From positions 930,001 to 994,000 of the forward strand of contig NEEC01000016.1 in NCBI GenBank assembly GCA_002189035.1: a DNA stretch of 64,000 nucleotides, given 5' to 3'. The notes beneath the pieces were generated by a model, which saw only the letters and a list, made by a program, of their open reading frames with translations, searched no databases and was not told the DNA's origin. A program made the translations under genes and the position numbers. Each line of letters starts with the position of its first letter. Within the stretch, counting starts at the first letter, position 1. The DNA comes from Utricularia gibba (taxonomy: Eukaryota > Plantae > Magnoliophyta). This document shows positions 1 to 64,000 of the stretch, piece by piece.

Positions 1-3000
1 TCCATGTTGGTTGTCTCGTCCAAGCTAGCTTGAAAATCGGACGCCTCTCTGAGAACCTCTTCACAGAAAGAAACCAGCTTTGCTTCTGCTACACAGTCAA
101 GTTTCTCTTTCACCGCTTGTTCTTCATTCACTGCTGCTGTTGTCTTCTGCAGGATGTCCAGGTAAATGCTAGTTCCAGACAACTCCTGCCGGAACAGATT
201 CGACGGGGACCTATTGTTGCAGAAAAAACGTTTCAGAGCTATACAACAAAAGTAGGAAGAACATGAGGAAACTCTGTTGCAAGTCGAGATAACAACCTTT
301 CAGTTGGAATTTGGTGCATCCGCAGTCTGAGGTTGGAGCATGAGTTGTAGGAGGCAGCGAACTCCAAGACAGAATACAGAATCTCCATCAAGCTAACCTT
401 TTGCTGTGCATTCAGCTTACTCCAATATTTGCTCTGGAATTTGGAAACGGTGAAGCTAAGCCGAAAGTCAAATCTCAAATGCACAAGATATGAAGATGTC
501 TCCGCAAAAACATTTGCAATACAGGAACCAAGCTTTAGTAGGAAGAACAATGGAAAGAAAGTTAAACTGGAAGTGTTTCTGTTCACCTGAATACAATCAA
601 CGACGCCCAAGAGTAAAAGCTGAGTGATGCATTTACTCCTCACAATGTCCAGGCCAAGGCCTTCCTTTGTACCTCTCGTATCCACATCAGGAACAGCAGT
701 CTAGCAAAATCACACAGAAAAAAAAAAAAAATCTTTCACCTTGACAATAGAAGTGCAGCGGAATATAAAGTTTGGCATGTAAAGAACGAAAGATTTACAT
801 GATCACCAGCTCTTGTAGGAGAAGATGGAGTTACTTCATCAAACTCAAGTGCTTTTCGCCTCGATGTGACGCCTCTCATTAACAGGTTCTCTTTCATATT
901 TTCCATAATTTTTTGTCCAAATGATTGACTGCTCTGAAGGCTTGCAGTTTTGGAAGGATTTCCAGCTGCTCCAGGTGATGATAGAATGCCTAGACAAGAA
1001 AGCCAATATTTGAAGTTTTAGAACAGTGACAAGATGTTAACTGGAAACTGTGCATTTTACAGGCTAGCAATATAGACGAAGCACTAACCGTTGGTTCTCT
1101 CGGCATCACCATGGCTCATAGTTTCTTGATTATGATCCGCTCCATGCAAATCAACGCTAGCAACTATGAGTGCTGGAGATGAGTCCCTTGGTAGATACTT
1201 GCCCTTCTCAAAACCCGGATCATTGAGCAGCTCAAGAGGTTGGGTGGTGTAAGAAACATCCCTGCTCAGAGATCAGATGATTTACTACTCAGGTTACAAC
1301 ACTTGAAATTATCTATAAAAAAAAAGCCTCTACCTTGTGCTTTTTAACAATGCATCCCAGTCCGGGTCACTGAACTGGTAACCTCCAACTTCGATGAGAT
1401 GCACCAGAGCACCAAAAGAGATTGAGATAACTAATTGGTCATTTTTCTTGGCACAGTCGAACAGCAAACTGAGGAGTTGTGGCAGCATATGACTCACGTC
1501 CTAATGTGAGGAATCCATTACATAGAATATTTTAATATGCATACTCGACATGTTAGGCACATTTGACATGAAAGACATAGCCAAAATATTTGTTCCCAAC
1601 GCAGTGATATTCAGTGCATCAAAGGAAAAAGAAGTTTTGTGGCATTACAAAGTGGAGCTCACAAACACATCAAAAGATTCAGTAAGCTTATTACCTTGTA
1701 AAAAGAATTGAACAGATTGCACAGCAACTGCAGGGCATGAGCACTGCTTTCACGGGTCAAATCACTACTAGAGGATACAAAATCCTGTCTTCCAGCTTTT
1801 ATTATGTTGCTAAAAATGGGAAACAGGACTTGCTGGAAAATTGTCTCCCAAAATAATTTTGAAAACTGGTTACCCCTCTGATCAAGCAAATCAAACAAAA
1901 CCTCAAGTGCACAGTCTCGAATCTCTGGTCTTCGATCAGAGGTTAGGTGAGACAGGCCATTAAGCATGGCATACCAATATTTCTCAGCATAAGCATGGTC
2001 TGAAGTATTGGACGTAAGACCCTTGAAACAAGGAAAAAAAAAAAGAAAGGAAATCTTATTTCCACAACATTGCAGTGCACAAATGATAGTCACTATCGAC
2101 GCCATGGGATCAATCATTGAATGCAAAAGGAATCCAAAACTTGATAGAACTTGTCAAAGGAGAAACTTGAGTGAATAATATAAAAATCTGAAAGAAAAAC
2201 AGCATAATGACTTGATTCTCGGACACGACCGTTTCCTGTTGCAAGCTTTTTATGTGCAGTGCTTTCTGATCGTAAAGCATGCATATCAGGTTAAAAAACT
2301 GAAGGACATATAGATCAGTGTTCACCATAAACAAACCTCAGCTAGCCGGTCCTCACATATGCGGAGGAGTGCAATAGCCTTCAAGCTTATGTTTTGAGAG
2401 CACTTGTTCTTAGCAAATCCAATCAGGCAATTCACACAATCCATAAAGAAATCCTTGAAAACCTGATTGAAGTGTTCCAGCATGACTGCATCATTACCAA
2501 AAGTTCAACAATGATCATATTTCATCTTTGCATAGAATATGCCATAACAAATCATTTAACTTGGATAGACCTTGTTCCAAATTCTCAAATGCTCTTTCAA
2601 CTATTTGTTCCATGTCATTATTTGCAGATGCAGTGAAAATCATAAAAACACTCTGCCATCCAGACTTCATTCTTCCACCTCTTGACTTAATGATCTGCTT
2701 AGTATGATAATAAACATTAATATAAAAAAGCATAAAATTACACAGCGGCTTGAGATTTCTCAAACAGACCTGAATGATGGAGTTCAATAAAAGCCTTCTG
2801 AGAGCATCAGATTTGCTTCTTTCCATGAGAACAGCAATTGGGTTCAAAATATCATTTTGGAAACTGAAGTTTGGAAGTTCCAAGCGATCCAAGTACTTAA
2901 TAATCAGTTGCCTAAGAGAATCTACAGCATACATAGCAACTCTTTCATCAGCATGCTCCCCTGCAAACACGAAATGCATGGATACGACAGACCATATTCT

Positions 3001-6000
3001 AGACCAGACCTGGTAATGAAACACATAAAACTGTGAGTAATGAGTCAACTGATAGGCCTAAAAAGTATCTAATTTATCTCCATAAATAGGAAATACAAGT
3101 ACAGATACGCAACATTTTTTAGTATATAGCGAAAAACTGAGGGGGTAGATGCATATGCAATACTTTTGACAAGAGGAAACAAATTGCATTAGATGTTAGC
3201 TTCAGTAACGAACAACACAGAGTATCAAAAGATCTATCAGTTCAAAAAATTACCAGATGTATACGACCCATATTATCATAACTAATTTCGACAATCTTTT
3301 GCAGGCTAAAAGTACGAGCAGGAGTCTGTTTCAATTCCTCAGCTGATACACAGCACAAAGCAGTGAAAAACTCCACTGCTTCCTCGCTAGGCAATTTTAT
3401 GCTATTTATGAATACTTGATCTGTTGGTTTTCCTGAGAGTTGCCTCAGGTTCTGGAGAATAACATCTCGCAGCAAATGATTTGATCCTTGCATGACAGTG
3501 GCCGTAATAGGTGGCCATGAAACGACATATTCAAGTCTGGAAATGCATTCCAGGATGGCCAACCAGGATTCATGAAGGGTATATATAGCAGTGTCACATA
3601 AATCAAGAAGTGCACGCAGTGCTTCCACGTTTTTATCACGCATTTCTTTTGGTGCATGAAGAAAGTTATACCTGCATTTAAACTCAACCATGAAGAAAAC
3701 CGCAAAAATGACATAGCAATCCTAGAAGAAATAACTGCAAAACAAAAAAGATTACGCATTTCTAAACATACTTTGCAGGGGTTAGCAGTGTAATGTCAAA
3801 AGAGAATGCATAGTGCAACCACTAGCAAACTATTGTTACCTCAAGAGAGATGTCATAAATGCATAACGCATGGTGTCTATCTCAAGAGAATGCGTTAAAT
3901 GTACACCTTCTTTGAACCCTTCCATACAAAGGTTAATCCTTGAATCATTGTCTGCCTCTCCCATTGTCACAGAAAATGTAGCAAGTAAAGGCCATCCAAC
4001 AGCTTCAACAATAGGATACATGAGTTCAATTCGCTGTGAAGTGTAGAAGACCCCCATTTGTGTACCTTGGCCCTTCATGAAATTCTGTATTTTCTTGATA
4101 ATTTCCTCAACATGAAACTTGGAGCCATTGAAATATTTAGTCTTCGGAAGGGAGAGATTAAGGTTCTTGAGGATTTGCATTAGTCCCCTTTTACTATCTT
4201 TGGAATTTCGAGCATGATCAACTGTTAAGTTTAGCTTCCGTTCCACTATGGCATCGTACATGTCCTCCAAGATTTCTGTAGGAGCAGATTCTTCGTTTCT
4301 TAAACTCAAGTGAACAAATTCACTTTTTGACAATTTTTGCGAATTTTCACAATCAGCGGCAAGCATTATGATTGCATAAGCAAGGACATATACAGCATCC
4401 GCGTTCATGAATAGACCAGGATTGCCCTTGTAGTAGCTGCAAAGGAGTGATAGACCAATACTCAGTGGTAATTGCATTAAATATGAATACTGAAAAACTT
4501 CAAAAAAGGTTAACAGAAAATATTCTCTGATAAATTTGCACTCAATATATATTACACACCATTCAGAGAACTTTTCTATGATGCGGTCAACCTTCTGAGC
4601 GTCCCAGGGAAGTTGAATACTTTCTAGGAATTCATAAATGGCAATATGTAACTTCATTCCAGAAAAGTTCATCGATTCAACATAAGCATGCAATGTGGCT
4701 GTGGCGAACTCTTCATTCTGACCCAAGTAATCCCCTATCATAGCCTGTTAAATAAATTAAAAATGTGCTTCAATTTTAAAACGTGTCAATGAAAACACAT
4801 CATTTTAACCTTGTCTAAGCCAGGAGTGTTTCGGAGAAACTGAGCAACAGAAGACAGATTGTTGTCCACCAACTGAGAAGACATCATGTATTGAATGCCC
4901 TTAACAGAATTCTGGTTGAACTGTTAAAATACAAGCCAGATTCAAGCAACCTAACAGATGCAAATTCTTTCATAAGACATAAAAAGTTAAATTTGGGGCA
5001 ACCTCAGAAATTGCAGTGCCAGTGATGGAGTCGTTATCACCAGACTTCATAAAATTGGATGGCAGATCCTTCCCACTGTTTGGATCATCATCCCTTTTTC
5101 CAGATGAAAACTCTTCAACAGATTCAACAGTACCCTGATTTCCTTGTCCCCTGTGAGATTTCTCCCAAATCCCCAACGATTTTAAAACATTCACAAGAGC
5201 CTACACGCACATTAGCAAGAAGCTGATTTTGCATTTGAGAAATGAGAAAAAATTTAAAATAGAGAAGATAACAGCGAAATGGGAGGTCAAGGCCTAAAAA
5301 CATGCCTGAAGAGATGATGTTTTAACTGATTTAGAGAGTGAGGCAGCAGAGGATTTTGAATCCATGTTTTGAGTTCCTTGGGAGATTCTGGACAGCGCAA
5401 TGACCTATAAAATAAAATCCTAATATGTGAAGCTACACGCAGGTAAAAAAGGAAGTATCCATTGCATGGGAATGCATACCATCTTTTCAAAGAGGTTTTG
5501 TGCTTCAGGATCACAGTCATAATTTATATAAAGTTCTACAAGTAATTGAGGATCCTTGCAAACTCTCTCCATCATCCTACAAGGTAGATTGAAGGATATG
5601 CATTATAATTATAAAATTAGCAAAGGAAGAGGAGTTGGAGAATGAAACTTTTCACATAACTCTAGAGCAAGCAAGCAATTTAGGATGGGAAGGTTGAAAA
5701 TATCCAAAATTTGGCATCCCAGGTCAGTTAACCTGAGTACTCTTTCAAATAAAGGCTACATACCTTAGAATGATGAGTTTTTTGTTTAGATCTGAACCAT
5801 CCAGAAATCTCAGGACTATCACAGAACAAAGAATTCCAATTTCATCCTAGAGGAGGAAGTATTAGGCTTAAGAGAAACAAGAGTAGGAAGGTAAATTCAC
5901 ATATTAGGTAGAAAATGCTGCTTGATTTCAGCTAGACCTTGAAACTTTCTCTCAATCGCAACAATATAACTGACAATATTCCTACAGCGGACTGCAAAAT

Positions 6001-9000
6001 GATGACAATTACTGTTAGAAGTGAAGGCATAACATAGATTTTTAAAATGGAAAAATGCACCTGAAACAAGATAGAAGACTCGGATACTGAGGCCCGCATC
6101 AGTACAAGTGATAAGTGACCTCTGACTGAGTCAAGAAACTGAAAAATCTTTTGTGAAGAAACTCCTTCCAATGAGCTCTACAATCCAAATCAAGCACAAT
6201 ATTTAGCCAACTAAAACAGCACGTTTTTGTGAATAAAATTAGTATGGAAAATAAGCTAGGAAACCTGAAGAAGCTCCAAGACAAGTACACGAGTTTTTGT
6301 AGTTGCATCATCATTACCCTCCTTCATACCCATCTTCGCATAGAACCACAAGTTTATGAGTCACAAGTAGCCAGCAGTAGGGTGAATTAACAAATGTGAA
6401 GAAGATGCTAGAAGAAAAACCTCACAAAGGGTTTGGAGAACAAGTAAAGCATCACTTAGTTTGGCATTCATCGAGTGTGGATCCATTGCACTGAAAGAAT
6501 TAATGTGTTGGAGACAGTGAGCAAATAAACTATTTAAGAATTATAGTTTGCCCCTATAGTTACGAATCTAATTTTTCTGTACCTTGTGGCCATTCTTCTA
6601 CCTTCAGGACTCAGAGCCTGTTTAAATATGGCTTCTACGCCCTACACAAAAAGGATTCTCAAAAAATTTTTAACATATTTGGTAGGAAAGATTATTCAAA
6701 ATCCATAGGAGGTGAATACATCAAGGGTCAAAGAAACTGAAACAAAACACAGGCATAGTATTCTATTTATAAACTACAGTACACCTTAATATCATTGGCA
6801 CCAACAAGACTTTGTATTCCTTCAAAAGATGAAAGATATGTCATATTTTTCTGTTGCACATATATTAAATTCTCAGAAGCTGTCATTGTATCAGTTGAAT
6901 CCATTTCTTTGGCCTCAAGAGAATCTGCAGGTACCTGAAATTACAAGGGAGAAAAAGTGGCCTCTGGCATTCAACATCTGTACACTTGAGTAATAAAATA
7001 ATTTGGAAGCACACATGCATACCCCATCGGTTTCCAAATGTCTCAAAACAATAGAGAGCATTTGTGTTAGCATAGCCTTTGAAGTTGCCTGGTTGATAGG
7101 ATTCTTGCTGAAAATCGTAATCACAGTAAGAAGGGATAAACTTTCATCAATCTGACAGTGAATTATCATTGCAAAAACCTGTTAAGAGCAACATCAAAGC
7201 ACACCCTGATAACTCCCAGCAACGGATCACCATGCACTGCATGAAAAAGGTTGTTATTGCTGACTAACCGACAGAAACCACTGTGGGAATGAAAATACAA
7301 AAGAAGTTGTATTATTATGTGCAGGCAGGACGTACATCTCGTAGTGGTCAAATAAAACTTCATCAAGTAGAATTACAAAGCAACAAAACATTGAAAGGAA
7401 GGCAAATTGTCATGGGCATGGATCAGATTCTTCTTTTGATATCAGACACCAGGTGTCTGACATTAAAGTATAATAGGAAGTTTTAATCACCTAGCAGTCC
7501 AACATGCATCAAATTTCAGGGATATAACACTCATCAACGAAAAAGCAATCAGATAGTTTTAAAACCTATAAAAAAAAGAAACAAAGAGAAAAAAAGGGAG
7601 ACGAACAGACATGGCCTGTGATGGGAGCTTAGGGTCCATATATAGCACTTACCTCGCATTTTTGATGATGCTATGGCAGTAAATAGCACTTTCAGCACTT
7701 GAAGGGTAGTGCTGCATTACGCTTGTGTCACAGAAAATGAGAAATGTTAACAGGGACATGTGACCATGAATGCATACCTATCAGGTGTTGAGCTGCCCAC
7801 AAGACTGCAGACCATGTTGAGAATGTCCGCCAGCAATTTTGAATTTGTACCAGTATTAAGACCAGGATCACCGTCTAAATGATTGTACTCTATAAGCTTC
7901 TGAATAAAATAGCAAAAGTGACAAAATATGAGCCCTTTAAGGACAGAAGTAATATTAAGGCGCTTTAAGTATGAAAAAGAATGCCAATTTACAAGAGGTC
8001 ATCATAAAGTAAGAAACAAGATACAACGCATTACAGAACAGAATTGAAAAAATATATATATTGAAAGATTCCAAATAGGGAAGGAAAAGGAAACCATGTG
8101 AAGGGACATTGAAAAAATAAATCACGCAAGGGTATTTAAGATTTTTATACAATATCAATAGGAGAAATCAACTGCTTACGTGGAGACAATCCAGTGCAAG
8201 CTCCACAAATTTTATGTTCTTTGTTTCGAAGGCAACCCTTAGTGGATTCAGGACAATCTCAACCAGTGATCCTCCTAAGGTGTAGCCTGCGTTTGCCAAT
8301 ACTTTGTTAATGGGCTCAATTTTGTTAGCAATTCCAGAGGCAGGATCTTCCTCAGGGAGGATGGTGCTCCATTCAGATGATTATCCCCATTTTTTCCTTT
8401 TTCAGCACTAGATTCAGGTTTCTCGGAACCACTAGAAAAGGATGTTGCAAAAGAACAATTTAGCAAGGATAACCAGATAGGGCTATTTTCATACGAGGAT
8501 ACCTATCCATCAAACATTAGGAAGGTGTAGGCATGGCTAAAGATTCCTTCTTTTTCCGAGGAACTCAAGAACTAAAATAATAATAATACAAGGGAAGTCT
8601 ACTCACAATGTATTGTAAACAATAGAAGGGGATTCTAGACATATGTGTTGTAAAGGCTCGTAAAAAGAAGTTAGAAGTGCCTAAGCATTAGGGTCAAAAT
8701 CAATTGGGTGAAGTTCTTCGTATCATTGCTGTGTGGGAATCACTGTAACACACTTAAAAGAAGAGCATATTGCAAACCCGTCATTCTTGCAGCATATCAT
8801 GGCTTTGCAATCAATGGGAAATAAATACAAGTTTCGATGCATATAAATCCTCTGCCTATCACACGATAATATATGAGATCAGATGTATGAGGTCTTCCTA
8901 TTGGCCAATGCAGCATTGCATGAATGATATAAAAGGATTTTGATGCACCGAGTTAACTTACTCTTTCACATCATAGCTGACGGGGTGATCAGCGTCCTTG

Positions 9001-9290
9001 CAATAGTCTGGAATCAAAAGACATCAAATAACAGCAAATTACCTCTAGGCATTCCAAATCGTCAATCACACGCCAGCGTAAATGAAACATATCAATAAAG
9101 TGGTATGCAGATCATGAAGACAATTCAAGCATTCTCAAAAGGAACACGAAAAAATGACAAATTTCACCGGCAGCGTACCAAAGTATGTCTGAATAGCAGA
9201 CTGAAGATCACTGTATTTCTTGTTTCCACATTCCTTGAGCATGGACTCAAATGCCCGCGCCAGAAAACCGCCCGCTGCCACCCCCGCCAT
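1..9290 (-). CDS. BIG5: Brefeldin A-inhibited ARF guanine nucleotide-exchange protein 5-like (BIG5/MIN7 type; DCB-HUS-Sec7-HDS). Multi-exon, divergent Sec7, 3' end beyond the left edge
   Basis: ATG at 9290 gives [36 protein letters not shown] (BIG5 N-terminus). Further spliced exons match BIG5: [156 protein letters not shown] at the edge. Confidence 0.93.
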
Positions 9291-9595
9291 TTTACCTCCT
9301 CAAACCAATTACTCGGTTCACGGAAAACAAATCTTCTCTGGATAAAGAATCAAGTTTTACATGTCCTTGTGATGGGATTCACTGAAATTGCGTCAAGGTA
9401 TGTTTGAAACAAAAAAAAGAACATCTTTAAAAAAAGTCAATAGATCTGGCGCAGCGATGGACAGGGATGAGGAAGCCCAGCAGTTGAAACATTCGTTAAG
9501 AAAGAAAACTGGATTGTAAAATAACAAAAGAGTTTTCCTCCAAAAACAAAAAAGTAAAAAATACTGTTACCTGTGACTTCTAAAATTAGCATTAT

Positions 9596-9634
9596 TTAAC
9601 TCAATTCCTGGAAACCCATGTCAACAGCTGCCAT
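9596..9634 (-). other. Candidate uORF (MAAVDMGFQELS*) in the 5' leader of the BIG5-like gene
   Basis: Minus-strand ATG at 9634, TAA at 9596-9598, followed by a donor-like CAG|GTAAC at ~9570 (probable 5'UTR intron). Transcript extent is inferred. Confidence 0.4.
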
Positions 9635-10960
9635 TAACGAAGGGAAACCGAGAAGGGGTGTCATCCACAGAGACCCGTGTGGGGAATTGCAGTGGCTGAT
9701 TGATGTGACCTTAGGAGAGACAGTGGCGGAGTAGAGGAAAGGGTATCTGAATGAGAAATCCGCCTACGCTTCTTTCGCTCACGATTGATTCAACTCTCAA
9801 CAACTTTTCTTCTTTGTCCGATATCTCGTTTCTGCCTGAACACATTCTTCTTGAGCTCCTATTGGTGAGTATGATGGCTACCGTGTGTGTTGAGGGTAGG
9901 AAAAAAGGGCATCTTTGAAAAAAAATTCTGATTTTCAGCCCTGATGATTTGGGACATTGGTTTGTTTCGTTGGGTTCTAGTTGGAAGAGCCATCTTGCTT
10001 TTCTGCTGAAGTTCAGTTTTTGCTATCTGATTATGGATAATCTGTTGCGATTATTGACGTTCTGGGTAGCAGTTTTTTCTTCTCTTGCTTATTCCATTTG
10101 CTGCTTGTTGTGGTTATGTATACGTGATAAAAGAAAGAAAAGGAGCTTGGGTTATGTCGGCCTGTTATGTTCCTTGTTCTCTTTGAACTTCCAGCTGATT
10201 TACTCGTACATTTGTTTCTCAAAAAAGTTGTTTAGGTTATCTATTTCCTACTCACAGCATCCTTGTGTTCTTCTTATTGTCATCTCCTGGTCTCTGTGGC
10301 AGAGAACGCTGAAGGCTGGTAAATTGAATGAAAGGATTTTGAAATTGTTCGTTAACACAGGCAAGGAGGAAATTCTTTCAGCCATTACGGCTCTCAATAT
10401 CAAACACATTACGCATCCTGTTCTCCCTACTAGTAAGTCGCCTGTAACTAACTAGAAAGGCTGAACTGCTTTAGTTTTGTTTCAGACATTTAGAGTTTTT
10501 ATCAGGATGTTCGGGGAGATTCTGATGCATGAAACTGTATTACCAAATCGGGTGACAAGTAGCTCTTACTATTTCTCGGACATGGAATGCCAAAATAGTT
10601 CATGCATAAGCATCAGCTCATTAGCCTTATTCATTTCATGGAAGAATAGTGGCCTCTTGTTTAATGGTAGAAGATTGTGACAGAGAAAGTGCACCTGAAG
10701 ATTCTTGAACGTATGATGCTTAATCGTGATGCATCCTCATTTATCACTCTGTTCATTTTATAGCTGTAAAAGTCCTTAGGTTATCGGGATACAACGAACC
10801 TGAAATCATCTGTGGATTTCCTTCTCAAGTTGTCTTGCTGTTTATTTGTTTCAAAGGATTTGATTGATCAGTTTTTGCTCAAAAGCTTCTTCCTTTTCTT
10901 TCACATCTCTGTGAAGGAGAAGATATTTTCGAGGTCAAGATAATCACTTGTGTTGAAGCC

Positions 10961-12171
10961 ATGAAAATGAGCCTACTGCTCAGTGCACGGCCCCCTTCTA
11001 GTTCTTTCCCAAGAACAGCATCATTTTCCACATGCTCTCTATCGCCTACAGCTTTCAGCATCACGCTGCAGCTCATTCCAATGAGACTGCCTTTTAGAGC
11101 CCCTTGCACATTTGCAAGTGCCAGCGGCAGAAAGGAATCATCACAGCTCTCCTCCCAAGTTAGCAATCCATCATTAGGGTCGCCATTGGAAACTGAAACC
11201 TGGAGTTTCGAAGTGGGAAAATCCAGTACACCAGTTAATCTATTTGCAGCCCCCAAGTTGACCTTTGGAAGCCAAGCTCTTTTGCTCCTTTGTTGCACGG
11301 TACCTGCCCTTGACATCTAAACTTGAATATTTTGCACAGAGTGTACTGCTATTATCTCAGACTTGGCATCTTTTAACACACCACATTGTATGCAGTCATC
11401 TCTTGCTTTCACGGGTTTCGTTGTTGCAGCTCTGCCAACACTACTTGTGAGTGTAGAGTTCAGTGTTCCACCTTACAGTTTTTTATAAATGTGCATAAAT
11501 CTCATGAACATCTGTAGTGCCTTCTTGAGTAGGCAATGCGTAGAGCTGCTATGTCTCTCTCAAAACTAGCTGATACTGCATGTGAGGAGATCCCTAGCAC
11601 AGTGGCTGCTCTCAGATTATCTGGCATGGAAATCAGTGATCTCACTCTAGAGCTAAGTGATCTGAGGTGCTATATTCTTCTTCCGAATCCTATCCTACTT
11701 CAGTTTCAGTAGAGAAGATCAGCATCTAGCAACGAACATGCAATCCTTGAATTTAGAGCCTAAACTCTTCTGATCTCAATGCCGTTCTCCATGTTTCTCA
11801 GCCAAGAAATCACAGAAACGGTAGCGAAATCCGCTCAAGCAGTTGAAGCAGCTGAAGCCGGAATCAGACAAATGGGCTCTGCTGCTCGCCGGAGTACAAT
11901 ATGTGCGATCCAACTTTCACGCTGTTACTACCTAAAACTCCGGTTTGCCTTCTCCCAACCTTGACTCCACACTCTCCTCTCCCATGTAGCCATGATACAG
12001 GAAAGAGCCAGCCTCCCAGTCATTCCACTACGCCCAATTGTCATCGGAGCTGCAAAGAAAACCTTCAGCGGCGTAGATCGAGCTGCCAAGACCATTTTGC
12101 GCATCCTTTCGCGCAGTCAAGACGAGGACTCCACCGGAGAAGACAGTAACTCGAGTGCAAGTGGATGCTGA
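10961..12171 (+). CDS. Conserved plant plastid membrane protein, At1g08530-like (5 exons)
   Basis: Ser-rich transit-peptide-like exon 1 ending ...FGSQALLLLCCT|gt; then SSLAFTGFVVAALPTLL; AMRRAAMSLSKLADTACEEIPSTVAALRLSGMEISDLTLELSDL; SQEITETVAKSAQAVEAAEAGIRQMG; SMIQERASLPVIPLRPIVIGAAKKT...SGC*. All introns GT-AG and in phase. Confidence 0.85.
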
Positions 12172-14644
12172 AGCTCATTCTGCCATCCGGTTCCATGAAG
12201 ACGACCCTCTCCTCTGCCTTGCTTTCTTTGAACCGCACTTACAATCCTCCCGGTTCAACCGGAGACCGGTCGCCTCCTGATTTTTAAACCAATAAAAAAT
12301 TATTGAATATTCGAGGGCTATTTCAAATTTTTAAATGAATAGAATTTTAATAAAAATAACAAGACATGAGCGCAAATGATTTTTACCTATTCATTTTTTA
12401 TTTATTATAAATTTATTCCTGATTTTTATATTGTAATATTATTTATTAAAATAATAAAATTATTCAAAAAATGTTCATCTCTTGTCTGGCCTTGAGCCCT
12501 CTTTAAAAAAAATTCAGATATTTTTAGTCAAAATTTAAAATATTGAAATTTGAATAGAATAAGGTAGCTACTCTGATAAAGTAGGTGAGAACTAAATAAC
12601 CTTTAGGTATTTTAATTTTGCCCATTTTAAAATATTCGCTTTCAAAATTCATTCATTGGTCGCATTTGCCTCTCCCCCAAACAAGCTATGCGCCCCGCAC
12701 GTGCCTCTTGTCGCGGTCTAGGGTTTTGAAATTCCCAATGGAGGGAGGCGCCCGAGATTAGTGCCGCGTCTCGGCAAAGCACACTTCAAATCAATTTTTA
12801 GGGTAGAAAGAATTTGAATTTGAATTTCATTTTCGTAGCTGATGCTTTGGAAAAAAACAACAAAAATAACATTAGTACTTGGAGAGAATTTAGGGTTTAG
12901 GCTTGAAGGCAAACAACAAAACAATGGATGGGAATAAATAATTCATGGGATGTTAGTACAATGAATGAATGTGCCCCAATTATTACCTACCTTGTAAAAA
13001 ATTCCAACATTATGTAAAAAAAAAAGTTACATTTGTAAAATTTGATATGGAAGAGTATCTGGTTTCATTGTCTGTGGGATTCATTTGTGCTATATTTTAG
13101 GTGCAATTCATCTTCTTTTGTTGTTCTAAAGACAGTTGGAATAATAGTTAGTGTGTTTTTTCTAAAAAAAATAATACGAAGAATTTTGATAATATTTAAG
13201 ATTTTTGTGTTGGTTAGAAAAACATATTACAAAAATAATTTTATTATTATATATGATAAGTTTTATTATAAAAAGAATAAAAATTTAAAAATAACTGTTA
13301 TTTTCACAAAGTTATACCTTCGTTTTCTATTCTATTAGAATCATTTCTGAGAAATGGAGCCCTTTACATTTCTCTACTAAAAGTTATCTTTCAAAATGAT
13401 GGTGTGTGTAGACTGTGTAGCCACATGCGGTAGTATGACAGGTTGGGCTCCACAAAGCTGAGCTACCAAAGCTGAATTCAATGAGGGAGAAGACTCCTAT
13501 ATTTCTCAACGATGCCTGCACATAAAAAAACACTGTGGCACAAAGAATCTTCAGACCCGGTAAAGGAAGAATTTATACCCTGGATCTCCTCTTCTCCGGG
13601 TGATTCCTTGATCGAACTGGTTTCTGAACCTTCCAAGTCTTACCTTATCTCCAAACGGCAAACCCCATAAGAAATCACCTCAGTAGAAGTGGTTCACAAT
13701 GCAGGAAATTATTATGTACAGCCAAGGAGAGTAGTTGAATCGATCATAAATATTTTTCAATGCCCCGGTAGCTTAGAGAGGGAGAGGGTTCCTGCAGATG
13801 CTGCCCCCACAGCATTTACAGGCACCCACATGCTGTGGCTTGTTCGCGATGGGGTTTTAGCACAAGCTGAAACGCGTCCATCGCTCTCTGGATGCACTGG
13901 TTCTGGAAGTGGTGGAGGTCGCGATCGTGCATGGGGTTTCTTGGTGGAATGGAGACACGCAGGGAGTCATGTTCTGGTTGATAGTATGAAATGTGAAGTA
14001 TAAATACACAATAAATATGTATTATATTTAAATAAAATTATACTTAATTGGTTATTAGTATTTTCAATTTTTTATATATCTGATTATTTCAATTTTAATT
14101 ATTAATGCGAGATTGTTTATTTTAATAATCATTCTTAAATCGAACTGTTCTTTGATTTGATTAAAACTTATTTTTTTATTATATGTAGTGAATCATCATA
14201 GGTTGATCTAATTTTGTTATCGCTTAAACCTAATGTATTTATTATTTTTTTAATCAAAAATTAGATTAATACGAAATTTATCTGTCATCTAAACTGTAAT
14301 TTAAGTGAAATACTATGATATCATGTTAAAATTAAAGATACTATAGGTCTAATGAATACAAGTAAAACTTAAATACATAAAAAAAATATAAATTATATTT
14401 TAAAAAAATAGATACAATCAATAACAAGTGATTTATAATTTTTATATTAATTTCATGTAATATTGTTAGTTAATCACAACTCATTGGGGTATTCCTGCTG
14501 TGGTAACTGTCACTGTAACTCATTCTGCTTGCCACCGGAGCTCATTTATTGAGCCCCGGCATCCAAGAGCTCTACTGTGTATATATTATTACACGGCGTA
14601 ATAACCAGTCATAATTTCACTCACTCGCTCACCCTTCCTTCACG

Positions 14645-16175
14645 ATGTTGTCCTTTCAGTCCATGGTGCTTCTTCCTATTGTCCTTGCTCTTGTCTCCCT
14701 TGCCGGGTCGGCTGAAGGCCGAGCATTCTTCGTCTTCGGCGACTCCCTAGTCGACAACGGCAACAACAACTACCTCGCCACCACCGCTCGTGCGGATTCG
14801 CCACCCTACGGCATTGACTATCCCACGCGCCGCCCCACCGGCCGTTTCTCCAATGGGCTCAACATCCCTGATATCATCAGTATCACTTTCTATCCCTTCT
14901 CGCTTCATTTATTCAATGCATGCTTAAATTTTGTACTCTGCTGCACTTCGTGTTCACTTTTGTATAAAAGGTTTGAACTTGGTAACGACAGACTAACTGG
15001 AAATTGTTTTCTAAACACTGACAGGTGAAAGACTGGGAGCGGAGTCCACTGAACCGTACTTGAGCCCTGCTCTTAGAGGCCAGAAGCTTCTTGTTGGTGC
15101 TAATTTTGCGTCTGCTGGAGTTGGAATCCTGAACGACACCGGCTTCCAGTTTGTCAGTCTCTTACATTCGTGCTGATTTATGATTGTAAGATTTGAGTCT
15201 GGAAGGCTTACTCTTTTTTTGGTTTTTGCAGCTGAACATCATTAGAATTTACCAGCAACTGGAGTATTTCCAGCAATACCAGACGCGTGTAGCTCAACTG
15301 ATAGGCCCCGAGAATGCAAAACGCCTTGTGAACCAGGCACTTGTCCTCATCACCTTGGGAGGCAATGACTTCGTGAACAATTACTATTTGGTTCCTTTCT
15401 CTGCAAGATCAAGACAATTTACTCTCCCTAACTACGTCCCCTACATCATTTCTGAATACCGCAAGATCCTGATCGTAAGTTCAAATTAATCTACATTTTT
15501 TTGTTATAAACAAGGCTTGCTAAATTGGCTTCTTGCTTGAGCAGAAACTGCACGATTTAGGAGCCAGAAGGATCCTCGTTACCGGGACCGGACCCCTGGG
15601 ATGCGTCCCCGCAGAGCTGGCACAGCACAGCCGGAACGGGGAATGTGACCCCGAGCTCATGCGTGCCGCCACCCTCTTCAACCCGCAGTTGCAGGTAATG
15701 CTTACTTTCAAATAGGTAAAAAAAAATGATCTTTCCTGAGCTCCACCACCTCTCCAGGCAATGGTAAGTAGTCTCAACTCCAATCTCGGATCCGAAGTCT
15801 TCATTACTGTCAACAGTAGGAAGATGCACATGGACTTCGTCTACAACCCTCAGGCATTCGGTTCGTCTGCTGATATGATACTTGAACTTCTGTCAAATCC
15901 TTTCGTCTCTTAACTTCAGCCCATCACGGTAACCAGGGTTCGTGACATCCAAGATCGCATGCTGCGGCCAAGGGCGGTTCAACGGCATCGGCCTCTGCAC
16001 CCCGATGTCCAACTTGTGCCCCAACAGGAACATCTACGCCTTCTGGGACGCCTTCCACCCCTCCGAAAGAGCCAACAGGATCATCGTCGACCAGATGTTT
16101 AATGGAAACAGCGACTACATGCATCCCTACAATCTCAGCACCATCGTTGAACTGGACGCTGCCGCCGAGGTCTGA
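14645..16175 (+). CDS. GDSL esterase/lipase, LTL1/At5g33370/cutin-synthase-like clade, copy 1 (6 exons)
   Basis: Signal peptide; block [16 protein letters not shown]; block II ANFASAG; block [13 protein letters not shown]; block V WDAFHPSE (Ser-Asp-His triad intact). First four exons start at 14645, 15025, 15232 and 15545; extra intron at 15695-15757. Confidence 0.95.
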
Positions 16176-16384
16176 AACGGGCTTGCCAACCAGCCATCGT
16201 TTCAAGGTGTGGTGTCTGCTTCCTCTTGGGGGTCTGCCTGCTCACAACTGGAAACATGTATTTGAGTTTTGATGTGATTTATCTATCCAGGAATCAATAA
16301 ATGCTATGCAACAATTCACATGCTTTTGTTGGATGGGGAATTACGTTTTCACCCTTTACTTACGGGCCTGCGAGTGTAGTCTGA

Positions 16385-16570
16385 TTCGGATCCGGGTCTT
16401 CGGCAGTTTGGGCTTCCATGGGCCTTTCGTGTGTGAATCTGTCTAAACATGAGTATGGTTACGGGTTAATTGGTGAACCCGACGAGTCGACCCGTAAGAC
16501 TGGATCCTTACCCACATTACACGGGTATGAATCGGGTTGAACCCGACGGATATGGATTGACCCATTGACA
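16385..16570. mobile_element. Degenerate non-autonomous DNA transposon remnant (ACCCG/CGGGT-rich, hAT-like); paralogous copy at ~21718-21901
   Basis: About seven ACCCG/CGGGT motifs in ~190 bp, ending in ACCCATTGACA. Resembles subterminal arrays of small hAT-type elements. No intact TIR pair or TSD found. Confidence 0.45.
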
Positions 16571-16941
16571 TAGATATTACATTATATACATATTATTAAG
16601 AAATTTGAAAAAAGTTTTTTATGTCAACTCGTATGTTGAGTTGACTAGCTTGTTGGAATTAAAAATCCAATATATTAATAAATTCATGTGTAAGCTATAA
16701 ATATATCATAAATATCGATCACATTCAATAAAATTAAACTTAATTAATTATTAATGATCAATATAATTAATGTTTGAATTTCAGAAAAATTTCATATTTC
16801 AAAATCGATTCAAAAAATAAAATTTCAAAAAAAATTGATCGAATTTCGGATATACTTCCTTTTCAAAAAAATTTTAGATATTTTTCATCAAAATTTCAAA
16901 TATTGAAATTTGAAGACTTCTCTGATAAAGTAGGTGAAACC

Positions 16942-17180
16942 TAAACAGTATTCTAAAAAATTTTTAAAATTTTTTTTTTACTTTTCAAAATTATTTTAAA
17001 AAAGTAAAAGTCAACAATTAATTACTTTTTTAAAAATAACTTTTGTAATATAATTTTAAAATTATTTTTTATAAAATTATTTTTTCAATTAAACGTGTTC
17101 TAGAATAAAACTATTTTTATTTATGAAAAGTAGAAATAAGTTTTAAAAATTTTCCACGACACTAATCTGAATAACGTTTA
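16942..17180. mobile_element. AT-rich MITE-like element present only in duplication unit B
   Basis: Absent at the equivalent site in unit A (~12600). Imperfect inverted ends TAAACAGTATTC / GAATAACGTTTA, plus inner inverted match AAAATTTTTAAAATTTTTTTTTTACTTTTCA vs TGAAAAGTAGAAATAAGTTTTAAAAATTTT. Confidence 0.55.
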
Positions 17181-20016
17181 CTATTTTAATTTCACCCATT
17201 TTAAAATACTTGCTTTTAAAAATTCATTCATTGGTCCCATTTGCCTTACCCCCGCAACAAGCTATGCGACCGGCACGTGCCTCTTGTCGCGGTTAGGGTT
17301 TTGAAATTCACAATCGACGAAGGTGCCCGAGATTAGGGATTCTATGGGAGTAGCTTTAACTGGAAGAATTGAAGTTGGATTGAATATCATGAATGGTGGA
17401 ATTAGGGTTTACAGGAATCGCTAATCAATTTGAATTTCATTTTCATAGCCGACGCTTAAAAAAAAAAAACAAAATAACATTAGGCACTTGGACAACAAAA
17501 CAATGGTTGGGAACAAATAATTCATGGGATGTCAGTACAATGAATGAATGTGCCCCAATTATTGCCTACCTTGTACACAATTACAACACTATGTAAAAAA
17601 TGTTACATTTGTGGAATTCATTTAGAAAAATGGTTATTGGACAATGGGCAATTTTTACACTACGACCAATTTTTAGATATGTGGTGATTAATTTTCTTAC
17701 ATATTCAAAAAATAGTAACCAACAAAATACATTTCATTTGTCGAGCCGCAATAAGAAAATTGGCATGGAAGAGTATCTGGTTTCATCGTACATGGAATTC
17801 ATTTATGATGTGTTTTATGTGCAATCCATCTTCTTTTGTTGTTCTTAAGACATAATTAGAATAACAATTATAGTTTGTGTTTTTTTAAAAAATAATATGA
17901 AGAATTTTGATCATATTTAAGATTTGTTTGGTTAGAAAAAAAAACATTATAAAAATAATTTTATTATAGAAAAATAATAATTTAAAAATAGTTATTTTCA
18001 AAAAATATTCTTTCGTCTTCTATTTTATTAGAATCTTTTCTCGAGAAAACTAATTTTAGATAAATGTGAAAGTAAAAGTCGTCTTTCAAAAATTGATGTT
18101 GTGTAGACTGTAGTCACATGCGGTAGTATGACAGGTTGGGTTCCACAAAGCTCAAAGCATTGAGCTACCAAACCTGAATTCAATGAGGGAGAAAACTGCA
18201 TAATGACAAGGAAGGAGAATGTGAATGAAATTGGGTGATTTAGAAAAATGGCCACTGTAATCTTATTGTGTGAGAAAATTAGACATCTTATGTGAAAAAA
18301 AAAATGGTATTACTGTGTGAGAGATAAATGTAATGACCAAATTTCAAAAAAGATCTAAATTAGTGTTATATAAATTTTTTTTGTATGTATTGAAACTTAA
18401 CGTGAATGATTGTAGTATCCATGAGACCTTGAATTTTAACACTATATTTTTCAAAGATGACTGCACATAAAAAAACACTGTGGCAAAAAGAATCTTCAGA
18501 CCCGGTAAAGGAAGAATTTATAGCCTCGATCTCTTCTTCTCCGGGTGATTCCTTGATACAACTGGTTTCTGAACCTTCCAAGTCTTACCTTATCTCCAAA
18601 CGGCAAACCCCATTAGAAATCACCTCAGCAGAAGTGGTTCACATGGTGAATGCACGCAGTTTTGGGTGACAATCCAGGAAATGATTGTGTGCAGCCAAGG
18701 AGAGTAGCTGAATCGATCATAAATATTTTTCAATGTCCTTGTAGCTTAGAGGGGGAGAGGGTTACTGCAGATGCTGCCCCCACAGCATTTACAGTCACCC
18801 ACATGAGGTGGCGGGTTGTTGACGATTGAGTTTTAAAATACATAATTTCATATCATAAAATTAAATTGGAATAAGATATTATATAAAAAACAACATATTA
18901 TAAATAATTAGTTGAGTCTAATCTTTATTATTATAATTCATGTTTTTTTATGTATTTGGGATTCACATATGCACTCATCCGATCCATCACTATTTACGTG
19001 ATCAAGATGAGTTTTGTTTTGGTCTAAGTTTCGGTTAAAAAAAAAACAATAAGATGTATTGAATTTGAACGATAAAAAAATTAGATCGATTTATGAACCA
19101 ATCACTACTTACAATCACAAAAAAAAAACAATTCTTAATTGTATCAAAGATCAATTCAAGTTGAGGTCAATTGTTAGCACAAGGTGAGCCGCGTCCATCT
19201 CTCTCTTGATGCACTGGTTGTGGAAGTGGTTGAGGTCGCGATCGTGCAGGGAGTTTATTGGTGGAATGGAGACCCACAGAGAGTCTTGTTCTGGTTGACA
19301 ACACTAGGCAGCCTTAGATTGGGTTTGTGTTCATGCATCTCGGTGGGAACTTGTATGAAGATTTAAACTTAAATATATAATAAATATTAATTATATTTAA
19401 ATAAAATTAGATTTAATCGAGTATTATTATTTGTAATTTTTAAGTATTTGATTATTTTAATCTCAGGTATTGATATGAAATTATTTATTTTAATATCTGT
19501 CCTTAATTCAAATTGATTTTTTATTTGATTAAGATTTGTTTTTTTGATATAGGTAATGAATAGTAAAGTCAATCTAATTTTGTTATCGTCTAAGCCTAAT
19601 ATATTTTCTTATTTTTTTAATCAAAAATTGGATCAATACAAAATTCATCTTGGTTATACAAAATGTGAATTAAGTAAAACACTCTAATATCATGTTAAAT
19701 TTAAGGATTCGATAGGTAGAAATAATATGATTGAAATTTAAATACATAAAAAAATATAAATTATATTTTAAAAATAAATCTAATCAATTATTAATAATTT
19801 ATAATTTTTTATATAAATTTGATGTAATATTTTCTTATATTTTGTTAATAACAAATGGTTGGGCCATGGCTGCTGTGGTAACTGTCACTGTAACTCATTC
19901 TGCCGGCCACCGCCGGAGCTCATTTATTGAGCCCCGGATCCAAGAGCTCTGATGTGTATATATTATTACACGACGTAATAACCAACATCCTGTCATAATT
20001 TCACTCACCCTTCACG

Positions 20017-21482
20017 ATGTTGTCCTTTCATTCCATGGCGCTTCTGCCTGTTGTCCTTGCTCTTGTCTCCCTTGCCGGGCCGGCTGAAGGCCGAGCATTC
20101 TTCGTCTTCGGCGACTCCCTAGTCGACAACGGCAACAACAACTACCTCGCCACCACCGCCCGTGCGGATTCGCCACCCTACGGCATCGACTATCCCACGC
20201 ACCGCCCCACCGGCCGCTTCTCCAATGGCCTCAACATCCCTGATATCATCAGTATCACTTCCCATCCCTTCTCGCTTCATTTATTCAGTACATTAGCTGT
20301 ATATCAGATTGTTTTCTAACGCTGACAGGTGAAAGACTGGGAGCAGAGTCCACTGAGCCGTACTTGAGCCCTGCTCTTACAGGCCAGAAGCTTCTTGTTG
20401 GTGCCAATTTTGCGTCTGCTGGAGTTGGAATCCTGAACGACACCGGTTTCCAATTTGTCAGTCTCTTACATTCGTGCTGATTTGTCATTGTAAGACTTGA
20501 GTCTGGAAGGCTTACTCCTCTTTTGTTGGTTTTTGCAGGTGAACCTCATTAATATTTACCAGCAACTGGAGTATTTCCAGCAATACCAGACGCGTGTAGC
20601 TGAGCTGATAGGCCCCGAGAATGCAAAACGCCTTGTGAACCAAGCACTTGTCCTCATCACCTTGGGAGGCAATGACTTCGTGAACAATTACTATTTGGTT
20701 CCTTTCTCCGCAAGATCAAGACAATTCGCTCTCCCTGACTACGTCCCTTACATCATATCTGAATACCGCAAGATCCTGATCGTAAGCTCACATTAATCTA
20801 CATTTTTTCTTTTGTTATAAACAAGGCTGACTTGGCTTCTTACTTGAGCAGAAACTGCACGATTTAGGAGCCAGGAGGATCCTCGTTACCGGGACCGGAC
20901 CCCTGGGATGTGTCCCCGCAGAGCTGGCACAGCACAGCGAGAACGGGGAATGTGACCCCGAGCTCATGCAGGCCGCCGCGCTTTTCAACCCGCAGTTGCA
21001 GGTAATGCTTACTTTCAAATAGGTAAAAAAAAATGATCTTTCCTGAGCTCCACCACCTCTCCAGGCAATGGTGAGTAATCTCAACTCCAACCTCGGATCC
21101 GAAGTCTTCATAACTGTCAACAGTAGGCAGATGCACATGGACTTCATCTTCCACCCTCAGGCCTTCGGTTCGTCTGCTGATATGATACTTGAACTTCTGT
21201 CAATCCCTTTCGTCTCTTAACTTGAGCCCATCACGGTAACCAGGGTTTGTGACATCCAAGATCGCATGCTGCGGCCAGGGGCGGTTCAACGGCGTCGGCC
21301 TCTGCACGCCGATGTCCAACTTGTGCCCCAACAGGAACATCTACGTCTTCTGGGACCCCTTCCACCCCTCTGAAAGAGCCAACAGGATCATCGTCGACCA
21401 GATGTTTAATGGGAACACCGACTACATGCATCCCTACAATCTCAGCACCATCATGGAACTGGACGCTGCTTCCGAGGTCTGA
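20017..21482 (+). CDS. GDSL esterase/lipase, LTL1/cutin-synthase-like clade, copy 2 (6 exons)
   Basis: Near-identical to copy 1; GDSL, ANFASAG, GGND and WDPFHPSE motifs intact; extra intron at 21002-21064. Confidence 0.95.
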
Positions 21483-23928
21483 AACAGGCTTGACAACCAG
21501 CCATGGCGCGATGTAGTTTTATGTGCAATACCGTTTTATGGTGTGGTGTGTGCATCCTCTTGGGGTCTGCCTGCTCACAACTGGAAATATGTATTTGAGT
21601 TTTGATGTGATTTATCTATCCAGGAATCAATAAATGCTATGTAAGAATTCACATGCTTTTGTTGGATGGGGAATTACGTTTTCACCCTTTACTTACGGGC
21701 CTGCGAGTGTAGTCTGATTCGGGTCCGGGTCTTTGGTAGTTTGGGCTTCCATGGGCCTTTGAGTGTGAATTGGTCTGAACATGAGCATGGTTACAGGTTA
21801 ATTCCTGAACCCAACGGCTCGACCCGCAAGACTAGACCCTTTCCCATATTACACGGGTACGAATCGGGTTGAACCCAACGGATATGGATTTACCCATTGA
21901 CGTAGACATTACATTATATACATATTATTAAGAAATTTGAAAAAAAGTTTTTATGTCAACTCGAATGTTGAGTTAACCCTTTGCACTCGTTGAAATTAAA
22001 AATCTTATAATCAAATAAATACGTGTATTAATGGGAAATATATAATAAGAATTGATCATATTCAAATTTAATTAATTACTAATGATTTATAATTGAATTT
22101 TCAATTGAGATTCAATTTTGAAAGATAAATGAAAATAAAAAATTTATTTGATAATTGTTTTTTCTTGATAAACGTATTTTTCAATAAATATATGATTTGA
22201 CACAAATAATCTTTACCCTATATTTCAAAATTCTTTTATCATGTGAATTTTATGAATCAAACGAAATATGATTGTTTTTTTTCTTTATTTTCATTAGATA
22301 CATCCATAAATATAATTGTAAAACTCTTTCTTACACTCGAGTTGGCGATCATCCATCATCCTATAGAAGTTGGCCACGTGTCCAGTTGCACGCTCGAGTG
22401 GAGTCCATGTGGGCCCACGTAAGAGGCCTAGTACAGCTATTTGAAGAAGGCGTTGGGCCGTCTTCGTTTCGGCAATAAGGTTAAGGAATTATTGCAGGCG
22501 CGGACTGAAATAATTAGCGCCCCAGGCCTTCCGACAACAACCTCGAAGCCCCTCCTTGAAAATGCCAACTGCCAAATGAGGCTGCTGCTGCCCACAACTA
22601 AGTTGTGTGGCCATTTAAGGCTCCTCCTCCCCTTGACCACACTACCACATTCTTCCATTGCATCACATCATTTATTACAGTCCAAACACAGAGAAAGGAC
22701 AGAGTGGATCTAGATGGTATGTAAGACCTGGTGTACTCATTTTGTGATGTAAAGCTTGTGAAATAGGAATAACATAACCACATGCTCTATCTAATGTTTC
22801 AAGAAGTAATTTGATCACAAGTTTTATGGATTTTTTCAAGAACCTAAGGGTATGTTCTGAATACTTTCTTTATTTTACATCCTCATTTTATTAAGAATGT
22901 GAATGATGTTATTTCTGTATTCTATAAAGTAGTGTATTTTGAAAATTAAGAATTTAAATTGGGTAATAATAAATAATAAAAATGTATGTATTGTTTACAT
23001 TCCCATTTTATAAAATGAGAATCTAATAAAAAAATATACACAGAACATACATTAACTGCTTGATCACAAAATGAGTACCCCTTTTTTAGAATATGAAAAC
23101 ATGCAACTCTCCACTTTTCATAAAATCGTGTAATTTTGGATAAACAGTTACAGCAACTTCTTATATATAATTAGAAAATTATGTTGAATTAAAATTTAGA
23201 TTGAATTAAAATGAATCACCATTTTTTATTTAAATTGTAACTGCTAATATATACACCCTGATAATTTTAAGTAAAACTATTCGAAAAAGTAAAATTTAAG
23301 AGTTATCAATAGATACAATTGCAAAAAATTAATGTTTTTGGAAGGATATATTAGTATGAATAATAACTAGTTCATTATATATTTTAAAAAATTCTGTATT
23401 ATAACTTTTTCCTAAATTTTATAATTATAGTTAGATGTATCTAATATTTTATTTTAAAAAATCTGGTGTATATTAAGTATATAATTGGAATTTGAAAACT
23501 CGATATAACATAAATTACTCAGTCAATAACAAATACTCCATCCCCAATCCCCTCCCTGAGCACGAAAATGAGACCATGAAGCTCATGGAATCCACCACCA
23601 TGGAGGCGGTTAGACCTACCCTCCTGTCCGAACGCACTCACATAAATGGCCACGCAGTTTGATGGTACGGGCAGAAGAACCAGGAGCAGGAGCCCAAAAA
23701 ATTGAAGCAGCCGCAGGCAGCTGCCATTAAAAGCTGGAGTCAAACAGAAGGTATCTACTGGAACTCACTCACCTCAACAACTTTTTTATTTGCATATTTA
23801 CTATTATTTGCATCTGTCCATCTCCCTACAAGATGACCTCAGTCTGCAGCATTTAAACGCCACCATTGCCCTTTTCATATAACGCTGTAACCACAGCATT
23901 TGAGTTCGTATCCTGGGAAACGGCCGCG

Positions 23929-23955
23929 TCTTCTTCTTCTTCTTCTTCTTCTTCT
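23929..23955 (+). repeat. (CTT)n microsatellite in the GDSL3 5' leader
   Basis: About nine tandem TCT/CTT units ending ~18 nt upstream of ATG 23973. Confidence 0.85.
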
Positions 23956-23972
23956 GGTTTTCTGTTGAGAGA

Positions 23973-25482
23973 ATGGCGGTGACTGTTGTTCCCCGTGCTG
24001 TGGTGTTCTTGGTTTTGGTGTTGGCGAATGTGGGGCTTCATGTGAATGCACAGACGAGGGGGACTCGGAATGCCTTCTTTGTGTTTGGTGATTCTTTGGT
24101 GGATAATGGAAACAACAACTACTTGGCTACCACAGCTAGAGCTGATTCTGCACCGTATGGGATCGATTACCCCAGCCACCGGCCCACCGGCCGCTTCTCC
24201 AATGGCCACAACATTCCTGATCTCATCAGTATGCATTTTCTATTCGTGGGTGTGTATGAGTGAGGAAAAATGTGCAGTATTTTATACATTTTGATGGTTG
24301 CAGGCGAGCATTTTGGGTGGGAAGCAACGCTGCCGTACCTGAGCCCTGATCTTTCCGGGCAGAAGCTTTTGGTCGGAGCCAACTTCGCCTCTGCCGGAGT
24401 TGGAGTGCTGAACGACACTGGAATACAATTTGTGTGTCATGGATCCCTTCATTCCCCGTTTTGTTTGCATGATCCATGGAATATGACTGAAGCAAGTGTG
24501 TGTTCGTTTGCAGGTGAACATTATTCGGATATACCAGCAACTGAACTTCTTCCATCAGTACCAGCAGAGGCTGAGTGCGCTCATTGGCAGGGACGAGGCG
24601 AAAAGGCTGGTGAAAAACTCCTTGGTTCTGATGACTCTGGGAGGGAATGATTTCGTCAACAACTACTACTTGGTGCCCTACTCCTTCCGTTCCCAACAGT
24701 ACGCCATTGAAGACTACGTCCCCTTCGTCATCTCCGAGTACAAAAAGGTTTTGGAGGTATGAATCATCACCAGACTTCCCCTGCCATGCACTTTACACAG
24801 ATTTCAGATTTTACGAACCCTGTTTTTGCCAGAGACTCTACGGGCTCGGTGTTCGTCGCGTTTTAGTGACGGGGACGGGGCCGCTTGGCTGTGTGCCGGC
24901 GGAGTTGGCCATGCGCAGCGCGAACGGGGAATGCGATCCCGAGCTGATGAAGGCGGCGGCGCTATGGAACCCTCAGTTGGTAGCAATGCTGGACCAGCTC
25001 AACGGGGAGATCGGCTCCAAAGTGTTTCTTGCAGCCAACACGAACCAAATGCACATGGACTTCATCTCTAACCCCGAACAGTTTGGTAAGAAAATCACTC
25101 CACTTCCCTTCACTTATTCCAGACTTCATTTCTCCATTACTCCATTCCTTCATGCGCATTTACTCAAAACCCTATAATTCTCCGGCAGACATCCCCCTCA
25201 TGTTTATTACCTCCAGAATGTATCATCATCTGATATGCTGTTCCAGGGTTCAAGACTTCGAAGATAGCTTGCTGCGGGCAAGGGCCGTACAACGGGTTGG
25301 GTCTGTGCACGGCGCTGTCGAACCTGTGCTCCAACAGGGACGAGTACGTGTTCTGGGATCCCTTCCATCCGACGGAGAAGGCGAACAGGTTGATCGTCCA
25401 GCAAATCCTGACGGGCACAAACACCTACATGTACCCCATGAACCTGACCGCCGCCATGACCCTCGTCGACTCCGGGTCTTGA
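23973..25482 (+). CDS. GDSL esterase/lipase, LTL1/cutin-synthase-like clade, copy 3 (canonical 5 exons, older paralog)
   Basis: Signal peptide; [31 protein letters not shown]; ANFASAG; [10 protein letters not shown]; [13 protein letters not shown]; [11 protein letters not shown]. Confidence 0.95.
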
Positions 25483-25837
25483 TTCCGATCGAGAATCGGA
25501 AACCAGGAAGCGTAGCGATGCTGTCGTTCGTATTTTGGAATAATTTGTGTGATGCCAAATTTAGTTTTTAGTCCATGAACCATGGAATTCAAGTTTTAGA
25601 ATCGAATTCAAGCCATTTTCTAGTTGTTCTTGATTTTAAAATATTGAGAAAAATAAAATTTAATATTTATAAAATCCCAAAAAAATGAATTCAGATTTAA
25701 TTCTAAATTCAATCCCAAATTTTAAAAATAAAATATATGATTATTATTCATTTGTTTTTTTTTCGCAACCGTACTGTACGGCCTGGCACAGCTGCAATAA
25801 TAAAAAAACAAAATTATTTATGAAAAACTATTGGGGG

Positions 25838-25886
25838 AGCCCAATGGGGGATTGTATTGGGCCATCCATTTGGATCTTGAAGCCCA
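25838..25886 (+). promoter_or_regulatory. Site II (TGGGCY) element cluster
   Basis: AGCCCA 25838-25843, TGGGCC 25858-25863 and AGCCCA 25881-25886, just upstream of a pyrimidine-rich leader-like stretch at ~25915. Confidence 0.5.
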
Positions 25887-26439
25887 AGTTATGTAGCCTT
25901 ATCGGGAAATAACCGCCTCGATGTGGCAAATCTCCGTTTCGCCGTTTTCTGTCATTCCTGCCGTCGAAATGCGACACCCGGAGCGCCGTATCTTCTACTA
26001 CGAAAGGTTTGGAAGAGTTTTTCTCCGTTCGGAGTGTAATTGGTTTAGGCGCCTGGTGTGCAAATTGCCAAGTATTTTCGTCTTCGAACAGGGAAATTCG
26101 CATTTATTGAAAAGGTCGACCGGCAACTGGCATGGTGGTATCTTGTGATGGGAGTGAATGTTGTTGGCTAGAGATAGAAAGTGTACCATTTACACCATAA
26201 AATTTCTGCTGACATTTACTGCTTCCTCATTTTGTGCTGTGAGGATTGAATGAGTGGTAGCCAGTAACTCATGCACCTTTTTATCACGTAAAATCTGTGG
26301 GAATTTGAGCTGCTTCATTCACTTCCAAGTAGATGGGCGTTGAAAAAATTAAATCTTTGGCAAAAAGTTTCTGGAGCTCTTCGTTATAAGAACCAGTCCA
26401 GAATCCATGCTTCCATGCATTGCATGTAGAGTTTAAGAA

Positions 26440-27153
26440 ATGGGGAGAAAGGGGGTGCAGCTATTAGTGATGTTGAGTCTGCTGGGTATGGTGCTTGTGG
26501 GGTGTGTCAGTGGAAGAGAGCTGGAAGAGACTGAAGAATTACAAAAGCCAGATGAAGGCAAAAAATCATTGCTTTCGCAGTCAGATTGTGGTGGAAAACG
26601 TGGTGGCAGCCATGGAATTTCAAATGGAGGCCATGGGAAGACTGGAAAGCATCACAGTCATCATAGTGGAGCTGGAGCTGATCCAGGAACTCGTGGTGGC
26701 AGAGGCATAGGAGTTGATCCTGGAATCGGTGGTGGCAGAGGCACAGGAGTTGATCCAGGAATCGGTGGTGGCAGAGGCATAGGAGTTGATCCAGGAATCG
26801 GTGGTGGCAGAGGCATAGGAGTCGATCCGGGAATCGGTGCTGGCAGAGGCATAGGAGTTGATCCCGGAATCGGTGGTGGTGAAGGAGGGCTAGGTGGTGT
26901 TTTAGGTGGCATTGGCGGTGTTCCGGGACTTGGTGGGAGTCATGGAGGATTAGGTGGTGGCGGCGGCGGTGGCGGTGGCGGTGGCGGTGGCATTGGTGTT
27001 GGTTTAGGTGTAGGATTTGGTCTCGGAGGAGGCGGAGGTGGAGGAGCTGGAGGAGGAGGCGGCTTCGGTGGCGGAGGAGGAGGTGGTTTCGGTGGCGGAG
27101 GAGGAATCGGAGGTGGATTCGGAGGCGGAGCAGCAGGAGGCATTGGCGGCTGA
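26440..27153 (+). CDS. Secreted glycine-rich cell-wall-type protein (237 aa, intronless CDS)
   Basis: Hydrophobic signal peptide then GRELEE; 12-aa GRGIGVDPGIGG repeats; poly-Gly/GGGFG C-terminal half. Confidence 0.88.
   Translation: MGRKGVQLLVMLSLLGMVLVGCVSGRELEETEELQKPDEGKKSLLSQSDCGGKRGGSHGISNGGHGKTGKHHSHHSGAGADPGTRGGRGIGVDPGIGGGRGTGVDPGIGGGRGIGVDPGIGGGRGIGVDPGIGAGRGIGVDPGIGGGEGGLGGVLGGIGGVPGLGGSHGGLGGGGGGGGGGGGGIGVGLGVGFGLGGGGGGGAGGGGGFGGGGGGGFGGGGGIGGGFGGGAAGGIGG
26695..26874 (+). repeat. Five tandem 36-nt coding repeats (GGRGIGVDPGIG)
   Basis: Unit GGTGGCAGAGGCATAGGAGTTGATCC[T/A/G/C]GGAATCGGT starts at 26695, 26731, 26767, 26803 and 26839. Confidence 0.95.
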
Positions 27154-27355
27154 TGAAAACAACTTTGCTTTCTGATAATCTTATTCAATGAAAATAATAC
27201 CACCGCATTTTCTATTCCCGAAACTTTGTTGAATTTGCATTTTCACATCCCAATATTTAAAGAAAACATCCAAAAAAACTGCTGTCGTTATTACACTTAA
27301 GGATAAGATCTGGGTGAGGCAAGGAGGGGATGGCAGCCACACCACATACGAGACG

Positions 27356-27793
27356 ATGATGGTAATGGGAATTGGAACGGGAACCATTCACCGCGGCAGC
27401 AGCCCATTTTCTCGCCGGAAACTGGGCTCCCGGGCACCGGATGTTTCCCGGAAGCTCCCGCGTTTTACCCCCATTTCAAGCTCTAAACGAGACCACCATC
27501 CTTTCTTTCCTCTGAAGCTCTCCGGCAACAAAATTTTGAGGCCTATTATCGGAATACTTGCTCTAGGATTCATTGATGCAGGGTACTCTCCCCAAACCAC
27601 CTTGAGACCGTAGTGCAAGACCAGCACCACTTACCTACATGTTTTTCTGATTCCCAGGTACAGTGGGGATTGGTCTAGAATTGGAGTGATTTCAAGAGAA
27701 ACCGAAGATTTGCTCAAAGCTGCGGCCTTTGTGGTAGTACCTCTATGTATTCTGGCCATATTTTCATTGTCCCACAAAGAGAGCAATGAGTGA
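27356..27793 (+). CDS. Small conserved plant protein (transit-peptide-like N-terminus, GFIDAGYSGDWSRIG motif, C-terminal TM helix), 2 exons
   Basis: Exon 27356-27582, GT-AG intron 27583-27657, exon 27658-27793. Spliced product reads ILALGFIDAG|YSGDWSRIGVISRETEDLLKAAAFVVVPLCILAIFSL, a motif I recognise from uncharacterised plant proteins. Start codon choice uncertain. Confidence 0.8.
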
Positions 27794-28777
27794 TGGGGTG
27801 CTCTAATTGTCATGTCAAGCGTCAACTAGATTTGCTATTTGTTTGATTCCTGAACGAGCTCCGAGTAATATGGCTTTCTATGGGCACAGATCAATATAGC
27901 AGTACACTTCATTCACATCTTGTGAACTTCCTTGCACAGCGGCCAACTGCAAAGCAAAGTCACTTACTTTTTAAAAAGGAACACACCTCACCGCCACTCA
28001 AAGATTCAGAGGCAGGCAGCGCTATGTCCTGAGAGCAGCTGTGACGGCCAACATACTAAAAAAAAAAAAAACAAACAAACAAACAGAAACGAACACTGAT
28101 AAGTTGCAAAAAACGAGCTATGATCATTTTCTGGATCTCCAGAAAGGATTGGTTCCCGCTATGCTGTATCAAAAGGAAAGGAATACTGTCAATGACGAGG
28201 TAGAATTGCTCACAAATTAAAAAAAAAAAAGTGTGAATGAATAACTCCGAGGAGGGGACTGCTTGTGTGGATAACGGGTTGTGTCCTTGAAATACTTCCA
28301 CGATCCACCACCGGGGGATTATTGGTGTGTATTAATTTCGTTCTCAATAATTACATAAGGAAAGGAGTATGTTGCCTTTTCATGAACCTTTCCCCTGCTT
28401 GCGCTACTTGTAGACCTCGCCAAATATCTCCTGCCTGAGAATTTACTTCCAGGAGCAGGATTTGGCATGCGTCAGATACAGGCGGTGGTGGCCGATTATG
28501 ATATTATGTGCTTTTCTTTTTCGCACTTCCCAAGTTACGAACAGGGGTATTTTGCATTTCTATGTAGGCTTGACTTTCAAGTCTTTCTACATCTAAAAAA
28601 TCAGGTCTTGGTGACTAACTCAACTGTTCCAACACATCTGGTTTGATGGGTTGTTGATCTTGTGATGCTATTTTGTTGGGTTCTGGAGAAAGGTCTGATT
28701 TTGCCTTCGATTTAGAATAAGTCTTCGTTCCAGCAATCGATTCCAGGATGAAGCGCGAGTGAGCTAGTGTTCGAGTT

Positions 28778-31700
28778 ATGGTGGTTTCAGGTAATGACCC
28801 GTTAGAATCGATTTTGAACTCAATACGGGTGGTTAAGGACGCTGTGTCGCCCATAGAATCCAATCTCAGAAGGCTCACGAAGAATTTCGAGCATTGCTTT
28901 AGTGGGGCTTCTAAGAATGGGGAGTTTAATGCTGGTTTTGATGATAGTCTTAAACAGGCGGCGCCTGGATCGTTGGGAATTAAGAGGAAGGGTAGTCAAA
29001 ATGTGGTCAGCTGCAGCGAGAAAAGAAAATATAAAGTTCCAGGTACTTTTTTTGTTGGAATCTTTACAGACAAAGGTAGATGTAATGTCAAAAGAAAGGG
29101 ACGAGCTATTGCTGATGGAGTAGTCGAATTTGGCATGGATTCGTCAAAGAAGAGAATTGATGAAAGCACTGGACATGGGGAAAATGATGGGAACTTCCAT
29201 GGGAATTGCTTGAACATCCAAACGGCATTTTCATTTTTGATGAACGGTTTTGTGGAGGCCCTCCCTAAATCTTTCAAGTCTGAGAAAAGACAGTTTCCTA
29301 AGGTTAGTAAAGGAATTGATTCTGACTGCAGCGATTCATATTTAAAACATGATGTAAGATGTGGAGAGGATGATCCTAATCAGTTGAATGCTAAAGAACT
29401 TAAACCTATTCCGTTTGACATTCTCATTAGCTGTGTATTTGATCATTTGAGTCATGTGGTAAAATTTGATGAAGGCATTCATGGGACTGATTGCAAGAAT
29501 CATGGGTGCAGTAAGCCAATAGCAGCATCCAGTCACCGGTTTGACCGAGTGAGAGCACTTTTAAGTATTTTAGAAGGTAAAAGACAAGATGTAAATGGAT
29601 TCCTGGGAAATCTAAACTTCGCCCGTGTAGGATGTGTGCCATCAAATGTCAGTGCTCCATCTTTGGCAAAAGACACCTTGAATGAAGAAATAAGCAATGC
29701 TGATAACAGTGAAGGCAGTAGCAGTCCTCGAAAAAACTTGGTTAATGGATTGCTGAGTATTCCACTTACAAATGTTGAACGTCTGAGGTCAACTCTTTCA
29801 ACGGTATCCTTTACTGAGTTAATTGAACTTCTGCCATTGATGGGAGGGAGACCTTCAAAAACAGATCATCCTGATAAAAGGGAGCTGTTCTCCGTCCAAG
29901 ATTTCTTCAGATACACTGAAACAGAAGGTATCTTTTTCATTTACATTCAGTAACTGTGCTAAGGCTTTATATGTTTGGCTGTGAGCACCAGATGAACGCG
30001 TGGTTATTGCTGCTTAGATTAGGTACAGTTTTGATGCACACAGTGGTCTTGATGAGCAGGGATGATTCCATGGGCGAATGATTTGGATCTTTCCTTCAGA
30101 TAAACATTTTCTGTATATTGTAATTTTCCTTGGAAGTTCCAGGCATTCATATTGCATTTCTGTATGCAGGTATGAGGTTTTTTCAAGAGTTGGACAGGGA
30201 TGGTGATGGACAAGTTACTCTTGAAGATTTGGAAATTGCTATGAGAAAAAGAAAGCTCCCCAAAAGATATGCTAACAAGTTTATGAGCCGAACTCGGAGT
30301 CACTTGTTCTCCAAGTCTTTTGGTTGGAAGCAGTTCTTGTCCATGATGGAACAGAAAGAACCCACCATTCTCCGTGCTTATACCAGCCTTTGTCTGAGCA
30401 AGTCTGGCACGCTTCAGAAAAGTGAAATCTTGGCTTCTCTTCAGAATGCTGGGCTTCCAGCAAATGAAGATAATGCGTTAGCCATGATGCGCTTTTTAAA
30501 TGCTGATTCAGGGGAGTCCATATCCTACGGCCATTTTAGAAATTTTATGCTTTTGCTTCCCTCAGAACGCCTTGAAGAAGATCCAAGGTACACCATTTTT
30601 TTTTTTTCATTTCTGCGCCTTCACAAGGCACAGCATCTCTATATTTGGATTGCTCAGAGTTTGCACTCACGAAAATAGTACAGTCACCAATGTCCTTCAT
30701 CCCTGTGATTATGTTTCCTTAATGTCACTTGTTACAAACACTCGTTTTTCATCAGCATTCTCCTTTACTGTTCTTTCAGAAGCATCTGGTTTGAAGCTGC
30801 TACTGTGGTTGCTGTTCCTCCCCAGTTGAAATACCTGCCGGTAGTGTTCTTAAATCAGCACTGGCTGGAGGACTCTCTTGTGCCCTTTCCACAGCCTTGA
30901 TGTTTCCCATGGACACCGTCAAGGTGATTCTTGTTTTTGAAATGTGTCATCTTTGTGACAATGGCGACTCTGGGATTGAATGCTTTGAACTCCTTTCTTT
31001 CTTCCCCTTCCCTTCTCCTCAGACGCGTGTTCAAGCTTCTACACTTGGATTCTCGGCAATCATATCTAAGCTTCCGCAAATTGGCATCCGTGGATTGTAC
31101 AGAGGATCGATTCCAGCGATACTTGGCCAATTTTCAAGGTGATTTCTTGACTCCAATGTGCATAATCCTCAGTTCTTTGAAGGATCACCTCATCTGAATG
31201 AATCTATAATGCAGCCATGGTCTCAGAACTGGAATTTTTGAAGCGAGCAAGCTCGTCATGATAAATATTGCGCCGACACTTCCAGATTTGCAGGTTAGAA
31301 CACAACTGCCCTGTAGCTTAGCTTGTGAGCTGTTCATGTTGGCTGCCTGCTTGAGCTTGACGACAGCGGAAATGCTGCATTTTTACTGTGGTGTGTTCAG
31401 GTTCAGTCTGTAGCATCATTCTGCAGCACAGTCCTCGGAACAGGCGTACGCATTCCCTGCGAGGTGTTGAAACAGAGGCTTCAGGCTGGTTTGTTTGACA
31501 ATGTCGGCGAGGCTGTGGTCGGCACATGGCAGCAAGACGGCCTCCGAGGCTTCTTCCGTGGGACCGGAGCCACCCTCTTCCGCGAAGTTCCGTTCTACGT
31601 CGCCGGAATGGGCCTTTACGCCGAATCCAAGAAGGTGAGAAGCTTCCCTTGTTCGCATTCCATCGACTTCATCCTCTTTCAACTCGACTCCTTCTGTGGC

Positions 31701-32028
31701 GCAGGCCGTCCAGAAGATCCTGGGGAGGGAGCTGGAGCCTTGGGAGACCATCGCAGTCGGGGCGCTCTCAGGTGGCCTGGCGGCCGTGTTAACCACCCCG
31801 TTCGACGTAATGAAGACGAGGATGATGACTTCTCGGGGCCGTCATATCACTCTATCGACGGTGACGTTCTCCATTCTCCGGCGGGAGGGGCCTCTGGGGC
31901 TCTTCAAAGGCGCCGCGCCTCGATTCTTCTGGATCGCGCCGGTGGGGGCGATGAACTTCGCCGGATATGAGCTCGCGCGAAAGGCCATAGACAATGAAGA
32001 ACACGGAGAGACATCGGTTCAAAAATGA
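28778..32028 (+). CDS. EF-hand-containing mitochondrial substrate carrier (At2g35800/SAMTL-like); apparent -1 frameshift at 30820-30823
   Basis: MVVSGNDPLESILNSI N-terminus; EF-hand DRDGDGQVTLED; carrier signatures PMDTVKTRVQ, PCEVLKQRLQ, PFDVMKTRMM. Exons 28778-29927, 30170-30587, 30780-30923 and four more. Confidence 0.92.
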
Positions 32029-32881
32029 CCCCCCAGCAGCAAGACGACGGCGCAGGAAACGGTTTTGTCAAGTTTCCGGCATCTGCCTAATCATTTCTTC
32101 CGATTCAAACAAAGTGTCTGAACAGTAATCAACCAATCAAAATTATTTGTGAAAAAAACCACAAAATATAGTATATTCAAAACTTTTATAGTGGGAATTA
32201 CAGTTATAATAATAGTAATAATGATAATAAAATGCCTCTTTATGAGATTTTTTTGAAATATTAATTAATTCTTGAAATACAATCTTAAATTAAACAGTAA
32301 AAAATATAGTAAAAAAATTACACAAACAGTAATCCATAAATATAATCAACAAAACACAAAACCCTTCTTTGTTTTATCTAATACTAATTGCTTTATAGCC
32401 AAAATATTTTTTGAATACCGCTAACTAAATATTATCTAAAAAACTAATTCATCTAAATTATTCTTATTTAAATCCAAATAAATTAAATTTCTTTTATCCT
32501 ACCCTCCCCACCAAACACTCCCCAATGCCACTTTGCCGATTCCCCGAACAAAGTAATTATATCTGATAATTAGAAGATATTATAAAATTTTATTTTGTTC
32601 TCAAAATTGAGAGGCAGATGTGACGATAGAAGCATAAGTTAAAGATGATTTCTTCATGAAACCCTAATAATGCTAAGCACCTAAAATATTAATTAATAAT
32701 TCCCAACATGTGTGTCTTGAGACAGACATCTGGTAATTAGGTTTTTTGTAATAGAAAGTTTACAGGAAAGATGGAGAGCAGCCCACACGTGCATTTTATT
32801 TTATTCTTACAAACCGCAAGCCTACACACAGGAACATTCTTCACAGCACAAACCCTTCGTCACTTTGTGATCCATTTCAGC

Positions 32882-33383
32882 TCATGGCTCCTGCCCGTTG
32901 GGAACGTCCTGCCATCCGCCTCTGCGCCACCCGCCGCCTCCGCCATACCCGCGGCCATATCCGCCATACCCGCCACCGCCACCATACCCGCCGCCATACC
33001 CGCCGCCATATCCACCGCCATATTGATCGGTAACCGCCTGGCTCTCATCCTGCCACCCGCCCCACCTTCCGCGGTGCCCGCCATAGCCATGGCCTCCGCC
33101 ATATCCTCGGTGACCGTACCCGCCGCCATACCCACCACCCCATTGATCGGTCTGGACATCGGACTCCTTAACTGCCTTCTCCTTGGCTGGGTCATGCAGC
33201 AAAACAGATGATCAACAACAAGAAAAAGGAAAAAGACCAGGTCGAGAAGAATTCACGAATGGTTTACTTACTAGCTTGAGCAGGATGGGGGTCCTCGGCG
33301 AGCTCCCTAGCCACAGCATGAGACGAGGAGAGGAGAAGAGAAGCCAGCAAGAGACCAGCTAAGAGAAAGAACTTGGAAGCCAT
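32882..33383 (-). CDS. Secreted glycine-rich protein (GRP family, signal peptide + ARELAE), copy 1, 2 exons
   Basis: Exon 1 33383-33272 MASKFFLLAGLLLASLLLSSSHAVARELAEDPHPAQA; GT-AG intron; exon 2 33186-32882 TKEKAVKESDVQTDQWGGGYG...GGWQDVPNGQEP*. Confidence 0.92.
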
Positions 33384-35184
33384 GGTGAGTGCTTTGGGTG
33401 TTCCCAGAGCTCCATCGGCATCTCTCTATTTATAGAAGGATTTTGCCTTCTGAAGTGCGTCTGAACTAAATTATTGGGGCAAATCGGCCTGTCCGACATA
33501 GCGACTACGTGGCAATCCATATCCCAACGGGGTCTTCATCACTGTTTACAGAACCGGTCCCACCTCTCGTCTTAAGTGTGAACATTTGAACTTCTAATCT
33601 CAAGATTTTTAGATCTTATTATCAATATTTTATTGATTGGTTGGTTTGCTAAAATTAAGAATTCAATGTATTTCGCACATATGTGAAATCTGAGTACAAA
33701 AAAAAAAAAAATACAGATCACATTAAAAAAATTAAATCTAATCAATTACTAATATATGCAATTTCTTATATATCTAAATATTTCATTTTCTAATCGTTAT
33801 ATGAGATTGTTTGTTCTAATATGGTTGTGTGTTTGTTTGCTTGGAGGAGCACGAGAAAAATACTTATTTATGCTTCTAAATGCGCATATGTTAAGAAATA
33901 TACCATTAATAATTTTATACGATTTATAAAAAATAATTAATTAAATAATTTTAACCATATTAATCAATACTATTTTTTAAATGAATTTTCTCAATCAATC
34001 CACATAACACGTCTGTTGAATATAATATATATGTATATATATGTAAAAGAGATTTATTAGTTATAATTTTAATTATAATCACATTATTAATTTTTATTTA
34101 AATATAAATAATTTAAATACATTATTATTAAAGCTATCTTATCTAACGACACTTATCTTCTATTGACTTTCTTGTACATGATTCTGAGGATCCAGAGTTT
34201 GAAAGCAAAGGTCACCCAAAAACTCTCCGCACCCTTCATAACCATTTCTCCTTTTAAAAATAATCATATTTTTATCATATTTTAACACACAAAAAGTATC
34301 AATATTACTCTTGGTTTACATGTCTTTTGCCCACATTACACGTTTCTCCCACTAGGCCACTATATATCCCATTTTTCAGTGTCCATTAAAAAAAATTCCA
34401 TTTTTTGGTGTGTTTTTTTATTAATATGATATTTTTAGAAAAAAATATATTTTTAATGGATGTTTAGACTAATCTATCTCATTTTGTTAATAAACTACAC
34501 CATAAAATGCATAATTTCCACAATTTTCATCGATGCCCACATTCACGGGATAGTGAGTCAATCTCGTGTAAAAATTTATTTAATACCAAAATTTAATTTT
34601 ATGCAAAAATTATTTCCAGTATCACTAGTATGCAATATTCCGTTGAGAAGATGGGTTATTATTCAAATTTATAAATTAACAATAAATTCTGTCACCATTC
34701 ATAATTTATTTTCTAAGTTTGTATTCTATAAACATGATTTTATGAAATGATTCTGTTGAATTTTTAAAGATTTGAATCCTTAAACGTTATATGATAAAAT
34801 TAAAAATCTAGAATATATAATTATTTTTAAGAAATATTAATTTATTGAATCTGTGTTTTAATTATTAATTAACGTATTAATTAGAAAAATTAAAATATTC
34901 ATTTTTATCTACTTTAAAAATATATTTATATTATAAAATTAAATTATATAAATAAATTAATGTAAAAAAATTACAATGTGTATTTTATTTTATTGAATTT
35001 TATGATATATATACAAAATAATTTCATATTTTTAAACTGATTACAAACCGAGTATTTTCAACGTAATATTAATCATAAATTGAAAATAAAGTACGAATTT
35101 TGCATTAAAATCTAGGGTTTTATTCATTGCTAGTTAAGTCAAAAAGAGTCGTTGTGATGGTGACTCGCACAAAATGTTTGACCA

Positions 35185-35201
35185 CGTCAATTTTTGCGTC
35201 A
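35185..35201 (-). promoter_or_regulatory. as-1/ocs-like element (two TGACG, 12-bp spacing) upstream of GRP copy 1
   Basis: Minus strand reads TGACGCAAAAATTGACG; conserved at 38876-38892 in the duplicate. Confidence 0.55.
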
Positions 35202-36509
35202 AGAATATTTTAATGTTGAATCGAATTACTTGGAAATGACCAGGTTCCGACAATTGAAGAAGGTCTTTTGATCATATCTTCGAGTTGGTCGGTCTTTGCC
35301 ACAAATTCTTCTAATCATTTTTGTATACTATCATTACACTCTTTTTTCTCTGTCGGTACTCAAGTTTTTTTTATCAATATTTTTTTAAAAATAAAAATAT
35401 AGCTATAATTACAAAAACATTTTTTTAAAAAAATCATCTTATACAATTTTTAACTTTTTGTTACCCACTCATACTAAATTAACTTTTTAAAAACATTAAT
35501 TATTTGTACTCAGTATTCATTGATAACTAGTTGATGTTAATTAGTTTTAATGAATTTTAATATAATAAATTTATTTAAAATCTGTTTTACTATAAATCAA
35601 AAATTATCTTTAGATAAATTTCAGGATTTTTTGTTTTATTTATATTTGTGTGTTACATTTTTTATTTAAATAAAATTAATTATCTAATCAAAACTAAAAA
35701 TCAACCACTAATAGATAGTAGAAATATTTTTCAATAATTTTTAATAAATACTATAGTGTTCTTCAAAATAAGTAATTTTCGGTACAATATAACACTAAAT
35801 ATTTTATTAAATCTATACTAGAAAATAAAAGAGATTTATAATTAAAACAACGTTTTGAAACATTTTTAAAGTATATTTTTACCTTTTCAAAAATACTTAG
35901 TAAAAAAATTATGATAAATATAATAATCATTTTGAAACTTAAGAAAAACCAAACAAAAAAGATATAAGACGATCAGAAAAATTATGAAAATCCATAAATA
36001 TAATAAAAAAACACTAAACCCATTCTTTATTTTATCTAATACTAATCGTTCATAGCTAAAATACAATTTTAATACCGCTAACTATATCTAAATTATTCTT
36101 ATTTAAATCCAAATAAATTAAATTTCTTTTATCCTACCCTCCCCACCAAACACAATGCCACTTTGCCGATTCCCGAACAAAATAATTATATCTGATAATT
36201 AGAAAATATTATAATATTTTATTTTGTTCTCAAAATTGAGAGGCAGATGTGACGATAGAAGCACAAGTTAAAGATGATTTCATCACGAAACCCTAATAAT
36301 GCTAAGCACCTAAAATATTAATTAATAATTCCCAACATGTGTGTCTTGAGACAGACATCTGGTAATTAGGTTTTTGTAATAGAAAGTTTACGGGAAAGAT
36401 GGAGAGCAGCCCACACGTGCATTTTATTTTATTCTTACAAACCGCAAGCCTACACACAGGAACATTCTTCGCAGCACAAACCCTTCGTCACTTTGTGATC
36501 CATTTCAGC

Positions 36510-37053
36510 TCATGGCTCCTGCCCGTTGGGAACGTCCTGCCATCCGCCTCTGCGCCACCCGCCGCCTCCGCCATACCCGCGGCCATATCCGCCATACCCG
36601 CGGCCATATCCGCCATACCCGCGGCCATATCCACCATACCCGCCACCGCCACCATACCCGCCGCCATACCCACCGCCATATCCACCGCCATATTGATCGG
36701 TAACCGCCTGGCTCTCATCCTGCCACCCGCCCCACCTTCCGCGGTGCCCGCCATAGCCATGGCCTCCGCCATATCCTCGGTGACCGTACCCGCCGCCATA
36801 CCCACCACCCCATTGATCGGTCTGGACATCGGACTCCTTAACTGCCTCCTCCTTGGCTGGGTCATGCAGCAAAACAGATGATCAACAACAAGAAAAAGGA
36901 AAAAGACCAGGTCGAGAAGAATTCACGAAAGGTTTACTTACTAGCTTGAGCAGGATGGGGGTCCTCGGCGAGCTCCCTAGCCACAGCATGAGACGAGGAG
37001 AGGAGAAGAGAAGCCAGCAAGAGACCAGCTAAGAGAAAGAACTTGGAAGCCAT
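36510..37053 (-). CDS. Secreted glycine-rich protein, copy 2 (two extra YGGYGRG repeats), 2 exons
   Basis: Exon 1 37053-36942, exon 2 36856-36510; nearly identical to copy 1 except for a 42-nt repeat expansion. Confidence 0.92.
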
Positions 37054-38875
37054 GGTGAGTGCTTTGGGTGTTCCCAGAGCTCCATCGGCATCTCTCTATT
37101 TATAGAAGGATTTTGCCTTCTCTGGAAGTGCGGCTGAACTCAATTATTGGGGCAAATCGGCCTGTCAGACACAGCGACTACGTGGCAATCCATATCCCAA
37201 CGGCGTCTTCATCACTGTTTACAGAAGAGGTCCCATCTCTCGTCTTCAAGTCTAAGTGTGAACAGTTGGACTTGTAATCTCAAGATTTTTAGATATTATT
37301 ATCATTATCTTTTTGGCTTGTTGTTTTGTCTAAATTAAAGATTATATAGGTTTGGCCAACACATGAAAAATTCAAGTGCATTAAAAAAAACTTAAATCAT
37401 ATTAAAAAATATTAAACTCAATCGATTATTAATGATTTATAATTTTTTATATAATTAAATGTTCTTTTAATAGTAAGGTATTAATATATTAAGTATAGTA
37501 TAATTCAGTATATATATAATCAATTATATAACATTTAATATACGAGAATAGATATATGAGTATATGAGCGATATACATATAATTAACTCTATTTCAATTT
37601 GTATATATCTATGAGTATGTGGATGGTATAGATGTACAAAGTTAGTATATATATACTAATTAATCAAACAATGATAAATCTTCTATATCCTCTTATCAAA
37701 CAAACCTTAAGTATTTTATTTTCAAATACCGATATGGAATTGTTTATTTTAATAAAATTGTTTGTGTGTTTGTTGGGAGGAGGAGAAGAAAAATACTTAT
37801 TTATGCTTCTAAATGCGCATAAATATACTATTAATAATTTTATACGATTTAAAAATATATATATAATATACATATGTGTAAAATAGATTTATTAATCATA
37901 ATTTTAATTATAACCACATGATTAATTTTATTTAAATATAAATAATTTAAATACATTATTAATTAAACTATCTTATCTAAGGACACTTATCTTCTATTGA
38001 CTTTCTTGTACATGATTTGGAGGGTATGGAGTTAGAAAGCAAAGGTCACTCAAAACTGTCCAGACCCTTCATAAGCATTTTTCCTTTTAAAAATAATCAT
38101 TTTTTTCATCGCACAAAAGAGCCTACCTAACACGTTTCTCCCACTAGGCCACACACTATACATCCCAGTTTTTGGTGACCATTGAAAAAAACAAATCCCA
38201 TTCTTCTGTGTATTTTTTTTAATATGATATTTTTAGAAATAAAATGTTTTTTTATTGATTTTTAGACTCTTTTTTTTTTCCAACAATGCATAATTTTCAC
38301 AATTTTTGTCGGTGCTCGCATATCATGGGATAATGAGTAAATCTCATGTTTAAATTTATTTAATATGAAAATTTTGTTTTCTTTTATTTCAACAAAAACT
38401 ATTTCCAGTATCATTAGCAATAAATTCTATCACCATTCATCATTTAATTTTTTAAATTTGTATTCGGTAAACATAATTTTTTGAAGTGATTCTATTGAAT
38501 TTTTAAAGATTTTAATCTTTAATCATTATATAGTAAAATTAAAATTTTAAATTATATGGTTAACTTTAAAAATTATTGAATTTACGTTTTCATAGAAATT
38601 ATTTCATCTACTTGAAAATATATTTATATTATAAATTAAATTATATAATAAATTAATGTGAAAAAAATTATAATGTATATTTCATTTCATTAAATTTTAT
38701 AACATAATACAAAATAAATTTCATAACTTGAAGTTGAGTATATTCTACATAATACTAATCATACATTCAAAATAAAGTATGAATTTTGCATTAAAATCTA
38801 GGGTTTTATTCATTGCACGTAAAGTCAAAAAGAGTCAACGTGATGGTGACGTGACTCACACAAAATGTTTAACTA

Positions 38876-38892
38876 CGTCAATTTTTGCGTCA
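38876..38892 (-). promoter_or_regulatory. as-1/ocs-like element upstream of GRP copy 2
   Basis: CGTCA at 38876-38880 and 38888-38892 (TGACG twice on the minus strand, 12-bp spacing). Confidence 0.55.
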
Positions 38893-41126
38893 ACAATATT
38901 TTAATATGGAATCTAATTACTTGGAAATGACCAGGTTCCGACAATTGGTCTTTTGATCATATCTTCAAGTTCGTCGGTTTTTGCCACAAATTCTTCTAAT
39001 CATTATTTTATACTCTCGTTACACGCTATTTTTTTCTCTGTCGGTGCTGCATCAAGTTTCCACATTGACTACTGTTGAAATCTACACACACGTGTGGTGG
39101 TTGCCCTTAAGTTTTTTTTATCAATATTTTTTTAAAATCAAAATATAGCTATAATTACAATTTTTTTAAAAAAAAAAATCATCCTATGCAATTTTATAAA
39201 CTGTGTAATGAATTAATTATACACTCATACTAACTTAACTTTTAAAAAGCATTAATTATTAGTACTCGTATTCATTGATACTTAGTTGATGTTAATTAAT
39301 TTTAATATAATAAATTTATTTAAAATCTGTTTTACTATAAATAAAAAATTATCTTAAGATAAATTTACGGATTTAGTTGGTTTATTTAAATTTGTGTGTT
39401 ATATTTTTTTAAATAATATTAATTATCTAATCAAAACTACAAATCAACCACTGATCAGTAGTAAAAATATTTTTTAATGACGTTCTAATAAATACTATAG
39501 TGTTCATAATAAATAATGTTATGTACAATATAATACTACATATTTTATTAAGCATATACTAGAAAATAAAAGCGATTTTTAATTAAATCATAATGTGATA
39601 ATCACTTTTAACCTTACCAATTAATGAACATATCCACCACCCCGGCGTATACGCCTATAAATGACAAATCCAGATGCATCTGGACGGGGATTAGCTAGAC
39701 GGTAAGCATATACAATGAATCTGGACCTACGGCGTGACTTTGGTACTATTTCACTTTTTTTCTGGGATGGAGTTGGACCACGACACTCGCCCATTCAATA
39801 AGTTTAGTTCTCTATTTTTAAAATTATGTAATACATACTTCAATTTAATTTTTTAATAAATAATTTGACTCTAAACTTATAAAATTATATATTTAATCTT
39901 TCATATTATCAAAACTAATCGATTTTAATTTTAACGTTATTATAACGTTGCATCGTTATAAATATTATCCTTTGATGGTGTTACTTCATTGAATTCTAAA
40001 TATTATATGACAAGAACACAATATAACTTAACAATAATATCATTCAATTCATTGAACTCAAGATATGAATTTATTCATTTTTAAAAATTTTGAAAACTAT
40101 TTGAATTTTCTTTACATGATTTTGGTATTTTAAGGTCTTTTTTTATAATTTTAAAATTTGAACGTTAAACTATTTATATTAAAAAATTAAGGTGTTTTTC
40201 TTGTAATTTTTTTTTTCTATGGTTCTTTTTTTTTAATTGTTATTCTAAATATTATTTTTAAAAATCTCAAATTGATTTCACTTAAAAATTACAAATTACA
40301 TTATGTTTATTTTTGTAAGTCCAAAAAATTATATTATTTTTTATTACAACGTGCCCAAATCATGTGGGGACAAATGCGGTAGGAAACGCAAATATATAAG
40401 ATAATGAATATATGGTTCGGTTTTTAATTAGATCTGTGACATCAGATCATCCGGTTTGATATCGCATCTCACCCACCGTCGATTACACCACAAGTCAACA
40501 CCAATCATCTTTATAATACTTATATTTAAAAAAATGAAATTTTATATATTTTCATTCCATCGTGTGACAAATATTATCTTTAAATTGACGTGATCATGAT
40601 GTGTGATCGAATATAACATTATAATTATATTTATTAGTAAATATTTTTATGTTTTTACCTAATTAAATTATATTTATCTTATATAATTATTCAATACATT
40701 GCATGAATAAACTTTAAATTCATATCATTAAATATATTGATGACTGTAATATGAAATAATTGATAATTCATAAATTATATATTATTTAATTATTATGATG
40801 ATGAATATTTATTTTTTGAATTATTTATTAAACTATTTGATTTTAAATAGTTTGGGGTATAAATATTTATAATTCTTTTGATTTTTTTTCAAAGAATGAC
40901 CTTAATCGATAAACAAGGAATCGATTTTAGCATTTTCTTTAATTAAATAATATTAATTATGTGGATTTTATAATTTTATGCGAATTTAAAATTTAAAAGC
41001 AATATTACTATAATGACGTATGCCAATTGCCAGACGAGGGTGAAGCTCGACGTGTGCCAATAAACGAGTTTCCGATGCTCGACGGCCAAAACTCGAGGCT
41101 GTAGCTCGTGTGCGTTGTTCTAAATC

Positions 41127-43092
41127 TCAGGGAAGGAAGGCGGATATGGAGGTAGAGGGAGGCGCCGGAGCCGTGCTGGAGGAGAATCCGGATGATGCTG
41201 CGGAGGGCAGAGTCGGCGTCGGAGGAACTGCAACGTGGCTTACCGGTTTCCATGGCGGGCTCGGGAGCCCGGCGGAATTGCAACCTTCAAAGCTGGGCTT
41301 TGCTGCTAATCTATCCTAAAGTGGAACAAAGATCATGAATCCAAGCAAGGGAAGATGCTATGAAAATGGCGTGTTAATGAGGAAAACAGGCGAATGCACC
41401 TTTGTGTTTGCGGCAGACCGGAGAATATGCCGGGCCACGACTGCGGGTACTCAGTAGACATGAGCGATCTCTGGGCGGGGATGGCTTCGGCCTAAACAAA
41501 CAGTAGTTGCGACTGCGCGTCAATGTTGCATGGGATTTGTAGGGACGAAGCCCAAAGTTGATATCAGAACAGTAGGTTGATGTTCAGATTGATCTCAAAC
41601 TAACAGAGGAAGGAAGTCGCTCCGCCGGAGGTTTAGAGATCTTGAGAGTACCTTATGGCTCTGGCCGTAAGCCATTTCGCCGGACGGAAGAGGACGGCGC
41701 AGAGCTCTTGCGGCACCATTCCCCTGAGAACCATTTGACGGCAGCGAAATTCCAAGACTGAGATCAATGCTGCTGCCGCAGCCTGCACATAAATCAAGAT
41801 GAGATTGACAGAGCAGAGAGAATCAGAAACCACTCTTCAATATCAACCTCCATCTCTCCAAGCAAAACTCAGCTCCCTCGTTTGTTTGCTAGACTCAAAG
41901 CCAGTCACAGGTTCTCTCCAGTTGCATTGGATGGCTGCTTTATCATAACCCCTGCACCGACGATGTCGAATACAGAGATGAAAGAAAATCGGTTTTGAGC
42001 CCGGAAGCAGGAAGCAGCTGCTCACCTATTCCCAAGAACTTGAGCGTTACCAGCTTCCCGGAGATCAGGTTTCTGCAGGGCTGCGATTCTGTGCTTGTTG
42101 CTTCCTCGGGGGAAGCCCGAACTTTGGCGACGAAGAATGTGTACGAACTCTTCTTTGGTGAAGTTGACCATCTGCGGAAACTCCGAAACAGGTTACAGAA
42201 ACAACCCGAAAGAAAACATGGCTGCGTAAACTTGCTCACTTGTTTCATATCCTCCTCATAGTCACTGACGTTGAAATTGATATCAGCATCAACACCACGA
42301 AACTTGACGGCTGCCCGATCATACGCCCTGGAATACGAAAAGGATTCCATCTCAGAAAGAAATCTCACTCTGTTTTCAACAAAAACGTGTTACCTAGCAG
42401 CTGCGTGAGCGGTATCGAATCCTCCTGAAAAAAGAAGGGATCAAGCGCTGAATCAAACAGTTTTTTTTTAAACAGATGGAATTAAAGCAGAGGAGATGAA
42501 AGGCGTTGTTACCCAGATAAACTTGTTTCCCACAATCCCTGAAATCATGCACAAAGTACAGGTTTAATTTAAGAAGAAACGCGCATGCAACATAACAGAG
42601 AAATCAAAACGAAAAAAACGAACCAGATGTGGGATTCCCATCTTCCAGTTCGCCTGTAAAACGTAACGCCGCGATACTGAGAACTCCGGGAACGGGGCCC
42701 GCGTCTGCTCTTCTTAGGCTGCGGCGGATTGTCAACCGGCAATTTGGTTTTGTAAAGTCCTAATTGGACGCCTCTGGCGGCTTCCGGCGAAGACAAATCC
42801 AACCGATAATTGGTTCTAAACCCCGGAACCGCAGAGGGAGAAGTGGGGAAGAGCTGGAGCTCGTTCACGTTATCCCTGCTTCATCGTCAATGTGAACCGT
42901 TCCATTTTTCCCGAAATTCGAAGAGAAATTCAGAGTGACAAGGGAGCTGCTGCTGCAGTTGCAGTTCACTTCATCTTTCCCAACATTGTTGGATGTAGTC
43001 GTCGACACCACGGAACCGGCGGTGGGGGTGCTCTCTGGGTCATCGTCGGATGCGAAACCGACTTCAAACGCGTCCATATTCAGATCCAACAT
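41127..43092 (-). CDS. euAP2 transcription factor, RAP2-7/TOE/SMZ type (one intact and one degenerate AP2 domain); apparent -1 frameshift at ~42874
   Basis: MLDLN start at 43092; [31 protein letters not shown]|DCGKQVYLG|[10 protein letters not shown]|[11 protein letters not shown]; linker [11 protein letters not shown]; DLSLGIS EAR-like motif; AASSGFS miR172 region; stop at 41127-41129. Confidence 0.9.
41183..41203 (-). promoter_or_regulatory. miR172 target site (variant)
   Basis: CCGCAGCATCATCCGGATTCT in the last exon, against the usual CTGCAGCATCATCAGGATTCT. Confidence 0.9.
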
Positions 43093-45057
43093 CCCGCTCC
43101 AGTAAAAACCCAGACCCAGAAAAAAACACACGAGGGACAAAGAAAGATACTTTTTTTATTAGGTTACTAGTTGGGTTTCTCTGTAGCTTTTCTTCTCCAC
43201 AAGAAAAAATTCCCAGGAATGCAGTCCTCAGGAACAAACCAAATGAAGCGGAAGAAGAGAAGATTTAAGAAAAGCGAGACTACCAGAGAACGCAAGCTAA
43301 CAAACCTAGTTACATTATTTATTGAAGGAATGGTGCTGCTCCTGAGTAGTGGTCACAAGAAACTGTCAACTTGGATATGTTTCTGTGACGTATCTACATC
43401 AGAAACTATCGCCATTCCATACATCATCGAAGGAGACGACCCCGCCCCTTTAAAACCATGGCCCATGTGTCCAGGGTTTATGCGGGCACAGTCACCAAAA
43501 ACTAGGGCACAACGAGAACTAAACCCTAATATCTCCCAACACCCATGAAATAGGTCTCATCTCGAACAATTTCGTCCAAACTGAAAGCAGCAACAGTCCA
43601 CTTGAACTGCGAATGAAATGCGGTGTTCTTAAACTCAGATCCTTTTTGCACAAGGACACGAACGTGTGTAAACATCAGTCTCATTTGCAGTGTTACAGTA
43701 TGAATTACAACGACGAAGTTGGTGATTTCAAAACCCCAAAAGTTAGAGGGGGGTTTTCCAGTTGAAACAGACGCAATCACTTCCCTTGAGATAGATAATT
43801 CCTCCCTGGCTGGGAACGCTTGGCATAGAGTGGGGGAACCCAGAATGTGAAATAATCAACTGCCTTCTCCCAATAATCAGCCCCTCCTGTCTCCCCTCAC
43901 ATTCAATGCCCCATAATTGCGAACCAGACGCTGCCATTCCTGTGGGCGAATTCATCATTTGATGCCTATGATGATGCATGCATGCTCAATGTTCGCCTAT
44001 GGATACAAAAAAATTAGATTGAATTTGATCTGTTTTTTCACATATATGTATCACAGGATGATCGGATTTATATAAGATCAGATGCCTGGTAGCGATAAAC
44101 AATATTAGTTACGAGTAGAGTAAGGTACATATTTAAATAGAAGTATCATCTTAATACTTTATGTGACTTTTTCTTCTAAAATAGATAATGTAAAACTATA
44201 ATGATTGAGTATATGAAACAAATAATATCGTATAAATAGAGAGTAATTCATAATATTTGATATCAAAAATCAAAGTTGGGCACATACCAATAGTTGAACA
44301 CACAGATAAATGGAGATGGATATAGGTATTACCCATTATTTGATAATTTGTTTGCATTCATAACTTATAAAAATATATATATATATTTCTGATTTTTTAA
44401 ATAAATTAATAACAAAATTAATTATGAAACGTTTTCACTAAAAAAAAAAAAAAATTTCTCGCATGCCCTCTTCTAATATTCTTGGATAAAATGTATATCC
44501 GAAATGAACAATAATAATTTGAAGAATTTGGTTCGTACTGAAGGACAATTTGGGCATTCATAAATAAACCCAACCTACATACTAATACTATACTATATAT
44601 TCCTCTCACTTATTGCTACTCTCCCTTTTATCACAAAGTCTATGCATCAATGAGTCGTATATGGGATGCCATACTATCGATATGATTCTCGAGTAGGCGA
44701 TTAGGGTTTTTAACCCCCAATTGGTATGTATCCGAATGTCGATTTTTGTCATGAGTCAACTCCCATTTAATTCATACGATCCAAAATACGTAACATTATT
44801 CAACAAAATACACCTCCCTCATAAAATTTATTTATGGAATCTTGTGACTAAACCTTGCTTTAAATTATTTTTAAACTTGTATTGAATAAATGAACGGGAA
44901 ATATCATTAAAAAAGGACAAAGATCTTTTTCCCATGTAATTAATATACATCTATTCTTTCACATATTAATATTAAAATTATCTATTTTTCTATTATATAT
45001 ATCACAAAAGTAATTATTTTTCTAAATGATCTATTGAAATGTACCCCAAAATCCTTG

Positions 45058-45371
45058 GAGGGTATTTGGTAGGTTAGATTTACTATTTAAATATTCATTT
45101 ATTGATAATAATGTATGTTTAATAGACTAGTTTAACGATACACGAGTGTTTTACAAAATTACTGTAAAATGCTCCGAAATAGGTATTTCAATTATGAGTT
45201 TTGCTAAACAACTTAATTTATAAAGTATTTGTTTTGAATATATCTTCATAACATAATATTATTTTAAACATATATATTCAAAATCTATGTATCAAACAAA
45301 CTTTAATCTTAATCACATAAATCATTTTTTCTAAATACATTATTAATTATACTATCTTACCAAACACGGGC
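45058..45371. mobile_element. Degenerate Tourist/PIF-like MITE (~310 bp)
   Basis: Left end GGGTATTTGGTAGGTTAG and right end CTATCTTACCAAACACGGG form an imperfect inverted repeat (13 of 16 matches); AT-rich interior; TTA follows the right end. Confidence 0.45.
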
Positions 45372-46366
45372 TTAGTTGTTTGGACGAAAATTAGGTCTGG
45401 AAGATATGTAGAAACGAGTAGATTACGAGTTTTTTTGATAATATCTCTAATTGATAATATCGATTCTTAAGATTTATGTTATAGTTCTGATTTAAATTAT
45501 ATATAGAATTCGATAAAATTTCGCCAAATTCACTTGTTTTCGTGATTAAAAGTTTTGCTTTTTTTTCATAGTAATTTTCACAACATTTTACATGGTTTGT
45601 GCAAAAGCAAGGTTTTGAGTCTCTAAATTTTAGTAATATTGATGAGATTAACACATAGATTATCCGTTTTCGGATACGAAAACGTTATTGTTGCCTGTTA
45701 CATGTATTTAAATTATGTTATAACAAATAAAACAGATAAAGACCATGAAGATCATCTTCATACATATATTAATGTGTTTTTCATTGTAATAATATGAGAT
45801 AAAAAACCATGGTCTGGGTGATGCCATTTGATTGGACGCCATGCCTTTGATTGACCTACCCACGTGTCTAGGGTTTATATGTTTCCAATTTAGGGTTTAG
45901 GGTTTTAGAGTGGCAACATTTTTTCTTTTACCTTTTCTGAGATAACGTATTGGTATCCAAGAAAGCTGTCTTCTAGGTCTTCGTCTTCTTCATCTGTAAG
46001 CGCACGGGTTTGTTGCATTTGGCCACGTGTAATGAAAAAGTGCATTTTAGAGATCGTTGATGTACGAGGTTTTGAAGCTTGAGTGAAGGGTCATCGTTGC
46101 TTCTGATGCTGCATCGCATTCATGTTATGGTGTAAATTTACTCATTTATACTCTTTATGGCGTGTGGTCTGGTACAGATACAGAGGTTTTGAAATCACCC
46201 GGTTGACTGTATGTTGATGCAACATTGGGAACACTTCTTACCAAATGCGGATGGCTGTGTGCTGATGCAGCAGTAGAACCACCTCTGACCAACTGCGTGT
46301 TTTCAAGTGGAATTTCTCTGTTCAGAGCTGTGAAGGATGATTCATTAAACCAGCAGAAATTCGAGA

Positions 46367-49305
46367 CTAGTCACTGACCTTTTCGTGCGTGAAGGCTGTG
46401 GGAGGAGAGGAACTGTAGCTAGCTTGCTCTAGAAAATGATTCATGCTCTCTTGAGCAAATTCTCTCAGATTGTTGAGCTCGGGAAGAACTGTCTTCCCAA
46501 GATCAGGCCTATCTTTTCTCCTTAACTCTGCACATTGGAGTCCTAGTTTGGCCATGGCGAGTGCTTCCTCCAAGGGCCAGTCATGGACATAAGAATCCAG
46601 TACTTCAGAGATTGCGCCCTTGTCCACTGCTCGACTGACGATGTGGGACAACCCCATCGCGGGTTTTCCTGTCAGGATTTGTAGTAGCACAATACCAAAT
46701 GAATACACATCGGATTTCACACCAAGCATCCCTGTTTGTTGATACTCAGGGTCTATGTAGCAAAACGTTCCTGCTGTTGAAGTTAGCCGTAGCTGTGTCA
46801 CATCATCAGCTATGGAGGGAGGAACAAGCCTGGCCAAACCAACATCACTGATTTTGCTGACGTAATTTTGGTCCAGAAGAATGTTTCCGGGTTTTAGATC
46901 ACGGTGGACTAAAGGCTCTGGCTTTGTTTGATGCAGGAACTGCAATCCGGTTGCAATCTCTGCAGCGATTCGAAACCGCACTTGCCAAGAGAGTGGCCGG
47001 GTGTTCCCTTTCCTGAAGAGACGATCTTCAAGGCTCCCATTTGCCATGTACTCATAGACAAGACAACCATATTCTGGGCATGCTCCAAGAAGGAGAACCA
47101 GGTTCGGGTGTCTCAAACAACTCAAAACCTCAACCTGTTAGAGATTTGTTTTTGTAGCCAATTGAGAAACATCTATCATTGCAATGAATGCATGACATAA
47201 CTGTATATATACCCAAAGCTTACTTCTTGATTGAATTGTGCTTTCCCTTGAGCAGCATCAGGACGCAAAACTTTTATTGCAACAGGGGTATGATCGAGGT
47301 GACTCTTATATACAGGACCATAGCCACCACCTCCAATTTTCAGGGATTCAGAGAAGTATTTTGTTGCCTCTTCGATTTCTTCAATGCTATACCGCCTGTA
47401 TCTCAATTTCAAAACATGCTCTGTTTCACTTGACTCTGAATGAGTTTTCATTTCAATGGCTAAACGTCTCCGGGCTTCGATTTCAGCAACTCTTCTTGCT
47501 GCTTCAGCGTCCTCCAATGCTGCTTTATACTTTGCTCTCTCTTGCTCAGCACTCAGTCTGGCTGCTTCCTCTGCGAATCGAGCAGCTTCCAGCCTTTTTT
47601 CTTCTTCCGTTCTCCAGCGATTAAGTTCAACAGCCTATGCTTTCAGAGAAAGTGTTATCTGCTAGAGAGATGAAATTCTGAACTACATGGACTTTGTGAT
47701 TCCACTCACCTTTTGTTTTGCAGTCAATGCCTCCCTGCAAGCTGTGCTGTACATTTCCATAGTTTTCTGCAACTCAGCTTTCAATCTTCTCATTTCAGTT
47801 TCTGCATCATCCTTCATTTATTCCAAAACAATACCAGGCGTTAGCAAATCATAGTAAAGTCTTACTATCTGTGTTCACAAGACAAGGCATTTACACTTTC
47901 AAGCGATGATGTCGAAAAATCAGTTATGAAACTTTGTTCACTCCCTTTAGTCCCCGATCCATAGCTACTTGCGGAGCTAGTTGAAATTCTTGAGTTTCTC
48001 CATGAATCAGGCGCATCAAACAGAACACCCGAGACTGGATCAATAGGCATATCTGTGCTTGGTCTACTGGAGCTCACAAATGATATATCACTCTCTGTTT
48101 CCATCGAATCAGCAAGCATGGTCGGATCATAACCTCTTTCCTTGGTTAAAGGTGATCTGTTTGAAGAATTATTCACATCTCCATCAACATCCCTCTCATG
48201 GCATTCAACAAGAAAAGCAATTTTAGCAGGAAAACTTACCTGAATAAATCAAAATCCTCCATAACATTAGTCTTCCGGTGTGTCCTGTCTGTTGTAGTTC
48301 AAATGAGATTACTTATCACATGAGCAATCCAGGAGGTTCTATTGCAAGCTAAGGGATTATTCTACTACATCTCAGGAAAAGGTGCAATGCTAGAACAGCA
48401 TAAGAAGGATTCAAACAAACCTCTGGCATGGGACATGTGCCGGGGGAATGGACCAGGGGAGCTAGGCACACTGGTACCATTACGCTTCTGCAGTTGCTGT
48501 ATTTGAGGAAGGAGGGGAGATGTAAATGGGGCCATTCGAGATGCATTTCGAACCGATGATATCTTTGACTTAGAGATCGTATAAACTGTGCAGAAATCAG
48601 GGGAGGCTTTTGAAACACTACTAGGGATATCCATGGCTTTCAGTCTTCTGCAATATCAGAAACAAGGAATTGTGTTAAACTCTTGTAGCAATTGCTGCAG
48701 CTACATCAATGAATCATTCGAAGAAAAGGGGTGTTTACTTGAGAAAGCCACGGTGGGATGCACCCAAGACCAAGTTCTCAATTGCAGCATGAGCAACATA
48801 CTCTACAATCATCTTTGGAATATCTGGGTCCTCTAGAACAACATCAAAGCATTGTATCTGTGAAACAATCATCAAAACTGTGAATTCAAAAATGAATCAT
48901 CAACATACCCATTCCCTGAAAAACAAATCATTCAAAAAGCACCCACATCTTTTCGAGTGCAGAAGCAATGAAAGGTGAGGAACAGCTCTCGGACATGACT
49001 TTCAAGCAATTGAAGGTCAGCTGATCCAGAACCGATCAATCCATTTGAATTATATTTGTCTACAGATGAAAGCGAGAAGAATGAGCAACAACCCATCCCA
49101 GAAAAAAAGACAAAATCTGGAATTTACGCGAGGAGTTCGCAATGCAGTGAATGAGAATCACGGTTTGGCCTTTGGAAAGGAGATTATCGACAGTCCATTT
49201 GATCGCATGTTGGCTTCCTTTATCTTTGTCGATTGCCACAGCAACCAAAGCATTTCGACCTCCAGCTTTTCCACCATTCCCACTTTTGGGGCTCGAACTC
49301 CACAT
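46367..49305 (-). CDS. USP-domain (adenine nucleotide alpha hydrolase-like) receptor-like cytoplasmic kinase, PUB/RLCK-IXb-related; no C-terminal U-box seen
   Basis: VAVAIDKDKGSQHAIKWTVDNLL USP N-terminus; coiled-coil; kinase motifs KIGGGGYGPVYK, VAIK, HRDLKPGNILLD, SDVGLARL, GTFCYIDPEY. The last codons may be spliced at 46378 to a short RNST* exon ending at ~46303. Confidence 0.92.
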
Positions 49306-50248
49306 TTTCTTCCAAACGTAAGCTTTCTATCTTCTGAAGAAAAATGGAAATTTTGTTGGTCTCCAACTTTTTCTCCATACGAAACTCGAGAACATTGACG
49401 TGAAAGTACAAATGGCGCGGCGTGAATCTCTCATGTTTCTGCTACCAATAAAAGGCAGACAATTGATGGCGCTAAGTCGCAAAATGTCACCATCGATAAA
49501 AGGGTAATCGTGCAGTCAACACACCAGCCAGAAAATAGAAAACTGGAGAGAAATGTGGAGAAACTGGAACGATAATCAAGTGTGTAGTGTAGAGGATCGG
49601 TGTTTTAGTTGGGGCCAGAGGTGAGCCGATGGAGACATGGGTATCTATCTCGTAGCACTACAAGAATCAACACACAACCCCATGAATGACTGATGATCTG
49701 ATTCTTTGTAGACCCACTAACTCGCAGTAACTTGTCCACTGGAGGATCTGTGGAGGATGCCGGTCTGGTGGTTGATGAAGCTCTGTGTCTCATCCCTTCG
49801 ACAAAACTTGATCCTTGGTGTACTCCAAGCCAGAGTGATGACTTAATGGTGGTTGGCAGTGGAATCCAATGTGGGAACTTCGGCATGTTTGTAACCTTAC
49901 AGCTAGCTAGGGCTCACTGTATGGTTTGTCGAGTTTTTGCTTGAATGGTGGAGAAGAGCAGCGCCTTCTTCTCTTGTGCATTCTGTTTTCCAGTTTAGAA
50001 TCAAGCATTTGCTGTATTTTTCCATATCCAAGTTTGACATAAACGGAGGCTGATATCAAAAAACAGTATCTGGATCTTGATGATCGTCGGTGGGGGTTGC
50101 CAGAAAAGTAGGAAGAAACTCTCTATTATGGTTGATCAAAGTTCACAATAATTTGGGTAAGATACAATTCTGAAATACTATTGTTCATTCGTATGGGAAG
50201 AGTAGGAAGAAACAAAAACAAAAAAGAGATGCACTGTCCTCCCCCGAG

Positions 50249-53200
50249 TCACAGTGCAGCTTCTGCGAGAGGTAACTCTTGAAATGCAGGATTGATGGGA
50301 AACATCATGTTTTGAGCAGTATTCGCCATCAGTTGGTCCAACAGCACAAGAGCTGCCATCGCTTCCACCATTGGAACGGCTGCAGCCCAACAATTCGTCA
50401 TTCAAGAACCCATATTTTCACCAAAGAAGGAAAGACAAGCTATGCGTCTGGAATATGGCGCACATAGAGTGGCCAGCAATAATGAAGAACTTACCTCTAG
50501 GAACAACGCAGGGATCATGGCGACCTCGAGCGATGAGCTCCGTCTCATGCTTGTCTCTAGTAACAGTGTTCTGTTTCTTCTGCATACAGAGTCGAGATAA
50601 AATCTCATTCTATGTACGTTTTCAGAGTTCGCAAAAGCAAACAAGCAAGCAGAGAATTAGAACAAACAGATATAGTTGATGTTGGCTTGAAAGCTATTCT
50701 CATGTTGATGATCTCTCCATTTGATATTCCACCCTGAAGCCAGGAAGGCACAGAGGAATGTCTGAGAAGTACAGTTCGACATTTGATGAAAAGCACCGGG
50801 ATCAGAATTCTCACCTGAATTCCACCAGACCGGTTGGTTTTTGTTCTGATTTGGCCATGTTCATTTATGTAAAATTCATCATTATGCTCACTCCCCGTCA
50901 TAAACGTACCTGTTATTCACATTATATGATTCAGCATAGCAATTACCATGGCAGAAGTCTCAACTTAAGCCTTCTCTCACCAGAAAATCCACTGCCAAAC
51001 TCAAATCCCTTGGTTGCAGGAAGCGACATCATGCCTTTGGCGAGTTCTGCTTCCAGTTTGTCAAAGACAGGAGAACCAAGCCCCTGAAAAGGTGAAACAT
51101 ATGAGGTTCCATGAGCAAGAGTGAGAGTGCGTCTGAGAGAGAAAAGAAACAGGAGTCTTACCCGGGGAACATTTCGTGCAATACATGTGACAACTCCCCC
51201 AACTGAGTCACCCTCACCCTAATAGCATCAATTGCATCAATCATTTTTTCTGCATACTCAGGATCCGGGCACCTTACAATGTTATCCTCAATCTAGCAAA
51301 TGTTATGCGCCAAGACAATTATTAGTGCAATCGAGATATTGAAACTGGGGAAAAAACAGTGTTCACTTCGAACGTTCCTGAAGGTGGCAACTCATTTACA
51401 CAGCATCTGACAAAAGAAAACCTATTCTGATGTTTCTATATAAATGAAAACAAAACTGAAAATCTTTGCAATGAAAGAACTTCAAAACTCATGACGCCAG
51501 TTATGCATCTTAAAAGATGCATCCCAAGTAAGATGATTACCATATTTGTTCTGTTACAGCTAATAAAATACGCAGGATTCAGCACATTTGATAGTAAAGG
51601 GAAAAATGAATGATATGAATACAGTACCTGCTCAAGAGTCAGAGTATGGTGATCCACCAAATTATCAGGAAGGACAACTTTGTGAGCTTGTGAAACATAG
51701 GCAATGATCTGCAAGGATAACATTAAAAACATAGTTCAAGACAATGTGCCACCTTAGCTACATCCAAGAGCAACATTTACTTGCCTCCACTCCAGCATAC
51801 AGCTTCAGAATTTTCTTAGCCACCGCTCCAGCTGCAACTCTGCCAATAGTTTCTCTAGCAGAAGATCGACCACCCCCTGGATTTTCAAAAAATCGGAAAG
51901 CATGATCACTCACAAAAATTGTAGGATTATGACGTATTCACATCTCAACGCAAATGTAGAAAAACATGAAAAATTTCCATTCCTTTATTATTATTCTACC
52001 TGAACTGATCTTACGCCATACTTGAAATCATATGTTGCATCAGCATGAGATGGTCTATAAGCGATTGACATTTCACTGTAATCCTGCAAAGAATTTCCAA
52101 GCTGTGATGTTAATGCAAAACACAACCACTACAAAAATCGCTGCTAAAAAAAGGTACAACCAAAAACAATAAATGAATGACCATAACACTCATAGTTTAA
52201 ATTCTACATGTCACCTTTCTGCACATTTTCCCTCTAATTAACTATTTCAAACCATATGACTAAAACGTGGTATTAAAATAATCTGGTCATGCACATACAT
52301 TCCCTCTTTGGTCCGTATTAGGCACTTCCACCTTTATTGGAGTCCCGGTGGTAACCCCTGTCAAATTCACAAGAATAAATTCATCTTATAGTCCTATGAA
52401 TTAGCTTCCAGATAAAGCTCTATCCAGCTGCAAGCTTACCATCAGCGACCCCGGATGCTATTTTGCATGTGTCTGTCTCTTTCCTGGGAGTAGTGATTCT
52501 ACTCTGACCTGGTCTCCTGAAAATTAAGCCCCAGGGATGTAAGCCAATAGAAGGTAACCCATTTAATCAATTTTTATAAAAGCGCAAACTTGCAGAAGTG
52601 TGACTGTAAAAAATGAACGAGCCAGAAGTCGCTCCGTTCAATTTCACTATATGTACAAGCATAAAAATCATTCAAGGAAAACGGCTCAAAGAATTCCTAC
52701 CTCCTATCGAGATCAACTTGGATGTCAGCTTCGGAGAGTGGAATTCTAGGAGGGCATCCATCAATAATGCATCCGACACCTCCACCATGAGATTCTCCAA
52801 AAGTTGTCACACGAAAGTAGTTACCGTATGTGCTACCAGAAGCGTGCACCTCTGTTCAAGAATCATTAGCTTTACAAATGACAGTTGCCTGCTACTTGAT
52901 CATTCATGCTTGTTCTTCGCGGAAAAATATAACCTTTATATTCAGAAATGGTTCATTATTCCGTTGCAAAATGCTAAGAAAAATAACCTTATTTGCTACC
53001 CCATTCCTCCAAACATCTATTGAGTCATCTAAATCATACTTGACCCAAAGATATCTTCCAATTAATATAACTAAAACAGGCTCTTTGTCTAACATTCACC
53101 CATTATCACCCTGAAATTATGCATTGCAACAAGGTGAATCCCACGAGGGCTTCACAAAATCAATAAGCATATTCAACCCTCCTCAATTCTCCATGTGCCA

Positions 53201-53402
53201 AGCAACCATTATCAATCCATACAAATTATTCCCCAAAACCGCAACAACGATCATACAAAAAATCCATACCAAATCGCTTAACTCGCGGATGTCGAGCGGG
53301 TAGCTGGAAGCTCGTAGACGGTAAAACAGACCCAACTCGACTGGGTCCATCGGTGGAGTAAGCCACCGCTAAAAAGTGCTTCGCGGCGAGAGAAGACACC
53401 AT
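50249..53402 (-). CDS. CS: Chorismate synthase, plastidial; two apparent -1 frameshifts in G-runs
   Basis: Transit peptide; [23 protein letters not shown]; [16 protein letters not shown]; [10 protein letters not shown]; [14 protein letters not shown]; [13 protein letters not shown]; [19 protein letters not shown]; stop at 50249-50251. Confidence 0.96.
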
Positions 53403-55129
53403 TTTTGGGTTTCAAGAGGCGAGGACTCCAATGGGATTAGGTGCGACAGAACAAATGATCAAAACAAGGAAAATAAAAGGCAGATGCAAATGGAAGAATG
53501 GTAGTTTGGTAATGGTTTGGTGGCGCTGTAAGCTGTAGCATCACCACCAACCACAGCCCAAGAACTAACATTTTTTTCACGTTTTACCTGCAGATAATTT
53601 TTACTGTTACCTCGTGAGTTTTACCGCACCCTTTTTGGGCTCAATTGGTCACAAATTTTTCTCCGTGACATCCAACTGGGCTGTCTAGCCCAGTGCGTGA
53701 CACGAGTGGGCCCTCAGTTATGGGAAAAATCGTTTTGAAAAGGCCCAAATTTTAATAAAATTATAAAACAATTTTTTTTTTACTAGTAAACATTTTTTTA
53801 TTTTTTAATGTACATATATATGATTATAAAATTTAAATAATATTTTTTCTATATAATTTTTTAATATTCAATGAATTAATTATTATGTATACCAACTTAA
53901 ATCATCAAATAATTTAATTAATTAAACATAAATTACATAATTTAGAATAATTTTGATGATGAATGTCTAAATTATTTGAAACGTTTGTCATTTCTTCAAG
54001 TTTATATGAACCATAGTGTGCAAAATGAATGATGGATGACTATTTTTTTAATTATAAGTTATTATTTTCTAATCACTAATGTCACATAAAAATTAAATGA
54101 ATTATTTGACCATGTGTCAGATATTGTGTGAAAAAAATGGTCATTTTATGCATATTTTTTTTGTTGGCTAAGTATTTGAGAGATAATATAACAATGTCCA
54201 TTGTTAATTTCATTAGATCTAATTGTAAACTTGTCATATGTGTATGAGAAAAATAAGAACATTAAACATTATATTTTTAATGTAGTGTATTGATAAAAAA
54301 AAACTATAGATGACTATTAATTATTTTTAAATTTTAATTAAAATAATTTTTAGAACCATTTCTGATATAAAAAAATAAAACTTGAATTGGAATCTTTAAG
54401 TAGAGAGAGGTGAGAATTGAAGGCCTCAGCTACCATTTGGTTTGAAAGAAGATGAGGAGAGTGGGTGTGCAGTAAAAGAGACCTGAATCCAGAACCCAAA
54501 CATGCATTACAGTTGCAGACGTGCATTCTCAGTTCTGACATGCTGACTCCTTCAACAGCGCATCCACGGTCCAGATCTCACCCACATGCCGCCCATCTTC
54601 CTCCTTTATTGCCCCGACCCGACGCTCATCAGGAATCAGTCCATGGGATTCTAAAACCCCTACTTCAACCGCGCACACATGCGGGTGTGTGCGTGTGTTT
54701 TGTGTTAGGGAAGGCTCCAGTGGAGCTGCGTGGCTCCTCTGCGAGTGCCTGGTCTGGGTGCTGAGCTCCTTCACACGCAGAGCGTTAGCATGGGAATGAA
54801 TGAAATGAGACGGTGTCTGGTTTTTCTTGCTGTTGCTCATTGGGAATCGGGATTTTCTCAAGTGATTGGTTATAACTTTCATGTTGTACGTTCGTTCAGA
54901 TGCTCGAGTAGCTCATCCCACAAAGAAATCTGCAACAAAAACACAGACACACTCTTAGTGCGCGTTTTCTAACATCTTCGCTTGATCCCAGAAAAAGAAA
55001 GCAACCCCCCTTGCTTGTATCCAGAGGTACGCCTCGAGTGTCTGAGGTTTCGAGGTCCAATGTTTGGTTAAAAAATGGTGATTTAGACCTAGCAAAACCC
55101 TACTTTGCCGAGTCTGGTTGGTTTTTCCT

Positions 55130-55240
55130 CGGATGCGAGGATATGCTTGGCTCCTCATACGCCATCCACGGAGAGCCATCGTGTTCACCGAAGGGCTCCG
55201 CATATGGCATACAGGGAGCCAGGCATATGCGTACATATGT
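55130..55240 (-). ncRNA. MIR160: MIR160 precursor hairpin
   Basis: Mature miR160 UGCCUGGCUCCCUGUAUGCCA at 55225-55205; miR160* GCGUAUGAGGAGCCAAGCAUA at 55162-55142; arms pair across a ~42-nt loop; TATA-like TATATTTA at 55530-55523. Confidence 0.97.
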
Positions 55241-58200
55241 GCGAATCTTTGCTTGTAATAAGTAAAAAATATGCGAATTTCCCAGCTCCATGCATCACCA
55301 GAAGTGCAGGTTTGCATCAGGAAATTCAACCACAAAACTGCTGAAATACTGCACAACAGTGAGGTTTAGGGCAACACTAACAACCCCTTTCCGAGAAGGA
55401 ACAAGAAACTCGAGAGAAAGATGGAGAAAACACAAACAAAAACAGTGCCTGAGCAGCAAAACGAGGAAGAAGCCGTGTGAGGGTTCTGTGATGCTGCTGA
55501 AAACCACACTGCATCGCCCCGCTAAATATAGGCAGCTGGTACAGACCCAGTGGAGGCGTGGGATTTCTTGTAATTAAATTAATAAACGAATATGTATAGG
55601 AATACATATGCACCGAAACAAAGATTTGAACTTTGAAATCTTTTTTTGTTTTTCCTTCTCTGGGTCGTAACCCAACTGTTGCTTTTATCTTCTGAAACGA
55701 AAACCCTTTTGTCTTGGAGCGTTTGGACTTTGCAGGGACGTTTGATTCCTTGCACCCACAATCACATTCCATCCCACCTTTTTAATGTGGATTTGGTAAT
55801 CCCCAAGCTTTCCATTAAGACGAACCATACTCTCTCAATCTGCAATTCAGTACCTTTTTCACGAGATTCTGAATGAGCAATTTTGAGATGTCATTAGTGT
55901 TCAAAATTGTTCTTTTGGGGCGAGATTTCTCACAATAATTATGTAAGCAAATTTGTTTTTCTGGGTAGTTGTGCTGAATTGGGGTAACTCAGAGGAGAAT
56001 GACATCAACACAAACCTAGTCCTTCATAGGTAAGTGACTGGTTTTTATGCTGCTCCGGAATCATCCCTTTTACACCAAGTAGAGTAGTGCTTTGTCTCAT
56101 CACCTCCAGGATTCCGTTTCCATTTTACCGTTGGATTCAATTGCTTCATTTGCAGTCCAACAGAATGCATTGGGCACGACACTGATCTAGGTTGATGCTT
56201 GGAGATCTATCTATGGTGACAGTGTCTAGATTGCAGGAATATTCCCTGACTCCATGTGAATCCACCAGGATATTGAGAAGAAAGTGGAAAACCCATGGAT
56301 CCAATTCTTTGCCTAATTTCACCCACAACGAGATTGGAAGTACAACAGTGCTGATTTGATTTGATTTGATCTTGCTCAGGGAGTGATACTTGAATTTCAC
56401 ATTGAGTTATACCTATGAATATAGTTTCAGTTATGGAATATGAAAATCGAATGTATCAGGGGAAACATGGGTTTCCAGGATACCATGTCACCTTTTTTGT
56501 TTTCCTTCCAAACAGAAAAAAACTGCACCATGTGTTGTCGGATAGACAGATTGTAAGTTTTGAGCTTTCAAAGGTCTACCATCATCTTTTTGAAGCATCC
56601 ACCAGAGCTACTGTAGATGATTTATTTAAGTGGTAAGGCCAGGCACCGTAATTACAGAGAGGTACCACAGCTCATATAACCAAAAAAACCTACTTTTTTT
56701 TGGAGCGTTGGAATGGAAACTTAACAAGAAAAAAAAGGGAAAACCATCTTTTAGCTGGAGCAAATAGCTAGGCTTATAAAAAAACAAACTAATGATGCCC
56801 ATATGAAGCGATGGATTTGATTCCGCTTCCTGCTTTGAGCTGAACGCATCTTCATTGGAGTTGGTAAGAGGGTGGTGAGCTACCATGCGCAATAGCAAGG
56901 ATCGGGGTTGTTCATTGTGACAAGTTTTTATGAATTATTTTTACTGGGAAAAGGATTGGATTGGATGTATATGAGTGAGAGGGGATCTGGATGTCAAGTT
57001 CACACCCATATTTTGAATCGTCAAGTCACTGTCTCAATACGAATCTTTTGCTGTCAAAGATCGAAGCTTTCATTTATGGCACACACCCTTACCCCTCTCG
57101 AGAGATTAGGTAGTGAGAGATCTGCTTAAGGCTTCTTTATCTTCTGCAACAGAACCCAAGTAACTGATTAGGGAAGATGGGGCTGTTGCAGTCAAGTTAA
57201 TTTCTACAACGTGGAGGGTAAACAGGATCCTGAAGGTAAATGGCGTTGGCAGTCGAGTTCCAGGGAATAATCAAACAGTAACTTTTCCAGCAGCTCGATT
57301 TGACATCCTGCGTGAAAATATTTACAACCCTTTCTCAAAAGATGTCGAAATATTTGATTTCTTGTGATTATGGGACCAGCTGATGCTCATCGCGGGGCAA
57401 AAGCAAAAGGCCGGTGCTGATAATCTTTTATATCAGAGGGTGGAAACTCTCTTATCGTACATCGTTTCACGGCATACAGCATTTGCTTCCGGCCATGGCG
57501 GTGTGGCCAAGACTTTAAGGTAGGACAGGACACAAACTAAATGTATTGTGTATTCAAATGAGCACTCACTTGCTAGGGCCAGGGTAAGTCAGTGATGATG
57601 CGGAGTGGTAAAAGGGGAGAGGCCGTGGTGGGGTCTTGGCTCTTTGAATTCAACCACTGAAAACGGGGCATTTGTGGTTGAAATTAAGAATTTGATGCCT
57701 TAAATACAATTGCACAAAAAATATAGATTACATTAAAAAAAATTAGATTCAATCAATTACGTAAAATCTATTATATATTTCAATGTTTCATTTGCATTTT
57801 CGAAAATGTGATTACTTATTCTAATATTTGCAAGCTTATTTATTCAAATCTCATTATATATTTTGTTACTCATTAAAAGATCAGACTCGACCAATTAATA
57901 GTTATGCAAAATCTCTTATATTTAGAAGATTGGATTACTTTCTTATAATATGTGCAAGCTCCCTCATTCAGATCTCATTACCTACGCTGCTGCTAATGTC
58001 TATTAAGGAAGAAGGAAGGGGGGAAAGGGTAACTAAAGATCATGAGCAGAAAGTGGAGAGCAGGAGGGCAGGAGCACAGACAGTTTTGTTTTGTTTTGAT
58101 TAACCAAATTCGTTGGATGGAAGAGGCGTGGCGTGGGAATCTGAATCCCCCACCCCATTCTTGGTTCTGCGTCGGGTCACCTGCTGCGCTTTTGCTTTTC

Positions 58201-59159
58201 CTGCTGGTCTTTGAAAACCCTTTTCCTGGCCGTCTTTGTTCCTGTCGCGTGTGCACTTGCCGCTGCTGCACCAAAAGCTCAGATACCATCACGCGCATGG
58301 CGCCTCGAACTCATCAGAACCCCAAAAGCTGGAAACTGAAACCACACCACAGCACCACCCTCACGGTTCCGGTTCAAACCAGCAACCATTTGTTCTGTTT
58401 CGTCCCAACTGTTACATTCCACACAACCAGATACCACATCTAACCTTAACCTAACAGTAACAGCATCCATGGTGAATTCGAATTTTAGGTGCAATCTCTC
58501 CCTCGATGTCTGCCCTGTTGAAAAAAAGCAGATTTCTAGTGAAACAAGTGCATGCCCCACAAACAACTAACATGATGTTGACCAGATATTGCTGCAGGAG
58601 TGTCATGTGCATCACTTTTTGCTACTGGGAGCTGCTGCAAACACAATAAAGGAGGGTTTTCTTTTCCCAATAAAAAAGAAATCTGTAAGCATTAGAAAGA
58701 TCCACAGAGCTATGGAATAAAGTGTTGATCTGGGAATGAAATTCTTACTTCTGCCCGATAACAGGTTTTCAAATATTACAAAATGACACATTAAATTAGC
58801 TGTATTTTCATTTTGGTAGAGAATGCATGTGAAGAAAACCCTAATTTTTAACCTAAGAAAACAAAGAGATGTTTGGAACTGTTTATATTTATTGAAAACG
58901 GTTTTAAAGTTAGTTTTGTTGTCAAATATGAATAATTTTTATTTAAAAGTACAAACATTTTTTAAAAAAATTCTTGTTTTTAAAAAGATGTAGAAACTTA
59001 GCTTTTATTTTGTTAAAATTATTTCTAAAGTAGTTTTTGAGAATTATAATAAAATATAATTAATATTTATGGATAAAAAAATATTTATTTATTATTCAAC
59101 AATACAAAAAACGTCTTAGTTATTATCTATAATGATTAAAAAACGAATTAAAAATTAGA

Positions 59160-59245
59160 TGGGCCGGGATTGTACGAAAAGAGGATCGTGGCTGGACTGT
59201 AGGCCCATTGTATTCTTGCTCGGCCCTATAATTGTACTGGGCCCA
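59160..59245 (+). promoter_or_regulatory. Site II element cluster with TATA-like sequence upstream of the rhomboid-like gene
   Basis: TGGGCC 59160-59165, GGCCCA 59202-59207, TGGGCCCA 59238-59245, CTATAATT at ~59226. Confidence 0.55.
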
Positions 59246-59456
59246 GCCCTGGCCTTTCTTTCCCAATGAACAGACGAGAGAAACATCTACATTGTTGAAA
59301 GAATGAGACGCAGAAATTCATTTGCAATTTTGTAGTAGTCAGGTGCATGTGCATGTAGTGCTGGGTGAATTTGGATGAACTGTTGTTACAGTTGACTAAC
59401 TGGGTGCTGGGATTTCTCGGTGTTTTCTTGTTGACTTGACTTTTTGTAGACCGAAG

Positions 59457-61149
59457 ATGGCCTCTTTCGGAAATTTTACCCTTCTATGCAAGGGGTTGGC
59501 TATGGTTTTGATTGTTGGTCACCTGACGTGTCTCTATTTTCCCACTTCTGCCAGTTATCTTGCTCTCATTCCAGCCAAGTACGCTCTTTTTCCTTGTTTT
59601 TTTTTTTGCTGAATACTTGGTATTTGATGTGTTCTTGATTGTAGGCCTGGATCGTGGTTAATCTGTGTTTTCGATGTTGTGGGTTGATTAATTTTGAAGC
59701 TTGTTTGAGCAGATAGGCAACGTTTTGAGGGAGGCATTGTTCAATGCTAATGACATGCTAGATTACATTGCAGTCTAGATTTTGGTTTTCCCTCAAAATT
59801 TTGGGGGTGCTTTGTGAGAGTAAATTGGTGATTTTATGGGTGCAATCAAAGAATTCGAGAAAGGTCTTAAATTTAGAAAGAATAGCTGAATGCTGCACAA
59901 GACACCGCCTTCATGGTGTTTATTCTTCCTCCTTACGTCCTTGCCATTTGTTTGCTTGGATGCAGGACAATTCCTTTTGCTTGGAATCTCATTACATCTG
60001 GATATTTTGAGCAGACAACGGAGGGAGTACGCCCTTTTTCTTGTTATTACTCTATTTATATTAATTATTGCTATTCCATCTTCCTGGAGTAGTTTTTGCT
60101 TGAATGTCTTAATGTTTTTGTAGGTGGTGATCAGCACAATTGCACTTCTGTATACAGGGAAGCTGCTTGATCCCGCATGGGGTTCTAGAGAGCTTTTCAG
60201 ATTCATCTTCCTAGTTAACATCATGACATCCATTTGTGTCTTCATCACTGTTGTTTTCTTATACTATATCACTAACCACGAGTTGTACCTGTGAGTAATG
60301 CCATTTCTTTTTATTTTGGATTTTCTGTTTCGTTTAGAAGCTCATGGTTACTCATGGTCTTAAGAAAACGTTGCAGTTATCTACCGATATCTGGTTTCCA
60401 AGGAGCAGTTTCAGGACTTCTAGTAGGGATCAAACAGATAATGCCTAATAAGGAGTTGCCTTTCCTTAGGATAAAGGCCAAAGTGAGTGAAACTTTTTTT
60501 CCTGTGAAAAAGCTTTTCATTTACTTACTGTAGCATTTTACTGATATCATGATGACAAATTAGCGCCTGTAACAATCATCTCTTTTTTTTTTTTTTTCTT
60601 TCTCTTATGCTAACCTCGTTTAACATTGTTGCAGTGGTTGCCTTCTCTGGCCATACTAGGATATGTAATTACAAGTTTTTTTAGGATAACAGAAGCAACA
60701 TCATATCTCCCAACGTTTATTTTTGGGTCGTATACGGGATGGATATACCTCAGATACTGGCAAAAGAAACCAGATTTGAAGTTCAGAGGTGATACAAGTG
60801 AAGACTTCACTTTCTCTTCTTTCTTCCCTGAATTTCTAAGGTATTTTACATTTCATACTGATTCAGTTATGAGCGATTCTTTGCTTCCTTTTTCATTTCT
60901 AATGTTCAAATGGAATGCAGAGGCATAATCGATCGCATTTCCACCGTTTTTGAGCTGATGTTCTGTAGAAGGAAAACTGAACTTCCTGATGAAAGCAGAG
61001 ACATCACTTCAGGAGATGATAAATCGGTGCCAGCAGATGAAGCTCGAAGAAGGGAAAGGGGGGCACGTGTTCTTCAGGAAAGATTGGCTGCAGAGAGATT
61101 ACCAGCACGGGGACGACAGACACACCAAGATGCATTAGAGAATGTGTAA
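59457..61149 (+). CDS. Rhomboid-like protein 19 / TMEM115 (DUF1751) membrane protein, 6 coding exons
   Basis: NFTLLCKGLAMVLIVGHL...YLALIPAK|TIPFAWNLITSGYFE; WGSRELFRFIF; GLLVGIKQIMP; WIYLRYWQ; FTFSSFFPEFLR; EARRRERGARVLQERL. Confidence 0.92.
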
Positions 61150-61492
61150 AAACTTTGATCATGGCGCTCTCTGTTCATGATATGCCTTTAAATCTTGGGA
61201 TGTTTCCTTCATATGCCCCCTTTGCACAGAGCAGTTGAATTTACAAGTTGGGATCTGGTTGGTTTTGTTGATCTACCATTTCAAGACTCGCATCCCCTGT
61301 AGAGTAATATCGCCATTGCAGGTCAAGTTACAGGTCAATGGTGAATGAAATACATTGAAAAGGATCTGTCTTGAATGAGATACAATAGAAAAGATAGTGT
61401 AGCACGCAGGCACCGCCCTAGACATGCAAAACAATGAAGCAGCAGCAAACAAATGCATTATTCCAAGTGTAAGAATGGCAGGCTTGCAAGAA

Positions 61493-64000
61493 TCAGTTCC
61501 ATGTCCCATCTTCGTTTGCATATTGTTGAATCATATCATTTCTATCTAACTCAAAGTGTATGTTATCAACAGAAACGGCTTTGGATGCATCCAAATGGTT
61601 CAGACGGCATGTTCCGAGAAGGGCTTCCGGCAGCTCGTCTGGCGTGTTTCCCTGAGGCATTTCGAACCATGTCAAATGAATAACGTTGAGACTTGAGATC
61701 CTATTTGGAACTGAGATTACCTGTATGAGAAACGCCATTTCGATGACAAGATTGCTGAGGTAACCAAGAACAAGGCTAACCACACCCCTAGCCACTGCGG
61801 ATGACCCAATGTCAACGCCCAGCTGAACATACTCAAGTAAGAACGGGATTAGATTTGCTATGTTCTGCAGCAAGCTAGCGTCTGGAATAACTTTATGATT
61901 GTCGTTTCACCTCGAGGTAATTCTTCCCTCGAAAGTAGTTGATTTGAAGAGCATTGCCTATCAAACAAGCTTTCCTCCCAACTGTCTGCTTTACTATCCA
62001 AGAGCCCTGCAGCAATTTAAGAGTTGGCCACGGCAATGATTCCTTGTTTTTCAGATGATTCAGATTAAGGAATCAACCCGAACCTTAGAAATGTAAGGTA
62101 TCAGCTTGAACCTTGAATTTCTAAATGCATCATCTCCATTGACAAAACGATCCAGTAGAGGTATCCCTGCTAAAGGTGTCTTCAGCATGTAATATAAGGC
62201 TAAACTGTGTGTCATCGTCCCAGGCACCTGTATGTTCACTATGAAAAAGAACTCGGTCCGTCCATCAGTTGCATATTGCTGTCCATTTCAACATTGAAGA
62301 CGACCAGTCATGAGTTTGCTTGTTGAATCATTAACAAACATGGATTTATAAGAAATGTTTGCAGCTAGCACCTGCACAATGCTGCTATGTCGACCGGCAA
62401 GATCATCTTCACGAATGTCTGATCTTAGCCAATCCGCTCCCACCATCTGCATTAGGGTGTTCTTGGCTTCGATCTGACCAAAGAATGGAACTTTCAAAGA
62501 ACAGTTTTCTCATGAGGGAATATTGCACTATGTAGAAGGCCAACCTTTTTGTTGTCTTCAAGGTAATTGTCTCCCCGGATAAGGTACGCCGATGCATCCG
62601 ATTCTGCACAGCTACATGGCATGCTACAAGTCTTGTCTTGCGGAAGCGTGTACCCATAAGAACACAAGATGCTCTCCTCCTGAGAGATTGCTTGCAAGTC
62701 CATGTAACCCCTTTTCTGAACTGGAACAGCAGTAAACTCAGAAGCCTTCCAATGTATGCTGCAAAAAGCTCAATGAACCTCACGCCAACAAACCTGCTAA
62801 CTGCAGCTTTTTAACAAAGTTGGTAGTGGATGATAACCTGGGCTGGTACTTATCCTACGAACTCAAAGAACATTGTCAACGTTTCCAATTTTGAGGACGA
62901 ATATATGAAGGGTAGCAAAAAAAAAATACCATATAAAATGGTTGTGGACTTGTCTTTGATGATCGGCCGTGCTCTATCATTTCATGATCTGAGGGTTCAG
63001 GAACATCGAAAAACTCATCTGCTGCATCGAGGCTTGACACCCCGGATGTCCTATGTTCACATAACTGCTCTTCTCGATTGTTCTGTGTCACCTTCCATCC
63101 AAATAATTGATTCTCCTTTTGTTGGCGAGCTGTAATCTCTGTATAAGCTGTTCTTTCTTCTGATATGAAATCATTGCTTGTAACTCCTGCCTTTGCGTGA
63201 AACATTTCTCGTAAGGCTGCAACAAAAGCTTTATCGTCTAGAGCTTCAGTTAGAAATCAGTAGTAATTGGATGTGCGCCATTTTCACCTGCCACCCTTCC
63301 TGCCATACGAATGGAGATAAATCTAGACATAGATTTTCTCCTGTAGGACTTAAAGATCTTCCAGTCAACTGCAAGCAGATGTTTGATCACGGTCTCTCTT
63401 CCCTGATTGATGGGAGTTAGTACATATCCAGCACCTGCATATTTGTGTTCCCAGAAATATCAGCGAAACCAAGTTGGTAAGAGCTGAAGTTGAATCATTT
63501 TCAAACTTGGCGAATTCAGAAACATTCAAAGTTCAAAACTTCAATCCCATAAATAATCAGAATGGAAAGAAGCATACACAGCTTCCCGTTTCAGTGCATA
63601 CATTTTACGCAAGCACGAACACATCCTTTCTGTGGTGGACACCTCCTGTTGACGACGGAATGGCAGAGAATCACTGAAACCAAAGCACAATGGTGACTAT
63701 GCAGGAGCGGTAGCTTTTTGCAGCAATATAAGTCAATTTTAACTGAAATCAATACCATAAGTGCCGGAATCTTCTGTTCTCCAATACCGTTGCAACAGCA
63801 TATCCCTTCGTTTCATAGCCCTGAGGATACAGAAGATGTTAATCACGAGATGGCAGTGACATCAAGAACATACGTTTGTAGCTACTATGCTTACCATGGT
63901 AGCCAACGGTTATTCAGTTCTATATGAATGATATCTGTATGGTCATCAAGGTGCTCAACTACTCTGCCCTTGTCGAAAAAGAAATCCCATCTACAGAGAA
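61493..64000 (-). CDS. EDR2: ENHANCED DISEASE RESISTANCE 2-like (START + EDR2_C/DUF1336); 5' part beyond the right edge
   Basis: YLIRGDNYLEDNKK; MQMVGADWLRSDIREDDL; FVNGDDAFRNSRFKLIPYISKGSWIVKQTVG; GVDIGSSAVARGVVSLVLGYL; QGNTPDELPEALLGTCRLNHLD. Confidence 0.92.

Follow-up and report, generated by a model that had tools for sequence, protein, structure and literature searches.

Results

A BIG5-type ARF-GEF gene in Utricularia gibba

The DNA analyzed here is a stretch of 64,000 nt from Utricularia gibba (assembly GCA_002189035.1, contig NEEC01000016.1, positions 930,001-994,000 of the forward strand), referred to below as the window. At its start, on the minus strand, lies a gene for a large ARF-GEF of the BIG5/MIN7 type. 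Pfam and tblastn give its domain order as DCB-HUS-Sec7-HDS1-3 followed by the BIG C-terminal region, and tblastn shows it to be colinear with soybean BIG5 (P0002) and Paulownia BIG5 (P0303) from residue 1 to about residues 1715 and 1690. The best matches of the encoded protein are BIG5 proteins, at 52-61% identity, and the other listed representatives reach at most 43%. Its main features, all on the minus strand, are these.

3..9290, minus strand: BIG5/MIN7-type large ARF-GEF gene; start codon at 9290-9288, last ~65 residues past the window start
5480..5576, minus strand: HUS exon with an intact HUS box; 81% identity to Genlisea
5201..5305, minus strand: GC-AG intron supported by RNA joints, the sole one among the 15 RNA-supported introns examined
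4810..4920, minus strand: exon for the N-terminal part of Sec7; RNA joints, GT-AG introns, in frame
4560..4744, minus strand: exon with Sec7 motif 1; Pfam Sec7 2.4e-18, aligned to ARNO motif 1
4604..4606, minus strand: TGG, Trp in place of the invariant Gly before the finger; GGG in canonical genes, CCA (Pro) in Genlisea
4601..4603, minus strand: GAC, Asp at the glutamic-finger position (ARNO Glu156); GAA in canonical Lamiales and Genlisea
4437..4559, minus strand: GT-AG intron of 123 nt between the motif 1 and motif 2 exons, in frame and stop-free
3840..4436, minus strand: exon carrying Sec7 motif 2, then the region between Sec7 and the start of HDS1; Pfam Sec7 3.6e-12, RNA joints
4337..4378, minus strand: degenerate motif 2 (canonical YAVIMLNTDAHNPM), then a 3-residue deletion in common with Genlisea
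3254-3671, 2770-3009, 2571-2694, 2337-2492 and 1668-1985, minus strand: HDS1-HDS3 exons; Pfam Sec7-like_HDS 2.6e-19, tblastn

The reading frame is open in 15 of 15 RNA-supported exons (6641 to 2571), with no stops, and the introns are GT-AG apart from the one GC-AG. Because the intron at 4437-4559 is in frame and lacks stops, a 301-aa ORF (3836-4741) runs straight through it. The Sec7 domain itself is divided among four exons.

The catalytic site

In a phmmer search against PDB chains, LPWDAQK of the U. gibba protein pairs with LPGEAQK of ARNO, placing an aspartate at the Glu156 position. Motif 1 thus reads IQLPWD where the canonical form is FRLPGE, and the invariant glutamic finger is absent; the Arg of FRLPGE is replaced by Gln in both the U. 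gibba and the Genlisea proteins. Among 257 fetched homologues with a recognizable motif 1, the residue pair at the finger is Gly-Glu in 255, Pro-Glu in one (Genlisea) and Arg-Glu in one, and in none is it occupied by Asp. Motif 2 reads IMLAADCEN against the canonical IMLNTDxHN, having lost Asn, Thr and His. In a set of 113 full-length BIG5 proteins from angiosperms, these columns, along with a 26-letter canonical stretch, show at least 98% invariance. The original prediction had called both an Asp in place of the catalytic Glu and a degenerate motif 2 with a short deletion. The first holds at codon 4603-4601 in the ARNO alignment and in the three contigs described below, and the deletion can now be given as three residues in the loop following motif 2, missing in Genlisea as well. 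Other parts of the domain are kept, including AQK-DR-EKF, NPG-F-NAD, the IML core, and the Asp and last Asn of motif 2, and Pfam still recognizes a Sec7 domain despite the loss of the catalytic residue.

The Sec7 glutamic finger has been described as invariant and essential (PMC6724607, PMC13714605), and PMC3314957, citing Beraud-Dufour 1998, puts the exchange activity of ARNO E156D at 99.74% below normal, with about 0.26% left. Given the effect of this same substitution in ARNO and the decay of motif 2, the Sec7 domain encoded in the window would most likely have little or no ARF exchange activity. The aspartate does keep the negative charge, and a loop remodeled by Trp could in principle reposition it.

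Independent reads and expression

The possibility had been raised that the Trp codon reflects a paired homopolymer error. A DNA contig of run X4, from another sample, spans 3520-4737 with 0 differences from the window. The gene is also represented by two spliced contigs: X6, of 5313 nt, from study P3, and X10, of 3502 nt, from study P4. Across 4560-4743 neither of them differs from the window at any letter or carries an indel. X10 stems from another genotype and shows 5 differences in other places, but its Trp-Asp letters are identical, such that the finger residue is Asp in both genotypes sampled. Codons 4601-4609 therefore read the same in all three contigs, with no indel, and the homopolymer explanation was not borne out. 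Since the X4 DNA contig and the spliced contigs X6 and X10, the latter two of different studies, all carry the same letters, the locus is neither an assembly error nor silent, the latter being ruled out by the splicing itself. We found no point in support of a sequencing or assembly artifact at these codons, and with identical letters in another sample's DNA and in transcripts that include a second genotype, its probability is close to nil. Among the coding differences of X10 that we translated, three of four are non-synonymous, which hints at weak present-day constraint.

Kinship with Genlisea and the order of events

The nearest relative of the U. gibba protein, at 61% identity, is Genlisea aurea EPS63520.1 (P0001; hypothetical protein M569_11264, partial). 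The two sequences are sisters with support of 100, on a stem of length 0.31 with tips of 0.41 and 0.43; the median tip is 0.055. Like its U. gibba sister, the Genlisea protein has the FLE-x-x-QLP motif, EKFS, a decayed motif 2, the identical 3-residue deletion and the same rate regime. It differs in keeping the Glu (LPPEAQK), preceded by Pro where U. gibba has Trp, and its motif 2 has also lost the Asp and last Asn that U. gibba retains. At 22 Sec7 sites that are invariant in canonical proteins, both species have changed, at 14 of them to the identical residue. Because Genlisea has the same motif 2 decay and deletion but keeps its Glu, the erosion is older than the split of the two lineages and the Glu-to-Asp change later. 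Loss of the catalytic site was thus more than one event, the groove having already decayed in the common ancestor with Genlisea. Very short introns, together with the sister placement, fit a plant of the Lentibulariaceae.

Protein database searches restricted to lengths of 165-527 and 465-1480 aa returned neither the window product nor a relative closer than 61%, and the only protein named Genlisea aurea in these ranges was the divergent fragment. In a further protein-database search the matches listed, at least 120, were canonical BIG5 proteins of other plants.

In the tree, the U. gibba gene nests inside the core Lamiales BIG5 clade with support of 100. Within that clade it groups weakly with the second copy of Sesamum calycinum, Buddleja 06G and Penstemon 006685 (SH-aLRT 83-88, where long-branch attraction is possible), and an AU test does not reject its union with the canonical BIG5 copies (p 0.40). 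The tree may therefore be said to lean, weakly, toward the fast-evolving second copies of other Lamiales. The paralog named in the original prediction is thus a candidate status only, with orthology to the canonical copies also compatible with the AU test. Two further signs of kinship with the Sesamum calycinum copy were considered and set aside. The 3-residue deletion is not common to it, as that copy has a full-length loop and a frameshift further on. Its share of derived residues in common with the U. gibba and Genlisea clade is 27%, versus 10-24% in other divergent copies, and it is therefore not distinctive. A tblastx comparison with the sequences that flank BIG5 in Forsythia and Sesamum, made to look for synteny, matched only the rest of the BIG5 gene itself.

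Rate and selection

Along its whole length the U. gibba protein evolves several-fold faster than canonical BIG5: it is 57-64% identical to canonical BIG5 proteins, which are 83-89% identical among themselves. The flanking DCB, HUS and HDS exons had been described as in frame and well conserved. In frame they are, but HUS, HDS1 and HDS2 are only 62-64% identical to soybean BIG5, versus 83-89% between Forsythia and soybean. Otherwise invariant sites are changed at 38 of 97 positions in Sec7 and 22 of 70 in HUS, versus 45 of 238 in HDS1-3 (Fisher p 1.6e-4), where the share is lowest (16-23% in HDS1-HDS3). Acceleration is therefore found in all domains and is heaviest in HUS and Sec7, which rules out a decay of Sec7 alone beside well-kept flanks. 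Because it spans the whole protein, this acceleration may be a sign that the protein is generally dispensable and not that it has taken on a new, non-catalytic role.

Pairwise omega between the U. gibba and Genlisea genes (NG86, a crude estimate at fairly high dS of ~0.7-1.0) is 0.28 for Sec7 (bootstrap CI 0.18-0.44) and 0.19 for HDS; for Forsythia and Sesamum, a canonical pair with a comparable dS (~0.73), the values are 0.09 and 0.10. The core from motif 1 to motif 2 has a dN of 0.26, versus 0.024 in the canonical pair, and an omega of 0.27. Omega is below 1 in every segment, with no sign of positive selection. The gene is under purifying selection, and with no stop or frameshift in any RNA-supported exon, it is not a dead pseudogene.

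These values bear on whether the protein might still be a working ARF-GEF, its Asp finger giving enough exchange in a remodeled loop and groove. Such an enzyme could perhaps have a co-evolved ARF/ARL partner or altered brefeldin sensitivity, and would combine a lineage-wide rise in rate with adaptive retuning. The core omega, well below 1, implies that the active-site region is still constrained, the finger position remains acidic, the Sec7 elements listed above are preserved, and Genlisea keeps its Glu. Against this, the same substitution nearly abolishes exchange in ARNO, by the figure quoted above; the adjoining invariant Gly is Trp, and the Arg of motif 1 has become Gln in both species; motif 2 lacks its Asn, Thr and His and is followed by a shortened loop; and no other fetched Sec7 protein has Asp here. 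On balance we regard a working exchange factor as unlikely.

A gene on its way to loss, expressed as a functionless relic, would also account for acceleration in every domain. BIG5 might have become dispensable because BIG1-4 or an intact duplicate covers for it, or because these plants have a reduced body plan. Second BIG5 copies of other Lamiales are likewise fast-evolving, one of them (Sesamum calycinum L004) with a frameshift, and the three non-synonymous differences out of four in X10 point the same way. However, two lineages separated by dS ~0.73 have both preserved an open frame through more than 1,700 codons and ~30 introns, the omega values of 0.19-0.28 have confidence intervals that lie far under 1, and splicing is correct in runs of two studies. 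We therefore consider a relic improbable, and somewhat less likely than a working exchange factor.

Discussion

The gene described here shares with Arabidopsis BIG5/BEN1/MIN7 (AT3G43300) and its angiosperm orthologues the domain order, ~1,700 colinear residues, the exon structure and the HUS box. It is set apart from them by the finger Asp and the preceding Trp, AADCEN for NTDAHN, the loop shortened by 3 residues, the altered invariant positions of Sec7, and a branch ~7-8 times longer than in other Lamiales. The closest parallels for the catalytic change are mutants. ARNO/cytohesin-2 E156D is the exact substitution seen in the window, and the same residue is altered in ARNO E156K and in GNOM emb30-1 (E658K). 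GNOM E658K is catalytically inactive, yet it retains the ability to assemble and, in trans, to complement an allele affected in membrane binding. Each of these laboratory mutants carries a single change, engineered or induced, in a Sec7 domain that is otherwise intact, whereas the U. gibba change is natural and sits in a broadly remodeled groove. That proteins of the Sec7 world can function with no measurable exchange activity has two precedents, the Sec7 domain of FBX8 (FBXO8) and Mon2, a large relative in the Sec7 family that has no Sec7 domain and after which Pfam names the shared DCB, HUS and HDS families. Both are old, separate subfamilies, while the U. gibba protein belongs to the BIG subfamily, which is catalytic, and would be midway through such a change, its Sec7 fold still present.

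We think it probable that the locus encodes an expressed, selected protein of the BIG5 lineage whose exchange activity is severely impaired and that is kept for a non-catalytic job. An intact, spliced and selected gene of this kind is best read as encoding a protein that has been retained with its catalytic site crippled, and transcription, splicing and purifying selection over the whole length suggest that a folded protein is what is retained. Under this scenario, constraint on the lineage's BIG5 gene would have been lastingly weakened before the split from Genlisea, with the HUS-Sec7 catalytic module most affected. Residues that are invariant in other angiosperms would have been lost from the groove that serves Arf binding and catalysis (motif 1, and motif 2 with the loop behind it), and later, in the U. 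gibba lineage, Gly-Glu in the catalytic loop would have become Trp-Asp. The gene may persist for a job that requires a folded protein rather than fast nucleotide exchange. Candidate jobs include scaffolding or recruitment at the TGN/early endosome, dimerization with other large ARF-GEFs, and slow or regulatory ARF binding, which could be carried by the DCB, HUS, still-folded Sec7 and HDS domains. The original prediction of a catalytically dead copy that is nonetheless kept agrees with the Asp finger, the degenerate motif 2, transcription, splicing and the Sec7 omega of 0.28; its premise of well-conserved flanks does not stand.

A more specific role in immunity is also conceivable. Arabidopsis MIN7 is a target of the effector HopM1, and a copy that looks catalytically impaired could serve as bait for HopM1-like pathogen effectors. 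We saw nothing in the window that ties the gene to an immune receptor, neither a fusion nor a neighboring NLR gene, and the omega values, below 1 in each segment, carry no sign of positive selection. The decoy put forward in the original prediction thus gains no support and is very improbable.

A full-text literature search found no description of a natural Sec7 domain without the catalytic Glu, nor of an ARF-GEF from Lentibulariaceae. Utricularia and ARF-GEFs occurred together in one text only in a general review of plant cell polarity.

A more far-reaching reading, which we hold to be less likely than not, is that plants of the bladderwort family have kept a selected, expressed ARF-GEF of the BIG type that has carried a dismantled exchange site over tens of millions of years. 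In that case BIG5/MIN7 would have an important GEF-independent function, as a scaffold, a dimer partner or a binder of ARF-GDP at the TGN/early endosome. The U. gibba protein would then be the first natural pseudo-GEF in the large ARF-GEF family, whether it is the sole BIG5 of its genome or works beside an intact one. For all Sec7 exchange factors the glutamic finger counts as invariant and indispensable, and this gene would offer a ready-made separation-of-function allele, allowing the roles of BIG5/MIN7 that need exchange to be told from those that need only a scaffold. Such roles include immunity and the traffic of PIN proteins and BRI1 in endocytosis. The order of decay, with the groove eroding first, in the ancestor with Genlisea, and the catalytic residue changing later, would give a rare view of an enzyme becoming a pseudoenzyme.

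Results

A large ARF-GEF gene lies on the minus strand of the window. Its homology to the soybean and Paulownia BIG5 proteins is colinear from Met1 as far as residue 1715/1690 or so; the final ~65 residues of the BIG5 C-terminus fall outside the window, past its start. We searched and scanned exons one by one rather than as a joined coding sequence, and aligned their translations as separate fragments, merging them into one row only for counting identities and building trees. On rereading the sequence, the letters and coordinates first proposed for the Sec7 site proved correct.

9290 down to 3, minus strand: large ARF-GEF gene, colinear with BIG5 proteins
5201-5305: sole GC-AG intron among 15 RNA-supported introns
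4560-4744, minus strand: Sec7 motif 1 exon (Pfam Sec7, 2.4e-18)
4606-4604, minus strand: Trp codon TGG, from the translation of exon 4560-4744
4603-4601, minus strand: Asp codon GAC at the glutamic-finger position, same translation
4437-4559: intron between the two Sec7 motif exons, 123 nt, in frame, without stop codons
3840-4436, minus strand: Sec7 motif 2 exon (Pfam Sec7, 3.6e-12)

When searched with phmmer against PDB chains, LPWDAQK of the window pairs with LPGEAQK of ARNO, and the window Asp therefore occupies the exact Glu156, or glutamic-finger, position. Motif 1 could be recognised in 257 of the fetched homologues, and none of them has Asp there; they read Gly-Glu (255), Pro-Glu (one, Genlisea) or Arg-Glu (one). 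Introns in the gene span 65-245 nt; as the one at 4437-4559 is in frame and stop-free, a 301-aa ORF (3836-4741) runs through it, and its retention would add 41 residues inside the Sec7 domain.

We compared window positions 2500-8000 (5,501 letters) with four sequencing runs. The DNA contig of run X4, a different sample, matches the window without difference over 3520-4737. Two contigs from different studies, X6 (5,313 nt) and X10 (3,502 nt), both from runs whose RNA type is a guess by the tool, are spliced with every intron skipped, and show no differences or indels over 4560-4743. Codons 4601-4609 thus have the same letters in all three independent contigs, which bears out the loss of the glutamic finger to Asp and leaves the suggestion that the Trp was a paired homopolymer error unsupported. 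Once boundary ambiguity is resolved, the 15 listed joints comprise 14 GT-AG introns and one GC-AG intron, and the RNA-supported exons from 6641 to 2571 keep a single frame with no stops. Together with the BIG5 colinearity, the spliced contigs and open frame establish the locus as an intact, transcribed and correctly spliced gene.

X10 keeps the Trp-Asp pair and departs from the window sequence at five sites elsewhere, and so represents another genotype. Among the four differences translated, three are non-synonymous (2645 Phe>Cys, 4195 Ser>Gly, 4856 Leu>Pro) and one, at 2629, is synonymous; the fifth, at 7857, is also exonic. Three of the five are A>G on the mRNA strand. Weakly constrained polymorphism between strains may account for these differences, or else errors in the contig.

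ORF 3836-4741, searched exhaustively with phmmer, gave 2,168 matches, the top one, at only 61% identity, being a partial 846-aa protein of Genlisea aurea (EPS63520.1); canonical BIG5 proteins reach 52-56%. The Genlisea protein reads REFLEAFQLPPEAQKIDHIMEKFSE...AIMLGANCDSSR---RMS and, like the window, has Lys>Glu in FLK, Arg>Gln in FRLP, Ala>Ser in EKFA, a motif 2 without Asn-Thr/Ala/His, and the identical 3-residue deletion. Unlike the window, it still has the finger Glu. Codons at Pro-Gly-Glu are CCA GGG GAA in canonical Lamiales, CCC CCA GAA in Genlisea and CCC TGG GAC in the window. A transcript-derived Logan protein of 1765 aa (P0171), a fast-evolving BIG5 copy clustering with Saponaria, reads FSLPSEAQKIDC and IMLNIDIHN, with changes in motif 2 and in the Gly that precedes the finger, and with the Glu kept; it suggests that decay in an unrelated lineage followed the same order, groove first and Glu last.

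Maximum-likelihood trees pair the window with Genlisea as its sister (support 100) inside core Lamiales (support 100); their stem measures 0.31 and their tips 0.41 and 0.43, where the median tip is 0.055. This placement and the short introns suggest a species of Lentibulariaceae, probably a Utricularia. The window and Genlisea cluster with fast-evolving second BIG5 copies of Sesamum calycinum, Buddleja (06G) and Penstemon (006685), at an SH-aLRT of just 83-88. A separate clade (support 99) holds the canonical copies, among them those of Buddleja, Sesamum, Erythranthe and Paulownia. Moving the window and Genlisea into it is not rejected by an AU test (p 0.40), and the relaxed copies could well have been drawn together by long-branch attraction. 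This gene may be a duplicate that accompanies an intact BIG5, or the genome's sole remaining BIG5. By tblastx, no neighbour shared with the flanks of the Forsythia and Sesamum BIG5 loci was found; only BIG5 itself matched. Second BIG5 copies are also fast-evolving in Buddleja, Penstemon, Ipomoea batatas and Saponaria. The second Sesamum calycinum copy (L004, from JACGWM010000016.1) is split by its annotation into two genes, of 883 aa and 771 aa. At L004 21690-22200, in the counterpart of window exon 3840-4436, a frameshift leaves GGKRGFLYFTED* in one frame and the remainder in another; the copy is a pseudogene or was misassembled.

Elsewhere in the window we observe:

26440-27153: 237-aa ORF, secreted-looking glycine-rich protein with repeated GIGVDPGIGGGRG units
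28778-32028: EF-hand gene (Pfam EF-hand_6, 4.4e-07), then mitochondrial-carrier-like sequence; by its sequence probably a calcium-regulated carrier
32771-33211 and 36399-36881: two near-identical glycine/tyrosine-rich protein genes about 3.6 kb apart (long ORFs, both strands)
46367-47517, minus strand: protein kinase domain (Pfam PK_Tyr_Ser-Thr, 9.3e-32), preceded by a coiled-coil-like exon

Across angiosperms, the Sec7 and post-Sec7 region of canonical BIG5 is 78-96% identical to a Forsythia query (among 119 other matches listed). The original prediction described the flanks of the window Sec7 domain as well conserved; this does not hold, with HUS, HDS1 and HDS2 at 62-64% identity to soybean BIG5 against 83-89% for Forsythia. 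Counting positions at least 98% invariant across 102 full-length BIG5 proteins, changes are more frequent in Sec7 than in HDS1-3 pooled (Fisher p = 1.6e-4). Acceleration spans the whole protein, and the catalytic module is worst affected.

Divergence by domain: identity to soybean BIG5 (window; Forsythia) and invariant positions changed in the window
HUS: 62%; 87%; 22/70 (31%)
Sec7: 57%; 85%; 38/97 (39%)
HDS1: 64%; 83%; 13/81 (16%)
HDS2: 64%; 89%; 21/92 (23%)
Part of HDS3: changed 11/65 (17%)

Twenty-two invariant Sec7 sites are altered in both the window and Genlisea, with an identical new residue at 14, and about 13-14 more are altered in each lineage alone. Erosion therefore started in the common ancestor and went on in both descendants.

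Codon alignments were made per exon by tblastn of the exon translation against loci of Genlisea, Forsythia and Sesamum alatum, and dN/dS (omega) was estimated by the Nei-Gojobori method with bootstrap confidence intervals.

Omega (dN/dS) for window vs Genlisea; Forsythia vs Sesamum
Sec7: 0.28 (CI 0.18-0.44; dS 0.73); 0.09 (CI 0.05-0.17; dS 0.72)
HDS: 0.19 (CI 0.14-0.26); 0.10 (CI 0.07-0.15)
Motif 1 to motif 2 core (63 codons): 0.27 (dN 0.26); 0.05 (dN 0.024)

The catalytic core is thus under constraint several times weaker than normal. The Sec7 domain is still far from neutral, and some property of it is therefore maintained.

Discussion

In ARF-GDP, the Sec7 Glu enters beside the site of the beta-phosphate and Mg2+ and drives the nucleotide out. 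Published accounts describe this glutamic finger as invariant and essential (PMC6724607, PMC13714605). The E156D mutant of ARNO, the same substitution as in the window, has its activity cut by 99.74%, according to a statement in PMC3314957 citing Beraud-Dufour 1998, and GNOM E658K has no catalytic activity. In the window, Asp is accompanied by Gly->Trp in the loop, Gln for the Arg of FRLPGE, a motif 2 without Asn, Thr and His, and a shorter next loop. Read against these mutants, the Asp and the remodelled groove argue against a still-active GEF, and the exchange activity of this domain is quite probably very low or absent.

Expression, the intact frame and purifying selection across domains make a retained but crippled protein the likeliest state, ahead of a still-active atypical GEF and a gene in slow loss. 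The original interpretation is thus supported as to catalytic loss with retention (Asp finger, spliced contigs, Sec7 omega) and fails as to its conserved flanks; its paralogue is no more than a candidate, and for its further proposal of an effector decoy, there is no evidence whatever. Scaffold-type retention has a precedent in the trans-complementation of emb30/B4049 in GNOM. Most likely, then, this is a retained, catalytically crippled BIG5-lineage protein that works via a scaffold role, which could consist in DCB-HUS dimerisation, in HDS contacts with membranes or partners, or possibly in ARF-GDP binding. Mon2 is a further precedent. The gene is a naturally occurring ARF-GEF of the BIG family that lacks the glutamic finger, and the whole catalytic groove in this lineage has been in decay since before it parted from Genlisea.

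Follow-up and report, generated by a model that had tools for sequence, protein, structure and literature searches.

The miR172 sites of euAP2 genes are among the most conserved microRNA targets of plants and, to our knowledge, nearly all variants that escape miR172 originated in crops, either induced or favored by human selection. A wild reference genome in which such a site carries a change of the type found in the barley allele cly1.c would constitute a natural experiment on how far the miR172 pairing of a TOE-type repressor can be eroded, and would offer a simple way to test what seed-end mismatches (position 8) do in plant miRNA targeting. It would also bear on how retained gene copies diverge in regulation after repeated rounds of genome duplication, as in Utricularia gibba; if the copy were a pseudogene, or the base an error, it would have no further significance. 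Such a change lies in the window analyzed here, a 64-kb stretch of U. gibba DNA. The locus thus raises the question of whether a floral-repressor-type gene has partly escaped miR172 or is matched by a variant miR172, the two possibilities put forward in a sequence-only reading of the window.

Six-frame reading and inspection of the raw sequence showed that the site, CCGCAGCATCATCCGGATTCT, belongs to the final exon of a minus-strand euAP2 gene (43092..41127). The site departs from the canonical target, CTGCAGCATCATCAGGATTCT, at two nucleotides, nt 2 (T>C, at 41202) and nt 14 (A>C), and each change is silent and falls on a third codon position: the codons TCC GCA GCA TCA TCC GGA TTC across the site encode S-A-A-S-S-G-F, in a frame that runs on to a TGA stop downstream. 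The nt-14 change, a plus-strand G at 41190 in the Ser codon TCC at 41192-41190, is real in this U. gibba assembly. When paired with AGAAUCUUGAUGAUGCUGCAU, the site forms G:U at miRNA position 7, C:U at position 8, C:A at position 20, and C:U at position 21. On re-reading, every detail that the sequence-only reading had given was correct, from the site sequence and the plus-strand G to the pairing at positions 7, 8, and 20, and the change from TCA to TCC is synonymous, as it had claimed. Within the 64-kb window, 41203..41183 was the sole match to CTGCAGCATCATCAGGATTCT with three or fewer mismatches, and shuffled sequences produced no such match (0/100). In an alignment with four orthologues and paralogues, the 21-nt site formed a conserved island amid variable flanks. 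A miR172-like sequence was also sought across the 64-kb window and none was found, and a metagenome scan with the flanked site, nt 14 being set to N, returned 0 matches.

The gene model follows a ten-exon numbering that uses the labels 1-5 and 7-10 (nine exons located; Table 1); label 6 was skipped because the mini-exon that forms exon 6 in the relatives is missing in the U. gibba gene. The spliced model was joined from the coordinates, with N/X at a break in exon 1, and databases were searched with single exons. The donor of exon 7 was picked by homology to RDGGSGSSLDLNLGIS of the relatives. The resulting model is 423 residues long and has an MLDLN start, the ELQLFP motif, a textbook first AP2 domain (R1), a conserved 18-residue linker, IDLSLGIS, and AASSGF near the C-terminus. 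The introns (nine by the count given) are very short and all have GT-AG borders, and the exons, apart from the break in exon 1, are open and collinear with those of the relatives.

Table 1. Positions of the exons, the miR172 site, and other features of the U. gibba euAP2 gene within the 64-kb window
Feature	Position	Strand	Description
Exon 1	42624..43092	minus	ATG at 43092; MLDLN N-terminus, ELQLFP, 12-residue stretch, start of first AP2 domain
Apparent one-base frameshift	42868..42881	minus	In exon 1
Exon 2	42513..42538	minus	26 nt; DCGKQVYL, first AP2 domain; AG/GT borders, in frame
Exon 3	42394..42424	minus	31 nt; GFDTAHAAA, first AP2 domain
Exon 4	42240..42327	minus	Ends ...DMKQ; end of first AP2 domain
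Exon 5	42026..42171	minus	Conserved linker and degenerate start of second AP2 domain; without Pfam AP2 match
Intron with weak mini-exon remnant	41952..42025	minus	74 nt; out-of-frame deletions, fused to next acceptor
Exon 7	41848..41951	minus	Ends ...WRDGG; degenerate end of second AP2 domain
Exon 8	41652..41782	minus	IDLSLGIS (EAR-type) motif
Exon 9	41400..41491	minus	Homologous to SKYSPMWAGLYSGFAPNNKE of relatives
Exon 10 (last)	41127..41310	minus	miR172 site; stop TGA 41129-41127
miR172 target site CCGCAGCATCATCCGGATTCT	41183..41203	minus	Encodes (S)AASSGF

The floral-repressor type that had been proposed for this euAP2 gene was borne out by the protein comparisons, which support its assignment as a TOE1/RAP2.7-type member of the family. 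The nearest proteins, annotated as RAP2-7-like or APETALA2-like protein 3, were all from Lamiales, with Ipomoea further out; their sources were Sesamum indicum, S. calycinum, Andrographis paniculata, Henckelia pumila, Erythranthe guttata, and Ipomoea. In a maximum-likelihood tree of 13 rows picked from the best matches of a protein search, the U. gibba model grouped with Sesamum KAL2227796 and Andrographis XP_051120106 (support 93/91), within a clade of RAP2-7-like proteins. Its branch (0.9) was the longest in the tree, the remaining Lamiales sequences having values of 0.15-0.55. Synteny was uninformative: the GST gene found next to the orthologues in Sesamum, Andrographis, and Henckelia had no match in the 64-kb window, and neither had the RING/RRM gene that neighbors the paralogue in Sesamum calycinum.

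The two AP2 domains of the model have had different fates. R1 is of the euAP2 type, and its 58-residue sequence is identical or near-identical to those of the relatives; the division of the domain among four exons explains the weak Pfam AP2 match to the exon-1 piece alone. Across the approximately 80 codons of the R1 region, 38-46 codons differ from each relative, with only 3-9 amino-acid differences. dN was 0.02-0.07, dS was saturated, and dN/dS was well below 0.1, indicating strong purifying selection on R1 and purifying selection on the gene for most of its history. The second AP2 domain (R2) is not intact: HRIA stands in place of YRGV and PDLREAG in place of CGRWEAR, and the 15-residue mini-exon is absent, having been eroded. 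In relatives with an intact R2, the mini-exon is followed by AYDKAAIKCNGxEAxTNFE, and no Pfam AP2 match was obtained for U. gibba exons 5 and 7. The mini-exon (45 nt, YxYLGLFDSEVEAAR) is used alternatively in relatives, for example in Henckelia X1 vs X2. Its remnant in U. gibba gave a local alignment score of 28 against Henckelia, compared with a shuffle mean of 18.7, and this is weak evidence, with 8 of 500 shuffles reaching 28. The loss of the YVYLGLFD mini-exon was considered as proof of a pseudogene and rejected, since annotated isoforms of the relatives omit the mini-exon. Partial decay of R2 also occurs in both Andrographis copies and in Erythranthe, in apparently intact genes, and points to a trend within the clade instead of proving the gene dead.

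In the assembly, the reading frame of exon 1 is broken, and full translation of the gene may fail. The frame that opens at the ATG ends at TGA 42867-42865, and the frame that continues the protein is closed upstream by TGA 42883-42881, so that the frame switches within 13 nt by one missing base or two extra bases; the likeliest spot of a missing base is the GGG run at 42876-42874. In the relatives, exon 1 is single and uninterrupted, and both U. gibba halves align collinearly to it. An intron in place of the frameshift was rejected because only 13 nt are available for the switch and homology to the relatives extends in both frames right up to it. The frameshift could be an assembly error or a sign of early decay. 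An exact look-up of the 75-residue exon-1 ORF gave no match, and a word search with the exon-1 reading frame found no self-match, the best match being 63-66% identical. Elsewhere in the coding sequence, there were no other stops or shifts. The exon-1 frameshift and the degenerate R2 were both absent from the sequence-only reading.

The miR172 site itself was compared in the DNA of seven relatives and one U. gibba assembly. The canonical CTGCAGCATCATCAGGATTCT is found in Sesamum indicum, both Henckelia copies, and the second Andrographis copy. The Andrographis orthologue has CCGCAGCATCATCAGGATTCT, with C at nt 2 as in U. gibba; Ipomoea triloba has CTGCGGCATCATCAGGATTCT, which forms G:U with miRNA position 17; and Sesamum calycinum has CTGCAGCATCATCAAGATTCT, in which the G:U at position 7 becomes A:U at the cost of a Gly>Arg replacement. 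Site variation among the relatives is thus confined to nt 2, nt 5 (giving a G:U pair), and nt 15 (giving better pairing); apart from nt 14, natural variation in the site preserves or improves pairing or faces the miRNA tail. At nt 14, all seven relatives have A (codon TCA), and C occurs, among the sequences compared, only in the U. gibba gene, so the C is derived. The invariance of nt 14 in the seven relatives, although a change there is silent, argues for selection at the RNA level. The GC content at third codon positions (GC3) in the C-terminal region was 0.62 in the U. gibba gene and 0.33-0.48 in the relatives, and both T>C and A>C therefore follow a local GC-ward silent drift. The mismatch at position 20 recurs in the Andrographis orthologue and falls within the 3' tail of the miRNA, where mismatches are tolerated; this had previously been overlooked.

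Because R2 is degenerate and exon 1 is apparently frameshifted, the site change could reflect relaxed constraint or decay and not regulatory escape. If the frame break between 42881 and 42868 were real, the gene would be a young or incipient pseudogene and the site change neutral erosion, and the heavy degeneration of R2 with its eroded mini-exon, the longest branch of the tree, and the presence of two changes in the miR172 site would all suit such a copy. However, the break is the sole lesion and adjoins a GGG run in a long-read assembly, and the other exons remain open to the homologous stop. A pseudogene is recognized by several lesions, lost splice sites, and neutral substitution, and what we found instead were GT-AG borders at all introns and a dN/dS in R1 far below 1. 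Furthermore, the site changes are silent and retain the AASSGF peptide, and degenerate second domains are present in the apparently intact Andrographis and Erythranthe genes. We therefore regard decay as an unlikely explanation of the site. A wrong base call at nt 14 might also be suspected, given that a single assembly was available and that the same gene contains a suspect one-base indel. In polished long-read assemblies, however, residual errors are mostly homopolymer indels and rarely substitutions. The base at nt 14 lies outside a homopolymer run and the change agrees with the regional GC3 trend, which makes an error at this position extremely unlikely.

The effect of the change depends on the miR172 species with which the site is paired. 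A 2021 small-RNA survey (PMC8333044, Table S2) reported two U. gibba miR172 loci, unitig_0:3967533-3967612, producing CGAAUCUUGAUGAUGCUGCAU (162 reads), and unitig_736:668718-668807, producing AGAAUCUUGAUGAUGCUGCAU. Three ShortStack major RNAs from unitig_0:4.23-4.29 Mb were absent from the window, and the window is not the interval unitig_0:4.227-4.291 Mb. Both expressed species keep U8 and A20, and neither therefore compensates the nt-14 or nt-2 change. Pairing to this target would be restored by a U. gibba isoform with G at position 8, and such a compensated pair was the variant-miR172 alternative of the sequence-only reading. That alternative gained no support: no string of the GGAUGAUGCUGC form (G at position 8) was found among the rows listed in the supplementary tables of PMC8333044, and one published variant differs at position 1 (C) only. 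With both species of Table S2 against it, compensation by an isoform appears scarcely probable at all. A literature search for U. gibba degradome data found none.

Against canonical miR172, the predicted duplex energy of the U. gibba site was -28.9 kcal/mol, compared with -33.7 kcal/mol for the canonical site. When nt 14 alone was reverted, the energy became -32.8 kcal/mol, so that approximately 3.9 of the 4.8 kcal/mol lost is due to nt 14. An Allen-type mismatch score rose from 2.0 for the canonical site to 5.0, and the predicted miRNA-target interaction is thus weakened, as in cly1.c-type variants. The flanks of the U. gibba site have a GC content of 0.63, compared with 0.45-0.51 in the others (eight compared), and its predicted opening energy was 5.4 kcal/mol, compared with 1.9-4.3 kcal/mol, making it the least accessible of the eight. 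The C:U at position 8 lies at the 3' end of the seed (g2-g8), adjoining the usual G:U at position 7, and g2-g8 seed pairing matters for plant AGO1 binding (PMC11194062).

These losses might nevertheless be harmless, with miR172 repressing the mRNA about as before by cleavage and/or translational repression. Pairing is complete in the center (positions 9-12) and in the 3' supplementary region (positions 13-16), and 17 of the 21 positions are paired in total, a figure that counts the G:U at position 7. In addition, the ratio of the minimum free energy (MFE) to that of the perfect duplex is 0.84, exceeding the usual cut-off of 0.72. Since miR172 acts by translational repression too, an MFE ratio of this size means that substantial regulation may remain. 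The dense-spike phenotype of cly1.c (Zeo3) is also much milder than that of Zeo1 (PMC10722097). Against this, the identical single change has a visible phenotype in barley (PMC10722097, PMC8525353), and in U. gibba the adjacent G:U, a second mismatch in the tail, and the least accessible context of the eight add to the nt-14 change. The selection at the RNA level suggested by the invariant nt 14 of the relatives also speaks against a change without consequence, and we consider unaltered repression rather improbable.

We see about an even chance that the gene is a functional variant with attenuated miR172 control, and on the sequence evidence it is reasonable to infer a partial escape from miR172. 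The interpretation first offered for this site stands in its gene type, its silent derived change, its cly1.c position, and its weaker predicted pairing, and finds no support for the matching variant miR172 that it had allowed for. In the reading of attenuated control, the gene is the U. gibba orthologue of the Lamiales RAP2.7/TOE1-like euAP2 genes, miR172-controlled repressors of flowering and phase change, and its site has gained two silent third-codon changes to C. Of these, the one at nt 2 lies opposite the 3' tail of the miRNA, which tolerates mismatches, whereas the one at nt 14 creates the C:U at position 8, where the seed ends and the usual G:U adjoins. Because neither published expressed miR172 compensates, weaker binding and less repression of the U. 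gibba mRNA than of those of the relatives are predicted. With 17 of the 21 positions still paired, repression would be lowered but not abolished. The most likely origin of the change would be GC-biased synonymous drift in a fast-evolving copy with relaxed selection for tight miR172 pairing, the same copy that, as far as its sequence indicates, would lack a working second AP2 domain. The site sequence, its derived state, the pairing values, and the lack of a compensating miRNA among those listed come directly from the analysis, whereas we infer both the reduced repression in vivo and the reason for which the change became established. It is also conceivable, but very unlikely, that a TOE1-like repressor with naturally attenuated miR172 control has become fixed in U. 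gibba; the silent change exploited by barley breeders would then have arisen in a wild plant, in a copy functioning with one AP2 domain, and would help to reshape the miR156/miR172 timing pathway of a species whose body plan is highly unusual.

Among known systems, the Lamiales RAP2.7/TOE1-like genes (KAL2227796, XP_051120106, and Henckelia pumila XP_073144659) are among the closest, sharing with the U. gibba gene the exon plan, MLDLN, ELQLFP, a near-identical first AP2 domain, IDL(N/S)LGIS, an NWPWK-type C-terminus, and AASSGF, and forming one clade with it. They differ in having A at nt 14 and, in all three, an adjacent GST gene; their branches are also shorter than that of the U. gibba copy, and their second AP2 domains less degenerate. 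Arabidopsis SMZ and SNZ are miR172-targeted euAP2 repressors with a diverged second AP2 domain from an independent lineage (Brassicaceae). They resemble the U. gibba gene in the non-canonical second AP2 domain, and their miR172 sites are not known to carry a position-8 mismatch.

In wheat Q and maize Ts6/ids1, point changes in the same 21-nt site lessen miR172 control and cause gain of function. These alleles and barley Zeo1 differ from the U. gibba site in that their changes lie at other positions, several are protein-changing, and their phenotypes have been demonstrated. Reduced miR172 control and gain of function have likewise been described for miR172-site mutants of barley and of wheat AP2 homoeologues (PMC10722097). 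The natural barley alleles cly1.b and cly1.c each have one synonymous SNP, at site nucleotides 8 and 14, respectively, and Zeo3 is cly1.c (PMC10722097); the nt-14 change is A to C (PMC8525353). The sequence-only reading had thus described cly1.c correctly, as an A-to-C change at the 14th nucleotide (PMC10722097, PMC8525353). The energies given for the barley sites are -35.2 kcal/mol for Cly1.a, -32.6 kcal/mol for cly1.c, and about -30.7 kcal/mol for Zeo1 (PMC10722097). Like cly1.c of HvAP2/Cly1, the U. gibba gene is a euAP2 gene whose last exon carries the 21-nt site with a silent A>C at nt 14, and by this change it belongs, as a sequence variant, with the known natural miR172-site variants of euAP2 genes. 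In contrast, cly1.c is a segregating crop allele of an AP2-type paralogue with a proven phenotype (cleistogamy and a denser spike), whereas the U. gibba change stands in the reference sequence of a wild species and in a TOE1-type paralogue, the likeness being exact at the level of the sequence. A rice construct described as mimicking natural barley variants combines T>C at nt 2 with A>C at nt 14 (PMC8525353), exactly the two substitutions by which the U. gibba site differs from the canonical target.

The second AP2 domain of the Utricularia gibba euAP2 gene, a TOE1/RAP2.7-type gene, was strongly degenerate, with HRIA in place of YRGV and DLREAG in place of GRWEAR. Furthermore, only a weak, out-of-frame remnant was left of a 45-nt mini-exon that is alternatively used in relatives. 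Degeneration of this domain was milder in the Andrographis and Erythranthe relatives than in U. gibba, and judging from these graded sequences, repeated loss of the second AP2 domain seems to be under way in the Lamiales RAP2.7-like clade.

Whereas exon 1 is single and continuous in relatives, that of the U. gibba gene was out of frame by one base. This break represents either an indel of the long-read assembly or a young disabling mutation.

Features of the euAP2 gene, its surroundings, and a relative
Feature	Location	Strand
One-base frame break in euAP2 exon 1, beside a GGG run	window 42868-42881	minus
Strongly degenerate second AP2 domain of the euAP2 gene	window 41848-42171	minus
Mini-exon remnant inside a 74-nt intron	window 42025-41952	minus
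252-codon open frame with protein-kinase motifs	window 46367-47125	minus
miR172 site of Sesamum calycinum	L004:5089-5109	

The open frame with kinase motifs, located upstream of the euAP2 gene at a distance of approximately 3 kb, contained HRDLKPGNILL and a DFG-like SDVGLA. The 3' end of the euAP2 coding sequence was GC-rich, whereas the DNA downstream of the gene included stretches of very high AT content (window 34000-40000; GC 0.21-0.25 in 2-kb windows).

One of the two expressed miR172 species of U. gibba starts with a 5' C rather than A (CGAAUCUUGAUGAUGCUGCAU), and its locus (unitig_0:3967533-3967612) lies outside the window (PMC8333044 Table S2). This 5' C could alter the choice of the loading Argonaute.

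Among the relatives, AASSRF or ATSSRF replaced the site-encoded AASSGF in S. calycinum (P0128) and Erythranthe guttata (P0135; protein level). At nt 15 of the S. calycinum site, a G-to-A change gave a perfect A:U pair with miRNA position 7, where a G:U is otherwise universal; miR172 pairing is thus better, at the price of an amino-acid change. With respect to miR172 pairing, this change and that in the U. gibba site point in opposite directions.
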